This document shows, piece by piece, positions 1-64,000 of a DNA stretch of 64,000 nt. Within the stretch, counting starts at the first letter, position 1; the number at the start of each line of letters is the position of its first letter. The notes beneath the pieces were generated by a model. The model worked only from the letters and a program-made list of their open reading frames with translations. It had not been told where the DNA came from and searched no databases. The DNA is from a phage, in sequence record PZ019086.1, one strand, 5' to 3'. The position numbers and the translations under genes are program-made.

Positions 1-2
1 CA

Positions 3-224
3 AACGGGCTTAAAGCAATCGTTCTTGAAGAAACAACCTGCGAATTCTGCGGAATGATAGGCAAGAAATGCGTTATCGCAGCGCATAGAAATTTCTGCAA
101 GAAAAATCCAAATGGACGCAAGAAAACTGAAAAGACTGGTACTTGCGTCCATTGTGGTAAAGTTACCACTTTCGGAAATTTATCAAGATGGCATAATGAT
201 AATTGTAAATATAAACCTAGCTAA
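3..224 (+). CDS. Partial CDS (C-terminal fragment entering from upstream of the window) with two C-x2-C...H-x3-C zinc-binding motifs; converges on gene 46
   Basis: Frame 3 is open from position 3 to TAA at 222-224; translation ...CEFCG...HRNFC...CVHCG...WHNDNC; its end overlaps the gene 46 stop. Confidence 0.3.
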   Translation, partial: NGLKAIVLEETTCEFCGMIGKKCVIAAHRNFCKKNPNGRKKTEKTGTCVHCGKVTTFGNLSRWHNDNCKYKPS

Positions 225-1905
225 TCTTAGCTAAACTAAATCTACCAACTTTTTCCATTTGAATGTGCTGACCATATTCCTGTGGGTCATGGTCTTTATG
301 CGAAATTATGAAGAAGTTGGTATCCTTCAAACCATCTAAAATTTTAGCCACATTTTTAATACCTTCAGCATCAAATGCACCGTCATATACTTCATCAAGA
401 AATAAACAACTTATTTTAACACCTGAAACTTTTTCAGCAATATCACGCCAAGTAAATAAAAGAGCAATATCAATTCGCGCTTTTTCACCTTGACTAAATG
501 AAGCATAACTAAAATCTTCACGACCACGGGATTTAATTGTCTCATTAAATTCTTCATCTAATGTAAACACATAATCCGCTTCCATTATTTTAAGATAATG
601 GTTAATCTGCTTATTAAATAATGGAATGTACTTTTTAATAATAGCACCTTTAATACCAGAATCTTTGAGCATATCAGTCAAAATTCCTCTATGGTATTTT
701 TCCATTACTAAATTAGTTTTTGTCTTAACAATTTTATCAAGTTCTTCTTGAAGCAGTGCTATTTCATCAGCATGATCAATAAACTCAGATGATGCTTTTT
801 CTATAGCCGCTTTAACCTTTTTAGCTTTATCTACCGTCGTGATTAGAGATTGCTTTTTATTGCGAATATCATTCGCCAACGTCTGCTGGGTTTTAATATT
901 ATCTCGGTATTCATCAACAAGAACTTTTAAATTATCACGATGTGTTGAAAGCTGTTCAAATGAATGCGTGCATTCAGAAACTTTATCTTTAATTTTAGAA
1001 ACAACTTTATCACCGGAACTTAATTGTGACAAACAGGTTGGACATAATCCACCTTCGTGATACATATTAATGACTTTATTATACGAGTCAATTTTTGATT
1101 TAATTAAAAATGCTTCTTGACCGATTTTATCAAATGCATCAGTCGGGTCTTCATCCAAAACAATATTAACTAATCTTTCATTAGCTTCTTCTATTTCCGA
1201 TTTTAACGTTCTAGCTTCTTTTGCCAAATCATCATACATATTCTGCAGACGAGTAAGGTTATCACCAGTTAATTTTTTCTGGCGTTCAACGTTATCATTA
1301 TATATTTTAATTTGTTGGATAATACTATCTTTTTTAACATCAAGCACTTGGTTTTGTGAATTTAATTCACGTATTAGTGCTTTATTAAGCTTATCCATTT
1401 CAGCTAATGTTCCTACCTCAAGCAGGTCTTCCACAAGCTTTCTTCGCGCAGGGGTCGACAAACCCATGAAAGGGGTATACCCTGCTGTACCAAGGACAAC
1501 AATCTGCTTGAAACTGGCATATGACATTCCGATAAGCTGTTCAAATTCTGCTTGGAAATCTTTACTGCTGGCAGATTCATTAAGACGTGTACCGTTAACG
1601 GTGATTTCGAAAACGTTTGGTTTTTGTCCTCTTTTGATATAGTACTTTTTCTCATCATATTCCATCCACAGTTCAACTAAAAGTTCTTTCTTATTTGTGC
1701 TGTTTATTAATTGGCCTTTCTTTACATCACGGAATGGCTTGCCAAAAAGCCCAAATGTGATGGCTTCTAACATAGTAGACTTACCACCACCATTTCGCCC
1801 AGTAATAAGAGTTTTTTGAACCTTATCTAATTGAATGTCAACTCCATTTTGACCAACTGACATTATATTTTTATATTTTACTCTATTAAGTTTAAATGAT
1901 TTCAT
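217..1905 (-). CDS. 46: Recombination endonuclease ATPase subunit gp46 (SbcC/Rad50-like)
   Basis: 562 aa; N-terminal Walker A GRNGGGKST; long coiled-coil middle; C-terminal Walker B LFLDEV; sits beside an SbcD-like gene as in T4. Confidence 0.9.
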   Translation of the reverse strand: MKSFKLNRVKYKNIMSVGQNGVDIQLDKVQKTLITGRNGGGKSTMLEAITFGLFGKPFRDVKKGQLINSTNKKELLVELWMEYDEKKYYIKRGQKPNVFEITVNGTRLNESASSKDFQAEFEQLIGMSYASFKQIVVLGTAGYTPFMGLSTPARRKLVEDLLEVGTLAEMDKLNKALIRELNSQNQVLDVKKDSIIQQIKIYNDNVERQKKLTGDNLTRLQNMYDDLAKEARTLKSEIEEANERLVNIVLDEDPTDAFDKIGQEAFLIKSKIDSYNKVINMYHEGGLCPTCLSQLSSGDKVVSKIKDKVSECTHSFEQLSTHRDNLKVLVDEYRDNIKTQQTLANDIRNKKQSLITTVDKAKKVKAAIEKASSEFIDHADEIALLQEELDKIVKTKTNLVMEKYHRGILTDMLKDSGIKGAIIKKYIPLFNKQINHYLKIMEADYVFTLDEEFNETIKSRGREDFSYASFSQGEKARIDIALLFTWRDIAEKVSGVKISCLFLDEVYDGAFDAEGIKNVAKILDGLKDTNFFIISHKDHDPQEYGQHIQMEKVGRFSLAKIS

Positions 1906-1920
1906 TTTGTATCCAATTGT

Positions 1921-2775
1921 TCACAATGAAGAAAATTCTTTAACTAAAGCCTGTAATGAAGCCTCTATTGGATATCCATTCTTAACTAACATTTTCCTAA
2001 ACATCACATGTTTAGGACGATTATATGATATCCACAATTCATACAATTTATCTTTATTATCCCAATGATAGCCTTTTCGTCGAGATGCTATATGAGCTTT
2101 TCTAATCTCCGGATTTTTCCAACTAGCGGCTACTGAATTTGATATAGCTATTTTATATTCAGGTTTTGATAAAGCAACACGAACAGCCTTTTGGTGTTTA
2201 ATTTTATTTTCTTCGTTATTAAACCATTCCCTTGAAGCCATTGAAATTTTTTGTTTTGTTTTAAAATTATTTAATCTTTCTTTGTTATCTTTCCTATTTT
2301 TTGCTACTGAAAAGTATTTTAATGCTCTTTCTCTAGCAGCATTTCTATTTTGTGGATTTGAATAATATTGTTGAAGCCTTTTTGATATTGTGTCACTTAC
2401 ATCTTGTTTTATAAAACTATATTCAGCAGCTATTAAATCAACTTCGGCTAAAGATAAATTTTTATATGTTTTTCCTGACATCATTCTATTTAAAGCATTT
2501 AGCATTTTTCCATTTTTACCTTTTGCTAATAAGAAATGTGCTTTAAAATGATTAAAATGACTTAAATTAACTAAATTCCATGTAGATTTTAAATATTCAG
2601 GAAATATTGATTTAGGAAGCACATGGTGTGCTTCCGTTTTACCTGGAGTTTTAACAGTTGAATTCATAGAAATAAAATTAATGTAAGACTTGGCGTCTTC
2701 TTCACTCAACGCTAATTTTTCAACTAATTCCTTTATTAAAAATTCATCATTAATGTCAAGTTTAAAATTCTTCAC
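1921..2775 (-). mobile_element. Freestanding HNH homing endonuclease (Mob-like) with C-terminal NUMOD-like repeats
   Basis: 284 aa; motif EAHHVLPKS...NLVNLSHFNHFKAH typical of HNH Mob proteins; basic repeated C-terminal segments; lies between genes 46 and 47. Confidence 0.55.
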
Positions 2776-3035
2776 AAAAGATTCCTTTTAATGTATCTTT
2801 TAGACCATTCTATCATATCATCATAATCTAAAAAGTATTCATCAAATTCAGCCATGCAAACAACACCTTGTGCTGCTTTTGATGTGATATAAATTATTCC
2901 AACATATCTAGAATCTTCTTCGGTGTAATCAATATTTGCTACGAATTCATCGTTAATGTCAAATGTCGAAAACTTCACAGTATGCATCCTTAATACAAGA
3001 TACAGCCATATCTTGTAATGATTTAGGTGTGTCAT
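2772..3035 (-). CDS. Hypothetical small protein
   Basis: 87-aa ORF in the minus-strand array between 46 and 47; no recognised motif. Confidence 0.45.
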   Translation of the reverse strand: MTHLNHYKIWLYLVLRMHTVKFSTFDINDEFVANIDYTEEDSRYVGIIYITSKAAQGVVCMAEFDEYFLDYDDMIEWSKRYIKRNLL

Positions 3036-3222
3036 TATCTAAAATGTTGAAGTTAAAAGATACAGCCCAGTCAGTGCAGACCGTGACCTTTTTAATACAA
3101 TTATCTTCAACCTCTAGCGGTTCAAACCAATATTCAATAATTTCTTTATGCCCAATATCATCTTTTACTTCGCATTCAAAATGCTGACTCATCATAACAT
3201 TTTTAAATTCATCAAAAGTCAT
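2959..3222 (-). CDS. Hypothetical small protein (start may be internal)
   Basis: 87-aa ORF; overlaps the downstream ORF by about 77 nt; stop is coupled to the gene 47 region. Confidence 0.45.
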   Translation of the reverse strand: MTFDEFKNVMMSQHFECEVKDDIGHKEIIEYWFEPLEVEDNCIKKVTVCTDWAVSFNFNILDNDTPKSLQDMAVSCIKDAYCEVFDI

Positions 3223-4238
3223 TGTGTTGCCTCTACATATAACTGATTTGCATATTGAATAAGTGCTTCGCGGTCAGAATCAGTGATGTCTGGAATTGCA
3301 TTAATGTATTCTTCCATCAACGTCTGAAGAGATTGAACTTCAACTTCTTCACTATCATCTGACTCGACAGAGTTATCAATCTTTGACACAACTCGTAATG
3401 AATGCACAACTTTTTCTAGTTCAGATTCGAACTTCGTTAGATTTTTGTCTACTTCAGTTACTATAACACGCACTGATAGATTTGTAAAATCTTTATAGTC
3501 AATTTTTCCCTTAAATGGATATTGAATTCGACGATGCCAGGTAGTGTTGTTTGGAATAAATTCCATTCGTTCTGTTTCTGTATCAAACATCCAGAACCCG
3601 CGAGGGTCATTCTCGTCACCTGCAGTTAATGTCCATGGTGTCCCAATATATTTGACGTTAGCAGCCTCAGAGATAGTATGGAAGTGACCAGACCACACCT
3701 CTTTATAAGTCTTAAGGAAATCAGGTTCAAGACCGTGAGATTTCATTCCTTTATAAAAATAAAATCCATTCAGTTCCCAGTGACCAACACAAAAAGAAGC
3801 AGATGAAGTTTTGATGTGTTCAAGAATTTCACCAGTATTTTCTTCACACATCCAAGGAATTAAATCAATCAAACATCCGTCAAAATCTACTGTAGTAGGC
3901 TTATCATATACTTTAACATTAGGATATTTAGCCAGAAGCTCAGTAGAAGCATTTGGATGCATTACATTTTTGTAGTGGAGATCGTGATTTCCTACAATAG
4001 TATGTAATGTGATTCCAGCACCATCAAGCATTTGAACTATTTCACGGGCAAACTCCATAGTTTTATGCGTGATCGCTTTTCGTACATCAAAAATATCACC
4101 GTATTGAATCCATACCGTAATTCCATTTTTCTTAGAATATTCTATCGCTTGCTTAATTCCATCAATTTGAATACCGCGAATCCACTCATCATCAGCTTTA
4201 ACACCTAAATGCCAATCACCTAAATTTAAAATTTTCAT
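3219..4238 (-). CDS. 47: Recombination endonuclease nuclease subunit gp47 (SbcD/Mre11-like)
   Basis: 339 aa; N-terminal phosphoesterase motifs LGDWHLG, GDIFD, GNHD; size equals T4 gp47. Confidence 0.9.
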   Translation of the reverse strand: MKILNLGDWHLGVKADDEWIRGIQIDGIKQAIEYSKKNGITVWIQYGDIFDVRKAITHKTMEFAREIVQMLDGAGITLHTIVGNHDLHYKNVMHPNASTELLAKYPNVKVYDKPTTVDFDGCLIDLIPWMCEENTGEILEHIKTSSASFCVGHWELNGFYFYKGMKSHGLEPDFLKTYKEVWSGHFHTISEAANVKYIGTPWTLTAGDENDPRGFWMFDTETERMEFIPNNTTWHRRIQYPFKGKIDYKDFTNLSVRVIVTEVDKNLTKFESELEKVVHSLRVVSKIDNSVESDDSEEVEVQSLQTLMEEYINAIPDITDSDREALIQYANQLYVEATQ

Positions 4239-4398
4239 ATATCAAGAACCGTCATTGAAATGCAAAATAAAATTATTGAAATAAATCCATCTGGAGTGCT
4301 AAAAAACCCAATCCAACATGCTCTAGTGAATAGATAAAATGCGAGAAAAAGTATCACATATCCAAGAAATATCATTATATCAAACTCCGTATAAAGCT

Positions 4399-4416
4399 AA
4401 AGGGCCGAAGCCCTTT
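4399..4416 (-). terminator. GC stem with CGAA tetraloop at the 3' end of a-gt (terminator or RNA-stability hairpin)
   Basis: aaagggccgaagcccttt palindrome overlapping the a-gt stop. Confidence 0.4.
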
Positions 4417-5617
4417 ATTTTGTAATAATGTCAAACTGTTCTTTAAAGCAGAAGCTTGAATCTTGATGCTGATACAAAAATTCATAAGCTTTTTCGCGTT
4501 CACGGTCATAAAGAGCTCGGTCAGATGACAGTTCTTTAATACGCTCAAATGTTGATTCCATGTCATTTTCATCAAACCAAACGATACCGCTATCGTGTGA
4601 AATTAACGGAGTATTATCAACACGGAATTTTAAATTTTCGCCAGTAGATTTCCAAAATACCGGAATTGTTCCACATGCACCAAGCTCGAGATGAGTGTAT
4701 TCTAAAGAACGCTGTAGATATTTTTTGTCCAACTTACTCAGCTGATAACCAAATCCGGATTTACTCATGCGTTCAAGCATTTCGCTATTTACATAACGGT
4801 CGAGAATTTGCGTTGGCAAATTAGGAGCAATTTTAATTTGGTCTACTTGATGAAGACGATAATACTCGTATGGAATTCCTTTTTCTTTAATAGGAATGAA
4901 CGCTGGAGAACGTTCCAGACCTTCCATAATAGTACTTAGTCCTGCAGGTTTAAGATGTTTTTCGTGAAAATCAAACATCTGATAAAAACCTTTCCATGTA
5001 GTCGTACGACCAATCCAACGGTTGATATTCATGTTAATTTCAGAAACATCTTTCCAGTAGGTTGATCGAACCTTCGCAATATCCATAGGAGGCTGAAAGT
5101 TATATACGGTCGGTGCTTCTTCAATATCATCAAACAGAGAAACAGTTTCCGGATACCATTCTTTCATCAAAACTTTATTAAAGTCACCATTATCAGAATG
5201 GCTAAAAATAACATCAGCTCGACGAACAGTTTCTTCTAATCCCAAATTTCGACGCAAAGAAAGAGAAGAATGGTCATGCTGATAAACTACAACACGAACC
5301 GAAGGTTTAATGTTATCAATAATTTTTTTATAGTTATTAATTGTGTCTTCTTCGACTGAAGTAGCAGGAACTGAATTGATAACTAGAATATCACAATCAT
5401 TTACCAGCTTAAGCGTTTTATCGTATTCTTTTGCCAATAAAACCGGAATTGAAAATGATTTATAATCATGCGCGCAATTACGAGTAAATGATTTATCTTT
5501 AGCATAAACCAAAGTTACTTCATGACCATTTTTAATAAACCAATCACGCTGCTCAAGAGAAAATTTAGTTACACCGCAACCTTCAAGACCTCGAGCCATA
5601 AAAATACATACTTTCAT
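4415..5617 (-). CDS. a-gt: DNA alpha-glucosyltransferase
   Basis: 400 aa; N-terminus MKVCIFMARGLEGCGVTKFSLEQRDWF matches my recollection of T4 a-gt; size and position downstream of 55 match. Confidence 0.85.
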   Translation of the reverse strand: MKVCIFMARGLEGCGVTKFSLEQRDWFIKNGHEVTLVYAKDKSFTRNCAHDYKSFSIPVLLAKEYDKTLKLVNDCDILVINSVPATSVEEDTINNYKKIIDNIKPSVRVVVYQHDHSSLSLRRNLGLEETVRRADVIFSHSDNGDFNKVLMKEWYPETVSLFDDIEEAPTVYNFQPPMDIAKVRSTYWKDVSEINMNINRWIGRTTTWKGFYQMFDFHEKHLKPAGLSTIMEGLERSPAFIPIKEKGIPYEYYRLHQVDQIKIAPNLPTQILDRYVNSEMLERMSKSGFGYQLSKLDKKYLQRSLEYTHLELGACGTIPVFWKSTGENLKFRVDNTPLISHDSGIVWFDENDMESTFERIKELSSDRALYDREREKAYEFLYQHQDSSFCFKEQFDIITK

Positions 5618-5666
5618 TTAATATCCTCATTGTTTTGGTTTATTTTACCAAAAATTTATAAAGCAA

Positions 5667-5686
5667 TATAGGAGCCGAAGCTCCTA
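5667..5686 (-). terminator. Stem-loop with CGAA tetraloop
   Basis: ataggagccgaagctcctat palindrome in the intergenic gap upstream of a-gt. Confidence 0.35.
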
Positions 5687-5875
5687 TCCGCATAATACGC
5701 CATACAAAGGCTCGTTAGAGCTTCTAAATTTTATGCGCTTATATGTTATAGTTCCTTCTGCTTTAGCTTTATCGTGAGCCTCTTTAAAGCGTCTCATCAT
5801 TTCTACTTTAGAGGAACGAATTTTGTTATAATCTATTTCACAAGTCTGGCGTTCATCTTTCACAGTTGCCACCAT
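5684..5875 (-). CDS. Hypothetical small protein
   Basis: 63-aa ORF in the packed minus-strand array. Confidence 0.4.
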   Translation of the reverse strand: MVATVKDERQTCEIDYNKIRSSKVEMMRRFKEAHDKAKAEGTITYKRIKFRSSNEPLYGVLCG

Positions 5876-6066
5876 TTTTTGACTTGATAAGAATCAACCC
5901 ACACTTTCATGTTAGGGTCTGCTCTTACAATAGGAGGATTAACTTCTTTAATTGAACTATCATGGTATTCTTTTTCAGAAATTTTCACACAAAGATGACC
6001 ATTCAAAGATTCAGTAAATCCTGCATTAATTTTAAGACGCTTGAATTTTACGTGTGTAAGCATCAA
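5860..6066 (-). CDS. Hypothetical small protein
   Basis: 68-aa ORF, overlapping neighbours. Confidence 0.4.
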   Translation of the reverse strand: MMLTHVKFKRLKINAGFTESLNGHLCVKISEKEYHDSSIKEVNPPIVRADPNMKVWVDSYQVKKWWQL

Positions 6067-6349
6067 TCATATCCTCAATCTGCGATCTAGTAGTCTTCCA
6101 AAGAATACTAATGAGTTCATCGTTATATGGCTGTTTTAGAATATCCCGACTTTTCTTGATAGCATATTCGTATTGAGCAAAATTATTGTTTTCAGCTGCA
6201 ATCTGAGCGTGCTTATAAAGACGGTTCAGTTCGCGTTTATTTTTAGACAATAACTTATTTGCTTTTCTTTCTGCTTCAAGACGGTTCTTTTCTTCAATAG
6301 AAGAAATAAGCTTTTCCACTTCATCATTAATTTCGGGTTTATCAGTCAT
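6032..6349 (-). CDS. Hypothetical protein, predicted helical
   Basis: 105-aa ORF with charged, heptad-like sequence. Confidence 0.5.
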   Translation of the reverse strand: MTDKPEINDEVEKLISSIEEKNRLEAERKANKLLSKNKRELNRLYKHAQIAAENNNFAQYEYAIKKSRDILKQPYNDELISILWKTTRSQIEDMIDAYTRKIQAS

Positions 6350-6350
6350 A

Positions 6351-6569
6351 TTATTTCTCTAATATAAAATAAAAATCATCATCTGTTAAATGATACCGAT
6401 AGTTTAATTCTACACCATTAGATTTAAAAGCGGTATCATACGGATTTTCTGGATCAATATCAATGTCAAGAGCTAAAACTTCCCTGAGATACATTTTAAG
6501 TAAATAGGGAATAGCTTCAACTTCAGGTATTTCTTCCAAGAATCCGGAGAGGTTAATCGTTAGCCTCAT
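6351..6569 (-). CDS. Hypothetical small protein
   Basis: 72-aa ORF immediately downstream of gene 55. Confidence 0.5.
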
Positions 6570-7110
6570 ATAAAAAATCCAAACTAGGAGAATCGTCTAC
6601 AACACTTTTCTTTTCAGCCCCTGGTGTTCTATAGGTTGATTCTTCGTAATGCGTCATTTTATCATAGATGTCTTGAATAAAAGTTTCATCTACTAACGCA
6701 ACCATATCGTCGTCACGACTGTCATAGACATTGTGAACGAAGTAACTATATTTCTTTGCAACTTCCTTACGTTCTTTTTTAATACGTTGGACGAATGCAT
6801 TAAAACAAGCTTGAGTTATATATGCATGTGGGTTTTTATATTTCGTTTCATCAAAATTATGAAGCCCCTTAATAGAAGCTTCTATACCATCTGCAATCAT
6901 TTCTTGTTTCCAGGATTGGGTGTATCCTGAAAAGTTGAAACGTTTAGATAAGCCTTCTGCAATAAGCATAATGGCCAATCCGATAGTATCATTCTGACGA
7001 ACTACTTTATTTGGGTCTTTATTATTTGCTAATTCTGTTTTCCAATCAATAATAGCTTGTAAAAGCTCTTTATTGTTTACGTAATTATATTTAGGCTTAG
7101 TTTCTGACAT
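6553..7110 (-). CDS. 55: Late-transcription sigma factor gp55
   Basis: ORF 6553-7116; sequence from [23 protein letters not shown] matches my recollection of T4 gp55, so the start is probably the second Met at 7110. Confidence 0.9.
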
Positions 7111-7139
7111 TTTCACCTCTTAGCTCAATTCATAGATCT

Positions 7140-7185
7140 ATTATATCATAATATTTGAAGATCTATCTTAAAGCATAGAGGATGA
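7140..7185 (-). promoter_or_regulatory. Candidate middle-type promoter upstream of gene 55 (MotA-box-like TGCTT plus TATTAT on the minus strand)
   Basis: Minus strand reads ...tatgctttaagatagatcttcaaatattat...; flanked by two AGATCT sites. Confidence 0.25.
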
Positions 7186-7192
7186 ATCAATT

Positions 7193-7408
7193 TCACGCAT
7201 TCATTAAGTTAGCCGCTTCAAGAGCTGCATCTAACGAATCAAACTGGTCAACGTATTCAATCAATTCGCCATAATTAGCATATAACCACCATTGGCTAAA
7301 TTCATACTCAAGGATGAATCCATTTCCTTCAATTTGAGTTAAACCAATGCCGTTTGTATTTACTTCATATCCAGCAAGACGTAAATCGTTAATAAGAGCT
7401 TCGTTCAT
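7193..7408 (-). CDS. Hypothetical small acidic protein
   Basis: 71-aa ORF. Confidence 0.45.
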   Translation of the reverse strand: MNEALINDLRLAGYEVNTNGIGLTQIEGNGFILEYEFSQWWLYANYGELIEYVDQFDSLDAALEAANLMNA

Positions 7409-7410
7409 AA

Positions 7411-7737
7411 TTATGCCTTAGTAATTTTCAGGTCAGCAAATTTTTTCTTGCGTTGATTTTTCATACGACGAATAGTTTTATCGGAAATTTCATGCTTTTG
7501 ATAAGCTTTAGATTCTACACCAAAAGCTTTAACATCAAATTCTGACAAGATATATTGAACCAACAATTCACGGACAGTATTGCGTCCAATCTTCTGATCA
7601 TTCTGTTTCATCGTCTGATGAAGCTCTTTTTCCCATTTATCCAAAATTTGAGGAGTTACAATATCGCCTTTTTCTAGCAAAGAAACTACTTTATCATATG
7701 CGTAAGAATTGATGGCGTTTTTAATTTGAATAGTCAT
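7411..7737 (-). CDS. Hypothetical protein
   Basis: 108-aa ORF with basic C-terminus. Confidence 0.5.
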   Translation of the reverse strand: MTIQIKNAINSYAYDKVVSLLEKGDIVTPQILDKWEKELHQTMKQNDQKIGRNTVRELLVQYILSEFDVKAFGVESKAYQKHEISDKTIRRMKNQRKKKFADLKITKA

Positions 7738-7774
7738 ACATTATCCTCAATTACATTAAAATTTTATTATCCAA

Positions 7775-7790
7775 AAGGGCCGAAGCCCTT
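7775..7790 (-). terminator. Stem-loop with CGAA tetraloop
   Basis: aagggccgaagccctt overlapping the stop of ORF 7789-7989. Confidence 0.35.
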
Positions 7791-7989
7791 AGCTAAATTT
7801 TTTGGCACCCTTCCAGCCTTCGTACATCATTGCAGCTGATATTAATATTGCTCCTGCGCATTTTGAATATTTGTGATTCCAAAACCAGTTTAGAAAAACT
7901 TCGTCATCAATACCTTGGGCTATCATATTTTCAAAGAACTGACGACGAGCTTCAGCAATTCGTTGCGATAATTTAGATTCAGGATTCAT
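7789..7989 (-). CDS. Hypothetical small protein
   Basis: 66-aa ORF. Confidence 0.45.
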   Translation of the reverse strand: MNPESKLSQRIAEARRQFFENMIAQGIDDEVFLNWFWNHKYSKCAGAILISAAMMYEGWKGAKKFS

Positions 7990-8205
7990 TTAAATTTTCC
8001 AGTTACCATTTTCATCAATAAATTTAATCCAGTCATTTACTGACCACTTGGTCGTATCGCCTTTTGGAGCAACATTTAAAGTGTATAATCCTTGTTTAAA
8101 AAGCATGCGTTTGATATTCATATTTTCCTCAGCTGTAACGATAGCACTCGTTTGATTTACGCTTAGCAACTCGTTGAGAAGTATTGTAATCAAAATCATC
8201 GTCAA
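7990..8205 (-). CDS. Hypothetical small protein
   Basis: 71-aa ORF directly abutting the previous ORF. Confidence 0.45.
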   Translation of the reverse strand: MTMILITILLNELLSVNQTSAIVTAEENMNIKRMLFKQGLYTLNVAPKGDTTKWSVNDWIKFIDENGNWKI

Positions 8206-8461
8206 TGTAAACTGATTTTTTCAACTTTCTTACTTCACCACGCAATTGACGATTTAGCTCATCTTTAACTTCTGAATCAATGCCTTTCATTCTACGCCAT
8301 TTATCTGAACGAAAAATGTTTTCAACCATATCTTTATGACTTACACCATCAGGAGCTTTACGCTTTCCGAAATAGTCATAATCACGAACTTTCAAGTCTT
8401 TACGACGATACGTTTTACCCATGGAGTTTAATTTCCTTAGCAACTGAACTAAATACAGCAC
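8129..8461 (-). CDS. Hypothetical basic protein (start uncertain)
   Basis: 110-aa ORF; Lys/Arg rich; overlaps the downstream ORF. Confidence 0.4.
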   Translation of the reverse strand: MLYLVQLLRKLNSMGKTYRRKDLKVRDYDYFGKRKAPDGVSHKDMVENIFRSDKWRRMKGIDSEVKDELNRQLRGEVRKLKKSVYIDDDFDYNTSQRVAKRKSNECYRYS

Positions 8462-8597
8462 GATCGCAAATCATCTGTTTATGTAACTTGAGTATAAGAT
8501 AATAAACTTCAAAACCGTTTACATAAGTAACACGAACAACATTACCATTAATAAAATAATATTGTCCCTTTTTAATTTCTTTATCAACCACAACCAT
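8415..8597 (-). CDS. Hypothetical small protein
   Basis: 60-aa ORF just downstream of an early-promoter motif. Confidence 0.4.
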   Translation of the reverse strand: MVVVDKEIKKGQYYFINGNVVRVTYVNGFEVYYLILKLHKQMICDRAVFSSVAKEIKLHG

Positions 8598-8619
8598 ATC
8601 AAATCCTCAAAGGCAATTC

Positions 8620-8665
8620 ATGTGTTAATAATACCACAGTTTGAACTTCTTGTAAACAACTTTGT
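8620..8665 (-). promoter_or_regulatory. T4-type early promoter (minus strand: GTTTACA, 17-nt spacer, TATTAT)
   Basis: Minus-strand read ...cacaaagttGTTTACAagaagttcaaactgtggTATTATtaac. Confidence 0.5.
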
Positions 8666-8755
8666 GAAAATTATTTTAGGGAACGATAAGAAGGGAACGA
8701 TAGCTTAGAATGGTAATATACAGAATGCGAGAAAGAAAGGCCCAGAGGGCCCGTC

Positions 8756-9049
8756 TTAGTCTTCTATGATATCTCTATCATATCCAAGTGAAATGAGAGT
8801 TTCTTTGAAGTGTTTAATGTTCTTTTGTCTAGAATCATTAATGAAAATGACTGGATAACGAATGTTAAGAGATGTGAATCCAGCGCGTTTAGCAAGAGAT
8901 ACAATCAGTGGGCGATCATACTCAATCTTACCATTATTTGTAAGAACTTTATAGAAAGTAAAAGGAGCATTGAGCTCCTTTAGAAGTTTTGTAACTGATT
9001 GACATCCAGGACAACGACCTACTTCATCTGGAATTCCATAGACTTCAAT
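8756..9049 (-). CDS. nrdH: Glutaredoxin-like protein (NrdH-like); start codon unclear
   Basis: Redox motif GRCPGCQS; adjacent to nrdG/nrdD; the long ORF (to 9208) overlaps the upstream gene and no in-frame ATG lies near the expected start. Confidence 0.55.
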   Translation of the reverse strand: MEVYGIPDEVGRCPGCQSVTKLLKELNAPFTFYKVLTNNGKIEYDRPLIVSLAKRAGFTSLNIRYPVIFINDSRQKNIKHFKETLISLGYDRDIIED

Positions 9050-9050
9050 C

Positions 9051-9362
9051 TTATTCTTTAAGTTCGAGTTTTGTTCCACGAGAAATAATTCCTTGATAAG
9101 CCCAGTATGGCGGGTTAACAGAATCATCGCCAGAATTTTCTTCAGGAAAATAAACCTGGATAACAAATCCAGATGCATCAAAGGTAAAATAAACCGTAGG
9201 TAATTCACCTAACAATTCAGCGCGGTTATTAATTTCTTCAAGTTCTCGTTCTCGTCCAGCCCAAAAACTAGGATTTAGACTACATTCATAGAAATAATAG
9301 TCATTACCGAACATATCAAAACCCTTCCAACTCTCTACCACATACCGCTCAAAACTAATCAT
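9051..9362 (-). CDS. Hypothetical protein
   Basis: 103-aa ORF. Confidence 0.5.
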   Translation of the reverse strand: MISFERYVVESWKGFDMFGNDYYFYECSLNPSFWAGRERELEEINNRAELLGELPTVYFTFDASGFVIQVYFPEENSGDDSVNPPYWAYQGIISRGTKLELKE

Positions 9363-9364
9363 AA

Positions 9365-9580
9365 TTAAGCCTTTTTATCAAGAACAGCATTCAGTTTGTT
9401 AGTAATTTTATCCAGACGCTCATTGAACTCGCTAGAAGATAGTCCTTTTTCTGGAGAAATTAAGCTAATCACGAAAAATATAGCAATAAAAGGAATAAGA
9501 AAAATAGCTCCAACTGCCATAAACAGAAAGAATGTTACAGTTGTAAGAAAATCAGCTAAACCTTTACGAAATTTATACAT
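9365..9580 (-). CDS. Small membrane protein
   Basis: 71 aa with one long hydrophobic segment FLTTVTFFLFMAVGAIFLIPFIAIFFVISLI. Confidence 0.5.
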   Translation of the reverse strand: MYKFRKGLADFLTTVTFFLFMAVGAIFLIPFIAIFFVISLISPEKGLSSSEFNERLDKITNKLNAVLDKKA

Positions 9581-9695
9581 ATTTTACCCTTAATTGATTA
9601 ACCAAGCATTGATAAGCACTAAACTATATTGCGAATAAAATTCTGGACCAAAATGAAAAATCATATCATTTATAGTGTCCATAATATAATTCAAT

Positions 9696-10166
9696 TTAAT
9701 CATGTTTCCACACCCCATCGGTATTTGACCAAAGTCGCTGATTATCTGATCCTCGCCACAGCTTTTTGGTCGGAAGATTTTTCTCATACTTCCCATCAAT
9801 AATAACATCAACATATTTAAGCATTTCTAGTTGTTTAATATCTTCAAACTTATATCCTGTCCACAACCAAATGCTTTTATTTGGATAAAGATTTTTTACT
9901 GTTTGAACAATGCAATGAATAACATCTCGGTTATCAGGATAAAGAGGGTCACCTCCAGTTATAGTTAATCCTTCTATATAATCATTATTCAAACATTCAA
10001 TTAATTGTTCTAGTGTTTCACCAGTAAATGGAACGCCATTTCTAGCATTCCATGTTGATTTATTATAACACCCTTCACATTTATGCAAACAACCTGTAAC
10101 GAAAAGAACGACCCTGCAACCAGGGCCATTCACAAAATCGCAAGGATAAAATCTATCATAATTCAT
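9696..10166 (-). CDS. nrdG: Anaerobic ribonucleotide reductase activating protein (radical SAM)
   Basis: 156 aa; CxxxCxxC motif CLHKCEGC; directly downstream of nrdD. Confidence 0.85.
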   Translation of the reverse strand: MNYDRFYPCDFVNGPGCRVVLFVTGCLHKCEGCYNKSTWNARNGVPFTGETLEQLIECLNNDYIEGLTITGGDPLYPDNRDVIHCIVQTVKNLYPNKSIWLWTGYKFEDIKQLEMLKYVDVIIDGKYEKNLPTKKLWRGSDNQRLWSNTDGVWKHD

Positions 10167-11980
10167 TGGTGTTTAACCCTATGCATGATTTCTTTATTTT
10201 TGCCGAGATTAAATCCACGTTCGTTCGGATTTCCCAAATAACCGCAAGTTCTTCTTATTGTGTTCATCTTTTTAGGATCAGTTTCTCCACAAATAGAACA
10301 AACAAATCCGTTTTCAGTAGGAGTCATTTCATGGGTACTTCCACACGTAAAACATTTATCTACTGGCATATTAACACCAAAATAATCTAAATGTTGTGCA
10401 GCATAATCCCATACAGCCTCAAGACCTTTTAGGTTATTTTTCATATCAGGAAGTTCAACATAAGAAATGTGACCACCTGTCGCAATGAAATGATATGGTG
10501 CTTCACGAGAAATCTTTTCAAACGGAGTAATATTTTCTTCTACTGAAACATGGAAACTATTAGTGTACCAGCCTTTATCAGTAACATCTTTTACACTTCC
10601 ATATTTTTCGGTATCAAGTTTACAGAAGCGATAACAAAGGTTTTCAGCAGGTGTAGAATACAAGCTAAAAGCAAAACCAGTTCTTTCAGTCCACTGCTTA
10701 AGACGAGCATTCATTTTAGTTAAAATTTCTTGCCCAATATCACGTCCGACAAGAATATTCAATTCGTGAATACCAATGTATCCTAAGGACACTGAACTTC
10801 TACCGTTTTTAAATAACTCAATTATGTCGTCATCAGGTTTAAGACGAACCCCGAATGCACCTTCTTGGTAAAGAATAGGAGCAACAGTCGCTTTAACTCC
10901 TTTTAAGGAACTAATTCTACACATCAAAGCTTCAAAACACAAATCCATTCGTTCATTGAACAATTCGGCAAATTTCTGTTCATTGAATTGTGTTCCAATA
11001 TAAGAATCTAACGCAATGCGAGGAAGATTCAGCGTTACAACGCCAAGATTATTACGTCCATCAAGAATTTCATTACCAGTCGAATCTTTCCATACGCTTA
11101 AGAAACTACGGCAACCCATTGGAGAAACAGGAATAGATGAACCGGTGATAGCTTTATTGTTCTTAGCTGAAATAATATCAGGATACATTCTTTTGCTTGC
11201 ACACTCTAGAGCAAGCTGCTTAATATCATAGTTCGGATCGTCTTTATAAAGATTAACACCTTCTTCAACAAACATAACAAGTTTAGGGAAAATAGGAGTT
11301 ATCCCATCACGACCAAGACCTTTAATACGATTTTTCAGAATTGCTTTCTGAATCATTCGTTCAGTCCAGTCAGTTCCCGTACCAAATGTAATTGTTACAA
11401 AAGGCGTTTGTCCGTTTGAACTAAAGAGAGTATTTACTTCATATTCATAAGCTTGGAATGCATCGTATACATCTTTTTCTGTTTTAGATTGGGCATAATT
11501 CAACGCATCAGCGATTTGCCATTTTTCTGCATCCTCAATATGTTTTGCGTATGTGCGTTTAACATAAGGAGAAAGTACTTTATCTACATTAGCAAAAGTC
11601 GTTCCGCCGTACTGATGTGAAGCAACCTGTGCGGTAATTTGTGCCATAATTGCAGTAGCAACGCCGATTGATTTAGGAGTTTCAATCTGTGCATTACCGA
11701 GCTTAAATCCGTTTTCAAGCATTCCTTTTAAATCTACTAAACAGCAATTAGTAAATGGAAGAGCAGGGGAATAATCAATATCGTGGAAATGGATAATTCC
11801 GCTTTCATGCGCTTTCATAATAAAAGACGGGACCATATTTTTGGCAATGTGTTTAGACACAATACCAGCCATAAGGTCCCGTTGAGTTGGAAAAACACGA
11901 GAATCTTTATTAGCATTCTCGTTCAAAAGGTCTTTATTAGTTTTATGAATCAATCCTTCAATTTCTTTTTCAATTGTCAT
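10163..11980 (-). CDS. nrdD: Anaerobic ribonucleoside-triphosphate reductase, uninterrupted
   Basis: 605-aa continuous ORF; C-terminal glycyl-radical motif RRTCGYLG and a Zn-ribbon cysteine cluster. Confidence 0.9.
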   Translation of the reverse strand: MTIEKEIEGLIHKTNKDLLNENANKDSRVFPTQRDLMAGIVSKHIAKNMVPSFIMKAHESGIIHFHDIDYSPALPFTNCCLVDLKGMLENGFKLGNAQIETPKSIGVATAIMAQITAQVASHQYGGTTFANVDKVLSPYVKRTYAKHIEDAEKWQIADALNYAQSKTEKDVYDAFQAYEYEVNTLFSSNGQTPFVTITFGTGTDWTERMIQKAILKNRIKGLGRDGITPIFPKLVMFVEEGVNLYKDDPNYDIKQLALECASKRMYPDIISAKNNKAITGSSIPVSPMGCRSFLSVWKDSTGNEILDGRNNLGVVTLNLPRIALDSYIGTQFNEQKFAELFNERMDLCFEALMCRISSLKGVKATVAPILYQEGAFGVRLKPDDDIIELFKNGRSSVSLGYIGIHELNILVGRDIGQEILTKMNARLKQWTERTGFAFSLYSTPAENLCYRFCKLDTEKYGSVKDVTDKGWYTNSFHVSVEENITPFEKISREAPYHFIATGGHISYVELPDMKNNLKGLEAVWDYAAQHLDYFGVNMPVDKCFTCGSTHEMTPTENGFVCSICGETDPKKMNTIRRTCGYLGNPNERGFNLGKNKEIMHRVKHQ

Positions 11981-12450
11981 TTTAAACTCTTTCTAAGCTG
12001 CTTCTTAAATGAAGCTATTAATTGTGTTTTAGTGTCAGATTCATTATATTCAAATCCTCTTTGAAGCATCTCAGCCATCATTTCCTCTTTTCCTAAACGA
12101 GAAAATTCCTTTGATTTATCTCCAACGAAGTTAGGGTGAATATTATTTTGGGTGTAATCGGATTTTAAATAAGTAAGTAAATTTTCTAACCATTCAAGAT
12201 AATCAACACCTTGTCCCTTTAAGCCAGAACGATTAAATTTATGCTTCATTTGACCTTCTGCAGCATTACAGAGATTACATAGCAACCCACGTACCTTTCC
12301 TGCTTTTGGTCCATTTAATTCATGGTCATGGTCAAGGTGATTAGCTTGAACATCAGGATTTAGTTCTCGTTGGCAAATTAAGCATTTACCGTTTTGTGCA
12401 TCATAAAATTTCTGTTTTTCTTCTTTGTATAATTTGCCAGTCAATAACAT
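11977..12450 (-). CDS. 49: Endonuclease VII (Holliday junction resolvase)
   Basis: 157 aa; N-terminus MLLTGKLYKEEKQKFYDAQNGKCLICQREL and H-N-H/Zn motifs match my recollection of T4 gp49. Confidence 0.9.
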   Translation of the reverse strand: MLLTGKLYKEEKQKFYDAQNGKCLICQRELNPDVQANHLDHDHELNGPKAGKVRGLLCNLCNAAEGQMKHKFNRSGLKGQGVDYLEWLENLLTYLKSDYTQNNIHPNFVGDKSKEFSRLGKEEMMAEMLQRGFEYNESDTKTQLIASFKKQLRKSLK

Positions 12451-12499
12451 AATAAAACCCTTACCTTGAATAGATAAGGGTATTTATTATTTTCAAGTA

Positions 12500-12964
12500 T
12501 TAAAACGCTCGGTCAGAAAAAGAAATTTGAGTTTCAAGCCATTCAATATATTCTGCCGCAGCTTGCATCAAATTTCCTTCATAACCATCGTTATTTTCTT
12601 GTGCAGCTAATTTAGCTAATGCATATGAAATACGTTCACCTTGAAAAGCGGCTTTAGGTTTATGAATAGCTTGATCAATTCGTTCTACGACTTCTTCAAT
12701 TTCGCCATTTTCTGCGGATTCAGTATTCCACAAGCACCAATACGTAATTGGCTTATCATAGATGTTAATAATCTTTCCATCAGAAAGTTCAATTTCAATA
12801 ATTCCAGTATCAGGTTCTATATCATCTTCGCATTCTTTTGCAAGTTCACGAACTTTAAAGACAGTACCTGCACTAAGTTCCGGCCAGTAATTACACAGCC
12901 CTTTATCAGCACGATTAATTCTAAACCACTTATCTACTGCAATCATATCCCATCTCCATATCAA
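12500..12964 (-). CDS. Hypothetical protein (map position corresponds to T4 pin; identity not verified)
   Basis: 154-aa ORF immediately upstream of gene 49. Confidence 0.35.
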   Translation of the reverse strand: MIWRWDMIAVDKWFRINRADKGLCNYWPELSAGTVFKVRELAKECEDDIEPDTGIIEIELSDGKIINIYDKPITYWCLWNTESAENGEIEEVVERIDQAIHKPKAAFQGERISYALAKLAAQENNDGYEGNLMQAAAEYIEWLETQISFSDRAF

Positions 12965-13069
12965 TTAAGTCATTTATCGTTGGTTCATTATATACTGTTT
13001 CTTCATCAGTGTAAACCGGTTCTTCCGGCTCTGGCTCTACTGTTTCCCATCTAGCCGCCCACCAAGGTT

Positions 13070-13390
13070 TTATAGCGTAATCCATTCTCGTACTGTCTGA
13101 GTTACTACACGTTCACGGGGCTCGACTAGTTCAACAGTCGGAACTGCATAATACCAGTCAGAATGGTAAGAACCTGAGCGAGATTCATTTACAGACACAT
13201 GAACGTTATGTTTTGGACTAAAATAAACGCACTGCCGATATTGGCATTTGCCATCTTGTACCCAATCTTCTATTTCGACAGGTTTAAGATAGTCTGAAAA
13301 ATCAAAATCATAATTTTCTGAAAATGCATCATGGTCTTCGATGATTTCGCTCAGAACTGCATCAACATCTAATTTATTTTCAATAGTCAT
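13070..13390 (-). CDS. Hypothetical protein
   Basis: 106-aa ORF. Confidence 0.5.
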   Translation of the reverse strand: MTIENKLDVDAVLSEIIEDHDAFSENYDFDFSDYLKPVEIEDWVQDGKCQYRQCVYFSPKHNVHVSVNESRSGSYHSDWYYAVPTVELVEPRERVVTQTVREWITL

Positions 13391-13401
13391 TTTTCACCAC
13401 T

Positions 13402-13611
13402 TTAATTTCGCAATTTATTAAGTTCTTCATAATCAATCCAGGATTCTAATCCTGATGGCAAATCAGATTCAATTTCCCAAAAAAGTTCTTCAATTTTCTG
13501 AAGACGATCTAATTCTTCAGCAGGAATAGTAACCATTGACGGAGTTCTTGATACACTAATATCGTAAATCATATTTACCCCAGTTTGACCATACAATCGC
13601 CATATTTCCAT
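13402..13611 (-). CDS. Hypothetical small protein
   Basis: 69-aa ORF. Confidence 0.45.
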   Translation of the reverse strand: MEIWRLYGQTGVNMIYDISVSRTPSMVTIPAEELDRLQKIEELFWEIESDLPSGLESWIDYEELNKLRN

Positions 13612-13790
13612 TTAGAAATAGACTTTTCGCCATTAGAATAATAAACTTCGAGTTTAGCACGATTATTTTTAATTTGAATAACCTTAGCTGTCATCAAAGT
13701 TCCATACCCATAGTAAACTGCAACTTCATCACCTACATATACCGCGCTTCCGCGGTAGTCATGGATATAATCAGTTCCTTTGAGCATCAT
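13575..13790 (-). CDS. Hypothetical small protein
   Basis: 71-aa ORF. Confidence 0.45.
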   Translation of the reverse strand: MMLKGTDYIHDYRGSAVYVGDEVAVYYGYGTLMTAKVIQIKNNRAKLEVYYSNGEKSISKWKYGDCMVKLG

Positions 13791-14050
13791 TTAAAGTATT
13801 CCCGCAATTGGTCAAATCCGCCAATATGACTTCCATCAGGAGCAAATACTTGTGGCATTGTCAAACCAATTTGAGTATCACGACCCAGTTTAGTTAGAAG
13901 CTCAGCGATTTTCTCATCATCAAAAACACCTTTTTCCGGCATAATGTTGATAAATTCAAACGGCTGTTTCTTCACAGTCAAAAGACGTTTTGCATTATCG
14001 CAATACACACATTTATGGATGCTGCTATCATAACCATATACTTTAAACAT
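13787..14050 (-). CDS. nrdC: Thioredoxin (glutaredoxin-fold reductant for aerobic RNR)
   Basis: 87 aa; MFKVYGYDSSIHKCVYCDNAKRLL with the CVYC redox motif, matching my recollection of T4 NrdC. Confidence 0.85.
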   Translation of the reverse strand: MFKVYGYDSSIHKCVYCDNAKRLLTVKKQPFEFINIMPEKGVFDDEKIAELLTKLGRDTQIGLTMPQVFAPDGSHIGGFDQLREYFK

Positions 14051-14051
14051 A

Positions 14052-14309
14052 TTATTCCTTAATTCCTAGTACTTGTTTAAAAGTCTCGTCGTAATCAAGA
14101 CTTTGACCTGTTTGTTCTTTATGTTTGTATATAATATCACTTACTTCTGATAGCATATTTTTATATGAACGAGTTAAAGCAGATTTAAGCACGCTATATC
14201 TATCAGGAAATTTACCATGTTCATTATAATACGCTATTGCTAATTCACGGACTGCTTTTTCAGCAGTCTCCATATATTCTTTACGCTTTGTCATTTTCTT
14301 CTCGGTCAA
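14052..14309 (-). CDS. Hypothetical protein
   Basis: 85-aa ORF. Confidence 0.5.
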
Positions 14310-14598
14310 ATCGGTGTTTGCAATGACGACATTTATAGCGAAGATTACTAGTCTGCCAATGGACTAATTGAACCTGTTCAGTACCGCATTCAGGACAATT
14401 AGGAACGTTTTTAGAAGCCCTTTCGCGACGTTCAACCATAGCCATAATGGCATCCCAAGCTGGAGGTATAAAGTCTAAATCATCGCAACCATGAATCTTT
14501 CCACGCATTTCCAGATCGTCTTCTTCACCAGCCATAATAATTTTAATTAGACTGGAATTACTTGAAGCTGCAATATCTTCTAATAAACGCTTTTTCAT
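14281..14598 (-). CDS. Zinc-ribbon protein
   Basis: 105 aa; CPECG...CRHCKH four-Cys motif. Confidence 0.5.
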
Positions 14599-15524
14599 TT
14601 CAATACCTCAATAGCATTACGTAAACCATTTGCTTTTGCATTAAGAGCTTTTAACAATTTGGTGTGTTCGGCAATCTGGGCTTCAACTTCAACTAGTCGA
14701 GATTTGAGGTATTCACGTTCTTCACTCATGTTATCAATCTTTTCTACTTTAGGCTCTTTTACAACTGTCTTATATGTATTAGGATTCTTCAGTTTAATTA
14801 GAATACGTGAACTGTATAACATTGAACCATTATCTTCGATTTCGTCATACATTTCTACTACGTCCATGATTTTTAACATCATGCGGAGTTTATAAGACAA
14901 CGAACGAATAGTTTTGTTGTGCTTATTAATTTCTCTAGATGTCATGGTGCCGAGATTACGTGAGTAATAATAAGGAACTTGGATATTAATTAACACTGAT
15001 GAACCACCTGGCTTGTGTGTTACTTCATCAGCAATAACCCAATCCTTAACATGAACTGTATTTGTACGGTCATCGCCTGCGGTAAATAGTTTACGAGCAT
15101 GCTTAAAAAGCATATTCACTTGGTCATTAAATTGACAGGCAAATTTATCAGCAAATTTAGTTTCAGGAATGGTAGATAGCCAATCAGCCAAATGGGTCTT
15201 TTTAACATCGTTAACAATAGTAAATTCAACCAAATCGGTTATAGATGTTGCAGATTTAATGAAGCTTGGCTTCATAAAGTTTTTAATGTTATCACGAGCT
15301 ACAGTAGAAGATAACATACGAGAACGTTTAAACCATTCAAGCAAATTGCCTAATGAATGAGAATAGGCGTTCTGAGTATCTTTACAGATATGATTTTCCT
15401 GGCCAATATATTGAAGGAAATCACGAAGAATATTATTGATTACTGCTCTGTGTCCGATCTGATAATTACGGTGTTTAGCAATAAGACTGTCAAAATAATC
15501 AATATAATGTTTACGAGTTTTCAT
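14595..15524 (-). CDS. Hypothetical protein, member 1 of a tandem paralog array; C-terminal coiled coil
   Basis: 309 aa; N-terminus MKTRKHYIDYF resembles the two following ORFs. Confidence 0.6.
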   Translation of the reverse strand: MKTRKHYIDYFDSLIAKHRNYQIGHRAVINNILRDFLQYIGQENHICKDTQNAYSHSLGNLLEWFKRSRMLSSTVARDNIKNFMKPSFIKSATSITDLVEFTIVNDVKKTHLADWLSTIPETKFADKFACQFNDQVNMLFKHARKLFTAGDDRTNTVHVKDWVIADEVTHKPGGSSVLINIQVPYYYSRNLGTMTSREINKHNKTIRSLSYKLRMMLKIMDVVEMYDEIEDNGSMLYSSRILIKLKNPNTYKTVVKEPKVEKIDNMSEEREYLKSRLVEVEAQIAEHTKLLKALNAKANGLRNAIEVLK

Positions 15525-15576
15525 GTTCTTCTCACTTGGTTAATGATTTATACTCCGAGCCATCCTTGGCTTTAAA

Positions 15577-16599
15577 TTACTTAATTAACTGTAAAGCTTG
15601 TTCAAGACGATCCAGGCGATTAACAGATTCTTCCCAAATCCTTTTAGCTTGCTCATATTCTTTCTGCGCTTTATTAGAAATTTCTAGAGCTTCTTTATAA
15701 GCTTTTTCTAATGCAATAACTTCTGGACGAATTTCTACCGGTTCAGGTGAATCGTCAAGACATTCCATTAGTTCCTCAAGGGTAGTTTCTTCTTTAGGAG
15801 TATTCACAATTTCTTCACATTTTTGTTGGTAAATTTCTTTATCAGTCGGTGAGTACGCACACTTTACTTCACGAAGACTAACTACAATTTTATATCCTTC
15901 CCAACCGCATATATTCTTAAAAGGATACGTATGAATATTTTCTACTGTTTCCATACAAAGTAGTGCAGTCTCTAATTGACGAGTTATAGTGCTAGCAATT
16001 GAGAAAAATTTATTAATATTCCTTTGGTTAGTTTCTGGTGTAAAAAATCCATAATTCACAAAAATAGATACTTTATTTTTATCAAGTTCATATTCTTTTA
16101 TGATAATCATATCAGAAGCCAAAGGATGAATTTGACGATAATCGCCATAACATAATTTAGAAGCTGATTTTAGAATCTGTCCTTTGAAAAGCCTGAAATT
16201 ACTAATCCAACGACGAGTAAAAATATTCTCAGGGTCTTCTTTATTATTAAGATGATAAGAATTAACATCACCGAACCAATTATATCCTACTACATCTTTG
16301 GTTCGTTTAATTTCTTTCCCAAAATTACCAAGAATATCTCGATTAACCAAATATGAAAGAAGACGAGACTCTTTAAAGGTTTTCTTGATAACATCTTTAT
16401 CTACACGGCTAGAAATTTTACGAATTTCATGAATAAATTTAACAGAAGAAACAATACTTGCATCAACACTATTGAGCCATTGATTGATAATAGAAATAAC
16501 GCTATTTTGGCCAAACATCGGTATAGCTTTATCATCAATAACGCTATTGAATGATTTGATATATTCGTTACGAGTCATATTAATCTCCTCAGATACCAC
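15577..16599 (-). CDS. Hypothetical protein, member 2 of the tandem paralog array
   Basis: 340 aa; N-terminus ...MTRNEYIKSF; C-terminal coiled coil. Confidence 0.6.
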   Translation of the reverse strand: MVSEEINMTRNEYIKSFNSVIDDKAIPMFGQNSVISIINQWLNSVDASIVSSVKFIHEIRKISSRVDKDVIKKTFKESRLLSYLVNRDILGNFGKEIKRTKDVVGYNWFGDVNSYHLNNKEDPENIFTRRWISNFRLFKGQILKSASKLCYGDYRQIHPLASDMIIIKEYELDKNKVSIFVNYGFFTPETNQRNINKFFSIASTITRQLETALLCMETVENIHTYPFKNICGWEGYKIVVSLREVKCAYSPTDKEIYQQKCEEIVNTPKEETTLEELMECLDDSPEPVEIRPEVIALEKAYKEALEISNKAQKEYEQAKRIWEESVNRLDRLEQALQLIK

Positions 16600-16618
16600 A
16601 TCCTTGTGGCAAAGTAAA

Positions 16619-17641
16619 CTAGTTCAGTGCATTTAGTGCATTGTTCAGTTTAGAACGTTGCTTTGTCAGATTTTGAACCCTTGACTGAGCTTGTTCTAAC
16701 ACCTTTTCAGCTTCTAGCACTTCATTGGTCGCTTTAACTAATTCAGCATCTACTGCTTTAAGAGACTTCTCAATCGCGTCAGCGTGCCATTTTTCTACAG
16801 GTTTAAAATTTGAATTTTCAGTAGGAAGAAAACTCACTTTATTAAGTTTACATGCATCTATATTGCTTGAGCTATACATCCAAAATTTAGGATCGTTTGA
16901 TAAGTAATTGGATAAATTTAAGTTATCTTGCACTTCCTGCTTTTTCTCTTGCGGGACTTCGTCCTTTCTCAAAAAATCGTATTTAAATGAAACGATCATA
17001 TCAAGTTCATACGTTGTTGTGTCTAATTTAAATCGTTCAAAACGAGGTAAAATCTTAGATTGAACAGCAGCAACAACATCCATATACTTAAATGCTTCTG
17101 TCAACTGTGATTTAAGGCATTCACAAATTGAAAGAGAATTTTTTGTATTAGGTTTAAAGCTAATTCGTGCAGTTCTGTTATTTTCTTTTAATGGTCTTAC
17201 TTCCATCTGAAGAGTATAACCATCAAATTTCAGGTTCTTTAAGTTAATATCAGAACCTTTCAATCGACTCGCAGTTGATAAAATTTGCTTTAATTGTCTA
17301 CGGAACAGAGCAATAAATCTCCATTCAATACGATAATGATTTGGATTGAAAAATCCAGATGATAAATCGACCTTACTTTGACCAACGCCTTGAACAAATA
17401 GAGGATTTTTATAATCAATAGTTTTACAGAAATCTGTGAGCTGCTCACGAGCCGTCATTTGTGTAATATACCCCGCTTTACTAAAATTACTCACCCATTC
17501 ACTGCTATTTAGATATTTAAAGTGATGAATAGCACGATTAACTTTATCAGGGTCTAAATTATTTTCACACAAAAATGTCATAACATCACGAGTATCGCTG
17601 GCATTACGAACCATATCTTCAATTTGAGAACGAGTTTTCAT
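16619..17641 (-). CDS. Hypothetical protein, member 3 of the tandem paralog array
   Basis: 340 aa; N-terminus MKTRSQIEDM; C-terminal coiled coil. Confidence 0.6.
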   Translation of the reverse strand: MKTRSQIEDMVRNASDTRDVMTFLCENNLDPDKVNRAIHHFKYLNSSEWVSNFSKAGYITQMTAREQLTDFCKTIDYKNPLFVQGVGQSKVDLSSGFFNPNHYRIEWRFIALFRRQLKQILSTASRLKGSDINLKNLKFDGYTLQMEVRPLKENNRTARISFKPNTKNSLSICECLKSQLTEAFKYMDVVAAVQSKILPRFERFKLDTTTYELDMIVSFKYDFLRKDEVPQEKKQEVQDNLNLSNYLSNDPKFWMYSSSNIDACKLNKVSFLPTENSNFKPVEKWHADAIEKSLKAVDAELVKATNEVLEAEKVLEQAQSRVQNLTKQRSKLNNALNALN

Positions 17642-17649
17642 GGTGTTCC

Positions 17650-18555
17650 TTAAGATTTAAGTAAATCAACAATTTTAATTAACTTTTCACGCTCAGATTT
17701 AGCTTTACTACTCAATCCAGATAGTCTGAAAATTTCATCGTCATACTGTTGAATAGAAATATTCAGCTCTTCAATCTGCTTATTAAAATAATCAATTTGT
17801 TCAGAATGTTTTTCGTTACTGCGAACTGGTACAGGTTTTGTAGGCAATGTAGTTGAACTGGATTCATTCGGGCGATAAATCAAAATGCAATTTGAACCAA
17901 TCGGGCATTTAGCACCAGACGTATATTCTAATGTTCCAGCTTCTTTTAAAACTTCAAAAGCTAAACAGAGATGATGCCCCATATTAACATAATCTGTAGA
18001 GTGAGCTCTGATGTAATAATCATCTCCACGAATACTAAATTTAAAGCATTTAAGGTCTTCTGTATTATTGGTCTTAAAAATCATTTGTTTATCTAGACCT
18101 TTAGCTAATCGAGCGCCTAATGCTAATAATCGTCGTTGATTTTTCCACAAATCCGCAATCATTTGATCGAATGATAATTTTGGCATTAGTCGACCATAAA
18201 GGTCATATCCTTTATTATAATTACGAAGGATTTCACTCGCGTTAATACGAGACAATGCTCCAATTTTATTAAGGGCTTTCATAATGCGATTAGATAAACT
18301 CATTCCAGATCCGTTTGTTCGCTGTAAATGTTTTTCTAATCCAAATCCAATATCAACTTTAAACTTATCTAAAATTTCAGCATGAACATCTCTGTCGATA
18401 ACATTCAAATCCAAAGTTGGGTTAAATCTATGAAAAAATTTATCTGGCTCTCCACGACGAAATACAGTCCATTCATTCATCATTTTTTTATTAACTAATG
18501 ATTTAATTACTGCATTGACATTATTAATTACTACTGACATATTTTCCTCACTCAA
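17650..18555 (-). CDS. Hypothetical protein, member 4 of the tandem paralog array (more divergent)
   Basis: 301 aa; C-terminal coiled coil. Confidence 0.55.
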   Translation of the reverse strand: MSEENMSVVINNVNAVIKSLVNKKMMNEWTVFRRGEPDKFFHRFNPTLDLNVIDRDVHAEILDKFKVDIGFGLEKHLQRTNGSGMSLSNRIMKALNKIGALSRINASEILRNYNKGYDLYGRLMPKLSFDQMIADLWKNQRRLLALGARLAKGLDKQMIFKTNNTEDLKCFKFSIRGDDYYIRAHSTDYVNMGHHLCLAFEVLKEAGTLEYTSGAKCPIGSNCILIYRPNESSSTTLPTKPVPVRSNEKHSEQIDYFNKQIEELNISIQQYDDEIFRLSGLSSKAKSEREKLIKIVDLLKS

Positions 18556-18949
18556 TTTTACTAATTACACGAAATAAGATTGAACAGACTATATAAGTAC
18601 CACATATAGACTGAACTAATGCCATTCCAAAGAACCAAACAATATTATCAAACCATGTCTGTTTTACGTCGAAAGGACGTAAACTTACAGTAATATTATC
18701 ACCTTTTTCTATTGAAGAATACATCTCTGGGGAAATATATTCACTAAATCTATAACCATCTTTGAGTTCATATACGGCAATAAACGATAAACTAGACCCT
18801 TTTCCTTGTGTTCCTGTAATGGTATTAACTACAGTAACATCATAATCTTTATAGTGCATATAATCATTAATTGCGTAATAACCATATGCAACTACTACAC
18901 ATAAACAACATATCAATAAATTCAATCTTTTAATTATCGACTGTTTCAT
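18548..18949 (-). CDS. Membrane protein (two hydrophobic segments)
   Basis: 133 aa; N-terminal LNLLICCLCVVVAYGYYAI and C-terminal FFGMALVQSICGTYIVCSILF. Confidence 0.55.
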   Translation of the reverse strand: MKQSIIKRLNLLICCLCVVVAYGYYAINDYMHYKDYDVTVVNTITGTQGKGSSLSFIAVYELKDGYRFSEYISPEMYSSIEKGDNITVSLRPFDVKQTWFDNIVWFFGMALVQSICGTYIVCSILFRVISKIE

Positions 18950-19004
18950 AATAATCTCAATTAAAAGGGCTTAGAACCATTATACCATCCTTGGTATAAA
19001 GCGG

Positions 19005-19532
19005 TTATGCGAGTACCGTCTTTAACCGTTCTTCAAACTTCCGAAGAGTATTTTGGCGTTCAGCTCTTTGCTTTTTGTAAGTTTCAATACGCTCTGAAAT
19101 GAGAGTGTATCGTTCATTTACTGATTCTTTCATAAAATCAGGAATTTCACGAGAAGCTTTAATCTCGTCAAATTTATCAATAACAGCTTGCTCTTCAGCA
19201 ATTAAGTTATCATACATTAAAATATCTTTCTTGATGAACTCAATATCTTCTTGAGTTACACTAGATAATTTAGATGCTTTATCCTTTTTGTACTGTTCGT
19301 TAGTATCACGAGACCAATGTAATGTACGATTTTTATTCGTATTTTTGTAAATTTCTACAATACCGATCTCATCAATAATAACGATCCAATTCCAACGGGA
19401 TTTGTAAATTTGTCCTCCATCAACAGTGATTTCACCTCCGATTGAGATGTCGTTAAAGAACTTGCTTTGCGCTTCAGATTTAAATTTACCATCGTTGTAA
19501 TTTACCAAGTTGAAAATATCTTTAGCGTTCAT
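19005..19532 (-). CDS. Hypothetical protein
   Basis: 175-aa ORF downstream of an early-promoter motif. Confidence 0.55.
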   Translation of the reverse strand: MNAKDIFNLVNYNDGKFKSEAQSKFFNDISIGGEITVDGGQIYKSRWNWIVIIDEIGIVEIYKNTNKNRTLHWSRDTNEQYKKDKASKLSSVTQEDIEFIKKDILMYDNLIAEEQAVIDKFDEIKASREIPDFMKESVNERYTLISERIETYKKQRAERQNTLRKFEERLKTVLA

Positions 19533-19547
19533 TTTCTGTTCCTCCGT

Positions 19548-19600
19548 AGTTGATAGTTGTATAGTACCACAGAGGAACAGTCTTGTAAACCACTAAAAGA
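19548..19600 (-). promoter_or_regulatory. T4-type early promoter
   Basis: Shared motif gttgatagttgtatagtacca...tgtaaac (plus strand) = GTTTACA / TACTAT on the minus strand. Confidence 0.5.
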
Positions 19601-19907
19601 AACTTCTTTCACAATTTTTTCCACTGAACCAGGCGCTCACTGCTTTCTTAGTCTCAGGAGCAGTGTTATCCATAAACCATTCAAAGGCAGCCTTTTTATG
19701 ATTCTGGAGGGCTTCTCGGGCTTTAATCTGCTCACGGTCTATTAACACTAACATATGAGCCTTTCTTGTCACCATGGGCTTCTTATGATTTTTTGAATAC
19801 TCCCAGTCATTTGTCCATCGCATTGTCGTTGCGAACTGAAATACTGCTTCTTTAATTTTAGTTTCGTAAATTTCACGAGCCTTTGAGTATAACATCATTA
19901 CCTCCAT
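19593..19907 (-). CDS. Hypothetical protein
   Basis: 104-aa ORF. Confidence 0.5.
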   Translation of the reverse strand: MEVMMLYSKAREIYETKIKEAVFQFATTMRWTNDWEYSKNHKKPMVTRKAHMLVLIDREQIKAREALQNHKKAAFEWFMDNTAPETKKAVSAWFSGKNCERSFF

Positions 19908-19996
19908 TCACCAGTTTAATTCTAGTCATCTTTTTAATGGCAGTCCATATAATCTATTTCTGAACTGCCTTTTTGTTATAGAAGTCCTCTTATGAA

Positions 19997-20965
19997 TTAT
20001 TTCAGAAGAGTAACCTCAGCAATTTCTTCCCAACCGTTTTTGTCGGTCATAATAAAGTCAGCAAGATAAAGAGCAGTACGCAGTGAAACATTGCGTAAAC
20101 GGTTAACATTAACTTTCATCCATGATAATGCTTTATAAGTTTCTTCATCAGAAAGACCGCGCTTTTGCATCATATCAGTTGAAAGAATAACATCTTCAAC
20201 CCTGACCATAATTTCTTCATTAGTGTGAACACCCAAATCTAAATAAACTGAGCGGGACACTAATGCTTGTAAATGTGGAGCAAGTTTAGTACCACGGTCT
20301 AATTCGCGGTCAATGTCAACGTTTGTGATAAAAACAATCGTTCCTTTAAATTCAAACTCACGGTCAATGCCTTTTTCTTCTAAGTAAGAAGATGCAGTGC
20401 TCCAGCAGACTTTACGGGTCTCTCCAGTGTCCAGAGCAGCTTTTAGAAGATTAAGAATGTCCATATCAGAGAAAACATCCACATCATCAATCAAAAGGAC
20501 AGAATTCTCTTCACGATTATTCCAAAGCTGTTCATAAAGACCAATACCAGAGATTTTACCGTTAATGCTTTTATATTCAATGTATCCATTATCATTTGCT
20601 TTATTTAAAGCTTTATCTAAAGAATACGTTTTACCAATACCTGCTGCGCCAGAGATAATCAATGAACGAATATTTCCATTAATAATACCATTCGTCATCA
20701 TTCCCATAACATTAAATCTTTTATTAATGCGGGTTTTCATATCTTCATATGATTCTTTAACTTCTTCAACTTTTACACCATCATATGAAATATCTGATTT
20801 GTAAACCCAAACACCGCGACGTTTACCGTCAATTTCAACAAAAACTTTACCATCTCCTTGTGCATCTACCGGAGCATTATCTGGGAACCATTCGCCTAAG
20901 AGCTCAAAAGTTCCAGAGATTTCTTTACCGAAGTAGATACCCTTATTGATAGTTACAGTTTTCAT
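19997..20965 (-). CDS. P-loop NTPase (AAA-like ATPase)
   Basis: Walker A GAAGIGKT and Walker B VLLIDDVD; start placed at the ATG preceded by GGAGAATAAA (the listed ORF begins 18 nt upstream at GTG). Confidence 0.6.
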   Translation of the reverse strand: MKTVTINKGIYFGKEISGTFELLGEWFPDNAPVDAQGDGKVFVEIDGKRRGVWVYKSDISYDGVKVEEVKESYEDMKTRINKRFNVMGMMTNGIINGNIRSLIISGAAGIGKTYSLDKALNKANDNGYIEYKSINGKISGIGLYEQLWNNREENSVLLIDDVDVFSDMDILNLLKAALDTGETRKVCWSTASSYLEEKGIDREFEFKGTIVFITNVDIDRELDRGTKLAPHLQALVSRSVYLDLGVHTNEEIMVRVEDVILSTDMMQKRGLSDEETYKALSWMKVNVNRLRNVSLRTALYLADFIMTDKNGWEEIAEVTLLK

Positions 20966-20994
20966 TTTATTCTCCAATTTCACATTTGTTTTGA

Positions 20995-21045
20995 TAGGGT
21001 AATAGTATCACACTACTACCCTACTGTAAACAATTTATTTTAATG
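20995..21045 (-). promoter_or_regulatory. T4-type early promoter
   Basis: ttgatagggtaatagtatcac...tgtaaac motif. Confidence 0.45.
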
Positions 21046-21298
21046 TTCGCCAAATTTTTACTGCTTCGCGACGAGATACTTCTACAGCTCCAAGTTCTAC
21101 GGCTTTTTGGCGGCGGCGCGCGTGTAAGTCATAATGTTTAATGCGTTTATCTTGAAACCAAGAGCGTTTCATTCCTATTGCTTCTGCCATTTCATGAAGC
21201 TCTTCAATATCTCCATCAGTGAACATATGACAATTTTTAGTTGGATGACCGCGAAGTTTCCATCCATGATTCATTAAAACATCTACGTAAACTGTCAT
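21035..21298 (-). CDS. Hypothetical basic protein
   Basis: 87-aa ORF; its ATG overlaps the stop of the upstream small ORF (ATGA). Confidence 0.5.
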   Translation of the reverse strand: MTVYVDVLMNHGWKLRGHPTKNCHMFTDGDIEELHEMAEAIGMKRSWFQDKRIKHYDLHARRRQKAVELGAVEVSRREAVKIWRTLK

Positions 21299-21444
21299 TG
21301 ATTCTGCTCCAAATATGTTTCTATAATTTTCTGAGCGAGATAAACTGCGTTATCTTCAGTTGCATCTTCTAAGAAATTTTCAAAACAAGCTGAAATCTCT
21401 TCTGTGTCAATCAACTTTTTTACTTCAATTAACGTAGTTTTCAT
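21297..21444 (-). CDS. Small acidic ORF (48 aa, below the ORF-track cutoff)
   Basis: Hand translation MKTTLIEVKKLIDTEEISACFENFLEDATEDNAVYLAQKIIETYLEQNQ; coupled to the next gene; lies downstream of a promoter motif. Confidence 0.4.
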
Positions 21445-21464
21445 TTTATTCCCCAAATCCACAT

Positions 21465-21535
21465 CAGTTGATAGTTGTATAGTACCATAAAGCTTTATGC
21501 TTGTAAACCGTTTTGTGAAAAAATTTTGAAATAAA
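21465..21535 (-). promoter_or_regulatory. T4-type early promoter
   Basis: cagttgatagttgtatagtaccat...tgtaaaccgttttgtgaaaaa. Confidence 0.5.
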
Positions 21536-21538
21536 AAA

Positions 21539-21556
21539 GGGAGCCCGAAGGCTCCC
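21539..21556 (-). terminator. Stem-loop with CGAA tetraloop
   Basis: gggagcccgaaggctccc palindrome after the stop of ORF 21559-22569. Confidence 0.4.
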
Positions 21557-21558
21557 TA

Positions 21559-22569
21559 TCATTTATAATAACTTCGATGGTTTTCAAGATAGACCTTCTC
21601 AAGGAAGTCATCCCAGAAACTCATGTCTACTTTTTGCTGCATACCGTTCTTAGAAGCTTCAGTAGATGCTGCTTCTACTTGATCGACCACATCTTCCAAA
21701 AACTCTTGAACAATTTTAAATGGATGTTTACCCAACTTCACGTCGAGAATAAATGGAGCGTCTTGAAGTGGATAGACTAAGTCACCAGTTTTGTAAATTT
21801 CCAATAGTTGAAGTCCACCACGACAAGCATGGCTCAGAGCTTTCCAGTCAATACCTTCGTTGGCTTCGGCCTTACGGGCACGTTCACCATATTCAGCATC
21901 TAATTTGTTCAGTGACTGCTTAAGCTCAATAAGAGAAAGCGTTGTCTGATATTTACGACCCAACACAGTGTAAAACGTTTGTGGACCTGTTTTCTCATGA
22001 TTATGGAACACCCATTCACAGAATTCGTTTTCTGGAAGACGATGCTTAATATCTTCAACTTTAGTACGACGCTGCTTAATGGAACCGTCTTCTTGGTAAT
22101 CAACCCATTGCTCAGGGATTTGATTAACTACTTTCAATACATCGCGTAATGCAGCCAAACGAGAACCCTTGACACCGTATTTAGAAGCTTGCTTGCGGAC
22201 ATATCCTAAATAGGATTTCATGTTAGTCGTATAAAAACGAGAACGATTGTCTTGAATAAACTTCCATACATCAGGCAAATCAGATTTAACCACTAGCTCG
22301 GGTGGAGTGTGGAGCATATCCAATGCTACAGTTTCACCATCTGCTGCTAATTTAAAGAAATACTTAAGACTGTATAGTTCATGGTCAATATCATCTTTAG
22401 TGTTTTTAGATGATGTGTTGTTAGTGTTTTTACTCATATGCTCTTTAACATTTCCGATAAGAATATCGCGAGCAGGAGGAACAAAGATTTCTTTAAAATC
22501 TACATCAGATTCTGGAGTAGAAGTTCCATAAAGATGACTACCAAAATAAGACTTAACTACAGTTTTCAT
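21559..22569 (-). CDS. Putative nucleotidyltransferase-fold protein (minimal Pol-beta-like NTase motif at the N-terminus)
   Basis: 336 aa; N-terminal FGSHLYGTSTPESDVDF fits the GS-x(9-13)-DxD nucleotidyltransferase signature. Confidence 0.35.
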   Translation of the reverse strand: MKTVVKSYFGSHLYGTSTPESDVDFKEIFVPPARDILIGNVKEHMSKNTNNTSSKNTKDDIDHELYSLKYFFKLAADGETVALDMLHTPPELVVKSDLPDVWKFIQDNRSRFYTTNMKSYLGYVRKQASKYGVKGSRLAALRDVLKVVNQIPEQWVDYQEDGSIKQRRTKVEDIKHRLPENEFCEWVFHNHEKTGPQTFYTVLGRKYQTTLSLIELKQSLNKLDAEYGERARKAEANEGIDWKALSHACRGGLQLLEIYKTGDLVYPLQDAPFILDVKLGKHPFKIVQEFLEDVVDQVEAASTEASKNGMQQKVDMSFWDDFLEKVYLENHRSYYK

Positions 22570-23030
22570 TATTTATCCTTATATTCAATAACAGGACATA
22601 CTTTAGCTTTACTCGCTTTTAAAAATTCGACGATAATAGATTTCTTGGGTTGAATAGGAGGTAAACCTTTATACGCCCTATCAATATTTTCTACATGTAA
22701 AGCATAATCCTTTTTCCATTTATAATCTTTATATTTTTCACGCAGTTGTACAGGAATAACAAATGAACCAATAATAAGTAAAACAAGCAAAATGACAAGT
22801 ACAAATGCTGATGGAATAAGAGTCCATAAACTACCAAAAATAAGCCATTTCTGTATGATTTCTGCACAGATGATAGTTAGACCTGCGAGTACAGTACATC
22901 CGAAAAAAGAAACGAAAAATGTAGGGATAACAATAGACCAAAAGTATGCACATAGTGTCTTAGGTCGTTTCCATTCATCATTAAACATTTTGAATAATTT
23001 ATAATGCCAAGAGTTTTCATTAATAATCAT
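22569..23030 (-). CDS. Membrane protein
   Basis: 153 aa; two long hydrophobic segments. Confidence 0.55.
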   Translation of the reverse strand: MIINENSWHYKLFKMFNDEWKRPKTLCAYFWSIVIPTFFVSFFGCTVLAGLTIICAEIIQKWLIFGSLWTLIPSAFVLVILLVLLIIGSFVIPVQLREKYKDYKWKKDYALHVENIDRAYKGLPPIQPKKSIIVEFLKASKAKVCPVIEYKDK

Positions 23031-23032
23031 AA

Positions 23033-23554
23033 TTATCCTTTCATTGAAGGTGTAACAGTTGTTAAATACTTAATCATAGCTTCAGCTTCTGATTTTGATA
23101 ATGAAATTTCTCCATTGTTTTGACGAATAGAAATAAAATCCGGATGACGGTCACCACCAGCTTTTAAAACACACATGTAAGTATCAACTTCGCCTTCAAT
23201 ATTTGAAATGATTGAAGCAGTTCCACATGAATGTGGTTGTTGATAAACTAATACAGCTTTTCTTCCACCGTTTGACTGTTCATAAACTTTTAACACATCA
23301 AACAAATCACTTCTTTTATCAATAGCTAAGATGTTGTTTTCATCTTCAATGTTAAATCCTTCGGATATTTCATAAAGTGTCACCCATAAATCGCCAATAT
23401 CAATGACAGCATTCACCTTTCCATGATTTTCAAGAGCATTACAAATTTTCTTAATTTCATCATAACTCATTTTAATAATATCATCTCCTTGAATAAAGAA
23501 GATGTCATTTTTAAATTCAACGCGAATTAAACCACTTTCACTTGAAATAAACAT
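23033..23554 (-). CDS. Hypothetical protein (paralog of the next ORF)
   Basis: 173 aa; shares GFNIE and C-terminal YLTTVTPSMKG with the neighbour's YLDSVIPTMISK. Confidence 0.55.
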   Translation of the reverse strand: MFISSESGLIRVEFKNDIFFIQGDDIIKMSYDEIKKICNALENHGKVNAVIDIGDLWVTLYEISEGFNIEDENNILAIDKRSDLFDVLKVYEQSNGGRKAVLVYQQPHSCGTASIISNIEGEVDTYMCVLKAGGDRHPDFISIRQNNGEISLSKSEAEAMIKYLTTVTPSMKG

Positions 23555-23560
23555 ATTTCC

Positions 23561-24112
23561 TCACTTTGAAATCATAGTTGGAATGACAGAATCAAGATAA
23601 GTCTTTAATAAAACAGCTTCTTCTTTGTTTAATACAACAACATTAACATCATTTACCGATTGACGAATAGTTAAGACATCTCCCTCTTCATAGCATTTTG
23701 ATACATTTAAAACAGTTTCATAATTTTGATTACAAGCGTTAGTAATAATAGCATTGCAATTTTTAAACCATTTTAAACCATGTTTTCTTTCATTAGAATA
23801 ATAGAAATATTTAATCTTAGCTATAAAATTATCCCAATTATTAATTGATAAGCATATTGACTCGCTTTCAATATTAAATCCTGGGCATAAAGAATAAAAA
23901 TGAATTTTATGCTCATCATTAATGCTTACAATTTTATCAGTGTATGGTTTTTCAATTTGGGTTAAATGAATAATTTCGCTAGGCGTAAAATATAGCATAT
24001 CGTCTTCTTGCGTCAAACGATACATATTATTTACTTTTTCTATAGCCAATTCACCAAAAAGTGAACTAACTTCTAGTACTAATCGTTTCATATTAATCCT
24101 TTTTATTGGCAT
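23561..24112 (-). CDS. Hypothetical protein (paralog of the previous ORF)
   Basis: 183 aa; shared motifs as above. Confidence 0.55.
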   Translation of the reverse strand: MPIKRINMKRLVLEVSSLFGELAIEKVNNMYRLTQEDDMLYFTPSEIIHLTQIEKPYTDKIVSINDEHKIHFYSLCPGFNIESESICLSINNWDNFIAKIKYFYYSNERKHGLKWFKNCNAIITNACNQNYETVLNVSKCYEEGDVLTIRQSVNDVNVVVLNKEEAVLLKTYLDSVIPTMISK

Positions 24113-24371
24113 GAATTTGTTCTAAAATTTTAGAGTATTCCTTTGTATCAGATTTACGTACAATCGATACACTATAAGGCATACTATCGGTGTCTTTTAT
24201 AAAGCGTTCCAAATGACACTCTAACAAAATTTCTGGGTTATAAATCGTGTACATCAAATTACCTGTTGCTCCACGATATTGACAGATTTCTACTGATTGA
24301 GCATCATTCCACAATTTTGTTAAGACTAAATCGCCTACTTCTAATTTAGGAAAGCTCATGTTATTCACCAA
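24093..24371 (-). CDS. Hypothetical protein
   Basis: 92-aa ORF. Confidence 0.45.
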   Translation of the reverse strand: MVNNMSFPKLEVGDLVLTKLWNDAQSVEICQYRGATGNLMYTIYNPEILLECHLERFIKDTDSMPYSVSIVRKSDTKEYSKILEQIHANKKD

Positions 24372-24546
24372 TTAAAGTTTCAATATAAGAATCAAGATTT
24401 ACTTTAGCTTCTTCCATAAGAGTTTTGTATTTAATCTTATTAGCATGTCCGGAGAAAGCTGATTCATCAATAACTGTTGATGCATGAACAGCTTTACTAT
24501 ACATCTCAATTAATTCTCTTAATTTAAAAGCCTGCTCACTTGTCAT
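24361..24546 (-). CDS. Hypothetical small protein
   Basis: 61-aa ORF. Confidence 0.45.
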   Translation of the reverse strand: MTSEQAFKLRELIEMYSKAVHASTVIDESAFSGHANKIKYKTLMEEAKVNLDSYIETLIGE

Positions 24547-24674
24547 TACATGCTCCTTTGAATAATATCAATAATGTTGTTCACCAGATTATAAGTAAAC
24601 ATTGGGTAATTATATTGAATCATCACATACACAACAAACAAAACTTTCATTCTCTTCTCCTTGGCAGTTGGCAA

Positions 24675-24725
24675 GATTACTATATCATAACCTTGCCAAC
24701 TTGTAAACCATTAAATGACGTTTTC
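24675..24725 (-). promoter_or_regulatory. Early promoter with a 13-bp inverted repeat in its spacer / -10 region
   Basis: ggcagttggcaag ... cttgccaacttg flanking attactatatcataac, followed by tgtaaac (plus-strand view). Confidence 0.35.
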
Positions 24726-24873
24726 AATAAAATTCTGGAGTTTTGTGTGAGCATCAACCATGATTTTCATTTCTTCCTTTGCAAAAGCTATGCCTCTTTC
24801 CCTAGAAGAACACTCATAGTCAGAAACTGCATTAGCATATTCTTCAATTAGCTTCATTAAAAACATCTGCTTT

Positions 24874-25068
24874 TCAGTTTTCATTATTCCACCTAATCAT
24901 TTCAAGATATTGAACTAACTTAGCTTTAGATTTATCCAAATCTCTTTTAGCTGCTTCTATACCATCGTATGAGTATCCTTCACAATGCTCAACTGCTAAT
25001 TGGTATGAATCTATTTCAACATCACGTGCTAATTTAATGATTTTTTCAAACTGTTCACGCGTTAGCAT
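24874..25068 (-). CDS. Hypothetical small protein
   Basis: 64-aa ORF. Confidence 0.45.
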   Translation of the reverse strand: MLTREQFEKIIKLARDVEIDSYQLAVEHCEGYSYDGIEAAKRDLDKSKAKLVQYLEMIRWNNEN

Positions 25069-25070
25069 AC

Positions 25071-25310
25071 TTAAACTCTCGTATTATGATCGATAATTTC
25101 ATCAAGAAACATATCTAAAGCTTCTACAGCATTATCAACTTTAGCTTCAAGTTCTTCAGCATCTTTATTTGCAATGCCTGACGAAAACCAAGCAAAGTCA
25201 CTAAGTTCCTCATCTGCTTTGCGAATTAAAGCTACCAATTCTTTAATTTTATCTGCTTGTTCAATGCTAATCATTATTCCACCACATATGAAAGAGAGAA
25301 TATTGCACAC
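25071..25310 (-). CDS. Hypothetical small acidic protein
   Basis: 79-aa ORF. Confidence 0.45.
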
Positions 25311-25462
25311 GCCATGTGAGTTGCAGCTTCATCACACATATCATAACGTTTCTTAAGAAGTTCTACAAGTTCTTCACTAGTAACGTCATCCACGTTGACG
25401 AAAAAATCACCATTAATGATGACGTAGATATTTCCTTCTTGATTGAGTGCTTCAATTTTCAT
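25274..25462 (-). CDS. Hypothetical small protein
   Basis: Start set at the internal Met (MKIEALNQ...) preceded by GAGGAGAA; the longer listed ORF would start inside the promoter. Confidence 0.4.
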
Positions 25463-25484
25463 GATGTTCTCCTCTTTATCCGAT

Positions 25485-25530
25485 GGTTGTATAGTATCAC
25501 AGCTCAAATGGAAAGTAAACCGGTAAAATG
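25485..25530 (-). promoter_or_regulatory. T4-type early promoter
   Basis: gttgtatagtatcac...agtaaac motif. Confidence 0.45.
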
Positions 25531-25534
25531 AAAA

Positions 25535-25552
25535 AAGTCTCCCGAAGGAGAC
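25535..25552 (-). terminator. Stem-loop with CGAA tetraloop
   Basis: agtctcccgaaggagact. Confidence 0.4.
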
Positions 25553-25557
25553 TAATG

Positions 25558-25944
25558 TTATTCGAGGGAAAGAAGATATTTGCTCTGGTAAAACATCCCA
25601 GTAATATCATCTATCGTGCTTTGAATGGCCGGAGGCATTTCTTTATAAATGCTGTTAGATTGGTCTAGTATGCGATCAATCATTTTAATTGTGTCGGTAG
25701 GAAGTTTACTGGCATCTGGAATAGAAGGCGTGTATTTTCTACCAGAATACCCCAAATATTGCTCACCAAATTTATCAATCAAATCTGGCAACTCAGAGAA
25801 AATAAAATCGTATGCTTTGTGTCTAGCATAACTTTTAGTTTCAAAATGCGCAGAATGAAAATAAGCTTGTGCAGCCATTAATAAACCTAAGTATTCATCT
25901 GCCTTTGAAGGTTTTCCACTTTGTGAAAAGTCGCTGAATTTCAT
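25558..25944 (-). CDS. Hypothetical protein
   Basis: 128-aa ORF, coupled to rI. Confidence 0.5.
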
Positions 25945-26234
25945 TCAGTCTCCAATTTAATGTTCATAATTCTAGCGTATGATTGTGCCATCTCCGCGCC
26001 TCGCTCTATACATTCAAAATCGGAAGAACACGGGTCATTTTTATAAGTCGTTCGCATAAAACTATAGAACTGTTCAGATGATTCTACGCTTTTATTTTCA
26101 AAAAGCGTATAAACATGTCTAATACCAGATTCCATAAATTTATCAAAATGAGGATCGACATTCGCTTCAATCGGCGGAGATAAAACAAACGCTAATCCTA
26201 GCATGGCGAATAATGCCGCTGCTTTTAAGGCCAT
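25941..26234 (-). CDS. rI: Lysis-inhibition regulator rI (antiholin) with N-terminal signal-anchor
   Basis: 97 aa; MALKAAALFAMLGLAFVLSPPIEANVDPHFDKFMESG... closely matches my recollection of T4 rI; lies next to tk. Confidence 0.8.
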   Translation of the reverse strand: MALKAAALFAMLGLAFVLSPPIEANVDPHFDKFMESGIRHVYTLFENKSVESSEQFYSFMRTTYKNDPCSSDFECIERGAEMAQSYARIMNIKLETE

Positions 26235-26246
26235 AAAGGCCTCCTA

Positions 26247-26459
26247 TCATTTTTGTCCTGTATTTACTTTATGCCGATGCACGGCCTTAACTTTATCAAG
26301 GTATTTTTCAAAATTTCGCAATCTAGTATAGTCTGCCGGAGATTGGTTGAGTGATACTTCTCGACGCAAAGCTGAAATGATATTTCCAACTTCCCTACGA
26401 ATTTCATCTAATTGAAGAACAGTAAGATTGCGAAGTTGCTTTTCAGTTAATTGTAGCAT
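26247..26459 (-). CDS. Hypothetical small protein
   Basis: 70-aa ORF. Confidence 0.45.
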
Positions 26460-26501
26460 ATATACCCCTTTAGTTAGATAAACCTATTTATAACTTTTGC
26501 A

Positions 26502-27083
26502 CTAACCGAGCTTTTTAGTTAATTCATTCCAATGTTTTCTACACAAAGAAACATAAATTTCATCACCAATACAGATTTGATTACCTTCTTTAACTGGTGT
26601 TCCATCTTCCATTAATCGAGCTGTCATAATAGCTTTTTTACCACAATGACAAACTGCTTTTAGTTCAATAAGTTTATCTGCAATCGCCAAAAGTTCTTTA
26701 GAACCTTCAAATAATTTTCCAGCGAAATCAGTCCTTAGCCCATAAGCCATAACAGGAACATTATATGTATCAACAATTCGGCTTAATTGATGCACCTGTT
26801 CAGTTTTTAAAAACTGGGCTTCATCTACAAATACACAATGAATATCTTTTTGTGCTTCAGCCCATTTATAGAACTCAAAAATATCCATATCATCCGTAAT
26901 AATATTCGCTTCCTGCTTAATTCCAATGCGAGAAACGACTTCACAGACAGAATCACGAGTATCAATAGCAGGCTTAAGAACTAATACGCCCATTCCGCGT
27001 TCTTTATAATTATGTGCAGCAGTCAAAAGAGAAGCAGATTTTCCAGCATTCATTGCTGCATAAGTAAAAATTAAACTCGCCAT
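26502..27083 (-). CDS. tk: Thymidine kinase
   Basis: 193 aa; P-loop AAMNAGKS; C-terminal Zn-binding cysteines; typical TK fold motifs. Confidence 0.9.
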   Translation of the reverse strand: MASLIFTYAAMNAGKSASLLTAAHNYKERGMGVLVLKPAIDTRDSVCEVVSRIGIKQEANIITDDMDIFEFYKWAEAQKDIHCVFVDEAQFLKTEQVHQLSRIVDTYNVPVMAYGLRTDFAGKLFEGSKELLAIADKLIELKAVCHCGKKAIMTARLMEDGTPVKEGNQICIGDEIYVSLCRKHWNELTKKLG

Positions 27084-27092
27084 ATCACCTTC

Positions 27093-27278
27093 TTAAAGCG
27101 TATTCACATAAGCTATTAATTCGTTTTCTTTCTTATCAAACCGGTCAGCAAATTCTTCCTGTTGTTCGGGAGATAGCGGGCCATATTCATCATAAAAGGT
27201 GTTTGCTTCTGTATGCTCATCTAGAAGTTCATGGATAAGCTCAAACAATTTATCTTTTTGTTCTTTACTCAGACTCAT
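27093..27278 (-). CDS. Hypothetical small acidic protein
   Basis: 61-aa ORF. Confidence 0.45.
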   Translation of the reverse strand: MSLSKEQKDKLFELIHELLDEHTEANTFYDEYGPLSPEQQEEFADRFDKKENELIAYVNTL

Positions 27279-27444
27279 ATATTAATTTCCAGAAGTTTTA
27301 AAATAATTCGCTTTTGCTTAAATATTTCCATAGTTAAATGATCAGTATCTTTTTGACCAATTCCGATGGCAAAACCTTTATTAACAGCGAGTTCAATTAA
27401 ATTATCAAGCTCGCGTAACACCTCATATTGTAACTCAGAACTAT

Positions 27445-27672
27445 TCATTTTGGTTTACCTTCTTTAACAAAATCGGGATAAGGATAAAATCCTGAATAAA
27501 ATCCTTCACCTTTATGATTAATGCATCCTTTATTAGAGCAATAGCACCAATAATCGAAATCACAAGCCATTTCATCATTGCATAAAGCAAAAACAACTGG
27601 CCATTTACACTTTTCACAATGTGCATTTTTAAGAATGCTAGTTTGGCTCATAACCATGTAACCTTTAAGCAA
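27445..27672 (-). CDS. Cysteine-rich small protein (probable Zn-binding)
   Basis: 75 aa with about 10 Cys (CEKCKWPVVFALCNDEMACDFDYWCYCSNKGC). Confidence 0.45.
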   Translation of the reverse strand: MLKGYMVMSQTSILKNAHCEKCKWPVVFALCNDEMACDFDYWCYCSNKGCINHKGEGFYSGFYPYPDFVKEGKPK

Positions 27673-27860
27673 TATTCTTCTACATGCTGTTTACGACCTT
27701 TCTTATCAATAAAGGTATATTCAACGAATGTTCCAATATAGTCTTTATCTACATCATGTGGACTATTAATTGGGCATTTAGTACGGCAAATGCGTTCCCA
27801 TTGACGAATAATTTCTGCTTTGTTTTTAGGATCAAACGGATGCGGGTAATGTACTTTCAT
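27648..27860 (-). CDS. Hypothetical small protein
   Basis: 70-aa ORF. Confidence 0.45.
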   Translation of the reverse strand: MKVHYPHPFDPKNKAEIIRQWERICRTKCPINSPHDVDKDYIGTFVEYTFIDKKGRKQHVEEYCLKVTWL

Positions 27861-28311
27861 AATCCACCACTATTAAATCAATATCAGGAGTAAACATGTC
27901 GATTAATTTAGAAACCTTATCCCAATCACCGCCAGCAATACCACAACCTATGCGTGGAATGTAAATTACTGGTTTAAACAAAAGGGTCTCTGCCTGTAGA
28001 TTTAATTCTATCATGCAGTTTACTAAAGCACCATAATCAAGATTAGGACCCGGTTCGTATTGCGTATACAGGTTATAGCATATACCAAATCCTGTAGGAT
28101 TATGTTTAAAAACAATAGACATATCGCCTAATTTATCACGAGAACCGTACTCAGTAGTGGTTTTATCTATTTCTAAAATTTTGGGATAGGCTCTTGCTAA
28201 TTGACCTGCTACGCCAGAGCCCATTGTGTGAAAACAGTTGCACCCGTGCGCAATAATATTACCTTGAAGAAATAGGGCGACAATATCGCCCTTGATATAT
28301 TTTACAATCAT
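27832..28311 (-). CDS. Macro-domain protein (ADP-ribose binding/processing fold)
   Basis: 159 aa; GDIVALFLQGNIIAHGCNCFHTMGSGVAGQLARAYP resembles the macro-domain core motif. Confidence 0.55.
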   Translation of the reverse strand: MIVKYIKGDIVALFLQGNIIAHGCNCFHTMGSGVAGQLARAYPKILEIDKTTTEYGSRDKLGDMSIVFKHNPTGFGICYNLYTQYEPGPNLDYGALVNCMIELNLQAETLLFKPVIYIPRIGCGIAGGDWDKVSKLIDMFTPDIDLIVVDYESTLPASV

Positions 28312-28655
28312 CTAGTACTCAATCCTCGATTATAAGAATCTACCAAACGGTCAACCATTGAATGACAAGCGGCTTTATCTTTCTCCTCCGCAACTGAACA
28401 TTCTAAGGTATTCCACTTTTTAGCATATCGTTTTAATAATGTATCGTTTTTGTATCTGCTTGATTTATCTCTTTCTCCGTCTTTATATGCATATATTAAT
28501 TTCTGCGCAAATTCAGCTTGGCATGCTTTATTTTTCCCACAATAATCCGCGGCAGTACGGTTTACATATTCTCTAATTTCAGTATATGATGTATCTGCTG
28601 ACGCAGAAGCAGAAAATGAAATTAATCCTACACATAAAACCAAAATTTTAGTCAT
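28308..28655 (-). CDS. Secreted/periplasmic small protein with signal peptide (size and position correspond to T4 vs)
   Basis: 115 aa; N-terminus MTKILVLCVGLISFSASASA. Confidence 0.4.
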   Translation of the reverse strand: MTKILVLCVGLISFSASASADTSYTEIREYVNRTAADYCGKNKACQAEFAQKLIYAYKDGERDKSSRYKNDTLLKRYAKKWNTLECSVAEEKDKAACHSMVDRLVDSYNRGLSTR

Positions 28656-29193
28656 TTACTATTTCCAACAGTTTATTATTTTTAAGGTAGTTAGCCTTTT
28701 CTAGGACTTCAGAAGCATATTTAGAACCTGCTTTAACATTCCATCCCGAATTATAAGAGGATATTGCTTTTCTTATATCGCCCTTATGTATATTTAACCA
28801 ATAAGAAAGTTCAATGTATGCCCAGGAAGCTGAATTGGACCGTTTATTCAACATTCTTTTTATTTCAGCATCAGTCATATTATAACCAAGTTCCTTAACT
28901 CTTGCTCGCATGGTTGGCAAATAATTTTGGAACATTCCGTAGGCGTGATGCTTTGGTTTAGATTTTAAATTAACTCCGGCAGAGCTTTCTTGCCATAAAA
29001 TAGCAGCCATTATATGACCCAATCCGCTCTTGTGGATATTTTTGTGTGTTTTATATTTTCCATCCTTAGAAAATTGTTCCCCGAATTGATATGCGTAGCG
29101 CATGTTATCGAGTTGGACATTACTGAAAGTATGCTCGGAGCTATGTGCCATCATTGAAATGGCCAATAGACCAGCGAGTAGTGCTTTTCTCAT
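28648..29193 (-). CDS. Periplasmic lytic-transglycosylase-like protein (SLT-domain motif) with signal peptide
   Basis: 181 aa; signal peptide; ILWQESSAGVN...AYGMFQ resembles the SLT catalytic region. Confidence 0.5.
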   Translation of the reverse strand: MRKALLAGLLAISMMAHSSEHTFSNVQLDNMRYAYQFGEQFSKDGKYKTHKNIHKSGLGHIMAAILWQESSAGVNLKSKPKHHAYGMFQNYLPTMRARVKELGYNMTDAEIKRMLNKRSNSASWAYIELSYWLNIHKGDIRKAISSYNSGWNVKAGSKYASEVLEKANYLKNNKLLEIVND

Positions 29194-29200
29194 GCTTACC

Positions 29201-29662
29201 TCATTGAGTTTTAATTACTGCTTTAGAAGCCTTTCCTGGTAAACGACGACTGTTGATAATTGCCATCCTGCACTGAAGTGACGGGTCTTTGAACTTCGCA
29301 TTAGGTTTACAAACTGTAAATCCAAGCCAAAGATTTCCATCTGTGATTTCTAAACGTCCAGGACGGTATTCAACTCCATCAATAAAATCCTCGTCAATGT
29401 CAGGACGCGGAGGCATACTCAGGAATTCATTAACTTCTAAAACATGGTCTTTTATTTTATGGAATAATTCAAAAACATATGTCTCATCAATCTCCCGTTG
29501 AATTGCGCGATCAAGAAGATGTTGAGAATATTTTAGATGAAACGATGAGACCCCTGCTGCTTTTGATGCCTCACGAATCTCATTGTTAATTTGACGAAAC
29601 TCCGACTCAAAGTGACGACGGAGCTTATTTCGACGGATAAAAACTTCTGTGTTGATAGTCAT
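29201..29662 (-). CDS. regB: Endoribonuclease RegB
   Basis: 153 aa; MTINTEVFIRRNKLRRHFESEF... matches my recollection of T4 RegB; position matches. Confidence 0.8.
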   Translation of the reverse strand: MTINTEVFIRRNKLRRHFESEFRQINNEIREASKAAGVSSFHLKYSQHLLDRAIQREIDETYVFELFHKIKDHVLEVNEFLSMPPRPDIDEDFIDGVEYRPGRLEITDGNLWLGFTVCKPNAKFKDPSLQCRMAIINSRRLPGKASKAVIKTQ

Positions 29663-29721
29663 GTTATTCTCCTCTTAACTGATAGAAAAATTATACCACA
29701 GTCAAGAGGAAAAGTAAACAG

Positions 29722-30042
29722 TTATTCTTTAAATCTAATCAATTTATTCATAGACTTTGTAACTTCTGCACGAACCTCATGTAGGTTTTTAAGCTGTTCA
29801 AGACGCTGCTCATAGTAAGCAATTTCATCTTCTTCGAGACAGTCCTGCGAATCTTCTTTAAGATAACGTGCATAGTCCTGGAAAGCTTTACGGACTACTT
29901 CCCGGAAGTCATCAAGACTTTGAATTTTCTTAGGAGCAACAGATACACGACGAGGGGCAGTATAATACTCATAACCAAACCCTGCGCTTAATTGAGCCAT
30001 TAATATTTTTCCTCTGGTTGGAACACAGCACGACAAGCCCAC
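29722..30042 (-). CDS. Hypothetical protein
   Basis: 106-aa ORF. Confidence 0.5.
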
Positions 30043-30302
30043 ATACTGGCTTCTTTGAGTTTCGTTTTAGCAATAGTTAACTGATCAAGACTTTCAGCAT
30101 AATTCTTCGCGAATTCACAGTCTTCACAATTATCTAGTGCTTCCCAGAATTCATCGTATAAAGCGTCAAAGATAAGTCCTAAACGAACTTCAGCGTCTTT
30201 GATAGCATTCACTTTACCGATTTTCTCTTCAGTATGTGGTTTATAACCCTTAATATCTTCAATCATATTTGACTTCCTCGCCAGTACCCAAATCATATTC
30301 AA
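30000..30302 (-). CDS. Small helical protein at the map position of T4 vs.4 (Acb2, cyclic-oligonucleotide sponge); true start probably an internal Met
   Basis: Position three genes downstream of regB; size about 90-100 aa; identity by synteny only. Confidence 0.35.
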
Positions 30303-30480
30303 CTAAACGAATAGGTTCATGAATGCCATATCCCTGAACAGAAATTTCTGTCGTAGGATAAATTCCATCAATATCACCCATATTCCAGGCTTCATTAAAT
30401 TGCTGTTCGCCTGAATTACTAAACCACTCGGCGAAAGCATTTAGCACATCTTCAGAACCTTCAATAATTATCTTTGCCAT
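30259..30480 (-). CDS. Hypothetical small acidic protein
   Basis: 73-aa ORF. Confidence 0.45.
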   Translation of the reverse strand: MAKIIIEGSEDVLNAFAEWFSNSGEQQFNEAWNMGDIDGIYPTTEISVQGYGIHEPIRLVEYDLGTGEEVKYD

Positions 30481-30842
30481 TACAAACTTTCAGTAAAGGT
30501 ACGAGCGATAACGTCGCGCTGCTGTTCCGGAGTCAGAGAGTTAAAGCGAACTGCATAACCGGATACACGGATGGTCAGCTGCGGATATTTTTCCGGATGC
30601 TTAACTGCATCTTCCAGAGTTTCACGACGCAGAACGTTAACGTTCAGGTGTTGACCACCTTCAATTTTAACTGTAGGTTGTGTTTCAATTTCAATTTCGC
30701 GGGCATGCAAACCGTAGAAAATTTCCGGGTCTACAAAAGAGTCCTCTTTAAAGGTTTTAGAAACGATAATTCGTGCTTGAATACCATCTTCAAAATAAAT
30801 AGTACCTTTATGTGTGCCTTCAAGAATTTGATATGCTTTCAT
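30480..30842 (-). CDS. Autonomous glycyl-radical cofactor protein (GrcA/YfiD-like)
   Basis: 120 aa; C-terminal half ...[59 protein letters not shown] with the RVSGY glycyl-radical motif; locally GC-rich DNA. Confidence 0.8.
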
Positions 30843-30849
30843 ATAAACC

Positions 30850-31227
30850 TCAATTAGAAAATAAATTTATCCAGGATTGTTCTTTAATTAAAAACGGCTC
30901 AGAATCATATGCCATTAAACTTTGGGTAATTAATCCTTTAAAAGGTCCATCAATAAATTCCATGGTAAAATATGGAATTTTATTCATTAGCCGTGCATTA
31001 GGAGCAGTGCACAAAACTCTGCATCCTTTGAATACACCTTTTTGTAATTTGTATTGCTTGGGATAAAATTCGCTTAAAATGTTATTATTTGCTAAAATTT
31101 CAAAATGATTCACCAATTTATTTTTAATAGTTTTTGGCGAAAAATAAAGATATTCGAAAAGCTGAGTGTCTGTCATCATTGCATTCCGATTACGAAAAAC
31201 TGTGGACGAGTAATACCACCAATGCAA
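30850..31227 (-). CDS. Hypothetical protein
   Basis: 125-aa ORF. Confidence 0.5.
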
Positions 31228-31763
31228 CAGTTAATATTACAGCAGTGGTGTACAGTGTCAATATGGACACTATAAATCTTATCCATATCAGGAGATTTGA
31301 CAGGCTCATCAATTATATATAAAATTCGCGAAAGCGATAAACCTCTGAACTTGCTTCCTTTATTACCAATAAAACTGCGCACAGAATCAGTAAATAAACG
31401 AAAACGTATATCATCATTAGAATAACGCGAAAATTCCTTTTTAATGTTATTTGCAGAAATTTTAGCGTAAGCTGAAGTATTAGAAAGAACAATAACTGTT
31501 CCGCCATCATATAACCAATTAGCAGCAAAGTTAGTCACAGCAATTGATTTACCGGATTGACGTCCACCATCTATACGAAGTGTGCAATACTGTTTAAGTA
31601 AGTCTTCAAATGGTGGGATATAATCGTTTTTACAAATTTCTTCTACTCTAGCATCAGAATGGTGTGTAAAAGCATTCATCAGGGATAGATAAGGACCAGT
31701 TAAAAATGTTCTCATTTTGTTCTCTCTAAGTTTGGGCCATTCCGTGGCGCATGAATTGTCCAT
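31176..31763 (-). CDS. Hypothetical protein with a P-loop-like motif
   Basis: 195 aa; GGRQSGKS; C-terminal Cys/His cluster HHCCNINCC. Confidence 0.45.
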   Translation of the reverse strand: MDNSCATEWPKLRENKMRTFLTGPYLSLMNAFTHHSDARVEEICKNDYIPPFEDLLKQYCTLRIDGGRQSGKSIAVTNFAANWLYDGGTVIVLSNTSAYAKISANNIKKEFSRYSNDDIRFRLFTDSVRSFIGNKGSKFRGLSLSRILYIIDEPVKSPDMDKIYSVHIDTVHHCCNINCCIGGITRPQFFVIGMQ

Positions 31764-31892
31764 TTCTGTATTTACCCATTACCGCACTTGGGCTCGACCT
31801 TATTACAGGTTGGCGGGAATCCCTCACAGAATCATGAGGTCCAGCTTGTTCCCATTTTATTTGAATGTAAATAGGCCTATACTTAGGCCTTA

Positions 31893-32471
31893 TTAATTAC
31901 CACGGGCCGCATTAGCAACGGCGTAAGCATACTGAACATTAGCGTCTTTAAATGTACCTTTAGAGGTATCTATTTCTGCCTTAAAGCCGCCTTTAGCCAT
32001 AACATCGGCGAATTCTTTACGGAAAGCCATTGCATCGAGACCTTTCCATGATGATTTATGCTTGGCAAATTCAAGACCTGCGAAGTTGACAGCTTTAGCC
32101 AATTTATTATCAATGACCCATTTACCGGCTTTAGGCACAAACTTCGGGCCTTTTTGTTTAGAGAACAGTTTTAAATTCCAGCGACGAAGATCACTGTCGG
32201 CTTTAACAAAAGCTGCGTCTAAGTTACTAGCAACAACATCTTCAATATGAGCAAATTTAAGTCCGTCAACTTCAATATTTAAATCGGTACGCCAGCGAAG
32301 TCCTTCCCAAGCGAAAGCTTTAAAATCGGAAGCTTTTGTAGCTAAGTATCGTTCAATAGGGGCTGTTTTAGGGTCAAAGCCGTTTCCACCACGATAGTTC
32401 CACTCGTCCTTATTAATGCCTTTGGCCTTTACTACAGAAGCTTCAGCAATAAATTCTTGATACGTTTTCAT
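31893..32471 (-). CDS. ipIII: Internal protein III-like (head-packaged, injected protein) with capsid-targeting leader
   Basis: 192 aa; N-terminus MKTYQEFIAEA (capsid-targeting sequence cleaved by the prohead protease). Confidence 0.75.
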   Translation of the reverse strand: MKTYQEFIAEASVVKAKGINKDEWNYRGGNGFDPKTAPIERYLATKASDFKAFAWEGLRWRTDLNIEVDGLKFAHIEDVVASNLDAAFVKADSDLRRWNLKLFSKQKGPKFVPKAGKWVIDNKLAKAVNFAGLEFAKHKSSWKGLDAMAFRKEFADVMAKGGFKAEIDTSKGTFKDANVQYAYAVANAARGN

Positions 32472-32497
32472 TTTTGTTCCTATTGTTTTAATTCATG

Positions 32498-32812
32498 TTA
32501 TTCTTTAGGGAAGTTTTTAGAGTATGCGTCATAAAGTTTATTACCAATACGACGGAAGACTCTAGCTGCAAAACGGTTTTCAGGGTTTTTAATCATGATT
32601 TGCATCATGTAAGTTCCTGCATCCGAAAGAGCTTCTTCATAGTACCCATTAATTTCTTTAAGAGTCCTACGTTTACCACCAGGACCATCAACAGTAATTT
32701 TCCATTTACCTGTAGAAGTGCGGCTCGGTGGCTCAACTTGTTCAATCCAAATATAACCACCTTCAACGCGTTGGTTGGCGGATTCTGCAATAAATTCTTT
32801 ATATGTTTTCAT
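32498..32812 (-). CDS. ipII: Internal protein II-like with capsid-targeting leader
   Basis: 104 aa; N-terminus MKTYKEFIAES. Confidence 0.7.
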   Translation of the reverse strand: MKTYKEFIAESANQRVEGGYIWIEQVEPPSRTSTGKWKITVDGPGGKRRTLKEINGYYEEALSDAGTYMMQIMIKNPENRFAARVFRRIGNKLYDAYSKNFPKE

Positions 32813-32834
32813 TTTTGTTTCCTTATTTGTTTTG

Positions 32835-32880
32835 ATAGAGTAATTATACCATATTAATACTTAAGCGTAAACTGTTTAAG
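32835..32880 (-). promoter_or_regulatory. Early promoter (minus strand GTTTACG ... TATAAT)
   Basis: Plus strand gagtaattataccat...cgtaaac. Confidence 0.4.
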
Positions 32881-33136
32881 CTTTACCGCCAGAAATAATT
32901 CCGAAGGTGTTAAAATCATATCCAATATCGTCAACATCTACTTTAGGGCTTGCTACAACGTAAGCAATTTCACTACGTTTTGCATAGGTGTTTATTTCTC
33001 TACCATCGCCGCCTAGGAAAGAATACCCATTACGTTTTAATGAGCCAAAATCTTCGGCATCACCAACGAAAGCTTTAACTTTAAATTTGGGGCCTTTGAC
33101 ATCTGCTTCAGCGATAAATTCTTGATACATTTTCAT
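32876..33136 (-). CDS. Additional internal-protein-like ORF with capsid-targeting leader
   Basis: Starts MKMYQEFIAEA after a GGAGGA Shine-Dalgarno; about 87 aa. Confidence 0.6.
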   Translation of the reverse strand: MKMYQEFIAEADVKGPKFKVKAFVGDAEDFGSLKRNGYSFLGGDGREINTYAKRSEIAYVVASPKVDVDDIGYDFNTFGIISGGKA

Positions 33137-33154
33137 TTTTCCTCCAAGTAGTTG

Positions 33155-33200
33155 ATGAATGTATAGTATCAAAGTCCTTGGAGGAAGTAAACACTATTTT
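33155..33200 (-). promoter_or_regulatory. T4-type early promoter
   Basis: gttgatgaatgtatagtatca...agtaaac. Confidence 0.45.
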
Positions 33201-33475
33201 TCTGAAGCGCCTGAAATATATTTTTCAAGACGTTGTTTCATTAGCGAGCCGTTCTTAGCGATTTCTTCCGGTTTATCGCACATACGCAACAAGGCTTCAA
33301 GCTTAACGATATCGCTGGTACGTTCAAATTTGCGAGTATCTATCTTACTAGCAAGTTCAGAAATACGTGCTAATAGACTTTCAGCTTCAACCAAAGCTGC
33401 ACCTAGCTTAGTTGCAAATGTGTCGGTAGCTTCGTTAAGAATAGATTCCGATAAAAATTCACTATATGTTTTCAT
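33194..33475 (-). CDS. Additional internal-protein-like ORF with variant capsid-targeting leader
   Basis: 93 aa; N-terminus MKTYSEFLSES. Confidence 0.55.
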   Translation of the reverse strand: MKTYSEFLSESILNEATDTFATKLGAALVEAESLLARISELASKIDTRKFERTSDIVKLEALLRMCDKPEEIAKNGSLMKQRLEKYISGASEK

Positions 33476-33485
33476 ATATACGCTT

Positions 33486-34010
<525 letters not shown>

Positions 34011-34466
34011 TTAAAAGAGGTTGTTCATTATTCGGTAAAGTGAAGGACCCATCACATATTGCCACTGAGTACGAGGAATAAGAGCAAAAGCGTCCATCTC
34101 TGGAATCATAACACCATCTTTATTTTCAAAATAAGACTCGCAATGGCAATTTCTAAACATCTCATGCTCTACTGGAATCGTATAATAAAACAGCTGTAAG
34201 TCTTTATTACTAGAATATTTAAATACACCTAGGTCTTCTAGAAGGTCTGGATTATAATTGCTAAAACCAGTCTCTTCTAAACATTCTCTTCGTGCTGCAT
34301 CTAGTGCGCTTAAATCAGAACTTTCTACACGCCCCTTTGGAATATCCCAGCGATGTGCCATCATTCCAGGCTTACGAGAACCAGTAACTCGTCCCATAAA
34401 TAAATCTTTATCTTCTGTCATAAAGATAATACCAGCTGATAGTGTTTTCATTTTAATTTCCTGCAT
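34011..34466 (-). CDS. nudE: Nudix hydrolase
   Basis: 151 aa; Nudix box GRVESSDLSALDAARRECLEETG. Confidence 0.8.
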   Translation of the reverse strand: MQEIKMKTLSAGIIFMTEDKDLFMGRVTGSRKPGMMAHRWDIPKGRVESSDLSALDAARRECLEETGFSNYNPDLLEDLGVFKYSSNKDLQLFYYTIPVEHEMFRNCHCESYFENKDGVMIPEMDAFALIPRTQWQYVMGPSLYRIMNNLF

Positions 34467-34936
34467 TCAGTAATAAAGTTATTTAAATTTTGAGTATATT
34501 TCTTTTCATCAAAAATCTTTTGCTGCCTACGTAACCGCCATGGCATTTCAATGAACATGTACCATATTCCTGATAGTATTGCTGCTGTAAAAATATTAAC
34601 AAGTATGGTTAAAAGAGCCCAATCTCCTATTCTGTCCATTGGATTTTTTATAAAAAAGTAAAACACAAACGATGATATAGGAAGACTAATGATATACCAC
34701 AGAATCATAATCTTATCTGTGAACCAATCAGCGTTAGTTAATTTAGCGCGACCGTTTCGAATACACACGAATTTATCATCTGTCGCAGTAGATGGCTTAA
34801 CTGGTTGATATCCCATTCTAAACTCCCTAATTAATCGTTTCTTTGTATCTTCAGAACAGCCACTCCAGTCAACTCTATCGACTGAAATGCCATCGTCCCC
34901 ATCATCTAAATCATACCAGCGAGTTTTTAAAATCAT
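34448..34936 (-). CDS. Membrane protein
   Basis: 162 aa; two or three hydrophobic helices. Confidence 0.5.
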   Translation of the reverse strand: MILKTRWYDLDDGDDGISVDRVDWSGCSEDTKKRLIREFRMGYQPVKPSTATDDKFVCIRNGRAKLTNADWFTDKIMILWYIISLPISSFVFYFFIKNPMDRIGDWALLTILVNIFTAAILSGIWYMFIEMPWRLRRQQKIFDEKKYTQNLNNFITECRKLK

Positions 34937-35295
34937 TTGATTTTCCTACAATCACTCACAAACTCTTCCATTGATTCTTTTTCAATATAAGACATGTAGT
35001 TATTATATTCCTTTAATTGTATTTTGTAATCCTTTTTTCTTTGCCAATTTATTTTAAAATTATCATAATGAAAATATAACATGGTACCAAAGAATGAAAA
35101 TAATGAAATCGCTATAGTATAACGAAGTTCACTCCAAACCTCTGTTATAATTACTGTGCCGTCGATGTTTAAAATAAAACAGTCAATTAGCAATCCAATA
35201 AGACTACCCGCAAGAGCTGCAAATACTGACACAGCAAGAATTAATAGCGCCTCGGGAAACGAATATTTGACTTTATTTAGTTTTGGCTTTTGCAT
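34933..35295 (-). CDS. Membrane protein
   Basis: 120 aa; two hydrophobic helices. Confidence 0.5.
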   Translation of the reverse strand: MQKPKLNKVKYSFPEALLILAVSVFAALAGSLIGLLIDCFILNIDGTVIITEVWSELRYTIAISLFSFFGTMLYFHYDNFKINWQRKKDYKIQLKEYNNYMSYIEKESMEEFVSDCRKIK

Positions 35296-35690
35296 CGTGA
35301 TTCCTTAACAAATTTCATAATTTCATTAAATTCATACATATTTAGTTTAAGCTGATGTTCCTTTTTAATCTTTTTGCATTGGGCTTTCCATTCGCGTACG
35401 CGTTTACGATAATGTCTTCCTTGATACCAGTATCCTACCCAATTTACAGGTACTAATAAAAATGGAACTACAAATGGAAGAATTAATACGAACAGAAATA
35501 TTACGCCAGATTCAATATCAGTCATAAAGTCTATAACCATTCCAGCAATCAATAGAATTACAAATGATATAGCTGTCACAGGACCTATTAATATATCAGT
35601 AGGAATTAGCTGGCGCTTTAATTCATACTTCACAGGTTTACTTGGAAGGTATAGTGATGGCTTTGACATATTCTCTACATTCCTTAACAA
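35277..35690 (-). CDS. Membrane protein
   Basis: 137 aa; two hydrophobic helices and basic C-terminus. Confidence 0.5.
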   Translation of the reverse strand: MLRNVENMSKPSLYLPSKPVKYELKRQLIPTDILIGPVTAISFVILLIAGMVIDFMTDIESGVIFLFVLILPFVVPFLLVPVNWVGYWYQGRHYRKRVREWKAQCKKIKKEHQLKLNMYEFNEIMKFVKESRCKSQN

Positions 35691-36246
35691 ATTTTTCTAA
35701 TAATAAATCGCTTTCAAAATTAGGATTTTCCACGAATTTATCAAAAAGATCATCAACAATAGTCAAGATATTCTTTTTACTAAGAATACGTTTATTTTCA
35801 TGTTTTGTTTCAGAATCAACTATAAGAGTAAAGAAATATTTCTTTCCCTGAAATTTTACCGTAGTATCAATATAGAACAAATTTGACTTTTGTAAATTAC
35901 GTTTAAACCATGCGTCACTTAAACTATAAACGCCAAGATAATCATAATCGTCATTTAAATAACAAACTGTCCATTCAGGAGAAATGAAATCAGTAAATTC
36001 AACATCAAAATCACATGTCAATGAATGAATTGATTCAATACTTTTAATGAGTATTCCAGGACGTATTAAAGACTTTTTACCTCTACAAAATCTTCCAGAA
36101 AGGCTTTCATCAGTTTCATATGAAGACCCCCAATAATAATTACGTCCTTCTGCCATGCGTTTAAGAGCATTTAGTAATTGGTCTGGAACATCAACTTGTC
36201 TTTGGAACTCTTCAAACATTGAATTGAAATCACTTTGCATTTTCAT
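35638..36246 (-). CDS. Hypothetical protein
   Basis: 202-aa ORF. Confidence 0.5.
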   Translation of the reverse strand: MKMQSDFNSMFEEFQRQVDVPDQLLNALKRMAEGRNYYWGSSYETDESLSGRFCRGKKSLIRPGILIKSIESIHSLTCDFDVEFTDFISPEWTVCYLNDDYDYLGVYSLSDAWFKRNLQKSNLFYIDTTVKFQGKKYFFTLIVDSETKHENKRILSKKNILTIVDDLFDKFVENPNFESDLLLEKFVKECREYVKAITIPSK

Positions 36247-36266
36247 TCCTATTTACTCCAAGTAAT

Positions 36267-36283
36267 AGGGGCCGAAGCCCCTT
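36267..36283 (-). terminator. Stem-loop with CGAA tetraloop
   Basis: aggggccgaagcccctt. Confidence 0.4.
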
Positions 36284-36287
36284 ATCA

Positions 36288-36881
36288 TTATTTCAGAGAA
36301 TTAATGTATTCCTGAACATCGGCAGAGGTAGTTTCAACCCCGGAAATATTACCGTTAAAGGTTTCAACTCGAGCAAGGGTATCTTCAATATCAACCTTAG
36401 TCAGCGCTGCAATTTCAACTACATCATCTGCAGTACTAATTCCAAGGGCATTTGCTGCACGAGTTTCACGGATATATTCCAATTTAACTGCAAGTTCTTG
36501 ACGAGCATCATCTAACTCAACTACTTTCTTGGCGATTTCAATTCGCATTTCAGCATAACCGTCAGCTTTAGTAGTCAACTGCTCAGCTGTTCGACGATAT
36601 AGCAAGCCGAGTTTAGCGTGCATTGTTACATCTTGACCTTCAGAAAGAAGTTTACGAATTTCACGCTCTTTTGATTCGGCTTGTCGATTCTTTTCAATAA
36701 CAAGTTCACGAATACGTTTTTCTTCATTAATAGATTTAACAGAAGCAGTTTTTAAGTCTTTAATCTTATCAAGTAGTTTTGCTGCTGCAGCAGTATACTG
36801 TTCTTCAACAGATAGATTTTTAGCCATAGCAGAACCAAGTTTAGTGCGAATAAACTCAACAATTTTCTTCAGTGTGTTCAT
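36288..36881 (-). CDS. Coiled-coil protein (possibly PspA/IM30-like)
   Basis: 197 aa; continuous heptad-like charged sequence. Confidence 0.4.
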
Positions 36882-36924
36882 AGTATTTCCTTAGGTTAAT
36901 TGAGATTTAAAATCCGTGGGAGTA

Positions 36925-37101
36925 TTATACTCCAAAGAGTTTATAAACTATTTCGACATCGCCTTTTGCTGCTTTATAACCTTCAGCCCAAGATACAACC
37001 GAGTTTTTATCTGAAGATTCAAAGTCAGGCATTGGACTTTCACCAATATTCACACAATATGTTTCTTCATTTTCATCGAACCAAATAATTAAAGTAGTCA
37101 T
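36925..37101 (-). CDS. Small acidic ORF (58 aa, below the ORF-track cutoff)
   Basis: ATG preceded by GGAGTAAACAAA; hand translation MTTLIIWFDENEETYCVNIGESPMPDFESSDKNSVVSWAEGYKAAKGDVEIVYKLFGV. Confidence 0.4.
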   Translation of the reverse strand: MTTLIIWFDENEETYCVNIGESPMPDFESSDKNSVVSWAEGYKAAKGDVEIVYKLFGV

Positions 37102-37127
37102 TTTGTTTACTCCTCTGTGGTTGATAA

Positions 37128-37175
37128 GTCTATAGTATCACCATCCTTGGTGCTTGTACATCATTATTTTAATTT
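37128..37175 (-). promoter_or_regulatory. Promoter-like element carrying the CCAAGGATGG motif next to TGATACTAT (minus strand)
   Basis: Motif recurs at 15562, 18987 and 37151. Confidence 0.3.
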
Positions 37176-37501
37176 TTCCAACTTAACAACTTGTAGTGTC
37201 CTTCATTAATACGTGGTTTATCCCAAGAAATACTAATATATGATTCACTGTCAATAGAAGTCGCCGGGTTTTTCTCTACCGTAAGACCTTCACTTTCCAG
37301 CCATTCAATAGTATTTGCGCATAAATCGGAAGAACACCTCATCGGAAACCGGCAAGATTTTTCACCTTTAGCTGCAGTGTTATACATCTTTTCCAAAATA
37401 CGCTTTTGCACGTTTTTAAAAATAGTTTCAGCAGATTCTTCAGATTTTTTATTCAGTTCAGTATAAAGACTCATAACATTCTTCTCATTAATAGGGCTCA
37501 T
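37169..37501 (-). CDS. Hypothetical protein
   Basis: 110-aa ORF. Confidence 0.5.
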   Translation of the reverse strand: MSPINEKNVMSLYTELNKKSEESAETIFKNVQKRILEKMYNTAAKGEKSCRFPMRCSSDLCANTIEWLESEGLTVEKNPATSIDSESYISISWDKPRINEGHYKLLSWKN

Positions 37502-37531
37502 AATATCTTAATCATGAGCCCATGTAAACAA

Positions 37532-37807
37532 TTATTTCATATTATTGAAATATTCTTCTGCAATTTCATCATTATCGTGGTAAACTTTAGAAGACAGTTT
37601 AACATAACCTTCTGCTGTGAACATGTTAATCACAACTTTTACAGTATACCACTGGCCGTCTTCATTACCCATTACTGCGTAAGTTTCAAACATCGGATGG
37701 TCAGGACCGATAACTTTAATATCATTCACTGTACGACCGAAATCTTCTGAAACACATTTCATAAAGAAGTTGAACAGTTCGCCGTAATTATCCATTTTAT
37801 TCTCCAA
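37532..37807 (-). CDS. Hypothetical protein
   Basis: 91-aa ORF with strong upstream promoter motif. Confidence 0.5.
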   Translation of the reverse strand: MENKMDNYGELFNFFMKCVSEDFGRTVNDIKVIGPDHPMFETYAVMGNEDGQWYTVKVVINMFTAEGYVKLSSKVYHDNDEIAEEYFNNMK

Positions 37808-37824
37808 GTTGTTTTCTGTATCAG

Positions 37825-37895
37825 TAGTTGATAGTTGTATAGTACCATAGAAGAACAGGAATGTAAACAGTTTTGTGAAAAATTTTTTAAAAAGT
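37825..37895 (-). promoter_or_regulatory. T4-type early promoter with A/T-rich upstream element
   Basis: Minus strand aaaaatttttcacaaaactGTTTACAttcctgttcttctatggTACTATac. Confidence 0.55.
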
Positions 37896-38081
37896 TTTAG
37901 GGAATTCTAGGGCAGGGAGGGGCAATTAAAGGATAGGATAATATATTATAAATGGTAGAAACTAAATGATGCCTAGAGAGGTCCAAAAAGGCCTAGATAC
38001 CAAAAAGCCCCAACCTTTCGGTCGGGGCTAAGCCTTGCGGCAACCTTGTCGGGGTTCCACCTGCTAAGGCAAGTGTTTGTA

Positions 38082-38171
38082 CGAAACGCCGGGATTCGAA
38101 CCCGGTTATTAAGCAGTTGACGCTACTCAATATTTTTAAAAGGCCATATCTCGACCATATCCGAACGTTCC
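38082..38171 (-). ncRNA. tRNA-like small RNA (acceptor-like stem plus GGTTCGAATCC T-arm, no normal anticodon arm); candidate stable 'species' RNA
   Basis: Minus-strand read ...ccgggTTCGAATcccggcgtttcg; 7-bp acceptor-like pairing CGGAACG/CGTTTCG. Confidence 0.3.
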
Positions 38172-38344
38172 GTCAAAAACGCTACTCGGCTTACGGCAAA
38201 GATATTTCCTCGAATCGATAATTCTGTGCGCCGTTTCTGCTGTGATGTAAGGGGATATTAACAAATCGTAAAGATTTATTAAGACCAGTCCTTACTCAGG
38301 GAACATCAGTCCGACGACTTACCGGTAGCGACCCGGCTTCTTGT

Positions 38345-38420
38345 CTGGTCGAGGCAGTAGGGATCGAACCTACGACCTAGGACTTAGAAGGTCCTTGCTC
38401 TTCCTTCTGAGCTATGCCTC
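38345..38420 (-). tRNA. tRNA-Arg (anticodon UCU), CCA encoded
   Basis: Hand-folded cloverleaf; anticodon loop CTTCTAA; T-loop GGTTCGATCC. Confidence 0.8.
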
Positions 38421-38424
38421 GGAT

Positions 38425-38499
38425 TTGGCGGACGTGATAGGATTCGAACCTATAACCAATCGCTTAACAGGCGATCGCTCTGCCATTGAGCTACACATC
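38425..38499 (-). tRNA. tRNA-Asn (anticodon GUU), CCA encoded
   Basis: Acceptor GGATGTG/CACGTCC; anticodon stem ATCGC/GCGAT; loop CTGTTAA. Confidence 0.7.
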
Positions 38500-38503
38500 C
38501 AAA

Positions 38504-38590
38504 TTGGTGGGGAGTGATGGAGTCGAACCACCCGAGTCGCAATGACAATGGATTTACAGTCCACACCGCTACCTCTACGGGATAACTCCC
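38504..38590 (-). tRNA. tRNA-Tyr (anticodon GUA), long variable arm, CCA encoded
   Basis: Acceptor GGGGAGT/ACTCCCC; anticodon loop CTGTAAA; 87 nt. Confidence 0.7.
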
Positions 38591-38603
38591 CTTAATTCTT
38601 AAT

Positions 38604-38678
38604 TTGGTGGCCCTGGGTGGAATTGAACCACCATCTGGCGATTATGAGTCGCTTGCTTGAACCTTCCAGCTACAGGGC
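38604..38678 (-). tRNA. tRNA with anticodon CAU (Ile lysidine-type or elongator Met)
   Basis: Acceptor GGCCCTG/CAGGGCC; anticodon loop CTCATAA. Confidence 0.7.
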
Positions 38679-38679
38679 C

Positions 38680-38755
38680 TTGGTGCTGATTGACGGAATC
38701 GAACCGCCGACCTTCTCATTACAAGTGAGTTGCTCTACCTACTGAGCTAAATCAG
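38680..38755 (-). tRNA. tRNA-Thr (anticodon UGU)
   Basis: Acceptor GCTGATT/AATCAGC; anticodon loop CTTGTAA. Confidence 0.8.
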
Positions 38756-38760
38756 CAAAA

Positions 38761-38850
38761 CTGGCGGAGGCGATAGGATTCGAACCTATGAGTCGCTGGA
38801 GCGACTGCCGGTTTTCAAGACCGGTGCATTAAACCACTCTGCCACGCCTC
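38761..38850 (-). tRNA. tRNA-Ser (anticodon UGA), long variable arm
   Basis: Acceptor GGAGGCG/CGCCTCC; anticodon loop CTTGAAA; 90 nt. Confidence 0.8.
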
Positions 38851-38852
38851 CA

Positions 38853-38926
38853 GTCTCCGTGGCAGGATTTGAACCTGCGACATTCTGCTCCCAAAGCAGA
38901 CGCTCTACCAAACTGAGCTACACGGA
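38853..38926 (-). tRNA. tRNA-Pro (anticodon UGG), CCA not encoded
   Basis: Acceptor CTCCGTG/CACGGAG; anticodon loop TTTGGGA; the next tRNA follows immediately with no CCA. Confidence 0.75.
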
Positions 38927-38936
38927 GTAAATTAAA

Positions 38937-39010
<74 letters not shown>

Positions 39011-39015
39011 CAAAT

Positions 39016-39102
39016 TTGGTGCGAGAAGTGGGACTCGAACCCACAAGGAAATCATTCCGCAGCATTTTAAGTGCTGTGCCTTTACCAATTTGACCATTCT
39101 CG
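39016..39102 (-). tRNA. tRNA-Leu (anticodon UAA), long variable arm
   Basis: Acceptor GCGAGAA/TTCTCGC; anticodon loop CTTAAAA; 87 nt. Confidence 0.8.
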
Positions 39103-39103
39103 C

Positions 39104-39176
39104 GCTGGGAATAAAGGACTCGAACCTTTGCATCTAGCAGTCAAAGTGCTATGCCTTACCAACTTGGCTAATTCCC
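39104..39176 (-). tRNA. tRNA-Gln (anticodon UUG), CCA not encoded
   Basis: Acceptor TGGGAAT/ATTCCCA; anticodon loop CTTTGAC. Confidence 0.75.
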
Positions 39177-39265
39177 AATTATTAACAAAGGCTCTCAAAC
39201 AAGAACCCTTGATGATAGAGGGGGTATTAATCAGTGCGATATAAGTTAATAATAACACATAATTC

Positions 39266-39817
39266 TTAAAGCAAATCAATCATTTTAACAGTTGGCAAAA
39301 CGATTTCTTCTTCAATATAAGCGAATTCAACACATTCAACTACACGCAAGAAATCATAATCATAATATTCAGAAGCATGGCCAAGAATATCAATGAGACC
39401 TTCTGATACCAAATATCCATTCTCACGGAACAGGTCGAATACACGCGATTCGTCTTCTTCAGATTTATTACCAAGGTCGACTTCAATATCAAAGACCTTT
39501 TTAATGAATTCTGGATAAAGCTGGTCTGAGAACAGTCCTTCAACCAAGTATTCATAGATTAAAAGCGAGCAATCACTGAATAGTGTATTACCACAGTAAC
39601 GTTCAGCTTTAGTGCTAGAATGACGACTCTTAAATTTCTTCAAGAGATATTTAAACTGTTGGAGCTCATGCTCTTCTACACCAAATAATGTTTTGGTTTT
39701 ATAGTTGTCGCCGTCATTTTCCCAAGTAGTGACATCAATTACGTAACCTTTAGGAATTGTACTGCCTAAACAAATATTCATTTTCTCACCGTACCATATT
39801 AATGTAATTATATTCAA
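39266..39817 (-). CDS. Hypothetical acidic protein
   Basis: 183-aa ORF immediately upstream of the tRNA array. Confidence 0.5.
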   Translation of the reverse strand: MNIITLIWYGEKMNICLGSTIPKGYVIDVTTWENDGDNYKTKTLFGVEEHELQQFKYLLKKFKSRHSSTKAERYCGNTLFSDCSLLIYEYLVEGLFSDQLYPEFIKKVFDIEVDLGNKSEEDESRVFDLFRENGYLVSEGLIDILGHASEYYDYDFLRVVECVEFAYIEEEIVLPTVKMIDLL

Positions 39818-40082
39818 TGCAACGTAATTTCAAAGGATTCTTGAAAATATCATATTCAAGAGGGCCTTTTTCTGTTTCAATAAAGAAATCAAAATTTACT
39901 GTATTAAATTTACGGTCTTCCTTCACTAATTTAACTTGAGAAGATGAACGGTCAATGTAAACCTTTTCAACTTCAAAACATGTTAAAATGCCATAATCAT
40001 CAATCAAGGCTTTAGCTGCTTCTTGATCATATTTATATCCATTTTCAATGGATGATACTTTCGCATAAAGAATCATTATCAA
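39786..40082 (-). CDS. Hypothetical protein
   Basis: 98-aa ORF. Confidence 0.45.
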   Translation of the reverse strand: MIMILYAKVSSIENGYKYDQEAAKALIDDYGILTCFEVEKVYIDRSSSQVKLVKEDRKFNTVNFDFFIETEKGPLEYDIFKNPLKLRCIEYNYINMVR

Positions 40083-40498
40083 CCTTCATCAACAATAGTA
40101 TGCGTATTGGCATTTACAATTTGCCACCAATCAAAGCGATTAGAACCATAATCTGGTTTGTTTTCATTTTCTTTGATGATGTCACGGAGTTCATCTTCAG
40201 TGGCGGCTTTCGCGATTAAATCAGCATATCCACCACGAGGATAATAATTATCACCTGCAAAAAGTAAAAAGTTTGGTTTAATGTTATTGAACTCTTCAAG
40301 AGTAATAACTTTTCCTGACGGTTGAACAATCTCTACATATTTATATCCCAATTTTTGAGCAGCATCTACTGCTTCAAGCAAAGTATCATGAGCCCATCCA
40401 ATTTGACAACTTGGCTTTTCAGATGGATTAGCTTGATAATCCGCATACACTTTATACATTCTATTCACCTTTAGAAATTTTATCCATAACGATAGCAA
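40079..40498 (-). CDS. Hypothetical protein
   Basis: 139-aa ORF. Confidence 0.5.
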   Translation of the reverse strand: MLSLWIKFLKVNRMYKVYADYQANPSEKPSCQIGWAHDTLLEAVDAAQKLGYKYVEIVQPSGKVITLEEFNNIKPNFLLFAGDNYYPRGGYADLIAKAATEDELRDIIKENENKPDYGSNRFDWWQIVNANTHTIVDEG

Positions 40499-40646
40499 TT
40501 AAACCAATTAAAAATGCTACTACAAGTGAAAACACGTTTTCTGCTGTAGTTAATAATCCGCATATAAATCCAACAAACATTGAAAAACTAAAAGCAGAAG
40601 CAGAAATTGCAATAGCAACATTTCGAATTAATTCACAACGTTTCAT
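40461..40646 (-). CDS. Small membrane protein
   Basis: 61 aa, largely hydrophobic. Confidence 0.45.
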   Translation of the reverse strand: MKRCELIRNVAIAISASAFSFSMFVGFICGLLTTAENVFSLVVAFLIGLIAIVMDKISKGE

Positions 40647-40667
40647 TTTATTCTCCTCAGTAGTTGA

Positions 40668-40720
40668 TAGGGTAATAGTATCACAACTAAAACCCTATGT
40701 AAACAACTTTGTGAAATATT
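40668..40720 (-). promoter_or_regulatory. T4-type early promoter
   Basis: gttgatagggtaatagtatcac...tgtaaacaactttgtgaaatattt. Confidence 0.5.
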
Positions 40721-40722
40721 TA

Positions 40723-41010
40723 TTACAAAAGATTTTTAGCAATAATCTTGAGATGTGCCGCAGAAATGTGTTTAGCTTTAAACAACGCAGTTTCTTCAGC
40801 AGGAGAGATAATGATTGTAGCACCATCCTTTTTAGCAGACCACCCATCGCCTAGGTAAACAGTACCTTTGATTTCTTCGCCATCAACCAGACTAATCATT
40901 GGTTTACCTTCTCGTCCTTTATTTGCTTTAATAACTTCAGAAGTAAGAGTAGCTTCGGTAATGGTAGAAACCGGGGTAGTTGTAGAAGTAAATTCTTTAA
41001 ATGTTTTCAT
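40723..41010 (-). CDS. ipI: Internal protein I precursor (IPI; the mature IPI* is an injected anti-restriction protein in T4)
   Basis: 95 aa; body ATLTSEVIKANKGREGKPMISLVDGEEIKGTVYLGDGWSAKKDG... matches my recollection of T4 IPI; leader MKTFKEFTS... is a variant capsid-targeting sequence. Confidence 0.8.
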   Translation of the reverse strand: MKTFKEFTSTTTPVSTITEATLTSEVIKANKGREGKPMISLVDGEEIKGTVYLGDGWSAKKDGATIIISPAEETALFKAKHISAAHLKIIAKNLL

Positions 41011-41034
41011 TTTATTTTCCTAATTAATTTTGAT

Positions 41035-41082
41035 GAGATAATAGTATCACTACCTCATCAGCGTGTAAACAACTTTGTGAAA

Positions 41083-41085
<3 letters not shown>
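41035..41085 (-). promoter_or_regulatory. T4-type early promoter
   Basis: gatgagataatagtatcac...tgtaaacaactttgtgaaattatttt. Confidence 0.5.
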
Positions 41086-41779
<694 letters not shown>

Positions 41780-41780
<1 letters not shown>

Positions 41781-42493
41781 TATAGTACCTTTAGTGTATT
41801 TTTAATTTTAGAAAAAAGTTCTTCAAGAGAACCATCGTTTGTAATTACTAAATCGCCATCACGAATTGGCAATCCAGCTTCTGTAATATGAGTATCATTG
41901 GATTTTTGACCAGGACGAACTACATGAATTACTGTAGCACCCATCGCCCTAGCCGCATCCATTTCATGGTCTTGACGAGTATCAGGAACGATATAATAAT
42001 CATAACCTGAGTTAAATTTATCAAGATAATCTAAAGCAAATAATTTTACCCAATACATGCGGTCGAAGTTATTAACAATCAAATCCGTACCTAGGGCTTG
42101 CATCAGACGACGGACTGACCATTGATCTTCAATATTATTTATAACGTCAATAATCTTGTTAAATGCTACGAAATTAACTGCGTCATCAAAAACACACACA
42201 CCCTTAATTGGGCTTTTACTATTAAGATAGCAAAATGCTTGTTCCATAATCGTAATTACTTCTAATTTAGTCAGATTTAAATTAGTCTCGCGATCATAGT
42301 CAATTCCTTCAAACTCTTTACGAGTTAAACAAGGATAGTCAGTGTTTGCTACGAATACGCCCCATGCATAAGCCAATGCATCTTTAATAGGACCAGCAAG
42401 TTGATATTTAACTGCAGAATAATTATTCATGATAAAATCTGCGGTAGTATCTTTTCCACTACGCTTTACACCACTTAAAAAGATTAGTTTCAT
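41780..42493 (-). CDS. 1: Deoxynucleoside monophosphate kinase
   Basis: 237 aa; P-loop LSGVKRSGKDT. Confidence 0.85.
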
Positions 42494-42542
42494 ATGTTTC
42501 TCCTCAAATTTAGTTAAGATTATAACACATGAAACTTAAGCA

Positions 42543-43073
42543 TTAAACTTCTGCTATAATTTTGCCATCTTTTTCTACTTGAAAATACGTATAAGGAATC
42601 GTTGCTGTGCATACTAAGGCTGGGTCTGAATCTTCTGTGTAGCTAAATTCTACTTCAGACAGGTCAGAAACCCAGGGCTTATAAAAATTTATTGACATCA
42701 CGATTTCAGTTTTACTATTATCTAAAATGTAAAGCGTAATGTATTCAGGACCTGTTTTTTGGGCAGTATTTTCGCCTGTAAGATAGTTACTAGTTCCTAG
42801 CATCCATTCATACATTCCTATCCACGACTTAAGCTCTTCATCAACTATAAATCTCACAATGAGTGGGTCGTACTCAAATGTAACTCCTGGACGCTGTGCT
42901 CGGCCTAGTCCAAACGGCCCAGTCACGGTATCAGTAACAGGTATCCTAATTCCCGGAATAGGAACTGACTGAGCATTTAAAGTAAAAGCAGATGTAGTAT
43001 TACTATGCGGTATTGATACTACAAAGTTAGTTGTATTTGCTTGGTTAAAAATTTGTTGTAGTGCTTGCGACAT
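42543..43073 (-). CDS. 3: Tail tube terminator / sheath stabiliser gp3
   Basis: Starting at the internal Met gives 176 aa, equal to T4 gp3; the listed ORF extends 27 codons upstream. Confidence 0.75.
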   Translation of the reverse strand: MSQALQQIFNQANTTNFVVSIPHSNTTSAFTLNAQSVPIPGIRIPVTDTVTGPFGLGRAQRPGVTFEYDPLIVRFIVDEELKSWIGMYEWMLGTSNYLTGENTAQKTGPEYITLYILDNSKTEIVMSINFYKPWVSDLSEVEFSYTEDSDPALVCTATIPYTYFQVEKDGKIIAEV

Positions 43074-43179
43074 ATATTCCTCATAATGCTTTATAAATGT
43101 TGGTGGTATAATGGGTCTAAGTCCCTTCCATTCAATTCCAATTAGAACAAACAATAGAAAAGAATGGAAGATAATAGAA

Positions 43180-44004
43180 TTAGATATTTGACCAGACTTT
43201 GTTTGCAGAGAAACGTTTTCCTTTTGAAACGAACTGCTGAAGTGGCATTAACACAACGTTCGCCCAGTCTTTCGGGGCGATTTCAACAAGACTACCCATG
43301 ATATTACCAGGTATATATGCCTTAATCATTTGGTCTGCACCCCTAAATCCTTTCACTTGACTCCAATCAATTTTTAATTTCGTTTTATTAGTAATAGTAG
43401 GTGTATTCGAATATTGCTTTAAAAGCTCTTCTAGAAATTGCTGACGAGCTTTAGGTGGAATATAGTGCAAGTTCAATCCGTACATTAAATTATGTTTACC
43501 TAAACCAAGATAAATTATCAAAGGAAATTTATCCCAGTAAGGAAGAGTTTCCTTGTGTTTAGCATCATAAGCAAAAGCATATATTCGTCCCGGCTGAGGG
43601 CGAACAACTTTATGTCCTTTTACTTGCTTAATAGTTTCAGCAAACCACTTTCTGGTTTTATTATTAATTGCTGCGCCTTCATTACGAATTTTATCACGCA
43701 ATGTTTGCCTGAATGAATTTATCATAAGCAGTTGTCTTTCTTGCTTATTGAGTTTATTCATTGGTTTTGATTCAAGCTTTTGAATCTTTTCAGCTGTTTT
43801 AATTCCTGAAGCATATTTTGACATTGCCGAAGTAAACGTAGAGTATTTGATTCCTCTTACTTCGGCAAATTGCTTTCCTGTCATTCCTTTTGCTTTGGCC
43901 TTTTTGTATTCAAGACCTATCTGAATCCATTTCTTTTCGTTTAATGATTGCTTAACCTTTGGAACTTGGGGAGTGCTTTCATTAATTATTTGAAAAATAG
44001 CCAT
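43180..44004 (-). CDS. 2: DNA end-protector protein gp2
   Basis: 274 aa; size and position between 3 and 4. Confidence 0.8.
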
Positions 44005-44456
44005 TATGCCCCCTTAAAGCCAAGAGCCCGTAATCCATCTTCTGTTAGAATTCTAAATTTTATTCCACGCTTTTCAGCTAAAGATTGTGCTGCTTTCCAT
44101 TTGTCAGTATTAACAGAATATGTATAAATTTCATTCATAAATCTTTTCTTCGCTGCTGTTGTTAGATGTGCTGGTTTAACTGGTGGTTGTGTTTCTTTTT
44201 TAGGTTTTATTTCAATAAAAAATTCTTGTCCAGAAGAATCTTTCATCCAAATATCCATGAAGTATCTACGTTTTTTCCCTTCTGCATTACAAAAATAAGG
44301 AATTACTGCTGTTTCACTACCCCATGCAATAATTTCTGGATTTTTATCTAACCATTCAAAAAAGAATTTTTCCCAATTTGATCTATACGTAATTTTTTTA
44401 GGGTCACCTCTATATTTTGATATATTTTTAGGAACCCATTTTCCAGAATATGCCAT
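44004..44456 (-). CDS. 4: Head completion protein gp4
   Basis: 150 aa; overlaps the gene 2 start by one base. Confidence 0.8.
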
Positions 44457-44467
44457 TGGATTCTCCT

Positions 44468-44475
44468 TATAAATA
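44468..44475 (+). promoter_or_regulatory. Late promoter box TATAAATA for gene 53
   Basis: Exact TATAAATA about 28 nt upstream of the gene 53 ATG. Confidence 0.6.
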
Positions 44476-44482
44476 GATAATA

Positions 44483-44490
44483 TATTTATA
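44483..44490 (-). promoter_or_regulatory. Late promoter box TATAAATA for gene 4 (divergent from the gene 53 promoter)
   Basis: Plus strand tatttata = TATAAATA on the minus strand, about 27 nt upstream of the gene 4 ATG. Confidence 0.55.
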
Positions 44491-44503
44491 AACAGGAGGG
44501 CCC

Positions 44504-45094
44504 ATGCTCTTTACATTTTTTGATCCGATTGAATATGCGGCCAAAACAGTGAATAAAAACGCGCCGACTATTCCTATGACAGATATTTTTAGAAACTATA
44601 AAGACTATTTCAAACGTGCTCTTGCGGGATACCGCTTACGCACTTATTATATCAAAGGTTCACCACGCCCGGAAGAATTAGCAAATGCTATATATGGAAA
44701 TCCACAGTTGTATTGGGTTTTATTGATGTGTAATGATAATTATGATCCGTATTATGGATGGATTACTTCGCAAGAAGCTGCTTATCAAGCATCTATACAA
44801 AAATACAAAAACGTAGGTGGAGACCAAATAGTATATCATGTGAATGAGAACGGTGAAAAATTTTATAATTTAATATCATACGATGATAATCCATATGTTT
44901 GGTATGACAAAGGCGATAAAGCTAGAAAATATCCTCAATATGAAGGAGCACTTGCTGCGGTCGATACGTATGAAGCTGCTGTTCTTGAAAATGAAAAACT
45001 TCGTCAAATAAAAATAATAGCAAAATCAGACATCAATTCATTTATGAACGACCTTATACGTATAATGGAGAAATCTTATGGAAATGATAAGTAA
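44504..45094 (+). CDS. 53: Baseplate wedge protein gp53
   Basis: 196 aa; first gene of the plus-strand late operon. Confidence 0.8.
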   Translation: MLFTFFDPIEYAAKTVNKNAPTIPMTDIFRNYKDYFKRALAGYRLRTYYIKGSPRPEELANAIYGNPQLYWVLLMCNDNYDPYYGWITSQEAAYQASIQKYKNVGGDQIVYHVNENGEKFYNLISYDDNPYVWYDKGDKARKYPQYEGALAAVDTYEAAVLENEKLRQIKIIAKSDINSFMNDLIRIMEKSYGNDK

Positions 45095-46850
45095 TAACCT
45101 TAATTGGTTTGTTGGTGTTGTTGAAGATAGAATGGACCCATTAAAATTAGGTCGCGTTCGTGTTCGTGTTGTTGGTCTGCATCCACCACAAAGAGCACAA
45201 GGTGATGTAATGGGTATTCCAACTGAAAAATTACCATGGATGTCAGTTATTCAACCTATAACTTCTGCAGCAATGTCTGGAATTGGAGGCTCCGTTACTG
45301 GTCCGGTAGAAGGAACTAGAGTTTATGGTCATTTTTTAGACAAATGGAAAACTAACGGAATTGTTCTTGGCACGTATGGTGGAATAGTTCGCGAAAAGCC
45401 TAATAGGCTTGAAGGATTTTCTGACCCAACTGGACAGTATCCTAGACGTCTAGGAAATGATACTAACGTATTAAACCAAGGCGGAGAAGTAGGATATGAT
45501 TCGTCTTCTAATATTATCCAAGATAGCAATCTAGACACTGCGATAAATCCCGATGATAGACCACTATCAGAAATTCCAACTGATGATAATCCAAATATGT
45601 CAATGGCTGAAATGCTTCGCCGTGATGAAGGATTAAGACTAAAAGTTTATTGGGATACTGAAGGATATCCGACAATTGGTATTGGTCATCTTATCATGAA
45701 GCAGCCAGTTCGTGATATGACTCAAATTAATAAAGTTTTATCAAAACAAGTTGGTCGTGAAATTACCGGAAATCCAGGTTCTATTACAATGGAAGAGGCG
45801 ACAGCTTTATTTGAACGCGATTTGGCTGATATGCAACGTGACATTAAATCACATTCTAAAGTTGGCCCAGTTTGGCAGGCAGTTAATCGTTCTCGTCAAA
45901 TGGCATTAGAAAACATGGCATTTCAGATGGGTGTTGGTGGTGTAGCTAAATTTAACACAATGTTAACTGCTATGTTAGCAGGAGATTGGGAAAAAGCATA
46001 TAAAGCTGGTCGTGATTCATTGTGGTATCAACAAACAAAAGGCCGTGCATCCCGTGTTACCATGATTATTCTTACGGGAAATTTGGAATCATATGGTGTT
46101 GAAGTGAAAACACCGGCTAGGTCTTTGTCAGCAATGGCTGCTGCTGTAGCGAAGTCTTCTGATCCAGCTGACCCTCCTATTCCTAATGATTCGAGAATTT
46201 TATTTAAAGAACCTGTTTCTTCATATAAAGGTGAATATCCATATGTTCACACAATGGAAACTGAAAGCGGTCATATTCAGGAATTTGATGATACCCCTGG
46301 GCAAGAACGATACAGATTAGTTCATCCGACTGGAACATATGAGGAAGTATCACCGTCAGGAAGAAGAACAAGAAAAACTGTCGATAATTTGTATGATATA
46401 ACAAATGCTGATGGTAATTTTTTGGTAGCCGGTGATAAAAAGACTAACGTCGGTGGATCAGAAATTTATTACAACATGGATAATCGTCTTCACCAAATAG
46501 ATGGAAGCAATACAATATTTGTGCGTGGCGACGAAACGAAAACTGTTGAAGGTAATGGAACTATCCTAGTTAAAGGTAATGTTAAAGTAGTTATTCAAGG
46601 AACAGCAGATATAACTGTTGAACAGGAAGCATACATAACTGTTGAAAAAGACACGACTGTTAATGTTAACCAAAACGCAGACATAAGTGTTAAAAATAAA
46701 GCAACTGTTAATGCTGAAAATATGGATGTCAACGTTGAGCAAGATTTAAATTTTTCAGCGACAAATATTAATTTAAGTGCATCTAATACTGTTCATATGG
46801 ATGGCGGGGTTCTTTCTAAAGTATCAGGTGGAAACGTACAGGTTGGTTAA
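45078..46850 (+). CDS. 5: Baseplate hub subunit with tail lysozyme domain gp5
   Basis: 590 aa; OB-fold N-terminus; central lysozyme domain MAEMLRRDEGLRLKVYWDTEGYPTIGIGHLI; C-terminal beta-helix repeats. Confidence 0.9.
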   Translation: MEMISNNLNWFVGVVEDRMDPLKLGRVRVRVVGLHPPQRAQGDVMGIPTEKLPWMSVIQPITSAAMSGIGGSVTGPVEGTRVYGHFLDKWKTNGIVLGTYGGIVREKPNRLEGFSDPTGQYPRRLGNDTNVLNQGGEVGYDSSSNIIQDSNLDTAINPDDRPLSEIPTDDNPNMSMAEMLRRDEGLRLKVYWDTEGYPTIGIGHLIMKQPVRDMTQINKVLSKQVGREITGNPGSITMEEATALFERDLADMQRDIKSHSKVGPVWQAVNRSRQMALENMAFQMGVGGVAKFNTMLTAMLAGDWEKAYKAGRDSLWYQQTKGRASRVTMIILTGNLESYGVEVKTPARSLSAMAAAVAKSSDPADPPIPNDSRILFKEPVSSYKGEYPYVHTMETESGHIQEFDDTPGQERYRLVHPTGTYEEVSPSGRRTRKTVDNLYDITNADGNFLVAGDKKTNVGGSEIYYNMDNRLHQIDGSNTIFVRGDETKTVEGNGTILVKGNVKVVIQGTADITVEQEAYITVEKDTTVNVNQNADISVKNKATVNAENMDVNVEQDLNFSATNINLSASNTVHMDGGVLSKVSGGNVQVG

Positions 46851-46851
46851 T

Positions 46852-48888
46852 ATGAATTATAACGAAATTGTTGATGAATTAGTTGATACCATACAATCAG
46901 CTTGTTCAATTATTCCCGAAGGTTATTATAGACGAGTTAAATGGGAATTATACAATCCCAATAAAGAAATGATTCAACCCGATAATGGGGTTGAATGGGA
47001 CACTGAAATTATTAAATTAGATACCCATCTTTACACCGAAAATCCATTTGGTCATTCTTCTGATACATTTACTGAATCATCTGATGGAGAAACCCAAACT
47101 GGTGTTTTTTGTCATAAAATCGGCGTGTATTTTCCAACTCAAACTGCGTTAGAAGATTACGTTGAACAAATTGGTGCAACTTTACTTCCAGGTAATACTT
47201 GGTATGGTGCTGATTTATCGAAACGTGAATTTTTTAAAACTGAAATTGAATATGATATGTATCGCATTGAAAATCGCGGAGGTACATGGCATCATACGGG
47301 TCCTAGAATAGATGCTAGGACAATGATCGGTGTTAACAATGACTATACAATGTATGTTAACTTTAACGGTTTAGGAGATTATCGAAGAGCATATTTAAAA
47401 TATTATGAAGATAAACCATGCACATATGTCGGTTTAACACTAAATTTAAATATAGATACATCAATTCCCGGTATTCCTTATTCACCTCCATCAATTATTG
47501 GAGAGCTTCCACTTAATGCAATTTCATGCGTTAATTTTACTGCCCAATTTCCATACAATGGCTTAACAACTGCAATTATTGAGGCTTGGAACACCTCAAG
47601 AGATTCATTTAAACTATATTGGGATATGTTGCCTGGTATGCCGGCAATTAGCGGAAGTGATTTTGAAAAATATTTTAATTCGGCATATACACATTTATCT
47701 GTAGCAATGGAAGAGCTTGGAAATTCGGCAATTGCCATGTGTCAATATGTTCAGCAACAAGCCTTTATGGTTTTTAAAAATTCTGTTTCACAAGTTCTAA
47801 ATATTGTCGGTGGCGGATGGGATTTATTAAAAAGTTTTTTACCTAAAATAACAATAATGGGCATATCTATTGATATTGAAGATTTATGTACATCAACAGA
47901 TGGTGTTCAAAAATTGAAGGAAACCTTTGAAAATTTTAATCTGGAAGATACTATTAGTTCAATTTATTCTGCAATGGGTTCTGCATATGACTATTCTATA
48001 GAACGCGTTAAAATGTATTCGCGGGATTTAATTGATGCAATAACAGATTTATATGATTGGGCCTGGTCAAAATTAATGATGGCCGGTGTCGCTTTATCAA
48101 AATTATGTGTTGATTTAGCACAAATCTGGAGCATGCCACCAATTATTCCAAATCCAGTGTGGTCTGTTATCACTTTAGTGAAGGAAATGATGAAACAAAT
48201 TCCTCCATTAGATATGATTATGTCAGGTAATTTTCCTGGATTTACTGCTTCTGATGTATATCAGATGGTTATGTCTATCGTATCTGAAAAAATTAAACAA
48301 GTTTATACTGAAATAGAATCATTAAAAACCCAAGCATTGGATGTATGGAATGAAATTAAACTAAAAACACAGGAATATAAAAAGCAAACGATTGAATTTA
48401 AACAATATTTATCAGGAATGGCTGAAAAGGTTGAAGATGAAATAACTATAGCAAAAAAGAAAGCGTTACAAGAAGCTGAATCCGCTTTAAATGTTTTAAA
48501 GGATAAATATAACAGTATTAAAGACTTGATAAAAAATAAACAGATTTCTGTGTCTGATGTATTAGATTTAGCTTTGACTGAATTTCGAAAAATTCCATTA
48601 ATTTCACAAATGGAATCATTATTATCTTTAGCTGGAGCATCTATCGATGATATAATGAAAGTATATGAAAATAGCGTTACTAAAGCAAAATCATTATATC
48701 ACGAATTCACCGATGGCGCTCGGTCAATGAAAGATCTATGCAAATCATTATACAATCAAATTTCGACTTTATGTTTGAGTAAGGTTGTGCAATGGATTAA
48801 TAAAATGCTTGGAATATTTGGATTAAGTATTACATTTCCAACAGTATCAATATGCATTCCATGCTTAAAAACTCCTATGAGGAATTAA
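46852..48888 (+). CDS. Large uncharacterised protein encoded between gene 5 and gene 6; N-terminal Trp/Tyr-rich region, C-terminal helical/coiled-coil half, hydrophobic C-terminal tail
   Basis: Uninterrupted 2.0-kb ORF in AT-rich DNA; ATG one base after the gene 5 stop (TAAtATG); its stop sits 1 nt before the gene 6 ATG. Confidence 0.7.
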   Translation: MNYNEIVDELVDTIQSACSIIPEGYYRRVKWELYNPNKEMIQPDNGVEWDTEIIKLDTHLYTENPFGHSSDTFTESSDGETQTGVFCHKIGVYFPTQTALEDYVEQIGATLLPGNTWYGADLSKREFFKTEIEYDMYRIENRGGTWHHTGPRIDARTMIGVNNDYTMYVNFNGLGDYRRAYLKYYEDKPCTYVGLTLNLNIDTSIPGIPYSPPSIIGELPLNAISCVNFTAQFPYNGLTTAIIEAWNTSRDSFKLYWDMLPGMPAISGSDFEKYFNSAYTHLSVAMEELGNSAIAMCQYVQQQAFMVFKNSVSQVLNIVGGGWDLLKSFLPKITIMGISIDIEDLCTSTDGVQKLKETFENFNLEDTISSIYSAMGSAYDYSIERVKMYSRDLIDAITDLYDWAWSKLMMAGVALSKLCVDLAQIWSMPPIIPNPVWSVITLVKEMMKQIPPLDMIMSGNFPGFTASDVYQMVMSIVSEKIKQVYTEIESLKTQALDVWNEIKLKTQEYKKQTIEFKQYLSGMAEKVEDEITIAKKKALQEAESALNVLKDKYNSIKDLIKNKQISVSDVLDLALTEFRKIPLISQMESLLSLAGASIDDIMKVYENSVTKAKSLYHEFTDGARSMKDLCKSLYNQISTLCLSKVVQWINKMLGIFGLSITFPTVSICIPCLKTPMRN

Positions 48889-48889
48889 A

Positions 48890-50869
48890 ATGACAACTCC
48901 TGTAAATTATCAATTAACAAGAACAGCAAATGCTATTCCCGAGATATTCGTCGGGGGTACATTTGCTGAAATAAAACAAAACCTCATTGAATGGCTTAAT
49001 GGTCAAAATGAATTTTTGGATTATGATTTTGAAGGCTCAAGATTAAACGTTCTGTGCGACCTTTTGGCTTATAATACATTATACATTCAGCAGTTTGGTA
49101 ATGCTGCCGTGTATGAAAGCTTTATGCGTACTGCTAATTTGCGTAGTTCAGTAGTTCAAGCGGCACAAGATAATGGATATTTACCTACTTCAAAATCAGC
49201 TGCTCAAACTGAAATTATGCTAACTTGTACAGATGCATTGAATAGAAATTACATTACTATTCCTCGTGGTACTCGCTTTTTAGCATATGCAAAGGATACT
49301 TCCGTTAATCCTTACAACTTTGTATCTACCGAAGATGTTATTGCTATTCGCGATAAAAATAACCAATATTTTCCGCGTTTAAAATTGGCCCAGGGACGTA
49401 TAGTAAGAACTGAAATCATTTATGATAAATTAACGCCTATTATCATTTATGATAAAAATATTGATAGAAACCAGGTTAAATTATATGTTGATGGAGCGGA
49501 ATGGATTAACTGGACGAGAAAGTCAATGGTTCATGCTGGTTCAACATCAACGATTTACTATATGCGTGAAACTATTGATGGAAACACTGAATTCTATTTT
49601 GGTGAAGGTGAAATTTCTGTTAATGCGGCAGAAGGAGCATTGACTGCTAATTATATTGGGGGTCTTAAACCTACCCAGAACTCTACGATTGTTATTGAGT
49701 ACATCAGTACTAACGGTGCAGATGCGAATGGCGCAGTCGGATTTTCATATGCAGATACATTAACAAATATAACTGTCATCAACATTAATGAAAATCCAAA
49801 CGATGACCCAGATTTTGTTGGGGCAGATGGCGGCGGTGATCCAGAAGATATTGAACGTATTCGCGAATTGGGTACTATTAAACGCGAAACCCAGCAACGC
49901 TGTGTAACTGCGACTGACTATGATACATTCGTTTCAGAGAGATTTGGTTCTATTATTCAAGCAGTTCAGACTTTCACTGATTCTACTAAACCTGGTTATG
50001 CATTTATTGCTGCTAAACCTAAATCAGGGTTGTATTTAACTACTGTACAGCGCGAAGATATTAAAAATTATCTCAAAGACTATAATTTAGCTCCTATTAC
50101 ACCGTCAATTATTTCTCCTAATTATCTTTTTATTAAGACTAATTTAAAAGTCACATATGCTTTAAATAAGCTGCAAGAATCCGAACAGTGGCTCGAAGGT
50201 CAAATAATTGATAAAATTGATCGTTATTATACCGAAGATGTAGAAATTTTTAACTCATCTTTCGCTAAATCTAAGATGTTGACATATGTAGATGATGCAG
50301 ATCATTCTATCATTGGTTCATCAGCGACAATTCAAATTGTTCGTGAAGTACAAAACTTCTATAAAACGCCTGAAGCAGGTATTAAATACAATAATCAAAT
50401 AAAAGATCGTTCTATGGAATCTAATACGTTTTCATTTAATTCTGGACGAAAGGTTGTAAATCCTGATACTGGTTTAGAAGAAGATGTATTATATGACGTT
50501 CGCATAGTATCAACAGACCGAGATTCTAAAGGAATTGGTAAAGTTATTATTGGTCCATTTGCTTCTGGCGATGTTACAGAAAATGAAAACATTCAGCCGT
50601 ATACAGGCAACGATTTTAACAAATTAGCAAATTCTGATGGACGCGACAAATACTATGTTATCGGTGAAATAAATTATCCAGCTGATGTGATTTATTGGAA
50701 TATCGCTAAAATTAATTTAACATCTGAAAAATTTGAAGTTCAGACTATTGAATTATATTCTGACCCAACCGATGATGTTATCTTTACTCGCGATGGTTCG
50801 CTGATTGTATTTGAAAATGACTTACGTCCACAATACTTAACTATCGATTTGGAGCCTATATCACAATGA
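48890..50869 (+). CDS. 6: Baseplate wedge protein gp6
   Basis: 659 aa; GAGGAA Shine-Dalgarno; size and order match T4. Confidence 0.9.
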   Translation: MTTPVNYQLTRTANAIPEIFVGGTFAEIKQNLIEWLNGQNEFLDYDFEGSRLNVLCDLLAYNTLYIQQFGNAAVYESFMRTANLRSSVVQAAQDNGYLPTSKSAAQTEIMLTCTDALNRNYITIPRGTRFLAYAKDTSVNPYNFVSTEDVIAIRDKNNQYFPRLKLAQGRIVRTEIIYDKLTPIIIYDKNIDRNQVKLYVDGAEWINWTRKSMVHAGSTSTIYYMRETIDGNTEFYFGEGEISVNAAEGALTANYIGGLKPTQNSTIVIEYISTNGADANGAVGFSYADTLTNITVININENPNDDPDFVGADGGGDPEDIERIRELGTIKRETQQRCVTATDYDTFVSERFGSIIQAVQTFTDSTKPGYAFIAAKPKSGLYLTTVQREDIKNYLKDYNLAPITPSIISPNYLFIKTNLKVTYALNKLQESEQWLEGQIIDKIDRYYTEDVEIFNSSFAKSKMLTYVDDADHSIIGSSATIQIVREVQNFYKTPEAGIKYNNQIKDRSMESNTFSFNSGRKVVNPDTGLEEDVLYDVRIVSTDRDSKGIGKVIIGPFASGDVTENENIQPYTGNDFNKLANSDGRDKYYVIGEINYPADVIYWNIAKINLTSEKFEVQTIELYSDPTDDVIFTRDGSLIVFENDLRPQYLTIDLEPISQ

Positions 50870-53800
50870 CAGTAAAAGCACCTTCAGTCACTAGTCTCAG
50901 AATTTCCAAGTTATCCGCAAATCAGGTGCAAGTACGCTGGGATGACGTTGGTGCTAATTTCTACTATTTTGTAGAAATCGCTGAGACAAAAACAAACTCG
51001 GGGGAAAATCTCCCGAGTAATCAATACAGATGGATTAACTTAGGATATACTGCAAATAACAGCTTCTTTTTTGATGATGCTGACCCATTGACATCATACG
51101 TTATTAGAGTAGCTACAGCTGCACAAGATTTTGAGCAGTCTGATTGGATTTATACCGAAGAGTTTGAAACTTTTGCTACAAATGCTTATACATTTCAAAA
51201 CATGATTGAAATGCAATTAGCCAATAAATTCATTCAGGAAAAATTTACTCTTAATAATTCTGATTATGTCAATTTTAATAATGACACCATAATGGCTGCA
51301 TTGATGAATGAATCGTTCCAATTCAGCCCGTCATATGTTGATGTTTCATCAATAAGTAATTTTATTATTGGTGAAAATGAGTATCATGAAATACAAGGTT
51401 CTATTCAGCAAGTATGTAAGGATATTAACCGAGTTTATTTGATGGAATCAGAAGGGATTCTATACCTTTTTGAGCGTTATCAACCTGTAGTTAAAGTATC
51501 CAATGATAAAGGACAAACTTGGAAAGCTGTAAAGCTCTTCAATGACCGCGTAGGATATCCTTTATCTAAGACAGTATATTACCAATCTGCGAACACAACA
51601 TACGTTCTAGGATACGACAAGATTTTCTATGGCCGCAAATCTACTGATGTTAGATGGTCAGCTGACGATGTCAGATTTAGTTCTCAGGATATAACATTCG
51701 CTAAACTTGGCGACCAATTACATTTAGGATTTGATGTAGAAATTTTTGCCACTTACGCAACTTTGCCAGCGAATGTATATCGCATTGCAGAAGCTATTAC
51801 TTGCAACGATGATTACATTTACGTTGTCGCCAGAGACAAAGTTAGATACATAAAAACGAGCAATGCACCTATAGATTCTGATCCATTATCTCCAACATAT
51901 TCGGAAAGGCTTTTTGAACCTGATACAATGACTATAACCGGAAATCCTAAAGCAGTATGCTATAAAATGGATTCTATCGGTGATAAAGTTTTTGCTCTTA
52001 TTATTGGTGAAGTTGAAACACTAAATGCTAATCCTAGAACATCAAAAATAATTGATTCTGCTGATAAAGGAATATATGTTTTAAATCATGACACAAAAAC
52101 ATGGAAAAGAGTTTTTGGCAACACTGAAGAAGAAAGAAGACGTATTCAACCAGGGTATGCGAATATGTCAACTGATGGTAAATTAGTTTCTCTATCATCG
52201 AGTAATTTTAAATTTTTAAGTGATAATGTTGTTAATGACCCTGAAACTGCCGCAAAATATCAGTTAATCGGTGCCGTTAAATATGAATTTCCTCGTGAAT
52301 GGTTAGCTGATAAGCATTATCATATGATGGCATTTATAGCAGATGAAAAGTCTGATTGGGAAACTTTTACTCCTCAGCCGATGAAATACTACGCTGAACC
52401 ATTCTTTAACTGGTCTAAAAAATCTAACACACGTTGTTGGATAAACAACTCTGATAGGGTTGTAGTAGTTTATGCTGATTTAAAATACACTAAAGTTATA
52501 GAAAATATTCCTGAAACATCACCAGATAGATTAGTTCATGAATACTGGGATGATGGCGATTGCACTATAGTAATGCCAAATGTTAAATTCACTGGATTTA
52601 AAAAATATGCATCTGGGATGCTTTTCTATAAAGCCTCTGGCGAAATAATTTCTTACTATGATTTTAACTATCGTGTTAGAGACACTGTCGAAATTATTTG
52701 GAAGCCAACTGAAGTATTTTTAAAAGCATTTTTACAAAACCAAGAGCATGAAACTCCTTGGTCGCCTGAAGAAGAGCGTGGATTAGCTGACCCTGATTTA
52801 AGACCGTTGATTGGCACAATGATGCCTGATTCTTATTTGTTACAGGATTCGAATTTTGAGGCATTTTGCGAAGCATATATTCAATATCTTTCTGATGGAT
52901 ATGGAACCCAGTATAACAATTTACGAAATTTAATTCGTAACAAATATCCACGAGAAGAGCATGCATGGGAATATTTGTGGTCAGAGATATATAAAAGAAA
53001 CATTTATTTAAATGCTGACAAACGTGATGCTGTTACAAGATTTTTCGAATCACGTAGCTATGATTTTTATTCTACTAAAGGAATTGAAGCATCATACAAA
53101 TTTCTTTTTAAAGTTCTTTATAATGAAGAGGTTGAAATTGAAATTGAATCTGGGGCTGGTACTGAATATGATATAATCGTTCAATCTGATTCTTTGACCG
53201 AAGACTTAGTAGGACAAACGATTTATACAGCTACAGGAAGATGTAATGTTACTTATATAGAAAGAAGCTATTCTAATGGTAAATTGCAATGGACCGTAAC
53301 TATTCATAATCTTTTGGGAAGATTGATTGCCGGTCAAGAAGTTAAAGCAGAAAGACTTCCTAGTTTTGAAGGCGAAATTATTCGTGGGGTTAAAGGAAAG
53401 GATTTGCTTCAAAATAATATAGACTATATTAATAGAAGTCGATCATATTATGTAATGAAAATTAAATCCAATTTGCCTTCTTCCCGCTGGAAATCTGACG
53501 TTATTCGTTTTGTTCATCCAGTAGGATTTGGATTTATAGCAATTACTCTTTTAACAATGTTTATTAATGTTGGTTTAACTCTTAAACACACAGAGACTAT
53601 AATTAATAAATACAAAAACTACAAATGGGATTCTGGATTGCCTACTGAATATGCTGATAGAGTAGCTAAATTAACTCCAACCGGTGAAATTGAGCATGAT
53701 TCGGTAACAGGCGAGGCAATTTATGAGCCTGGCCCAATGGCTGGTGTAAAATATCCTCTTCCTGATGACTATAATGCTGAAAATAATAATTCAATATTTC

Positions 53801-53964
53801 AAGGTCAATTGCCATCTGAACGACGTAAATTAATGAGTCCTCTATTTGATGCATCTGGAACAACATTTGCACAATTTAGAGATTTAGTTAATAAACGTCT
53901 AAAAGATAATATAGGAAATCCAAGAGACCCTGAAAATCCAACACAGGTTAAAATAGATGAATGA
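50866..53964 (+). CDS. 7: Baseplate wedge protein gp7
   Basis: 1032 aa, equal to T4 gp7; overlaps neighbours by 4 nt. Confidence 0.9.
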   Translation: MTVKAPSVTSLRISKLSANQVQVRWDDVGANFYYFVEIAETKTNSGENLPSNQYRWINLGYTANNSFFFDDADPLTSYVIRVATAAQDFEQSDWIYTEEFETFATNAYTFQNMIEMQLANKFIQEKFTLNNSDYVNFNNDTIMAALMNESFQFSPSYVDVSSISNFIIGENEYHEIQGSIQQVCKDINRVYLMESEGILYLFERYQPVVKVSNDKGQTWKAVKLFNDRVGYPLSKTVYYQSANTTYVLGYDKIFYGRKSTDVRWSADDVRFSSQDITFAKLGDQLHLGFDVEIFATYATLPANVYRIAEAITCNDDYIYVVARDKVRYIKTSNAPIDSDPLSPTYSERLFEPDTMTITGNPKAVCYKMDSIGDKVFALIIGEVETLNANPRTSKIIDSADKGIYVLNHDTKTWKRVFGNTEEERRRIQPGYANMSTDGKLVSLSSSNFKFLSDNVVNDPETAAKYQLIGAVKYEFPREWLADKHYHMMAFIADEKSDWETFTPQPMKYYAEPFFNWSKKSNTRCWINNSDRVVVVYADLKYTKVIENIPETSPDRLVHEYWDDGDCTIVMPNVKFTGFKKYASGMLFYKASGEIISYYDFNYRVRDTVEIIWKPTEVFLKAFLQNQEHETPWSPEEERGLADPDLRPLIGTMMPDSYLLQDSNFEAFCEAYIQYLSDGYGTQYNNLRNLIRNKYPREEHAWEYLWSEIYKRNIYLNADKRDAVTRFFESRSYDFYSTKGIEASYKFLFKVLYNEEVEIEIESGAGTEYDIIVQSDSLTEDLVGQTIYTATGRCNVTYIERSYSNGKLQWTVTIHNLLGRLIAGQEVKAERLPSFEGEIIRGVKGKDLLQNNIDYINRSRSYYVMKIKSNLPSSRWKSDVIRFVHPVGFGFIAITLLTMFINVGLTLKHTETIINKYKNYKWDSGLPTEYADRVAKLTPTGEIEHDSVTGEAIYEPGPMAGVKYPLPDDYNAENNNSIFQGQLPSERRKLMSPLFDASGTTFAQFRDLVNKRLKDNIGNPRDPENPTQVKIDE

Positions 53965-54961
53965 TTCAAGTGTTATCTATCGTGCGATAGTTACTTCAAA
54001 ATTTAGAACAGAAAAAATGTTGAATTTTTATAATTCAATTGGAAGTGGTCCGGATAAAAACACTATCTTTATCACATTTGGAAGATCAGAACCATGGTCA
54101 TCAAATGAAAATGAGGTGGGCTTTGCCCCACCTTATCCCACCGATTCTGTATTAGGTGTAACTGACATGTGGACTCATATGATGGGAACTGTAAAGGTTC
54201 TTCCATCTATGCTTGATGCAGTTATTCCTCGTAGAGATTGGGGAGATACTAGATATCCGGATCCATACACATTTAAAATTAACGATATTGTAGTATGTAA
54301 CTCAGCTCCTTACAATGCTACTGAATCAGGCGCAGGCTGGTTAGTATATCGCTGTTTAGATGTTCCTGACACAGGAATGTGTTCAATTGAGTCTTTAACT
54401 AATAAGGATGAATGCCTTAAGTTAGGTGGAAAATGGACTCCTTCTGTTAGGTCAATGACTCCTCCTGAAGGTCGAGGAGACGCGGAAGGAACAATCGAAC
54501 CTGGAGACGGGTATGTATGGGAATATCTTTTTGAGATTCCGCCTGATGTATCTATAAATAGATGCACGAATGAATATATCGTAGTTCCTTGGCCGGAAGA
54601 ATTAAAAGAAGACCCGACTAGATGGGGGTATGAAGATAATCTCACTTGGCAACAAGATGATTTTGGATTAATTTACCGTGTTAAGGCAAATACTATCCGT
54701 TTTAAAGCATATTTAGATTCAGTTTATTTTCCTGAAGCTGCACTGCCGGGAAATAAAGGATTTAGGCAAATATCAATAATCACGAATCCTCTTGAAGCTA
54801 AAGCTCATCCAAATGACCCAAACGTTAAAGCTGAAAAGGATTATTATGATCCGGAAGATTTAATGAGGCATTCGGGCGAAATGATTTATATGGAAAATAG
54901 GCCACCTATTATCATGGCAATGGATCAAACAGAAGAAATCAATATTCTGTTTACATTTTAA
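53957..54961 (+). CDS. 8: Baseplate wedge protein gp8
   Basis: 334 aa, equal to T4 gp8. Confidence 0.9.
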   Translation: MNDSSVIYRAIVTSKFRTEKMLNFYNSIGSGPDKNTIFITFGRSEPWSSNENEVGFAPPYPTDSVLGVTDMWTHMMGTVKVLPSMLDAVIPRRDWGDTRYPDPYTFKINDIVVCNSAPYNATESGAGWLVYRCLDVPDTGMCSIESLTNKDECLKLGGKWTPSVRSMTPPEGRGDAEGTIEPGDGYVWEYLFEIPPDVSINRCTNEYIVVPWPEELKEDPTRWGYEDNLTWQQDDFGLIYRVKANTIRFKAYLDSVYFPEAALPGNKGFRQISIITNPLEAKAHPNDPNVKAEKDYYDPEDLMRHSGEMIYMENRPPIIMAMDQTEEINILFTF

Positions 54962-54964
54962 CTT

Positions 54965-54990
54965 AAGGGAGCCCATGGGCTCCCTTTTTC
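54965..54990 (+). terminator. Rho-independent terminator after gene 8
   Basis: gggagcccatgggctccc hairpin followed by a T-run. Confidence 0.6.
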
Positions 54991-54991
54991 T

Positions 54992-54999
54992 TTATAAAT
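54992..54999 (+). promoter_or_regulatory. Late promoter box TATAAATA for gene 9
   Basis: Exact TATAAATA 26 nt upstream of the gene 9 ATG. Confidence 0.6.
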
Positions 55000-55024
55000 A
55001 CTATAAACTCATAAGGAAACCGCT

Positions 55025-55891
55025 ATGTTCATTCAAGAACCAAAGAAATTGATTGATACCGGCGAAATTGGTAACGCTTCTACTGGTGATATCTTATTCG
55101 ACGGTGGTAATAAAATTAATAGTGATTTTAACGCAATTTATAATGCGTTTGGTGATCAACGTAAAATGGCAGTAGCAAATGGAACTGGAGCAGATGGCCA
55201 AATTATCCATGCTACTGGATATTATCAAAAACACTCTATTGCAGAGTACGCAACTCCAGTAAAAGTTGGCACTAGACATGATATTGATACCTCTACTGTA
55301 GGTGTTAAAGTTATCATTGAAAGAGGCGAACTTGGCGACTGCGTTGAATTTATTAACTCAAATGGATCTATATCAGTTACTAATCCTTTAACGATTCAGG
55401 CGATTGATTCAATTAAAGGTGTTTCGGGTAATTTAGTAGTAACTAGCCCATATAGTAAAGTAACATTACGTTGTATTTCATCTGATAATTCTACATCGGT
55501 TTGGAATTATTCTATTGAAAGCATGTTTGGACAAAAGGAATCACCAGCTGAAGGTACATGGAATATTTCTACATCCGGATCAGTTGATATTCCACTATTT
55601 CATCGCACTGAATACAATATGGCTAAATTGCTAGTTACATGCCAATCAGTAGATGGAAGAAAAATTAAAACAGCAGAAATAAATATTCTTGTGGATACTG
55701 TTAATTCAGAGGTCATTTCTTCTGAATATGCTGTCATGCGGGTTGGGAATGAAACCGAAGAAGACGAAATCGCTAATATTGCATTTAGTATTAAAGAAAA
55801 TTATGTAACGGCGACTATAAGTTCTTCAACTGTCGGTATGAGAGCAGCAGTTAAAGTTATCGCTACGCAGAAAATCGGGGTGGCTCAATAA
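55025..55891 (+). CDS. 9: Baseplate protein gp9 (long tail fibre socket)
   Basis: 288 aa, equal to T4 gp9. Confidence 0.9.
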   Translation: MFIQEPKKLIDTGEIGNASTGDILFDGGNKINSDFNAIYNAFGDQRKMAVANGTGADGQIIHATGYYQKHSIAEYATPVKVGTRHDIDTSTVGVKVIIERGELGDCVEFINSNGSISVTNPLTIQAIDSIKGVSGNLVVTSPYSKVTLRCISSDNSTSVWNYSIESMFGQKESPAEGTWNISTSGSVDIPLFHRTEYNMAKLLVTCQSVDGRKIKTAEINILVDTVNSEVISSEYAVMRVGNETEEDEIANIAFSIKENYVTATISSSTVGMRAAVKVIATQKIGVAQ

Positions 55892-57699
55892 TGAAACAAA
55901 ATATTAATATCGGTAATGTTGTTGATGATGGTACCGGTGACTACCTGCGTAAAGGTGGTATAAAAATAAATGAAAACTTTGATGAGCTTTATTATGAGCT
56001 CGGTGATGGAGATGTTCCATATTCAGCCGGTGCCTGGAAAACTTATGATGCTTCAACTGGCCAAACATTAAAAGCTGAGTGGGGGAAATCATACGCTATT
56101 AATACCTCTTCTGGAAGAGTAACTATAAATCTTCCAAAAGGAACTGTCAATGATTACAACAAGGTAATTAGAGCTAGAGACGTATTTGCTACATGGAACG
56201 TCAACCCAGTTACATTAGTAGCTGCTTCCGGCGATACGATTAAAGGGTCTGCAGTACCAGTTGAAATTAATGTTCAATTCAGCGATTTGGAATTAGTGTA
56301 TTGCGCCCCAGGACGTTGGGAATATGTCAAAAATAAGCAAATTGACAAAATTACCAGTTCAGACATTAGTAATGTAGCTCGTAAAGAATTTTTAGTCGAA
56401 GTCCAAGGACAAACAGACTTTTTAGATGTTTTCCGTGGAACTAGTTATAATGTAAATAACATCAGAGTAAAACATCGTGGTAACGAATTGTATTACGGCG
56501 ATGTATTTAGTGAAAACAGCGATTTTGGCTCTCCGGGCGAAAATGAAGGTGAATTAGTTCCTCTTGATGGATTTAATATTCGATTAAGACAGCCTTGTAA
56601 TATTGGTGATACTGTTCAAATTGAAACATTTATGGATGGCGTATCACAGTGGAGAAGTTCATATACAAGACGTCAAATTAGAGTGTTAGATTCAAAATTA
56701 ACGTCAAAAACTTCTTTAGAAGGAAGCATTTACGTTACTGATTTATCAACAATGAAATCAATTCCGTTTTCAGCTTTTGGATTAATTCCAGGTGAACCTA
56801 TTAATCCTAATTCTCTCGAGGTCCGTTTTAATGGAATTTTACAAGAATTGGCTGGAACAGTTGGAATGCCATTATTTCATTGTGTTGGTGCCGATTCAGA
56901 CGATGAAGTAGAATGCTCTGTTTTAGGTGGAACTTGGGAACAGTCTCATACCGACTATTCAGTTGAAACTGATGAAAACGGCATACCAGAAACATTGCAC
57001 TTCGATAGAGTATTTGAGCATGGCGACATTATTAATATCACCTGGTTTAATAATGATTTAGGTACATTATTAACAAAAGATGAGATTATTGATGAAACTG
57101 ATAATCTCTATGTATCGCAAGGACCAGGAGTAGATATTTCCGGTGATGTAAATTTAACAGACTTCGATAAAATTGGTTGGCCAAATGTAGAAGCAGTTCA
57201 ATCCTATCAACGTGAATTTAATGCTGTTTCAAATATCTTTGATACGATTTATCCTATTGGAACTATATATGAAAACGCTGTTAATCCAAATAACCCTGTT
57301 ACATATATGGGATTCGGCTCATGGAAATTATTTGGGCAAGGAAAAGTTTTAGTTGGATGGAATGAAGATATTTCGGACCCTAACTTTGCTCTAAATAACA
57401 ACGATTTAGATTCGGGCGGAAATCCTTCACATACTGCGGGCGGAACAGGTGGTTCTACTTCTGTTACATTGGAAAATGCTAATCTTCCTGCAACTGAAAC
57501 AGATGAAGAAGTTCTAATAGTTGATGAAAATGGATCAGTCATTGTTGGTGGATGTCAATACGATCCAGATGAATCTGGTCCAGTTTACACGAAATACCGT
57601 GAAGCTAAAGCATCTACTAACTCTACTCACACTCCGCCAACATCAATAACTAACATTCAACCATATATTACAGTTTATCGTTGGATAAGGATTGCATAA
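55891..57699 (+). CDS. 10: Baseplate protein gp10
   Basis: 602 aa, equal to T4 gp10. Confidence 0.9.
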
Positions 57700-58358
57700 T
57701 GAGTTTACTTAATAATAAAGCGGGAGTTATTTCCCGCTTAGCCGATTTTCTTGGTTTTAGACCTAAAACTGGTGACATCGATGTAATGAATCGTCAATCA
57801 GTTGGGTCAGTGACAATTTCTCAATTAGCGAAAGGATTTTATGAACCAAACGTAGAATCAGCTATTAATGACGTTCATAATTTTTCTATAAAAGACGTCG
57901 GTACAATTATTACTAATAAAACCGGTGTTTCTCCTGAGGGTGTTTCTCAAACTGATTACTGGACATTTTCGGGAACTGTAACAGATGATTCGCTTCCTCC
58001 TGGTTCTCCTGTTACTGTGTTAGTATTTGGTCTTCCAGTTTCAGCAACAACTGGAATGACAGCTATTGAGTTTGTCGCCAAAGTTCGTGTTGCTCTGCAA
58101 GAAGCTATTGCGTCATTTACTGCTATCAATTCATATAAAGACCATCCAACCGATGGTAGTAAATTAGAAGTTACTTATTTAGATAATCAAAAACATGTAT
58201 TAAGCACATATTCTACATATGGAATAACTATTTCCCAAGAAATTATTTCAGAATCTAAGCCTGGGTATGGCACATGGAATTTGCTTGGTGCACAAACTGT
58301 AACTTTAGATAATCAGCAAACTCCAATAGTACTTTATCATTTTGAGAGAACAGCATGA
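57699..58358 (+). CDS. 11: Baseplate protein gp11 (short tail fibre attachment)
   Basis: Start set at the ATG overlapping the gene 10 stop (TAATG), giving 219 aa as in T4; the listed ORF begins 18 nt upstream. Confidence 0.85.
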
Positions 58359-59938
58359 GTAATAATACATACCAACACGTTTCTAATGAATCTCGCTATG
58401 TAAAATTTGATCCAACTGGCACAAATTTTCCAGCAGAGATTACTGATGTTCAGGCTGCTATAGCAGCCATTTCTCCTGCTGGTGTAAATGGAGTTCCTGA
58501 CGCATCATCAACAACAAAGGGAATTTTATTTCTTGCCACTGAACAGGAAGTTATCGATGGAACTAATAATACCAAAGCAGTTACACCAGCAACGTTGGCA
58601 ACAAGATTATCTTATCCAAACGCAACTGAAACTGTTTACGGATTAACAAGATATTCAACCAATGATGAAGCAATTGCCGGAGTTAATAATGAATCTTCTA
58701 TAACTCCTGCTAAATTTACTGTTGCCCTTAATAATGCCTTTGAAACTCGTGTTTCAACTGAATCATCAAATGGAGTTATTAAAATTTCATCTCTACCGCA
58801 AGCATTAGCTGGCGCAGATGATACTACTGCGATGACTCCATTAAAAACACAACAGTTAGCTATTAAACTAATTGCACAAATCGCTCCTTCTGAAACCACA
58901 GCTACCGAATCGGACCAAGGTGTTGTTCAATTAGCGACAGTAGCTCAAGTTCGTCAAGGAACCTTAAGAGAAGGCTATGCAATTTCTCCTTATACGTTAA
59001 TGAATTCTACTGCTACTGAAGAATATAAAGGCGTAATTAAATTAGGAACACAATCAGAAGTTAACTCGAATAATGCTTCTGTTGCGGTTACTGGCGCAAC
59101 TCTTAATGGTCGTGGTTCTACAACGTCAATGAGAGGCGTAGTTAAATTAACTACAACCGCCGGCTCACAGAGTGGAGGCGATGCTTCATCAGCACTAGCT
59201 TGGAATGCTGACGTTATCCACCAAAGAGGTGGTCAAACGATTAATGGAACACTTCGCATTAATAATACGCTCACAATAGCTTCAGGTGGAGCAAATATTA
59301 CCGGAACAGTTAACATGACTGGTGGTTATATTCAAGGTAAGCGTGTTGTAACACAGAATGAAATAGATAGAACTATTCCTGTTGGAGCTATTATGATGTG
59401 GGCGGCAGATAGTCTTCCTAGTGATGCTTGGCGCTTCTGTCATGGTGGAACTGTTTCTGCGTCAGATTGCCCATTATATGCTTCTAGAATTGGAACAAGA
59501 TACGGTGGAAGCTCATCAAATCCTGGATTGCCTGACATGCGTGGTCTTTTTGTTCGTGGCTCTGGTCGCGGCTCTCACTTAACAAATCCAAATGTTAATG
59601 GTAATGACCAATTTGGTAAGCCTAGATTAGGTGTAGGTTGTACCGGTGGATATGTTGGTGAAGTACAAAAACAGCAGATGTCTTATCATAAACACGCTGG
59701 CGGATTTGGTGAATGGGATGATTCTGGAGCATTCGGTAATACCCGTAGATCAAATTTTGTTGGTACACGTAAAGGACTTGACTGGGATAACCGTTCATAC
59801 TTCACCAATGATGGATATGAAATTGACCCAGCATCACAACGAAATTCTAGATACACACTAAATCGTCCTGAGTTAATTGGAAATGAAACACGTCCATGGA
59901 ACATTTCTTTAAACTACATAATTAAGGTAAAAGAATGA
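58355..59938 (+). CDS. 12: Short tail fibre protein gp12
   Basis: 527 aa; Gly/Thr/Ser/Ala-rich fibrous repeats. Confidence 0.9.
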
Positions 59939-61398
59939 CAGATATTGTACTGAATGACTTACCATTCGTTGACGGCCCTCCTGCAGAGGGCCAGAGCCGC
60001 ATTTCCTGGATTAAAAACGGCGAAGAAATATTAGGAGCTGACACACAGTATGGAAGTGAAGGTTCAATGAATAGACCTACAGTTTCTGTACTAAGAAATG
60101 TTGAAGTTCTTGATAAAAACATTGGAATACTCAAAACATCTTTAGAATCCGCGAATAGTGATATTAAAACAATTCAGGGCATCTTAGATGTATCTGGTGA
60201 TATTGAAGCTTTGGCCCAAATAAGTATCAATAAAAAGGATATTTCTGACCTTAAAACGCTTACCAGTGAACATACAGAAATATTAAATGGAACTAATAAC
60301 ACGGTTGATAGCATTCTTGCTGATATTGGTCCATTTAACTCCGAGGCCAACTCTGTATACAGAACGATCAGAAATGATTTACTGTGGATAAAGCGTGAAC
60401 TTGGACAATACACGGGTCAAGATATTAATGGTCTTCCTGTTGTAGGAAATCCTAGCACAGGAATGAAGCATCGCATTATTAATAATACTGATGTCATTAC
60501 TTCACAGGGAATACGTTTAAGCGAATTAGAAACAAAATTTATTGAATCTGATGTAGGTTCTTTAACTATTGAAGTTGGTAATCTTCGTGAAGAGCTTGGG
60601 CCAAAACCACCATCGTTTTCACAAACCGTCTACAGCCGCTTAAATGAAATTGACACTAAACAGACAACAGTTGAGTCTGACATTAGTGCTATTAAGACCT
60701 CAATAGGATATCCAGGAAATAATTCGATTATCACGAGTGTTAATACAAACACTGATAATATTGCATCTATTAATTTAGAGCTAAATCAAAGTGGAGGTAT
60801 TAAACAGCGTTTAACCGTTATTGAAACTTCTATTGGTTCAGATGATATTCCTTCGAGTATTAAAGGCCAAATCAAAGATAATACAACTTCAATCGAAGCT
60901 CTAAATGGAATCGTCGGTGAAAACACTTCATCCGGTTTAAGAGCGAATGTTTCGTGGTTAAACCAAATTGTTGGAACTGATTCTAGCGGTGGACAACCTT
61001 CTCCTCCTGGGTCTCTTTTAAACCGAGTTTCTACAATTGAAACTTCTGTTTCAGGCTTGAATAACGATGTTCAAAACCTACAAGTAGAGATTGGTAATAA
61101 CAGCGCAGGAATTAAAGGGCAAGTTGTAGCGTTAAATACTTTAGTAAATGGAACTAATCCAAATGGTTCAACTGTCGAAGAACGTGGATTAACCAATTCA
61201 ATAAAAGCTAACGAAACCAACATTGCATCAGTTACACAAGAAGTGAATACAGCCAAAGGTAGTATATCTTCTCTGCAAGGCGATGTTCAAGCTCTACAAG
61301 AAGCAGGTTATATTCCTGAAGCTCCAAAAGATGGTCAAGCTTACGTTCGTAAAGACGGCGAATGGGTATTACTTTCTACCTTTTTATCACCAGCATAA
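59935..61398 (+). CDS. wac: Fibritin (whisker/collar protein)
   Basis: 487 aa; segmented coiled coil; ends with foldon-like [27 protein letters not shown]. Confidence 0.9.
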
Positions 61399-61401
61399 CA
61401 T

Positions 61402-61429
61402 GGGGCCGCAAGGCCCCAAAGGATTTTTA
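61402..61429 (+). terminator. Stem-loop after wac
   Basis: ggggccgcaaggcccc followed by aaaggattttt. Confidence 0.45.
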
Positions 61430-61430
61430 A

Positions 61431-63132
<1,702 letters not shown>

Positions 63133-63173
63133 TAAATATTATAAACTAATTAAAGCCCAGATTAGGAGAAATC

Positions 63174-63992
63174 ATGTTTGGTTATTTTTATAATTCGTCT
63201 TTTAGACGATATGCTACCTTGATGGGCGATTTGTTTTCAAATATCCAAATCAAACGTCAGTTAGAATCTGGTGATAAGTTTATACGTGTTCCTATTACGT
63301 ATGCATCAAAGGAACACTTCATGATGAAATTAAATAAATGGACATCGATAAATTCACAAGAAGATGTAGCTAAAGTTGAAACTATTCTACCTCGTATAAA
63401 TTTACATTTAGTTGATTTTAGCTATAATGCTCCATTTAAAACAAACATTTTAAATCAGAATTTACTGCAAAAAGGCGCAACTTCTGTAGTATCACAGTAT
63501 AATCCATCTCCTATTAAAATGATTTATGAATTGAGTATCTTTACTCGCTACGAAGATGATATGTTTCAAATAGTTGAACAGATTCTTCCATATTTTCAAC
63601 CTCATTTTAATACAACTATGTACGAACAGTTTGGAAATGATATTCCATTTAAAAGGGATATTAAAATTGTACTGATGTCTGCTGCTATAGACGAATCTAT
63701 AGATGGAGATAATTTATCTCGTCGTAGAATTGAATGGTCACTAACATTTGAAGTAAACGGATGGATGTATCCTCCAGTAGATGATGCAGAAGGATTAATT
63801 CGTACTACTTATACAGATTTTCACGCCAATACAAGAGATTTGCCTGATGGCGAAGGTGTTTTTGAATCTGTCGATAGCGAAGTTGTTCCTCGAGATATTA
63901 ACCCAGAAGACTGGGATGGAACAGTAAAACAAACTTTCACTAGCAATGTAAATAGACCAACACCGCCAGAACCTCCTGGCCCAAGAACATAG
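63174..63992 (+). CDS. 15: Tail sheath stabiliser / tail completion protein gp15
   Basis: 272 aa, equal to T4 gp15. Confidence 0.85.
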   Translation: MFGYFYNSSFRRYATLMGDLFSNIQIKRQLESGDKFIRVPITYASKEHFMMKLNKWTSINSQEDVAKVETILPRINLHLVDFSYNAPFKTNILNQNLLQKGATSVVSQYNPSPIKMIYELSIFTRYEDDMFQIVEQILPYFQPHFNTTMYEQFGNDIPFKRDIKIVLMSAAIDESIDGDNLSRRRIEWSLTFEVNGWMYPPVDDAEGLIRTTYTDFHANTRDLPDGEGVFESVDSEVVPRDINPEDWDGTVKQTFTSNVNRPTPPEPPGPRT

Positions 63993-64000
63993 AGGTTATT

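Follow-up and report, generated by a model that had tools for sequence, protein, structure and literature searches.

Homologues of the T4 species RNAs rnaD and rnaC at the 3' end of a Tequatrovirus tRNA operon

Introduction

What is encoded behind the last tRNA gene of the phage genome in sequence record PZ019086.1, where open reading frames are short and part of the minus strand can be paired like a tRNA? We address this question for a stretch of 64,000 nucleotides, called the window below. A sequence-only reading of it had proposed tRNA-like stable RNAs, possibly tRNA mimics, at this place.

The species 1 and species 2 RNAs of phage T4 are small stable RNAs that have been known since the 1970s. 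The role of these RNAs, rnaC and rnaD, is a minor puzzle of long standing in the phage family that has been studied best. In T4, both have been seen on northern blots and are counted among the late RNAs, with no known function (PMC9697503); another report states that their "biological roles are unknown" (PMC3014915), and papers up to 2025 still describe the function of both in this way. Outside the original sequence and RNase III papers of the 1970s, we found no functional study of rnaC or rnaD in the literature. For rnaD, a convergent SNP is reported to have arisen as a T4-like phage adapted to a semi-permissive host (PMC12685909).

Identity of the locus

The window is genome sequence of a Tequatrovirus (T4-like) phage. 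Its minus strand carries a cluster of ten tRNA genes (39177..38346), in which ARAGORN places tRNA-Arg(UCU), with an encoded CCA, at the 3' end (38346..38421; Rfam tRNA score 68.1 bits). In T4 (NC_000866), the misc_RNA features rnaD and rnaC, which also go by the names band D (T4s002) and band C (T4s001), are annotated directly 3' of tRNA-Arg. Alignment to these features identified an rnaD (species 2 RNA) homologue of 120 nt at 38225..38344 and an rnaC (species 1 RNA) homologue at 38080..38218, which is 139 nt long by the T4 annotation, both on the minus strand. A single base (38345) separates tRNA-Arg(UCU) from rnaD, and the spacer GAAUUA (38219..38224, minus strand) separates rnaD from rnaC.

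Over its full length, the rnaC copy in the window is identical to T4 rnaC at 137/139 positions, and it is 100% identical to the rnaC of phages RB3 and RB10. The rnaD copy matches T4 rnaD in 104 of 121 alignment columns (86%) and scores 126.8 bits with nhmmer. Gene order is also conserved. As in T4, rnaD is placed between tRNA-Arg and rnaC, and rnaC is the final RNA gene of the tRNA operon, with rnaD upstream and a terminator and e.8 downstream; phage RB3 has the same order and curated annotation of both RNAs. The e.8 homologue, recognized from the T4 annotation of e.8, occupies 37795..37532. Its promoter, a sigma-70-like sequence of the T4 early type found by scanning (TTTACA and TACTAT at a spacing of 17, with a TG extension; 37839..37867, minus strand), forms the downstream boundary of the locus and lies outside the RNA element.

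The two RNAs are widespread among phages, with rnaC found in 746 and rnaD in 735 phage records. Two pattern scans of IMG/VR for rnaC returned 13 true matches among 27 loci and then a few more, and a single metagenome scan added only 2 copies, of the Marfavirus type. In a scan of GTDB genomes, all 10 pattern matches failed the rnaC covariance model, and E. coli genomes gave no match, so that these scans revealed no bacterial homologue or progenitor of rnaC.

We regard it as almost certain that 38344..38080 on the minus strand encodes two non-coding stable RNAs that are homologues of rnaD and rnaC and originate from the tRNA operon. For the explanation taken as a whole, in which identity weighs most and biogenesis, fold and a mimic role are included, we estimate a probability of about 0.85. 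The earlier proposal of a tRNA-like stable RNA region downstream of tRNA-Arg is thus borne out by the T4 alignment and the synteny with RB3. It is a rediscovery, since the RNAs were already known, and because both are cut from the tRNA operon transcript, the feature is ordinary for T4-like phages.

Fold of rnaC

Structure prediction, which had been suggested as a check, showed that both RNAs fold far better than shuffled sequences. The minimum free energy (MFE) was -50.2 kcal/mol for rnaC (z = -4.55) and -36.7 kcal/mol for rnaD (z = -3.52), with 0/200 shuffles as good in either case. For rnaC, 34 distinct homologous sequences from at least 8 T4-like genera were collected, and the copy in the window scores 161.7 bits against the covariance model of this family.

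Judged by covariation, rnaC is tRNA-shaped, a cloverleaf-like four-way junction, and it has no anticodon arm. The consensus fold comprises 47 pairs, with 89.6% of the cells of the 34 sequences paired, versus 36-46% when the pairing is slid. Changes on both sides were seen in 31/47 pairs and were matched by 0/500 shuffles, in a covariance-model alignment of the 34 sequences that was fitted to the model structure and hence leans towards it. The same four-way junction appeared in 12/13 independent MFE folds of divergent homologues. Counts for the acceptor stem, arm 2, the T arm and the loop-loop contact were also made on a structure-blind MAFFT alignment. Because MAFFT misaligns arm 1 between subfamilies, arm 1 was analyzed on the covariance-model alignment, and the MAFFT alignment was used only for the acceptor, the 3-bp base of arm 1 (columns 12-14/81-83), arm 2, the T arm and the loops.

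The acceptor stem, as covariation indicates, is formed between the two termini of rnaC itself. Its 5' strand CGAUUCG (RNA 2-8; 38211..38217, minus strand) pairs with its 3' strand CGUUUCG (RNA 131-137; 38082..38088, minus strand). The stem covaries, with A-U in Tequatrovirus (11 sequences) versus G-C elsewhere (22 sequences). The tandem U.U mismatches in the stem are kept in 33/34 sequences; the acceptor stem of PM2 is perfect (AGGUUCG/CGAAUCU).

Arm 1 (RNA 9-78; 38141..38210, minus strand) follows the acceptor without a linker and is a long irregular hairpin in the position of the D arm, according to MFE folds and covariation, with both-side changes in 19/25 pairs (helices 2 and 3). Its apical loop is UUUGACGG (38177..38170), with the core UUGACG (RNA 43-48; 38171..38176, minus strand). 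After a linker of 8 nt comes arm 2 (RNA 87-112; 38107..38132, minus strand), a 10-bp stem with compensatory changes in 9/10 pairs and a 6-nt loop, CGUCAA (38122..38117). The T arm CCGGG-UUCGAAU-CCCGG (RNA 114-130; 38089..38105, minus strand), which contains GGTTCGAATCC at 38103..38093, has 100% of its cells paired, and one of its pairs covaries between U-A and G-C (18:15). The T loop is non-canonical in IME523-type sequences of Kanagawavirus (UGCAUGC) and in PM2 (UUCGGUC), which weakens the case for strict T-loop mimicry.

The covariation also bears on the coding potential of the locus. No open reading frame of 60 aa or more covers 37900-38340, as had been observed before; the longest, on the minus strand, are of 45 aa (37993..38130) and 42 aa (38136..38264), followed by one of 34 aa. 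Protein-coding annotation in relatives had been named in advance as an argument against an RNA, and many automated GenBank records do carry a "hypothetical protein" across rnaC and rnaD. The existence of the 42- and 45-aa frames agrees with such annotation, but these frames begin with TTG and cross RNA and terminator boundaries, and homologues differ by indels of 1-2 nt. Moreover, substitutions are compensatory base-pair changes in those 31 pairs, curated records annotate RNA, and discrete RNAs were seen on the T4 northern blot (PMC9697503). The curated annotation, the limit of 45 aa, the non-triplet indels and the covariation together outweigh the automated records, and we consider small proteins from this locus extremely improbable.

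An internal stem and the case for an unusual tRNA

The sequence-only reading had placed the tRNA-like element within 90 nt at 38082-38171, with an acceptor-like stem, a T arm and no normal anticodon arm. The T arm was correctly recognized, and the pairing of CGUUUCG (38088..38082) with CGGAACG (38172..38166) does exist, extending with an added A-U to 8 bp with one G.U. This internal stem is not the conserved acceptor stem, however. Across 33 homologues it lacks covariation; pairing reaches 86.4% of cells, less than the 88.4% averaged by shuffles, and in 19/33 sequences the middle pair is broken. A fold forced to use it was 13.3 kcal/mol worse than the fold using the 5' end of rnaC. As an acceptor stem it was dropped for lack of covariation and for its worse fold energy, and the 90-nt element gives way to the whole 139-nt rnaC, with an acceptor from its own termini, as the tRNA-like unit.

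If the internal stem (RNA 46/47-53 with 131-137/138) were nevertheless taken as the acceptor, rnaC would be a real but odd tRNA that contains an intron or has a long variable arm. Besides the 8 bp of the stem in the window copy, calls in relatives point in this direction, where ARAGORN or the records label the 3' 94-95 nt as tRNA-Lys(ttt) (G4507), tRNA-Met (PG7) or tRNA-Phe (Pet-CM3-4). The "anticodon" thus varies between relatives though the molecule is the same, and we treat these calls as artefacts for that reason. In the window, neither ARAGORN nor Rfam tRNA calls a tRNA at the locus, and no tmRNA was found there by ARAGORN or Rfam. An Rfam/Infernal search, another check that had been suggested, matched no family to rnaC or rnaD, either at the gathering threshold over the whole window or at E<=10 at the locus. 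It returned T-arm-driven matches below threshold to tRNA-Sec, mascRNA and isrK; the tRNA-Sec match over 38081-38173, which could be counted in favor of an odd tRNA, reached 16.6 bits versus a gathering score of 47. Finally, such a tRNA would leave out 45 conserved 5' nucleotides, which covary as the 5' strand of the acceptor and as arm 1. Together with the behavior of the internal stem, these observations largely refute an unusual tRNA, to which we assign a negligible probability.

Complementary loops of rnaC

The loops of the two arms, UUGACG and CGUCAA, are complementary at 6/6 positions in 33/34 homologues and form 4 bp in PM2, so that 99.5% of the cells of the loop-loop helix are paired. 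In Marfavirus only, UUGACG/CGUCAA is replaced by UUGGCG/CGCCAA, a double change from A-U to G-C; this covariation represents a single evolutionary event, in the four Marfavirus-type sequences of the alignment. Calculated duplex energies are -5.5 and -7.6 kcal/mol. Complementarity and covariation suggest that the two loops probably kiss, which would lock the RNA in a compact shape. Because arm 1 far exceeds arm 2 in length, the RNA would have to bend sharply for its own loops to kiss, and the complementary loops may instead serve dimerization or an alternative fold.

Structure of rnaD

The predicted structure of rnaD has a 5' hairpin, GCCGG-GUCGCUA-CCGGU, at 38337..38321 (minus strand), and a long irregular rod, at whose conserved base GUCGUCG (38318..38312) pairs with CGGCGCAC (38233..38226). 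The tip of the rod, at about 38291..38250, is hypervariable. RNAalifold on 16 homologues gave 22 pairs, of which 5 show compensatory changes. Compared with T4 rnaD, a 5' part of about 50 nt and a 3' part of about 35 nt are conserved and the central tip differs; T-even phages have at least three unrelated versions of it (T4-, T2- and JS10-type). The 3' end also differs, reading ...CACC-A in T4 and ...CACA-G in the window. A duplex between the whole rnaC and rnaD was predicted at -63.9 kcal/mol, versus -49.4 +/- 5.4 kcal/mol for shuffles, the best of which reached -68.0 kcal/mol, and is uninformative.

Transcription and processing

The operon ends in an intrinsic terminator at 37996..38029 (minus strand), detected by a terminator scan and in the centroid fold. 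It has the form AGCCCCGACC-GAAA-GGUUGGGGCU followed by UUUUUGG; with 10 pairs (38029..38006), 7 of them G-C, and a U-run behind, the hairpin qualifies as a rho-independent terminator, and records of relatives carry a terminator annotation at the corresponding site. Immediately 3' of rnaC, the fold shows another hairpin of 7 bp, CACUUGC-CUUA-GCAGGUG (38058..38075, minus strand), which T4 conserves. The GC-rich hairpins noted before at 37995-38075 are therefore present (38075..38058 and 38029..38006), but as one hairpin and the operon terminator rather than as further small RNAs.

A motif scan found no late-promoter motif (TATAAATA) inside the locus, and the nearest ones on the minus strand, at 40030 and 40338, lie upstream of the tRNA cluster. 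In T4, the tRNAs share one precursor of about 1.75 kb with the species I and II RNAs, and this transcript terminates after the species I gene (PMC2330249). With the same operon position in the window, the suggested origin from the tRNA transcript, as for T4's two species RNAs, is upheld. We propose that rnaD and rnaC would be transcribed as the 3' end of a tRNA operon composed of ten tRNAs, rnaD, rnaC and the terminator, and that the host tRNA-maturation machinery would free both RNAs from the precursor; for the copy in the window, this presumes RNase P cleavage and 3' processing as for tRNAs. The spacer GAAUUA would then be the 5' leader taken off rnaC.

Features of rnaC are compatible with this route. 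As the acceptor stem is stacked on the T stem and followed by a discriminator-like U, a 5' cut by RNase P and a stop of 3' trimming at the stem should be possible. The base directly 5' of the acceptor stem is U or A in all homologues; by the T4 annotation the RNA begins with U1, one base 5' of the first acceptor pair, which makes the exact RNase P site uncertain by 1 nt. At the 3' end, the discriminator-like U (38081) is followed by A-CAA, and U-ACA is encoded rather than U-CCA. This holds for most homologues, so that a tRNA-like CCA end of rnaC is not assured; the homologues of Marfavirus and PM2 encode U-CCA.

Spacing is tRNA-like as well. With the exception of two Marfavirus-type contigs (about 65 nt), rnaC starts 3-7 nt past a tRNA or rnaD in all lineages examined, and its 3' end often lies 5-10 nt ahead of the next tRNA. 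Mid-cluster copies of rnaC with a tRNA on both sides occur in Karamvirus, Moonvirus and Gelderlandvirus-like phages; in Karamvirus these tRNAs are tRNA-Trp and tRNA-Gly.

Possible functions

Lacking an anticodon, rnaC cannot decode. We propose tentatively that it would act in trans as a tRNA mimic, binding or titrating a protein that recognizes the acceptor/T-arm end of tRNAs. This protein might be a toxin of a defence system or a host enzyme that acts on tRNAs, and rnaC would be a dispensable accessory, of importance in certain hosts. The convergent rnaD SNP (PMC12685909) fits such a host-dependent accessory role. A mimic role of rnaC is possible, though we would not wager on it.

A more far-reaching version, which we think doubtful, is that rnaC represents a phage-specific class of tRNA-shaped, non-decoding decoys for a host acceptor-end factor, with rnaD as a second host-range RNA. 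The traits of such a class would be tandem U.U mismatches conserved in the acceptor, a T arm, two arms locked by a 6-bp kissing-loop contact, presence in T4-like phages of at least 8 genera, and a location that is always in tRNA clusters. The decoy might target a tRNA-processing enzyme or a defence toxin directed at tRNAs. If true, the decoy role would give a function to two RNAs that have been unexplained since the 1970s.

About as doubtful is the converse, that rnaC and rnaD do nothing in trans and act in cis, as modules for the processing or stability of the tRNA operon. They might be 3' trailers that shield the tRNAs from 3' exonucleases, elements that organize cleavage by RNase P, RNase E or RNase III, or degenerate tRNA genes that are still processed. 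Both are always found within or at the end of tRNA clusters, and in Tequatrovirus they are the final elements ahead of the terminator, as expected for such modules. The central part of rnaD is hypervariable, and rnaC could have inherited its acceptor and T arm from a tRNA gene, given that the covariance model matches real tRNAs weakly (20-28 bits). Yet mid-cluster copies of rnaC need no terminal protection. In addition, at least 8 genera keep the 139-nt fold together with both loops and the junction sequences, with many compensatory changes, a constraint greater than a spacer would need, and the T4 RNAs are stable and build up late in infection (PMC9697503).

It is also conceivable, with somewhat lower probability still, that one or both RNAs are base-pairing regulators (sRNAs) of host or phage mRNAs. 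Segments that could make contact are the loops UUGACG/CGUCAA, the A-rich rnaC linker and the single-stranded 5' end of rnaD. Conserved single strands are indeed found in the linker, UUUAAAAA, where AAAAU is kept, and at the 5' end of rnaD (ACAAGAA). The SNP acquired during host adaptation (PMC12685909) could be read in this way too, and the RNAs have been named "small regulatory RNAs" (PMC9697503), in a text that does not give evidence for the term. However, neither rnaC nor rnaD has a terminator hairpin and U-tail of its own, the duplex prediction for the two RNAs gives no guidance, and the loops of rnaC are complementary to each other and co-vary, which argues for an internal contact rather than an external target. 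Mimicry by rnaC is our preferred, if tentative, functional proposal.

Significance

Rfam has no family for either RNA, and as a consequence the locus is left without annotation in hundreds of T4-like genomes, listed as a "hypothetical protein", or, in the case of rnaC, mis-called as tRNA-Lys, tRNA-Met or tRNA-Phe. The covariance model built here would correct this. The comparative fold also leads to testable hypotheses, which concern the acceptor made by the termini, the U.U mismatches, the co-varying loops, and the choice of ACA versus CCA at the 3' end. Immunity directed at tRNAs, and the ways in which phages counter it, are under active study, and a conserved and abundant tRNA look-alike is an obvious candidate player.

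Comparison with known systems

The tRNA-like domain of tmRNA, bacterial YrlA/Y-RNA modules, mascRNA and the 3' tRNA-like structures of plant viruses are mimics of the acceptor/T-arm half of tRNAs that do not decode. Such mimics reach tRNA enzymes (RNase P, the CCA-adding enzyme and sometimes synthetases) without decoding. None of these domains matches rnaC by sequence or model, the mascRNA score of 14.2 bits being due to the T arm only. In contrast to them, rnaC has no tag ORF and no Ro-binding stem and is not the 3' end of a messenger, and its putative kissing arms are without counterpart in any of these families.

With canonical tRNAs (RF00005), rnaC shares a 7-bp acceptor set directly against a T stem of 5 bp, the T loop UUCGAAU and a discriminator base at the 3' side, as well as the tRNA operon, the tRNA-like spacing and the layout of the four-way junction. 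It differs from them in its length of 139 nt, in the absence of a D arm, a 7-nt anticodon loop and an anticodon, in the tandem U.U mismatches of the acceptor, and in a 3' ACA instead of CCA.

With T4, the tRNA sets differ, as the window has Met, Tyr and Asn in place of T4's Ile and segB, which is also the case in RB3. The rnaC copy itself is the same gene as T4 rnaC; it has the same length, likewise follows rnaD and precedes the terminator and e.8, and differs by two substitutions only.

Identity and layout of the locus

Ten tRNA genes (Gln, Leu, Gly, Pro, Ser, Thr, Met, Tyr, Asn and Arg) were identified with ARAGORN and Rfam on the minus strand of the window (39177..38346). The longest ORF downstream of tRNA-Arg has 45 aa, in agreement with the sequence-only reading, which had noted that no long ORF covers this region and had proposed stable small RNAs like the two species of T4. 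In the T4 annotation (NC_000866), tRNA-Arg is directly followed by the misc_RNA rnaD ("small, stable RNA; species 2 RNA", 119 nt), then by rnaC ("species 1 RNA", 139 nt) and gene e.8. Alignment to T4 places rnaD at 38344..38225 (minus strand, 120 nt, 104/121 columns identical) and rnaC at 38218..38080 (minus strand, 139 nt, 137/139 identical). The gene order is exactly that of phage RB3 (AJ884578), which has curated rnaD and rnaC features. The T4 annotation, the alignment and the RB3 gene order identify this as the T-even species 1/species 2 RNA locus, as had been suspected. A blastn search with 38345..37850 against 50,697 phage records matched 810, nearly all of them T4-like phages of Escherichia, Shigella, Yersinia and relatives.

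rnaD and rnaC close the tRNA operon at its 3' end and are followed by its terminator. The GC-rich hairpins noticed previously in this region are present, but they represent a 7-bp hairpin (38075..38058, minus strand) and a classic intrinsic terminator with a U-run (38029..38006, minus strand), annotated as such in relatives. In many relatives, for example phage Lutter (locus L003, 2315-2891), this terminator is directly followed by a cassette of ~520 bp comprising a late promoter (TATAAATA), an uncharacterized 474-nt ORF and another terminator copy, nearly identical to the first. The cassette is absent from the window (terminator 37996-38029); the duplicated 36-nt terminator looks like the edge at which a mobile ORF was inserted or recombined in. 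At 37833-37901 (plus strand), Rfam gave a sub-threshold match to RT-6 RNA (21.5 bits, E = 0.042; gathering score 46.7). It overlies the A+T-rich stretch around the promoter of the e.8 homologue and probably arose by chance.

As in RB3, the tRNA set has Met, Tyr and Asn in place of the Ile and the segB homing endonuclease of T4. tRNA-Arg(UCU) (38346-38421) shares only 40/78 aligned columns with its T4 counterpart (T4 locus L001, 2674-2748), versus 137/139 for the adjoining rnaC, which marks a sharp mosaic boundary. tRNA-Tyr(GUA) (38505-38591) is unusually divergent, scoring 30.2 bits against the Rfam tRNA model (gathering score 29), compared with 59-74 bits for the other nine.

Secondary structure of rnaC

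Secondary-structure prediction, a check proposed in the sequence-only reading, gave minimum free energies of -50.2 kcal/mol for rnaC (dinucleotide shuffles -34.8 +/- 3.4, z = -4.55) and -36.7 kcal/mol for rnaD (-26.4 +/- 2.9, z = -3.52). None of 200 shuffles equalled the native fold in either case.

With rnaC numbered according to the T4 annotation (U1 = 38218), its 3' strand 131-137 has two mutually exclusive partners, the 5' end (2-8) or an internal segment (47-53). The latter was chosen as acceptor stem by the sequence-only reading, by ARAGORN and in some GenBank records. The 7-bp pairing exists, between CGUUUCG (38088..38082) and CGGAACG (38172..38166), but it is not the conserved one: it lacks covariation, is paired in 86.4% of cases (below the shuffle mean of 88.4%), has its middle pair disrupted in 19/33 sequences, and makes the fold 13.3 kcal/mol worse when enforced. 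The "anticodon" on this fold also varies by phage (Lys in G4507, Met in PG7, Phe in Pet-CM3-4), and we regard it as very improbable that rnaC is simply an odd tRNA. Covariation, energy and the inconsistent anticodons together decide for the 2-8/131-137 pairing, which has a tandem U.U at 5/134 and 6/133. A4-U135 of Tequatrovirus is replaced by G4-C135 elsewhere, and in PM2, C2-G137 becomes A-U and both U.U become U-A, giving a perfect helix. On these comparative data, the conserved acceptor stem is formed by the RNA's own 5' end and its 3' strand.

Independent minimum free energy folds of 12 of the 13 divergent homologues share one four-way junction. It consists of the acceptor stem (2-8/131-137), arm 1 (9-78), an irregular, long hairpin whose apical loop is UUUGACGG, an A-rich linker (79-86), arm 2 with loop CGUCAA (87-96/103-112), A113 between arm 2 and the T arm, the T arm (114-118/126-130), and U138 after the acceptor 3' strand. 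In the alignment of our rnaC covariance model (34 distinct sequences, fitted to the structure), 89.6% of cells are paired in the 47 nested pairs, versus 36-46% with partners slid; both partners have changed in 31/47 pairs, and none of 500 shuffles reached the observed values. A structure-blind MAFFT alignment, covering the acceptor stem, the 3-bp base of arm 1, arm 2, the T arm and the loops, shows compensation in 9/10 arm-2 pairs and 91.9% overall pairing (34-47% when slid).

The T arm recognized earlier (CCGGG-UUCGAAU-CCCGG, 38105..38089) was confirmed. Most rnaC sequences have a canonical loop in this arm (UUCGAAU or UUCRAGY), exceptions being IME523-type Kanagawavirus (UGCAUGC) and PM2 (UUCGGUC). 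Most homologues, that of the window included, encode the 3' end ...CG-U-ACAA; Marfavirus and PM2 encode ...-U-CCA.

A candidate kissing loop

The core of the arm-1 loop (UUGACG, 43-48) and the arm-2 loop (CGUCAA, 97-102) are exactly complementary. This complementarity is kept in all rnaC homologues (99.5% of cells paired), and was retained in every true match of the first IMG/VR pattern scan even though that pattern had no loop constraint. Both loops are exactly 6 nt in a second subfamily (Proteus, PEi20, Ursula, Kosakonia, NM4.3), and in Marfavirus both are altered (UUGGCG and CGCCAA). One compensatory event and invariant complementarity are suggestive of an intramolecular kissing loop, but do not prove it. 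Since arm 1 greatly exceeds arm 2 in length, such a contact would require a bend at an arm-1 internal loop; an rnaC dimer is an alternative. A direct repeat, GAGUAGCGU, occurs at 31-39 (38188-38180) and 91-99 (38128-38120), each copy running into one of the complementary loops, only in the subfamily of Tequatrovirus, Karamvirus and Kanagawavirus (IME523-type).

Structure of rnaD

rnaD is not tRNA-like. In the RNAalifold consensus of 16 homologues, 8-12 and 20-24 form a 5' hairpin (loop GUCGCUA) that shows A-U/G-C covariation, and a long rod has 27-33 paired with 112-119 at its base. U40-A107 becomes A-U in JS10-type sequences, and the tip occurs in three or more unrelated forms. Pectobacterium phage PM2 and Marfavirus-type contigs (L007, about 240-345; L017, 2357-2281) have, within their tRNA clusters, a core resembling the 5' part of rnaD (a hairpin with loop GUCGCU, then AAGUCGUC..ACU..GUUCCCUG). 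Its nhmmer E-values are weak (2e-5, 1.6e-4), and tRNA genes lie between it and rnaC.

Distribution and annotation

rnaC matched 746 phage records (491 at >= 99% identity) and the more variable rnaD 735. Divergent rnaC homologues (65-88% identity), drawn from the phage collection and IMG/VR pattern scans, were found in Kanagawavirus (IME523, Kosakonia 305), Karamvirus (PG7, Pet-CM3-4, RZH, PS49), Moonvirus (Moon, KM16, NM4.3), Marfavirus (Marfa, EI, F48-like), Mosugukvirus PM2, a Gelderlandvirus-like Proteus phage, Edwardsiella PEi20, Citrobacter Ursula, EcS1 and Erwinia COW86c. A Proteus-type query yielded no additional lineage, E. coli genomes gave no match, all 10 pattern matches in GTDB genomes failed the covariance model, and the metagenome scan added only two copies, both Marfavirus-type. 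In JS10 (Dhakavirus; L010, 901-1020), rnaD directly follows tRNA-Arg and rnaC was found neither by nhmmer nor by the covariance model; therefore the two RNAs are not an obligate pair.

The Rfam search, also proposed in the sequence-only reading, matched no family at rnaC or rnaD (best tRNA-Sec, 16.6 bits versus a gathering score of 47; mascRNA, 14.2 bits over the rnaC T arm only), and ARAGORN made no tmRNA call, ruling out this identity for rnaC. Mis-annotation is systematic. Depending on the phage, records or tRNA finders assign the last 94-95 nt of rnaC to tRNA-Lys(ttt), tRNA-Met or tRNA-Phe (loci L005 946-1039, L004 946-1040 and L009 946-1041; record MK327940), and many records place a "hypothetical protein" over rnaC and rnaD. 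ORFs of at most 45 aa, indels of 1-2 nt and substitutions as compensatory pairs speak against this coding reading, and small proteins encoded here are hardly credible.

Biogenesis and possible role

In every lineage examined, rnaC starts 3-7 nt past a tRNA gene or rnaD, except in two Marfavirus-type contigs (~65 nt from the upstream gene), and it often ends 5-10 nt ahead of the next tRNA; in Karamvirus it is flanked by tRNA-Trp and tRNA-Gly. This tRNA-gene-like spacing argues that rnaC may be excised as a tRNA is. In T4, one precursor of ~1.75 kb holds the tRNAs and both RNAs and ends after species I (PMC2330249), and northern blots detect both RNAs, with late-accumulating behaviour (PMC9697503). 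RNase P would cut at the 5' side of rnaC via the acceptor/T-arm minihelix, also freeing the rnaD 3' end; the same minihelix would support tRNA 3'-end trimming, and the stable, compact fold would allow accumulation.

The roles of both RNAs have been called unknown (PMC3014915; PMC12685909). We tentatively favor, at a probability of roughly 30%, a trans-acting tRNA mimic engaging a protein that reads the tRNA acceptor end, because the acceptor, junction and loop sequences of rnaC hardly vary whereas its arm stems diverge, because rnaC is unable to decode, and because a T4-like phage repeatedly fixed a SNP in rnaD as it adapted to a semi-permissive host (PMC12685909). This recurrent change in the neighboring gene suggests host-dependent accessory functions. 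A purely cis-acting processing or stability module appears unlikely, and a base-pairing sRNA somewhat less likely still.

Together, the original observation is confirmed and its interpretation supported. The rnaC family lacks an Rfam model although it occurs in many T4-like genera, and its frequent mis-annotation would be cured by a covariance model. The feature itself is already known as rnaC and rnaD of T4, to which the present analysis adds exact coordinates, a corrected, covariation-supported fold, a candidate loop-loop contact, and the range of the family across many T4-like genera.

What the first reader, a model, noticed from the sequence alone, without database searches (positions are those of the whole stretch)
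46852..48888. Unrecognised 678-aa ORF embedded in the conserved baseplate operon between gene 5 and gene 6
Seen in sequence: a 2.0-kb uninterrupted plus-strand ORF fills the whole interval between the gp5 stop (start context TAAtATG) and the gp6 start (its stop sits 1 nt before the gp6 ATG), so it is co-transcribed and translationally coupled with late structural genes. From memory of T4, this interval there holds only small ORFs, including the PAAR-type spike-tip gene 5.4; no PAAR-sized ORF and no GIY-YIG or HNH motif is visible here. The protein has a Trp/Tyr-rich N-terminal half, a long helical/coiled-coil C-terminal half and a hydrophobic C-terminal tail, and matches no family I recognise. 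Inference: a novel baseplate- or spike-associated component, or an accessory cargo gene expressed with the virion.
Basis: partly seen in the sequence, partly recalled or inferred. Interest (0 to 1): 0.78.

Follow-up and report, generated by a model that had tools for sequence, protein, structure and literature searches.

The report
Large non-PAAR spike-tip gene cassette
The 678-aa gene between baseplate genes 5 and 6 is real and belongs to the phage RB43 ORF205w family, which probably supplies a large, non-PAAR tip for the tail spike; here it sits in a T4-type genome as a swapped-in cassette together with the matching end of the spike protein.

Summary
ORF 46852-48888 (+, 678 aa) fills the gene 5 to gene 6 interval with 1-nt gaps on both sides.

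It is not an orphan. It matches PHROG 5296 ('unknown function') full length. Of 216 phage genomes with a match, 214 carry a full-length copy. In all eight syntenic loci inspected it lies between gp5 and the downstream wedge genes. All copies are annotated 'hypothetical', apart from a few automated 'tape measure' labels. It is 42% identical to RB43 ORF205w. A 2025 preprint proposes that protein as a unique, non-PAAR spike tip, based on 17.7 Å cryo-EM.

New findings here:
- The window is about 96% identical to T4 except for a 2295-bp cassette. The cassette holds the last 88 codons of gene 5 plus the ORF, and replaces T4's gp5 end, 5.1, segC, 5.3 and 5.4.
- This gp5 tail type and the ORF have near-identical distributions (203 vs 216 records, same organism breakdown).
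- A complete relative (PD112) has no gp5.4, and its hub proteins are 96-99% identical to T4's.
- The cassette is about 99.8% identical among phages whose flanks have dS ≈ 0.14, which points to recent lateral spread.
- AlphaFold2 gives a confident model (pLDDT 87.6). The N-terminal domain has no PDB neighbour.

Verdict: a new member of a recently flagged family. Virion location and mechanism remain inferred.

The parts
44468..44475 (+). T4-type late promoter motif TATAAATA, 29 nt upstream of gene 53. The next + strand copy is at 54553, so genes 53-5-ORF-6-7-8 are probably one late transcript.
   Evidence: One search gives the positions. The motif count in the whole window is not above chance, so the assignment rests on position and on the known T4 late-promoter consensus. 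One search finds no + strand terminator-like site between gene 5 and gene 6.
45078..46584 (+). T4-type part of gene 5 (codons 1-502: OB domain, lysozyme, start of the beta-helix).
   Evidence: 96.6% DNA identity to T4 up to 46584. The protein is 99.2% identical to T4 gp5 but only 63-66% to Bp7/SP18. Pfam domains.
46585..48879 (+). Replacement cassette of 2295 bp with no DNA homology to T4. It replaces 1605 bp of T4: the last 73 codons of gene 5, plus 5.1, segC, 5.3 and 5.4.
   Evidence: blastn breakpoints. T4 annotation. About 72% DNA identity to Bp7/SP18 across the cassette. Four or five mismatches in about 2.5 kb against PD112 and SG1, compared with 5-20 per 250 bp in the flanks.
46585..46850 (+). 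Variant gp5 beta-helix end (residues 503-590, ending ...SGGNVQVG). This is the presumed docking platform for the tip protein.
   Evidence: 30% identity to T4, 89.8% to Bp7/SP18, 57% to Pm5461 and 41% to RB43. The last 53 aa occur in 203 phage records with the same organism distribution as the ORF. The most distant homologue's neighbour ends ...FTGGTVSVG.
46852..48888 (+). The 678-aa ORF, a member of the RB43 ORF205w / PHROG 5296 family and the putative non-PAAR spike-tip protein.
46852..47703 (+). N-terminal alpha/beta domain (aa 1-284). Invariant motifs include NDWYGADLSK and MYxxENxGG. It is the faster-evolving part of the protein.
47704..48816 (+). Helical bundle region (aa 285-655). It has long hairpins (helices 466-520 and 529-566) and a conserved core (389-465 and 622-660, 90-92% identical to Bp7).
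48802..48870 (+). Conserved hydrophobic C-terminal segment (aa 651-673). Residues 664-673 are modelled as a beta-strand.
   Evidence: Hydropathy of 1.6-1.76, both in this sequence and in the family mean. DSSP strand at 664-673. Strand 224-232 is lost when the N-terminal domain is folded alone, which suggests the two strands pair (inference).
48880..50869 (+). Resumption of T4 homology at the gene 6 ribosome-binding site, followed by gene 6 (baseplate wedge).
   Evidence: 96.0% DNA identity from 48880 onwards. gp6 is 99.4% identical to T4 gp6. Pfam gp6 domains.

Best explanation
The ORF encodes the spike-tip protein of a second, non-PAAR type of T4-family central spike (the RB43 ORF205w family).

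What is shown:
- It is a conserved, intact late-operon gene that replaces genes 5.1-5.4.
- It always accompanies a particular gp5 C-terminal beta-helix end (...GG(N/T)V(Q/S)VG).
- The unit 'gp5 end + ORF' behaves as one exchangeable 2.3-kb cassette. In this phage lineage it has been recombined into an otherwise T4-identical baseplate, and it has recently spread among diverged T4-type genomes.

What is inferred: probably one copy of the protein, since the monomer model is compact, caps the flat end of the gp5 trimer where gp5.4 sits in T4. It would ride at the front of the tail tube during sheath contraction and be the first phage protein pushed through the outer membrane into the periplasm.

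More speculative: the variable N-terminal domain and the long amphipathic helical bundle with conserved hydrophobic segments may act on the envelope, by membrane perturbation or by contact with the inner membrane, rather than merely sharpening the needle.
For: Position and coupling: 1-nt gaps to gp5 and gp6, under one late promoter.

Family and synteny: PHROG 5296 full length, E=0. 216 phage records match, 214 of them full length. The order gp53-gp5-ORF-gp6-gp7 holds in RB43, Bp7, SP18, Pm5461 and GuL6. A 29%-identical metagenomic homologue also follows a gp5 end.

Cassette structure: the breakpoints are at gene 5 codon 502 and at the gp6 ribosome-binding site. gp5 residues 1-502 are 99.2% T4-like, while 503-590 are 30% T4-like and 89.8% Bp7-like.

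Co-occurrence: this gp5 tail type is found in 203 records with the same organism breakdown as the ORF.

No alternative tip: T4 gp5.4 finds 1422 phage records down to 25% identity, but nothing in the complete PD112 genome or in the window.

Nothing else had to change: PD112 gp25, 26, 27, 28, 29, 48, 51 and 54 are 95.6-99.2% identical to T4's.

Recent lateral spread: dS is 0.002-0.007 within the ORF against 0.14-0.15 in flanking gp5-N and gp6.

Literature (PMC12407873): RB43 lacks 5.4, its 17.7 Å baseplate map shows a larger tip density, and the authors propose orf205w as the tip.
Against: No direct evidence places this protein, or any family member, in the virion.
- The only virion proteome I found for a possibly related phage (Morganella MP1, PMC5384007) lists nothing numbered between gp141 (gp2) and gp147 (gp6 homologue), so gp5 and any ORF homologue went undetected. 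I did not verify that MP1 encodes the ORF.
- The preprint's authors could not produce an orf205w-gp5-beta complex. Their map is low resolution and C6-symmetrised, and their wording is 'possibly encoded'.
- A 77-kDa cap is hard to reconcile with a 'sharpening' role.
- There is no PAAR-like fold, no detectable metal-site motif and no pseudo-threefold repeat, so how a monomer would dock on a trimer is unknown.
- Genome-wide exclusivity with gp5.4 was checked in only one complete genome here.
Confidence: 0.65

Rival explanations
1. It is a non-virion assembly factor: a chaperone or folding clamp needed only for the variant gp5 beta-helix end. It would be made late and released before or at baseplate completion.
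For: This would explain the strict co-inheritance with the gp5 tail and the late, coupled expression. I found no proteomic detection. The RB43 co-expression attempt did not give a stable complex.
Against: It leaves the spike without any tip protein, because there is no gp5.4. It also leaves the extra RB43 tip density unexplained. 678 aa with a confident, compact two-part fold is large for a dedicated chaperone of an 88-residue segment.
Confidence: 0.12
2. It is an ejected or tape-measure-like protein carried inside the tube or hub and injected with the DNA. Some automated annotations call it 'tail length tape measure'.
For: There are weak PHROG hits to tape-measure families (E 1e-5 to 1e-4). 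Weak profile hits fall on the apolipoprotein-like helical parts of PhageMin_Tail/TMP_3 proteins. It has hydrophobic segments.
Against: The phage keeps its own gp29 tape measure, 97.5% identical to T4's. No TMP domain is found. The similarity is about 20% identity and compositional. Linkage to the gp5 C-terminus, rather than to gp29/gp48/gp54, argues for the outside of the spike.
Confidence: 0.08
3. It is an accessory or selfish cargo gene with no structural role, for example an anti-exclusion or host-takeover factor. It would occupy a recombination hot spot that in T4 holds the homing endonuclease segC.
For: The near-identical cassette between diverged flanks resembles the footprint of homing or of strongly selected accessory genes. 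The interval is variable in T4-like phages.
Against: There is no nuclease or other catalytic domain. The gene is retained at the same position, from 99% down to 29% identity, in all eight loci inspected across several genera. It is coupled to a specific change in a structural protein's terminus, which a free-standing cargo gene would not need.
Confidence: 0.1
4. It is not a real gene, that is, a fortuitous open frame or an assembly artefact.
For: None found.
Against: Of 216 phage records with a match, 214 cover at least 80% of the ORF. There are 41 invariant columns across 58 sequences. The AlphaFold2 model is confident (pLDDT 87.6).
Confidence: 0.01

Closest known systems
RB43 ORF205w (putative 'unique' spike tip; Mattenberger et al., bioRxiv 2025, PMC12407873)
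   Same: It is an orthologue: 42% identity over 99% of the length. Both lie between gp5 and gp6 and show the same split into an alpha/beta N-terminal part and an all-helical remainder. Both have a gp5 partner ending ...GGTVQVG / ...GGNVQVG.
   Different: Here the gene sits in a Tequatrovirus (T4-type) backbone as a chimeric cassette, not in a Pseudotevenvirus. The sequence is closer to the Dhakavirus/Gaprivervirus versions (72%). With a 58-sequence alignment the AlphaFold2 model is confident (pLDDT 87.6), whereas the preprint reports low confidence.
T4 gp5.4 (PAAR-repeat spike tip, PDB 4KU0)
   Same: Same genomic slot immediately upstream of gene 6. Presumed same site of action, on the blunt end of the gp5 beta-helix. 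The two look like alternatives: T4 gp5.4 has no match in the window or in the one complete cassette genome searched (PD112), and the gene 5-6 interval has no room for it in the other cassette loci read.
   Different: 678 aa against 97 aa. No PAAR HMM hit, no structural match and no sequence similarity. It needs a different gp5 end.
Extended ('evolved') PAAR and VgrG proteins of type VI secretion systems, which carry effector domains on the spike tip
   Same: The concept is the same: a large extra domain is delivered on the tip of a contractile-injection spike, with modular exchange of the tip together with its adaptor.
   Different: There is no PAAR or VgrG-effector domain and no toxin domain was recognised. 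An effector function is purely hypothetical here.
Fused apex domains of P2 gpV / phi92 gp138 spikes (HxH iron site)
   Same: They are an alternative, non-PAAR solution for finishing a spike.
   Different: Those are short C-terminal domains of the spike protein itself. Here the tip is a separate 77-kDa polypeptide, and gp5 has no C-terminal HxH (alignment).
Phage tape measure proteins (the label some pipelines give this family)
   Same: Long amphipathic helices and hydrophobic stretches. Weak profile hits.
   Different: No TMP domain. A separate gp29 is present. The genomic linkage is different.

Membership tests
RB43 ORF205w / PHROG 5296 family | Full-length sequence homology | tested here: met
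   PHROG 5296 with E=0 over residues 1-673. 42% identity to RB43 over 99% of the length and 72% to Bp7/SP18. SP18's orthologue is annotated 'similar to RB43ORF205w'.
RB43 ORF205w / PHROG 5296 family | Located directly after gene 5 and before the wedge genes, replacing 5.1-5.4 | tested here: met
RB43 ORF205w / PHROG 5296 family | Partnered with the variant gp5 beta-helix end (...GG(N/T)V(Q/S)VG) | tested here: met
   (203 vs 216 records, same organism distribution).
RB43 ORF205w / PHROG 5296 family | Genome lacks a gp5.4/PAAR orthologue | tested here: met
   No tblastn hit in the complete PD112 genome or in the window, with sensitivity shown. RB43/RB16/Lw1 are covered by PMC12407873. Other genera were not checked genome-wide.
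RB43 ORF205w / PHROG 5296 family | Protein forms the density at the spike tip of the virion | not testable with these tools
   There is only low-resolution cryo-EM of RB43 in the literature. I found no informative proteomics.
PAAR-repeat spike tips (Pfam PF05488; T4 gp5.4) | PAAR repeat domain detectable by profile | tested here: not met
   No Pfam hit at E<=0.1. No similarity to gp5.4.
PAAR-repeat spike tips (Pfam PF05488; T4 gp5.4) | Small conical beta-structure with pseudo-threefold symmetry | tested here: not met
PAAR-repeat spike tips (Pfam PF05488; T4 gp5.4) | Buried His/Cys metal site | tested here: inconclusive
   C18 and C190 are invariant and C226 and C668 nearly so.
PAAR-repeat spike tips (Pfam PF05488; T4 gp5.4) | Binds the blunt end of the spike beta-helix | not testable with these tools
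The claim is inferred from co-inheritance only.
Tail tape measure proteins | TMP domain (PhageMin_Tail, TMP_3, or T4 gp29-like) and being the phage's length determinant | tested here: not met
   No such Pfam domain. Only weak, compositional hits. A T4-type gp29 is present in PD112.
Homing endonucleases (seg/mob; T4 segC occupies this interval) | GIY-YIG, HNH or LAGLIDADG nuclease domain | tested here: not met
   No Pfam, NCBIfam or PADLOC hit.
Alpha-helical pore-forming toxins / translocators (ClyA-Hbl-YaxAB, IpaB/SipB) | Specific structural or sequence similarity beyond a generic helical hairpin | tested here: inconclusive

The most novel reading that the evidence does not exclude
The 2.3-kb unit (gp5 beta-helix end plus this protein) is a portable 'penetration module' that T4-family phages exchange. 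In this reading its 77-kDa tip is not a passive sharpener but an active device: an N-terminal domain of apparently new fold, plus an amphipathic helical bundle with conserved hydrophobic segments, delivered into the periplasm. There it would perturb or engage the membranes, for example by starting the DNA conduit, or by bypassing envelope defences or the superinfection exclusion of PAAR-tipped competitors. That advantage would explain its recent sweep through diverged T4-type genomes.
Probability: 0.2. Interest if true: 0.8.

Novelty: new member of a known kind. Interest (0 to 1): 0.5.

Why it matters
The spike tip is the first phage part to breach the cell envelope. In T4 the PAAR tip decides whether certain LPS mutants can be infected. 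A second, much larger and structurally unrelated tip type is used by about 200 sequenced phages, including many Klebsiella, Enterobacter, Cronobacter and Proteus phages of therapeutic interest. It shows that the PAAR solution is not universal in T4-like phages.

The natural chimeras found here carry a T4 baseplate that is 96-100% identical, with only the gp5 end and the tip swapped. This gives two things:
- genetic evidence that the two parts form one functional unit;
- a ready experimental system in the best-understood phage background for asking what a large tip does.

Tried and rejected
Function by sequence:
- Pfam, NCBIfam and PADLOC gave nothing meaningful.
- A PDB profile search gave only coiled-coil noise; the best hit was Hbl-B at E=0.013, followed by influenza HA2 at about 0.25.

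Function by structure:
- Foldseek against PDB found nothing.

Distant relatives or informative fusions:
- A profile search of 1.84 billion representatives found only the compact family (13 hits at E<=1e-10).
- It also found compositional matches to apolipoprotein-like regions of tape measures and of a 2863-aa repeat protein.
- No gp5 fusion and no PAAR fusion was found.

Other checks:
- Pseudo-threefold or internal repeats: none by hhalign on alignment segments.
- Transmembrane anchor: only the C-terminal segment reaches a borderline hydropathy, and it is modelled as a beta-strand inside the fold. I do not call it a membrane anchor.

Virion proteomics:
- The Morganella MP1 table lacks both gp5 and any homologue of this ORF.
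- The ValerieMcCarty phages are Jiaodavirus, the PAAR type.
- The vB_EcRAM-01, KP15/KP27 and phiEap-3 papers contain no mass spectrometry.
- The JS98 paper (PMC532421) is not held.

Not possible with the tools: complex prediction of gp5 end plus ORF (single-chain predictions only, restricted inputs), and inspection of model coordinates.
Full report
OBSERVATION. Gene 5 (45078-46850) ends with TAA at 46848-46850. One base later, ATG 46852 opens a 678-codon frame that ends with TAA at 48886-48888. One base after that, gene 6 starts at 48890. The longer GTG-initiated version listed mechanically (46777, 703 aa) is not supported, because all homologues start at the MNY methionine. Pfam identifies the neighbours as gp53, gp5 (OB, lysozyme and Gp5_C domains) and gp6. 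A T4-type late promoter motif (TATAAATA) lies 29 nt upstream of gene 53. The next one on this strand is at 54553, and no + strand terminator-like site separates genes 5 and 6. Co-transcription and translational coupling are therefore plausible. The promoter call rests on position and consensus only, because the motif count in the window is at chance level.

T4 COMPARISON AND COMPOSITION. The T4 record confirms that the same interval there holds 5.1, segC, 5.3 and the PAAR gene 5.4. The compositional description also holds. The N-terminal part is Tyr-rich, residues 285-655 are helical in the model, and a hydrophobic segment spans 651-673.

WHAT IT IS. The ORF has no Pfam, NCBIfam or PADLOC family, but it is not an orphan. 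It matches PHROG 5296 ('unknown function') end to end. tblastn finds it in 216 phage records, 214 of them full length:
- 99.3-99.7% identity in seven T4-type phages (SG1, PD112, G8, JEP6, F26, BYEP01, sutha);
- 72% in Dhakavirus and Gaprivervirus (Bp7, WG01, SP18);
- 60% in KM16;
- 55-56% in Proteus Bragavirus;
- 46% in Cronobacter S13;
- 40-42% in Pseudotevenvirus (RB43, RB16) and Slopekvirus (KP15 and many Klebsiella phages).
Almost all copies are annotated 'hypothetical protein'; a few automated annotations say 'tape measure'. In every locus inspected the order is gp53-gp5-ORF-gp6-gp7. SP18's record states similarity to RB43ORF205w. A profile search of 1.84 billion representative proteins recovers only this compact family, with 13 hits at E<=1e-10. 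The most distant full-length member (29% identity) again lies directly after a gp5 C-terminus and before gp25-like, gp6, gp7 and gp8 genes.

LITERATURE. A bioRxiv preprint from the Belin and Leiman laboratories (PMC12407873) makes the following points:
- RB43, RB16 and Lw1 lack gene 5.4.
- The 5.1-5.4 locus is occupied by orf205w, about 690 aa. Residues 1-220 are a mix of helix and strand, and the rest is helical.
- A 17.7 Å C6-symmetrised baseplate map of RB43 shows a larger tip than T4's.
- The authors' attempt to produce a complex with the gp5 beta-helix failed, and their AlphaFold model had low confidence.
The window's ORF is an orthologue of that protein.

NEW COMPARATIVE EVIDENCE: THE CASSETTE. 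The window is a T4-type (Tequatrovirus) genome. It is 96.6% identical in DNA to T4 up to 46584 (gene 5 codon 502) and 96.0% identical again from 48880 (the gene 6 ribosome-binding site). The 2295 bp in between have no homology to T4. The replaced T4 segment (1605 bp) comprises the last 73 codons of gene 5 plus 5.1, segC, 5.3 and 5.4.
- At protein level, gp5 residues 1-502 are 99.2% identical to T4 but 63-66% to Bp7/SP18. Residues 503-590 are 30% identical to T4 but 89.8% to Bp7/SP18. gp53 and gp6 are 100% and 99.4% T4-like. The crossover lies in the conserved ...LVKGNV beta-helix repeat.
- All ORF-bearing phages share a gp5 end of the form ...GG(N/T)V(Q/S)VG, while T4 ends ...GSRIDIG.

NEW COMPARATIVE EVIDENCE: DISTRIBUTION. 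The last 53 residues of this gp5 type occur in 203 phage records, against 216 for the ORF, and the organism breakdown is almost identical. The counts (gp5 tail / ORF) are Klebsiella 103/113, Escherichia 27/27, Enterobacter 20/20, Cronobacter 18/18, Citrobacter 12/13 and Proteus 7/7. In the records compared, the gp5 tail lies immediately upstream of the ORF.
- T4 gp5.4 detects 1422 phage records down to 25% identity. It has no match in the complete genome of PD112 (best E 3.4) or in the window.
- PD112's other hub and tube-initiation proteins (gp25, 26, 27, 28, 29, 48, 51, 54) are 95.6-99.2% identical to T4's.
- Exchanging a PAAR tip for this protein therefore required only the gp5 end and the ORF. 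Together they form one functional and heritable module.

RECENT MOBILITY. Between the window and PD112 or SG1, the ORF differs at only 4 nucleotides (dS 0.002-0.005; 0.007 between PD112 and SG1). The flanking gp5 N-terminal part and gp6 have dS 0.14-0.15. The near-identical tract (about 46491/46617 to about 49002) coincides with the cassette plus no more than about 125 bp on each side. Purifying selection cannot erase synonymous differences. The cassette must therefore have moved recently between diverged T4-type backbones by recombination in the conserved flanks. No close donor is sampled: the nearest non-Tequatrovirus versions are 72% identical in DNA.

STRUCTURE. With a 58-sequence alignment, AlphaFold2 gives a confident single-chain model (mean pLDDT 87.6, pTM 0.78). 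It has three parts:
- an alpha/beta N-terminal domain of about 280 residues;
- a helical bundle with hairpins up to 55 residues long;
- a C-terminal hydrophobic beta-strand (664-673).

CONSERVATION PATTERN. Conservation is uneven. The helical core (389-465 and 622-660) is 90-92% identical to Bp7. The N-terminal domain (58-72%) and the long hairpin (57-71%) evolve faster. Invariant motifs include NDWYGADLSK, MYxxENxGG, WSMPPxxPNP and SGNFPGFT, plus C18 and C190.

MECHANISM. The following are shown: the gene is real, conserved and in the late operon; it is an alternative to gp5.4; it is inherited with a matching gp5 end; and it is compatible with an unchanged T4 baseplate. It is inferred, with roughly two-in-three confidence, that the protein caps the gp5 beta-helix and is driven through the outer membrane at sheath contraction, as gp5.4 is in T4. 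It is speculative, at about one in five, that the large size, amphipathic helices and conserved hydrophobic segments reflect an active role in the envelope. Such a role might include membrane perturbation, starting the DNA conduit, or evading envelope-based exclusion, and could explain why the module is spreading.

RIVALS. Three alternatives remain possible:
- a dedicated assembly factor for the variant gp5 end;
- an ejected, tape-measure-like protein;
- a non-structural cargo gene at a recombination hot spot.
The tape-measure label is the weakest. A T4-type gp29 is present, no TMP domain is found, and the similarity is compositional. No nuclease motif supports a homing element.

LIMITS. No proteomic or high-resolution structural evidence places the protein in the virion, and my literature searches for such data found none. 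Genome-wide absence of gp5.4 was verified here in one complete genome only. Complex prediction and inspection of model coordinates were not possible with the tools.

VERDICT. The protein belongs to an already catalogued family whose role as a non-PAAR spike tip was proposed in 2025. The added value here has four parts: the natural T4-backbone chimera, the near one-to-one linkage with the gp5 end, the evidence of recent lateral spread, and a confident fold model with an N-terminal domain of no known fold.

Noticed in passing
window 38346-39177 (- strand): A cluster of ten tRNA genes: Arg-tct, Asn-gtt, Tyr-gta, Met/Ile-cat, Thr-tgt, Ser-tga, Pro-tgg, Gly-tcc, Leu-taa and Gln-ttg. From my own knowledge T4 carries eight, so tRNA-Asn and tRNA-Tyr appear to be extra in this phage.
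   Followed up: no
window 1921-2772 (-), 15577-16596 (-), 31893-32468 (-), 39266-39814 (-): ORFs of 283, 339, 191 and 182 aa lie in segments that do not align to the close relative PD112 by megablast. They have no Pfam hit. They look like lineage-specific insertions of unknown function in the early/middle gene region.
   Followed up: partly
window 46491-49002 compared with L001 (SG1) and L008-L011 (PD112): The cassette is about 99.8% identical among three phages whose adjacent genes differ at 5-20 sites per 250 bp (dS about 0.14). This is a sharp island of identity marking recent recombinational transfer.
   Followed up: yes
phage record NC_055712.1 (Escherichia phage phT4A), 101438-102904: This is one of only two records where the homologue covers less than 80% of the ORF (residues 190-673). 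It may be a truncated or frameshifted copy, or a sequencing error.
   Followed up: no
window 59151-59873 (3' part of gene 12, 58355-59938): This stretch, in the receptor-binding end of the short tail fibre gene gp12 (Pfam domains), is not covered by the megablast alignment to PD112. Identity then drops to 90% over 59873-64000. This suggests a second exchanged host-contact module in the same baseplate operon.
   Followed up: no
L008 21945-22403 (PD112 gp28): PD112's gp28 is annotated as 152 aa against 177 aa in T4, although the two are 98% identical over the shared part. This is probably a start-codon annotation difference rather than biology.
   Followed up: no
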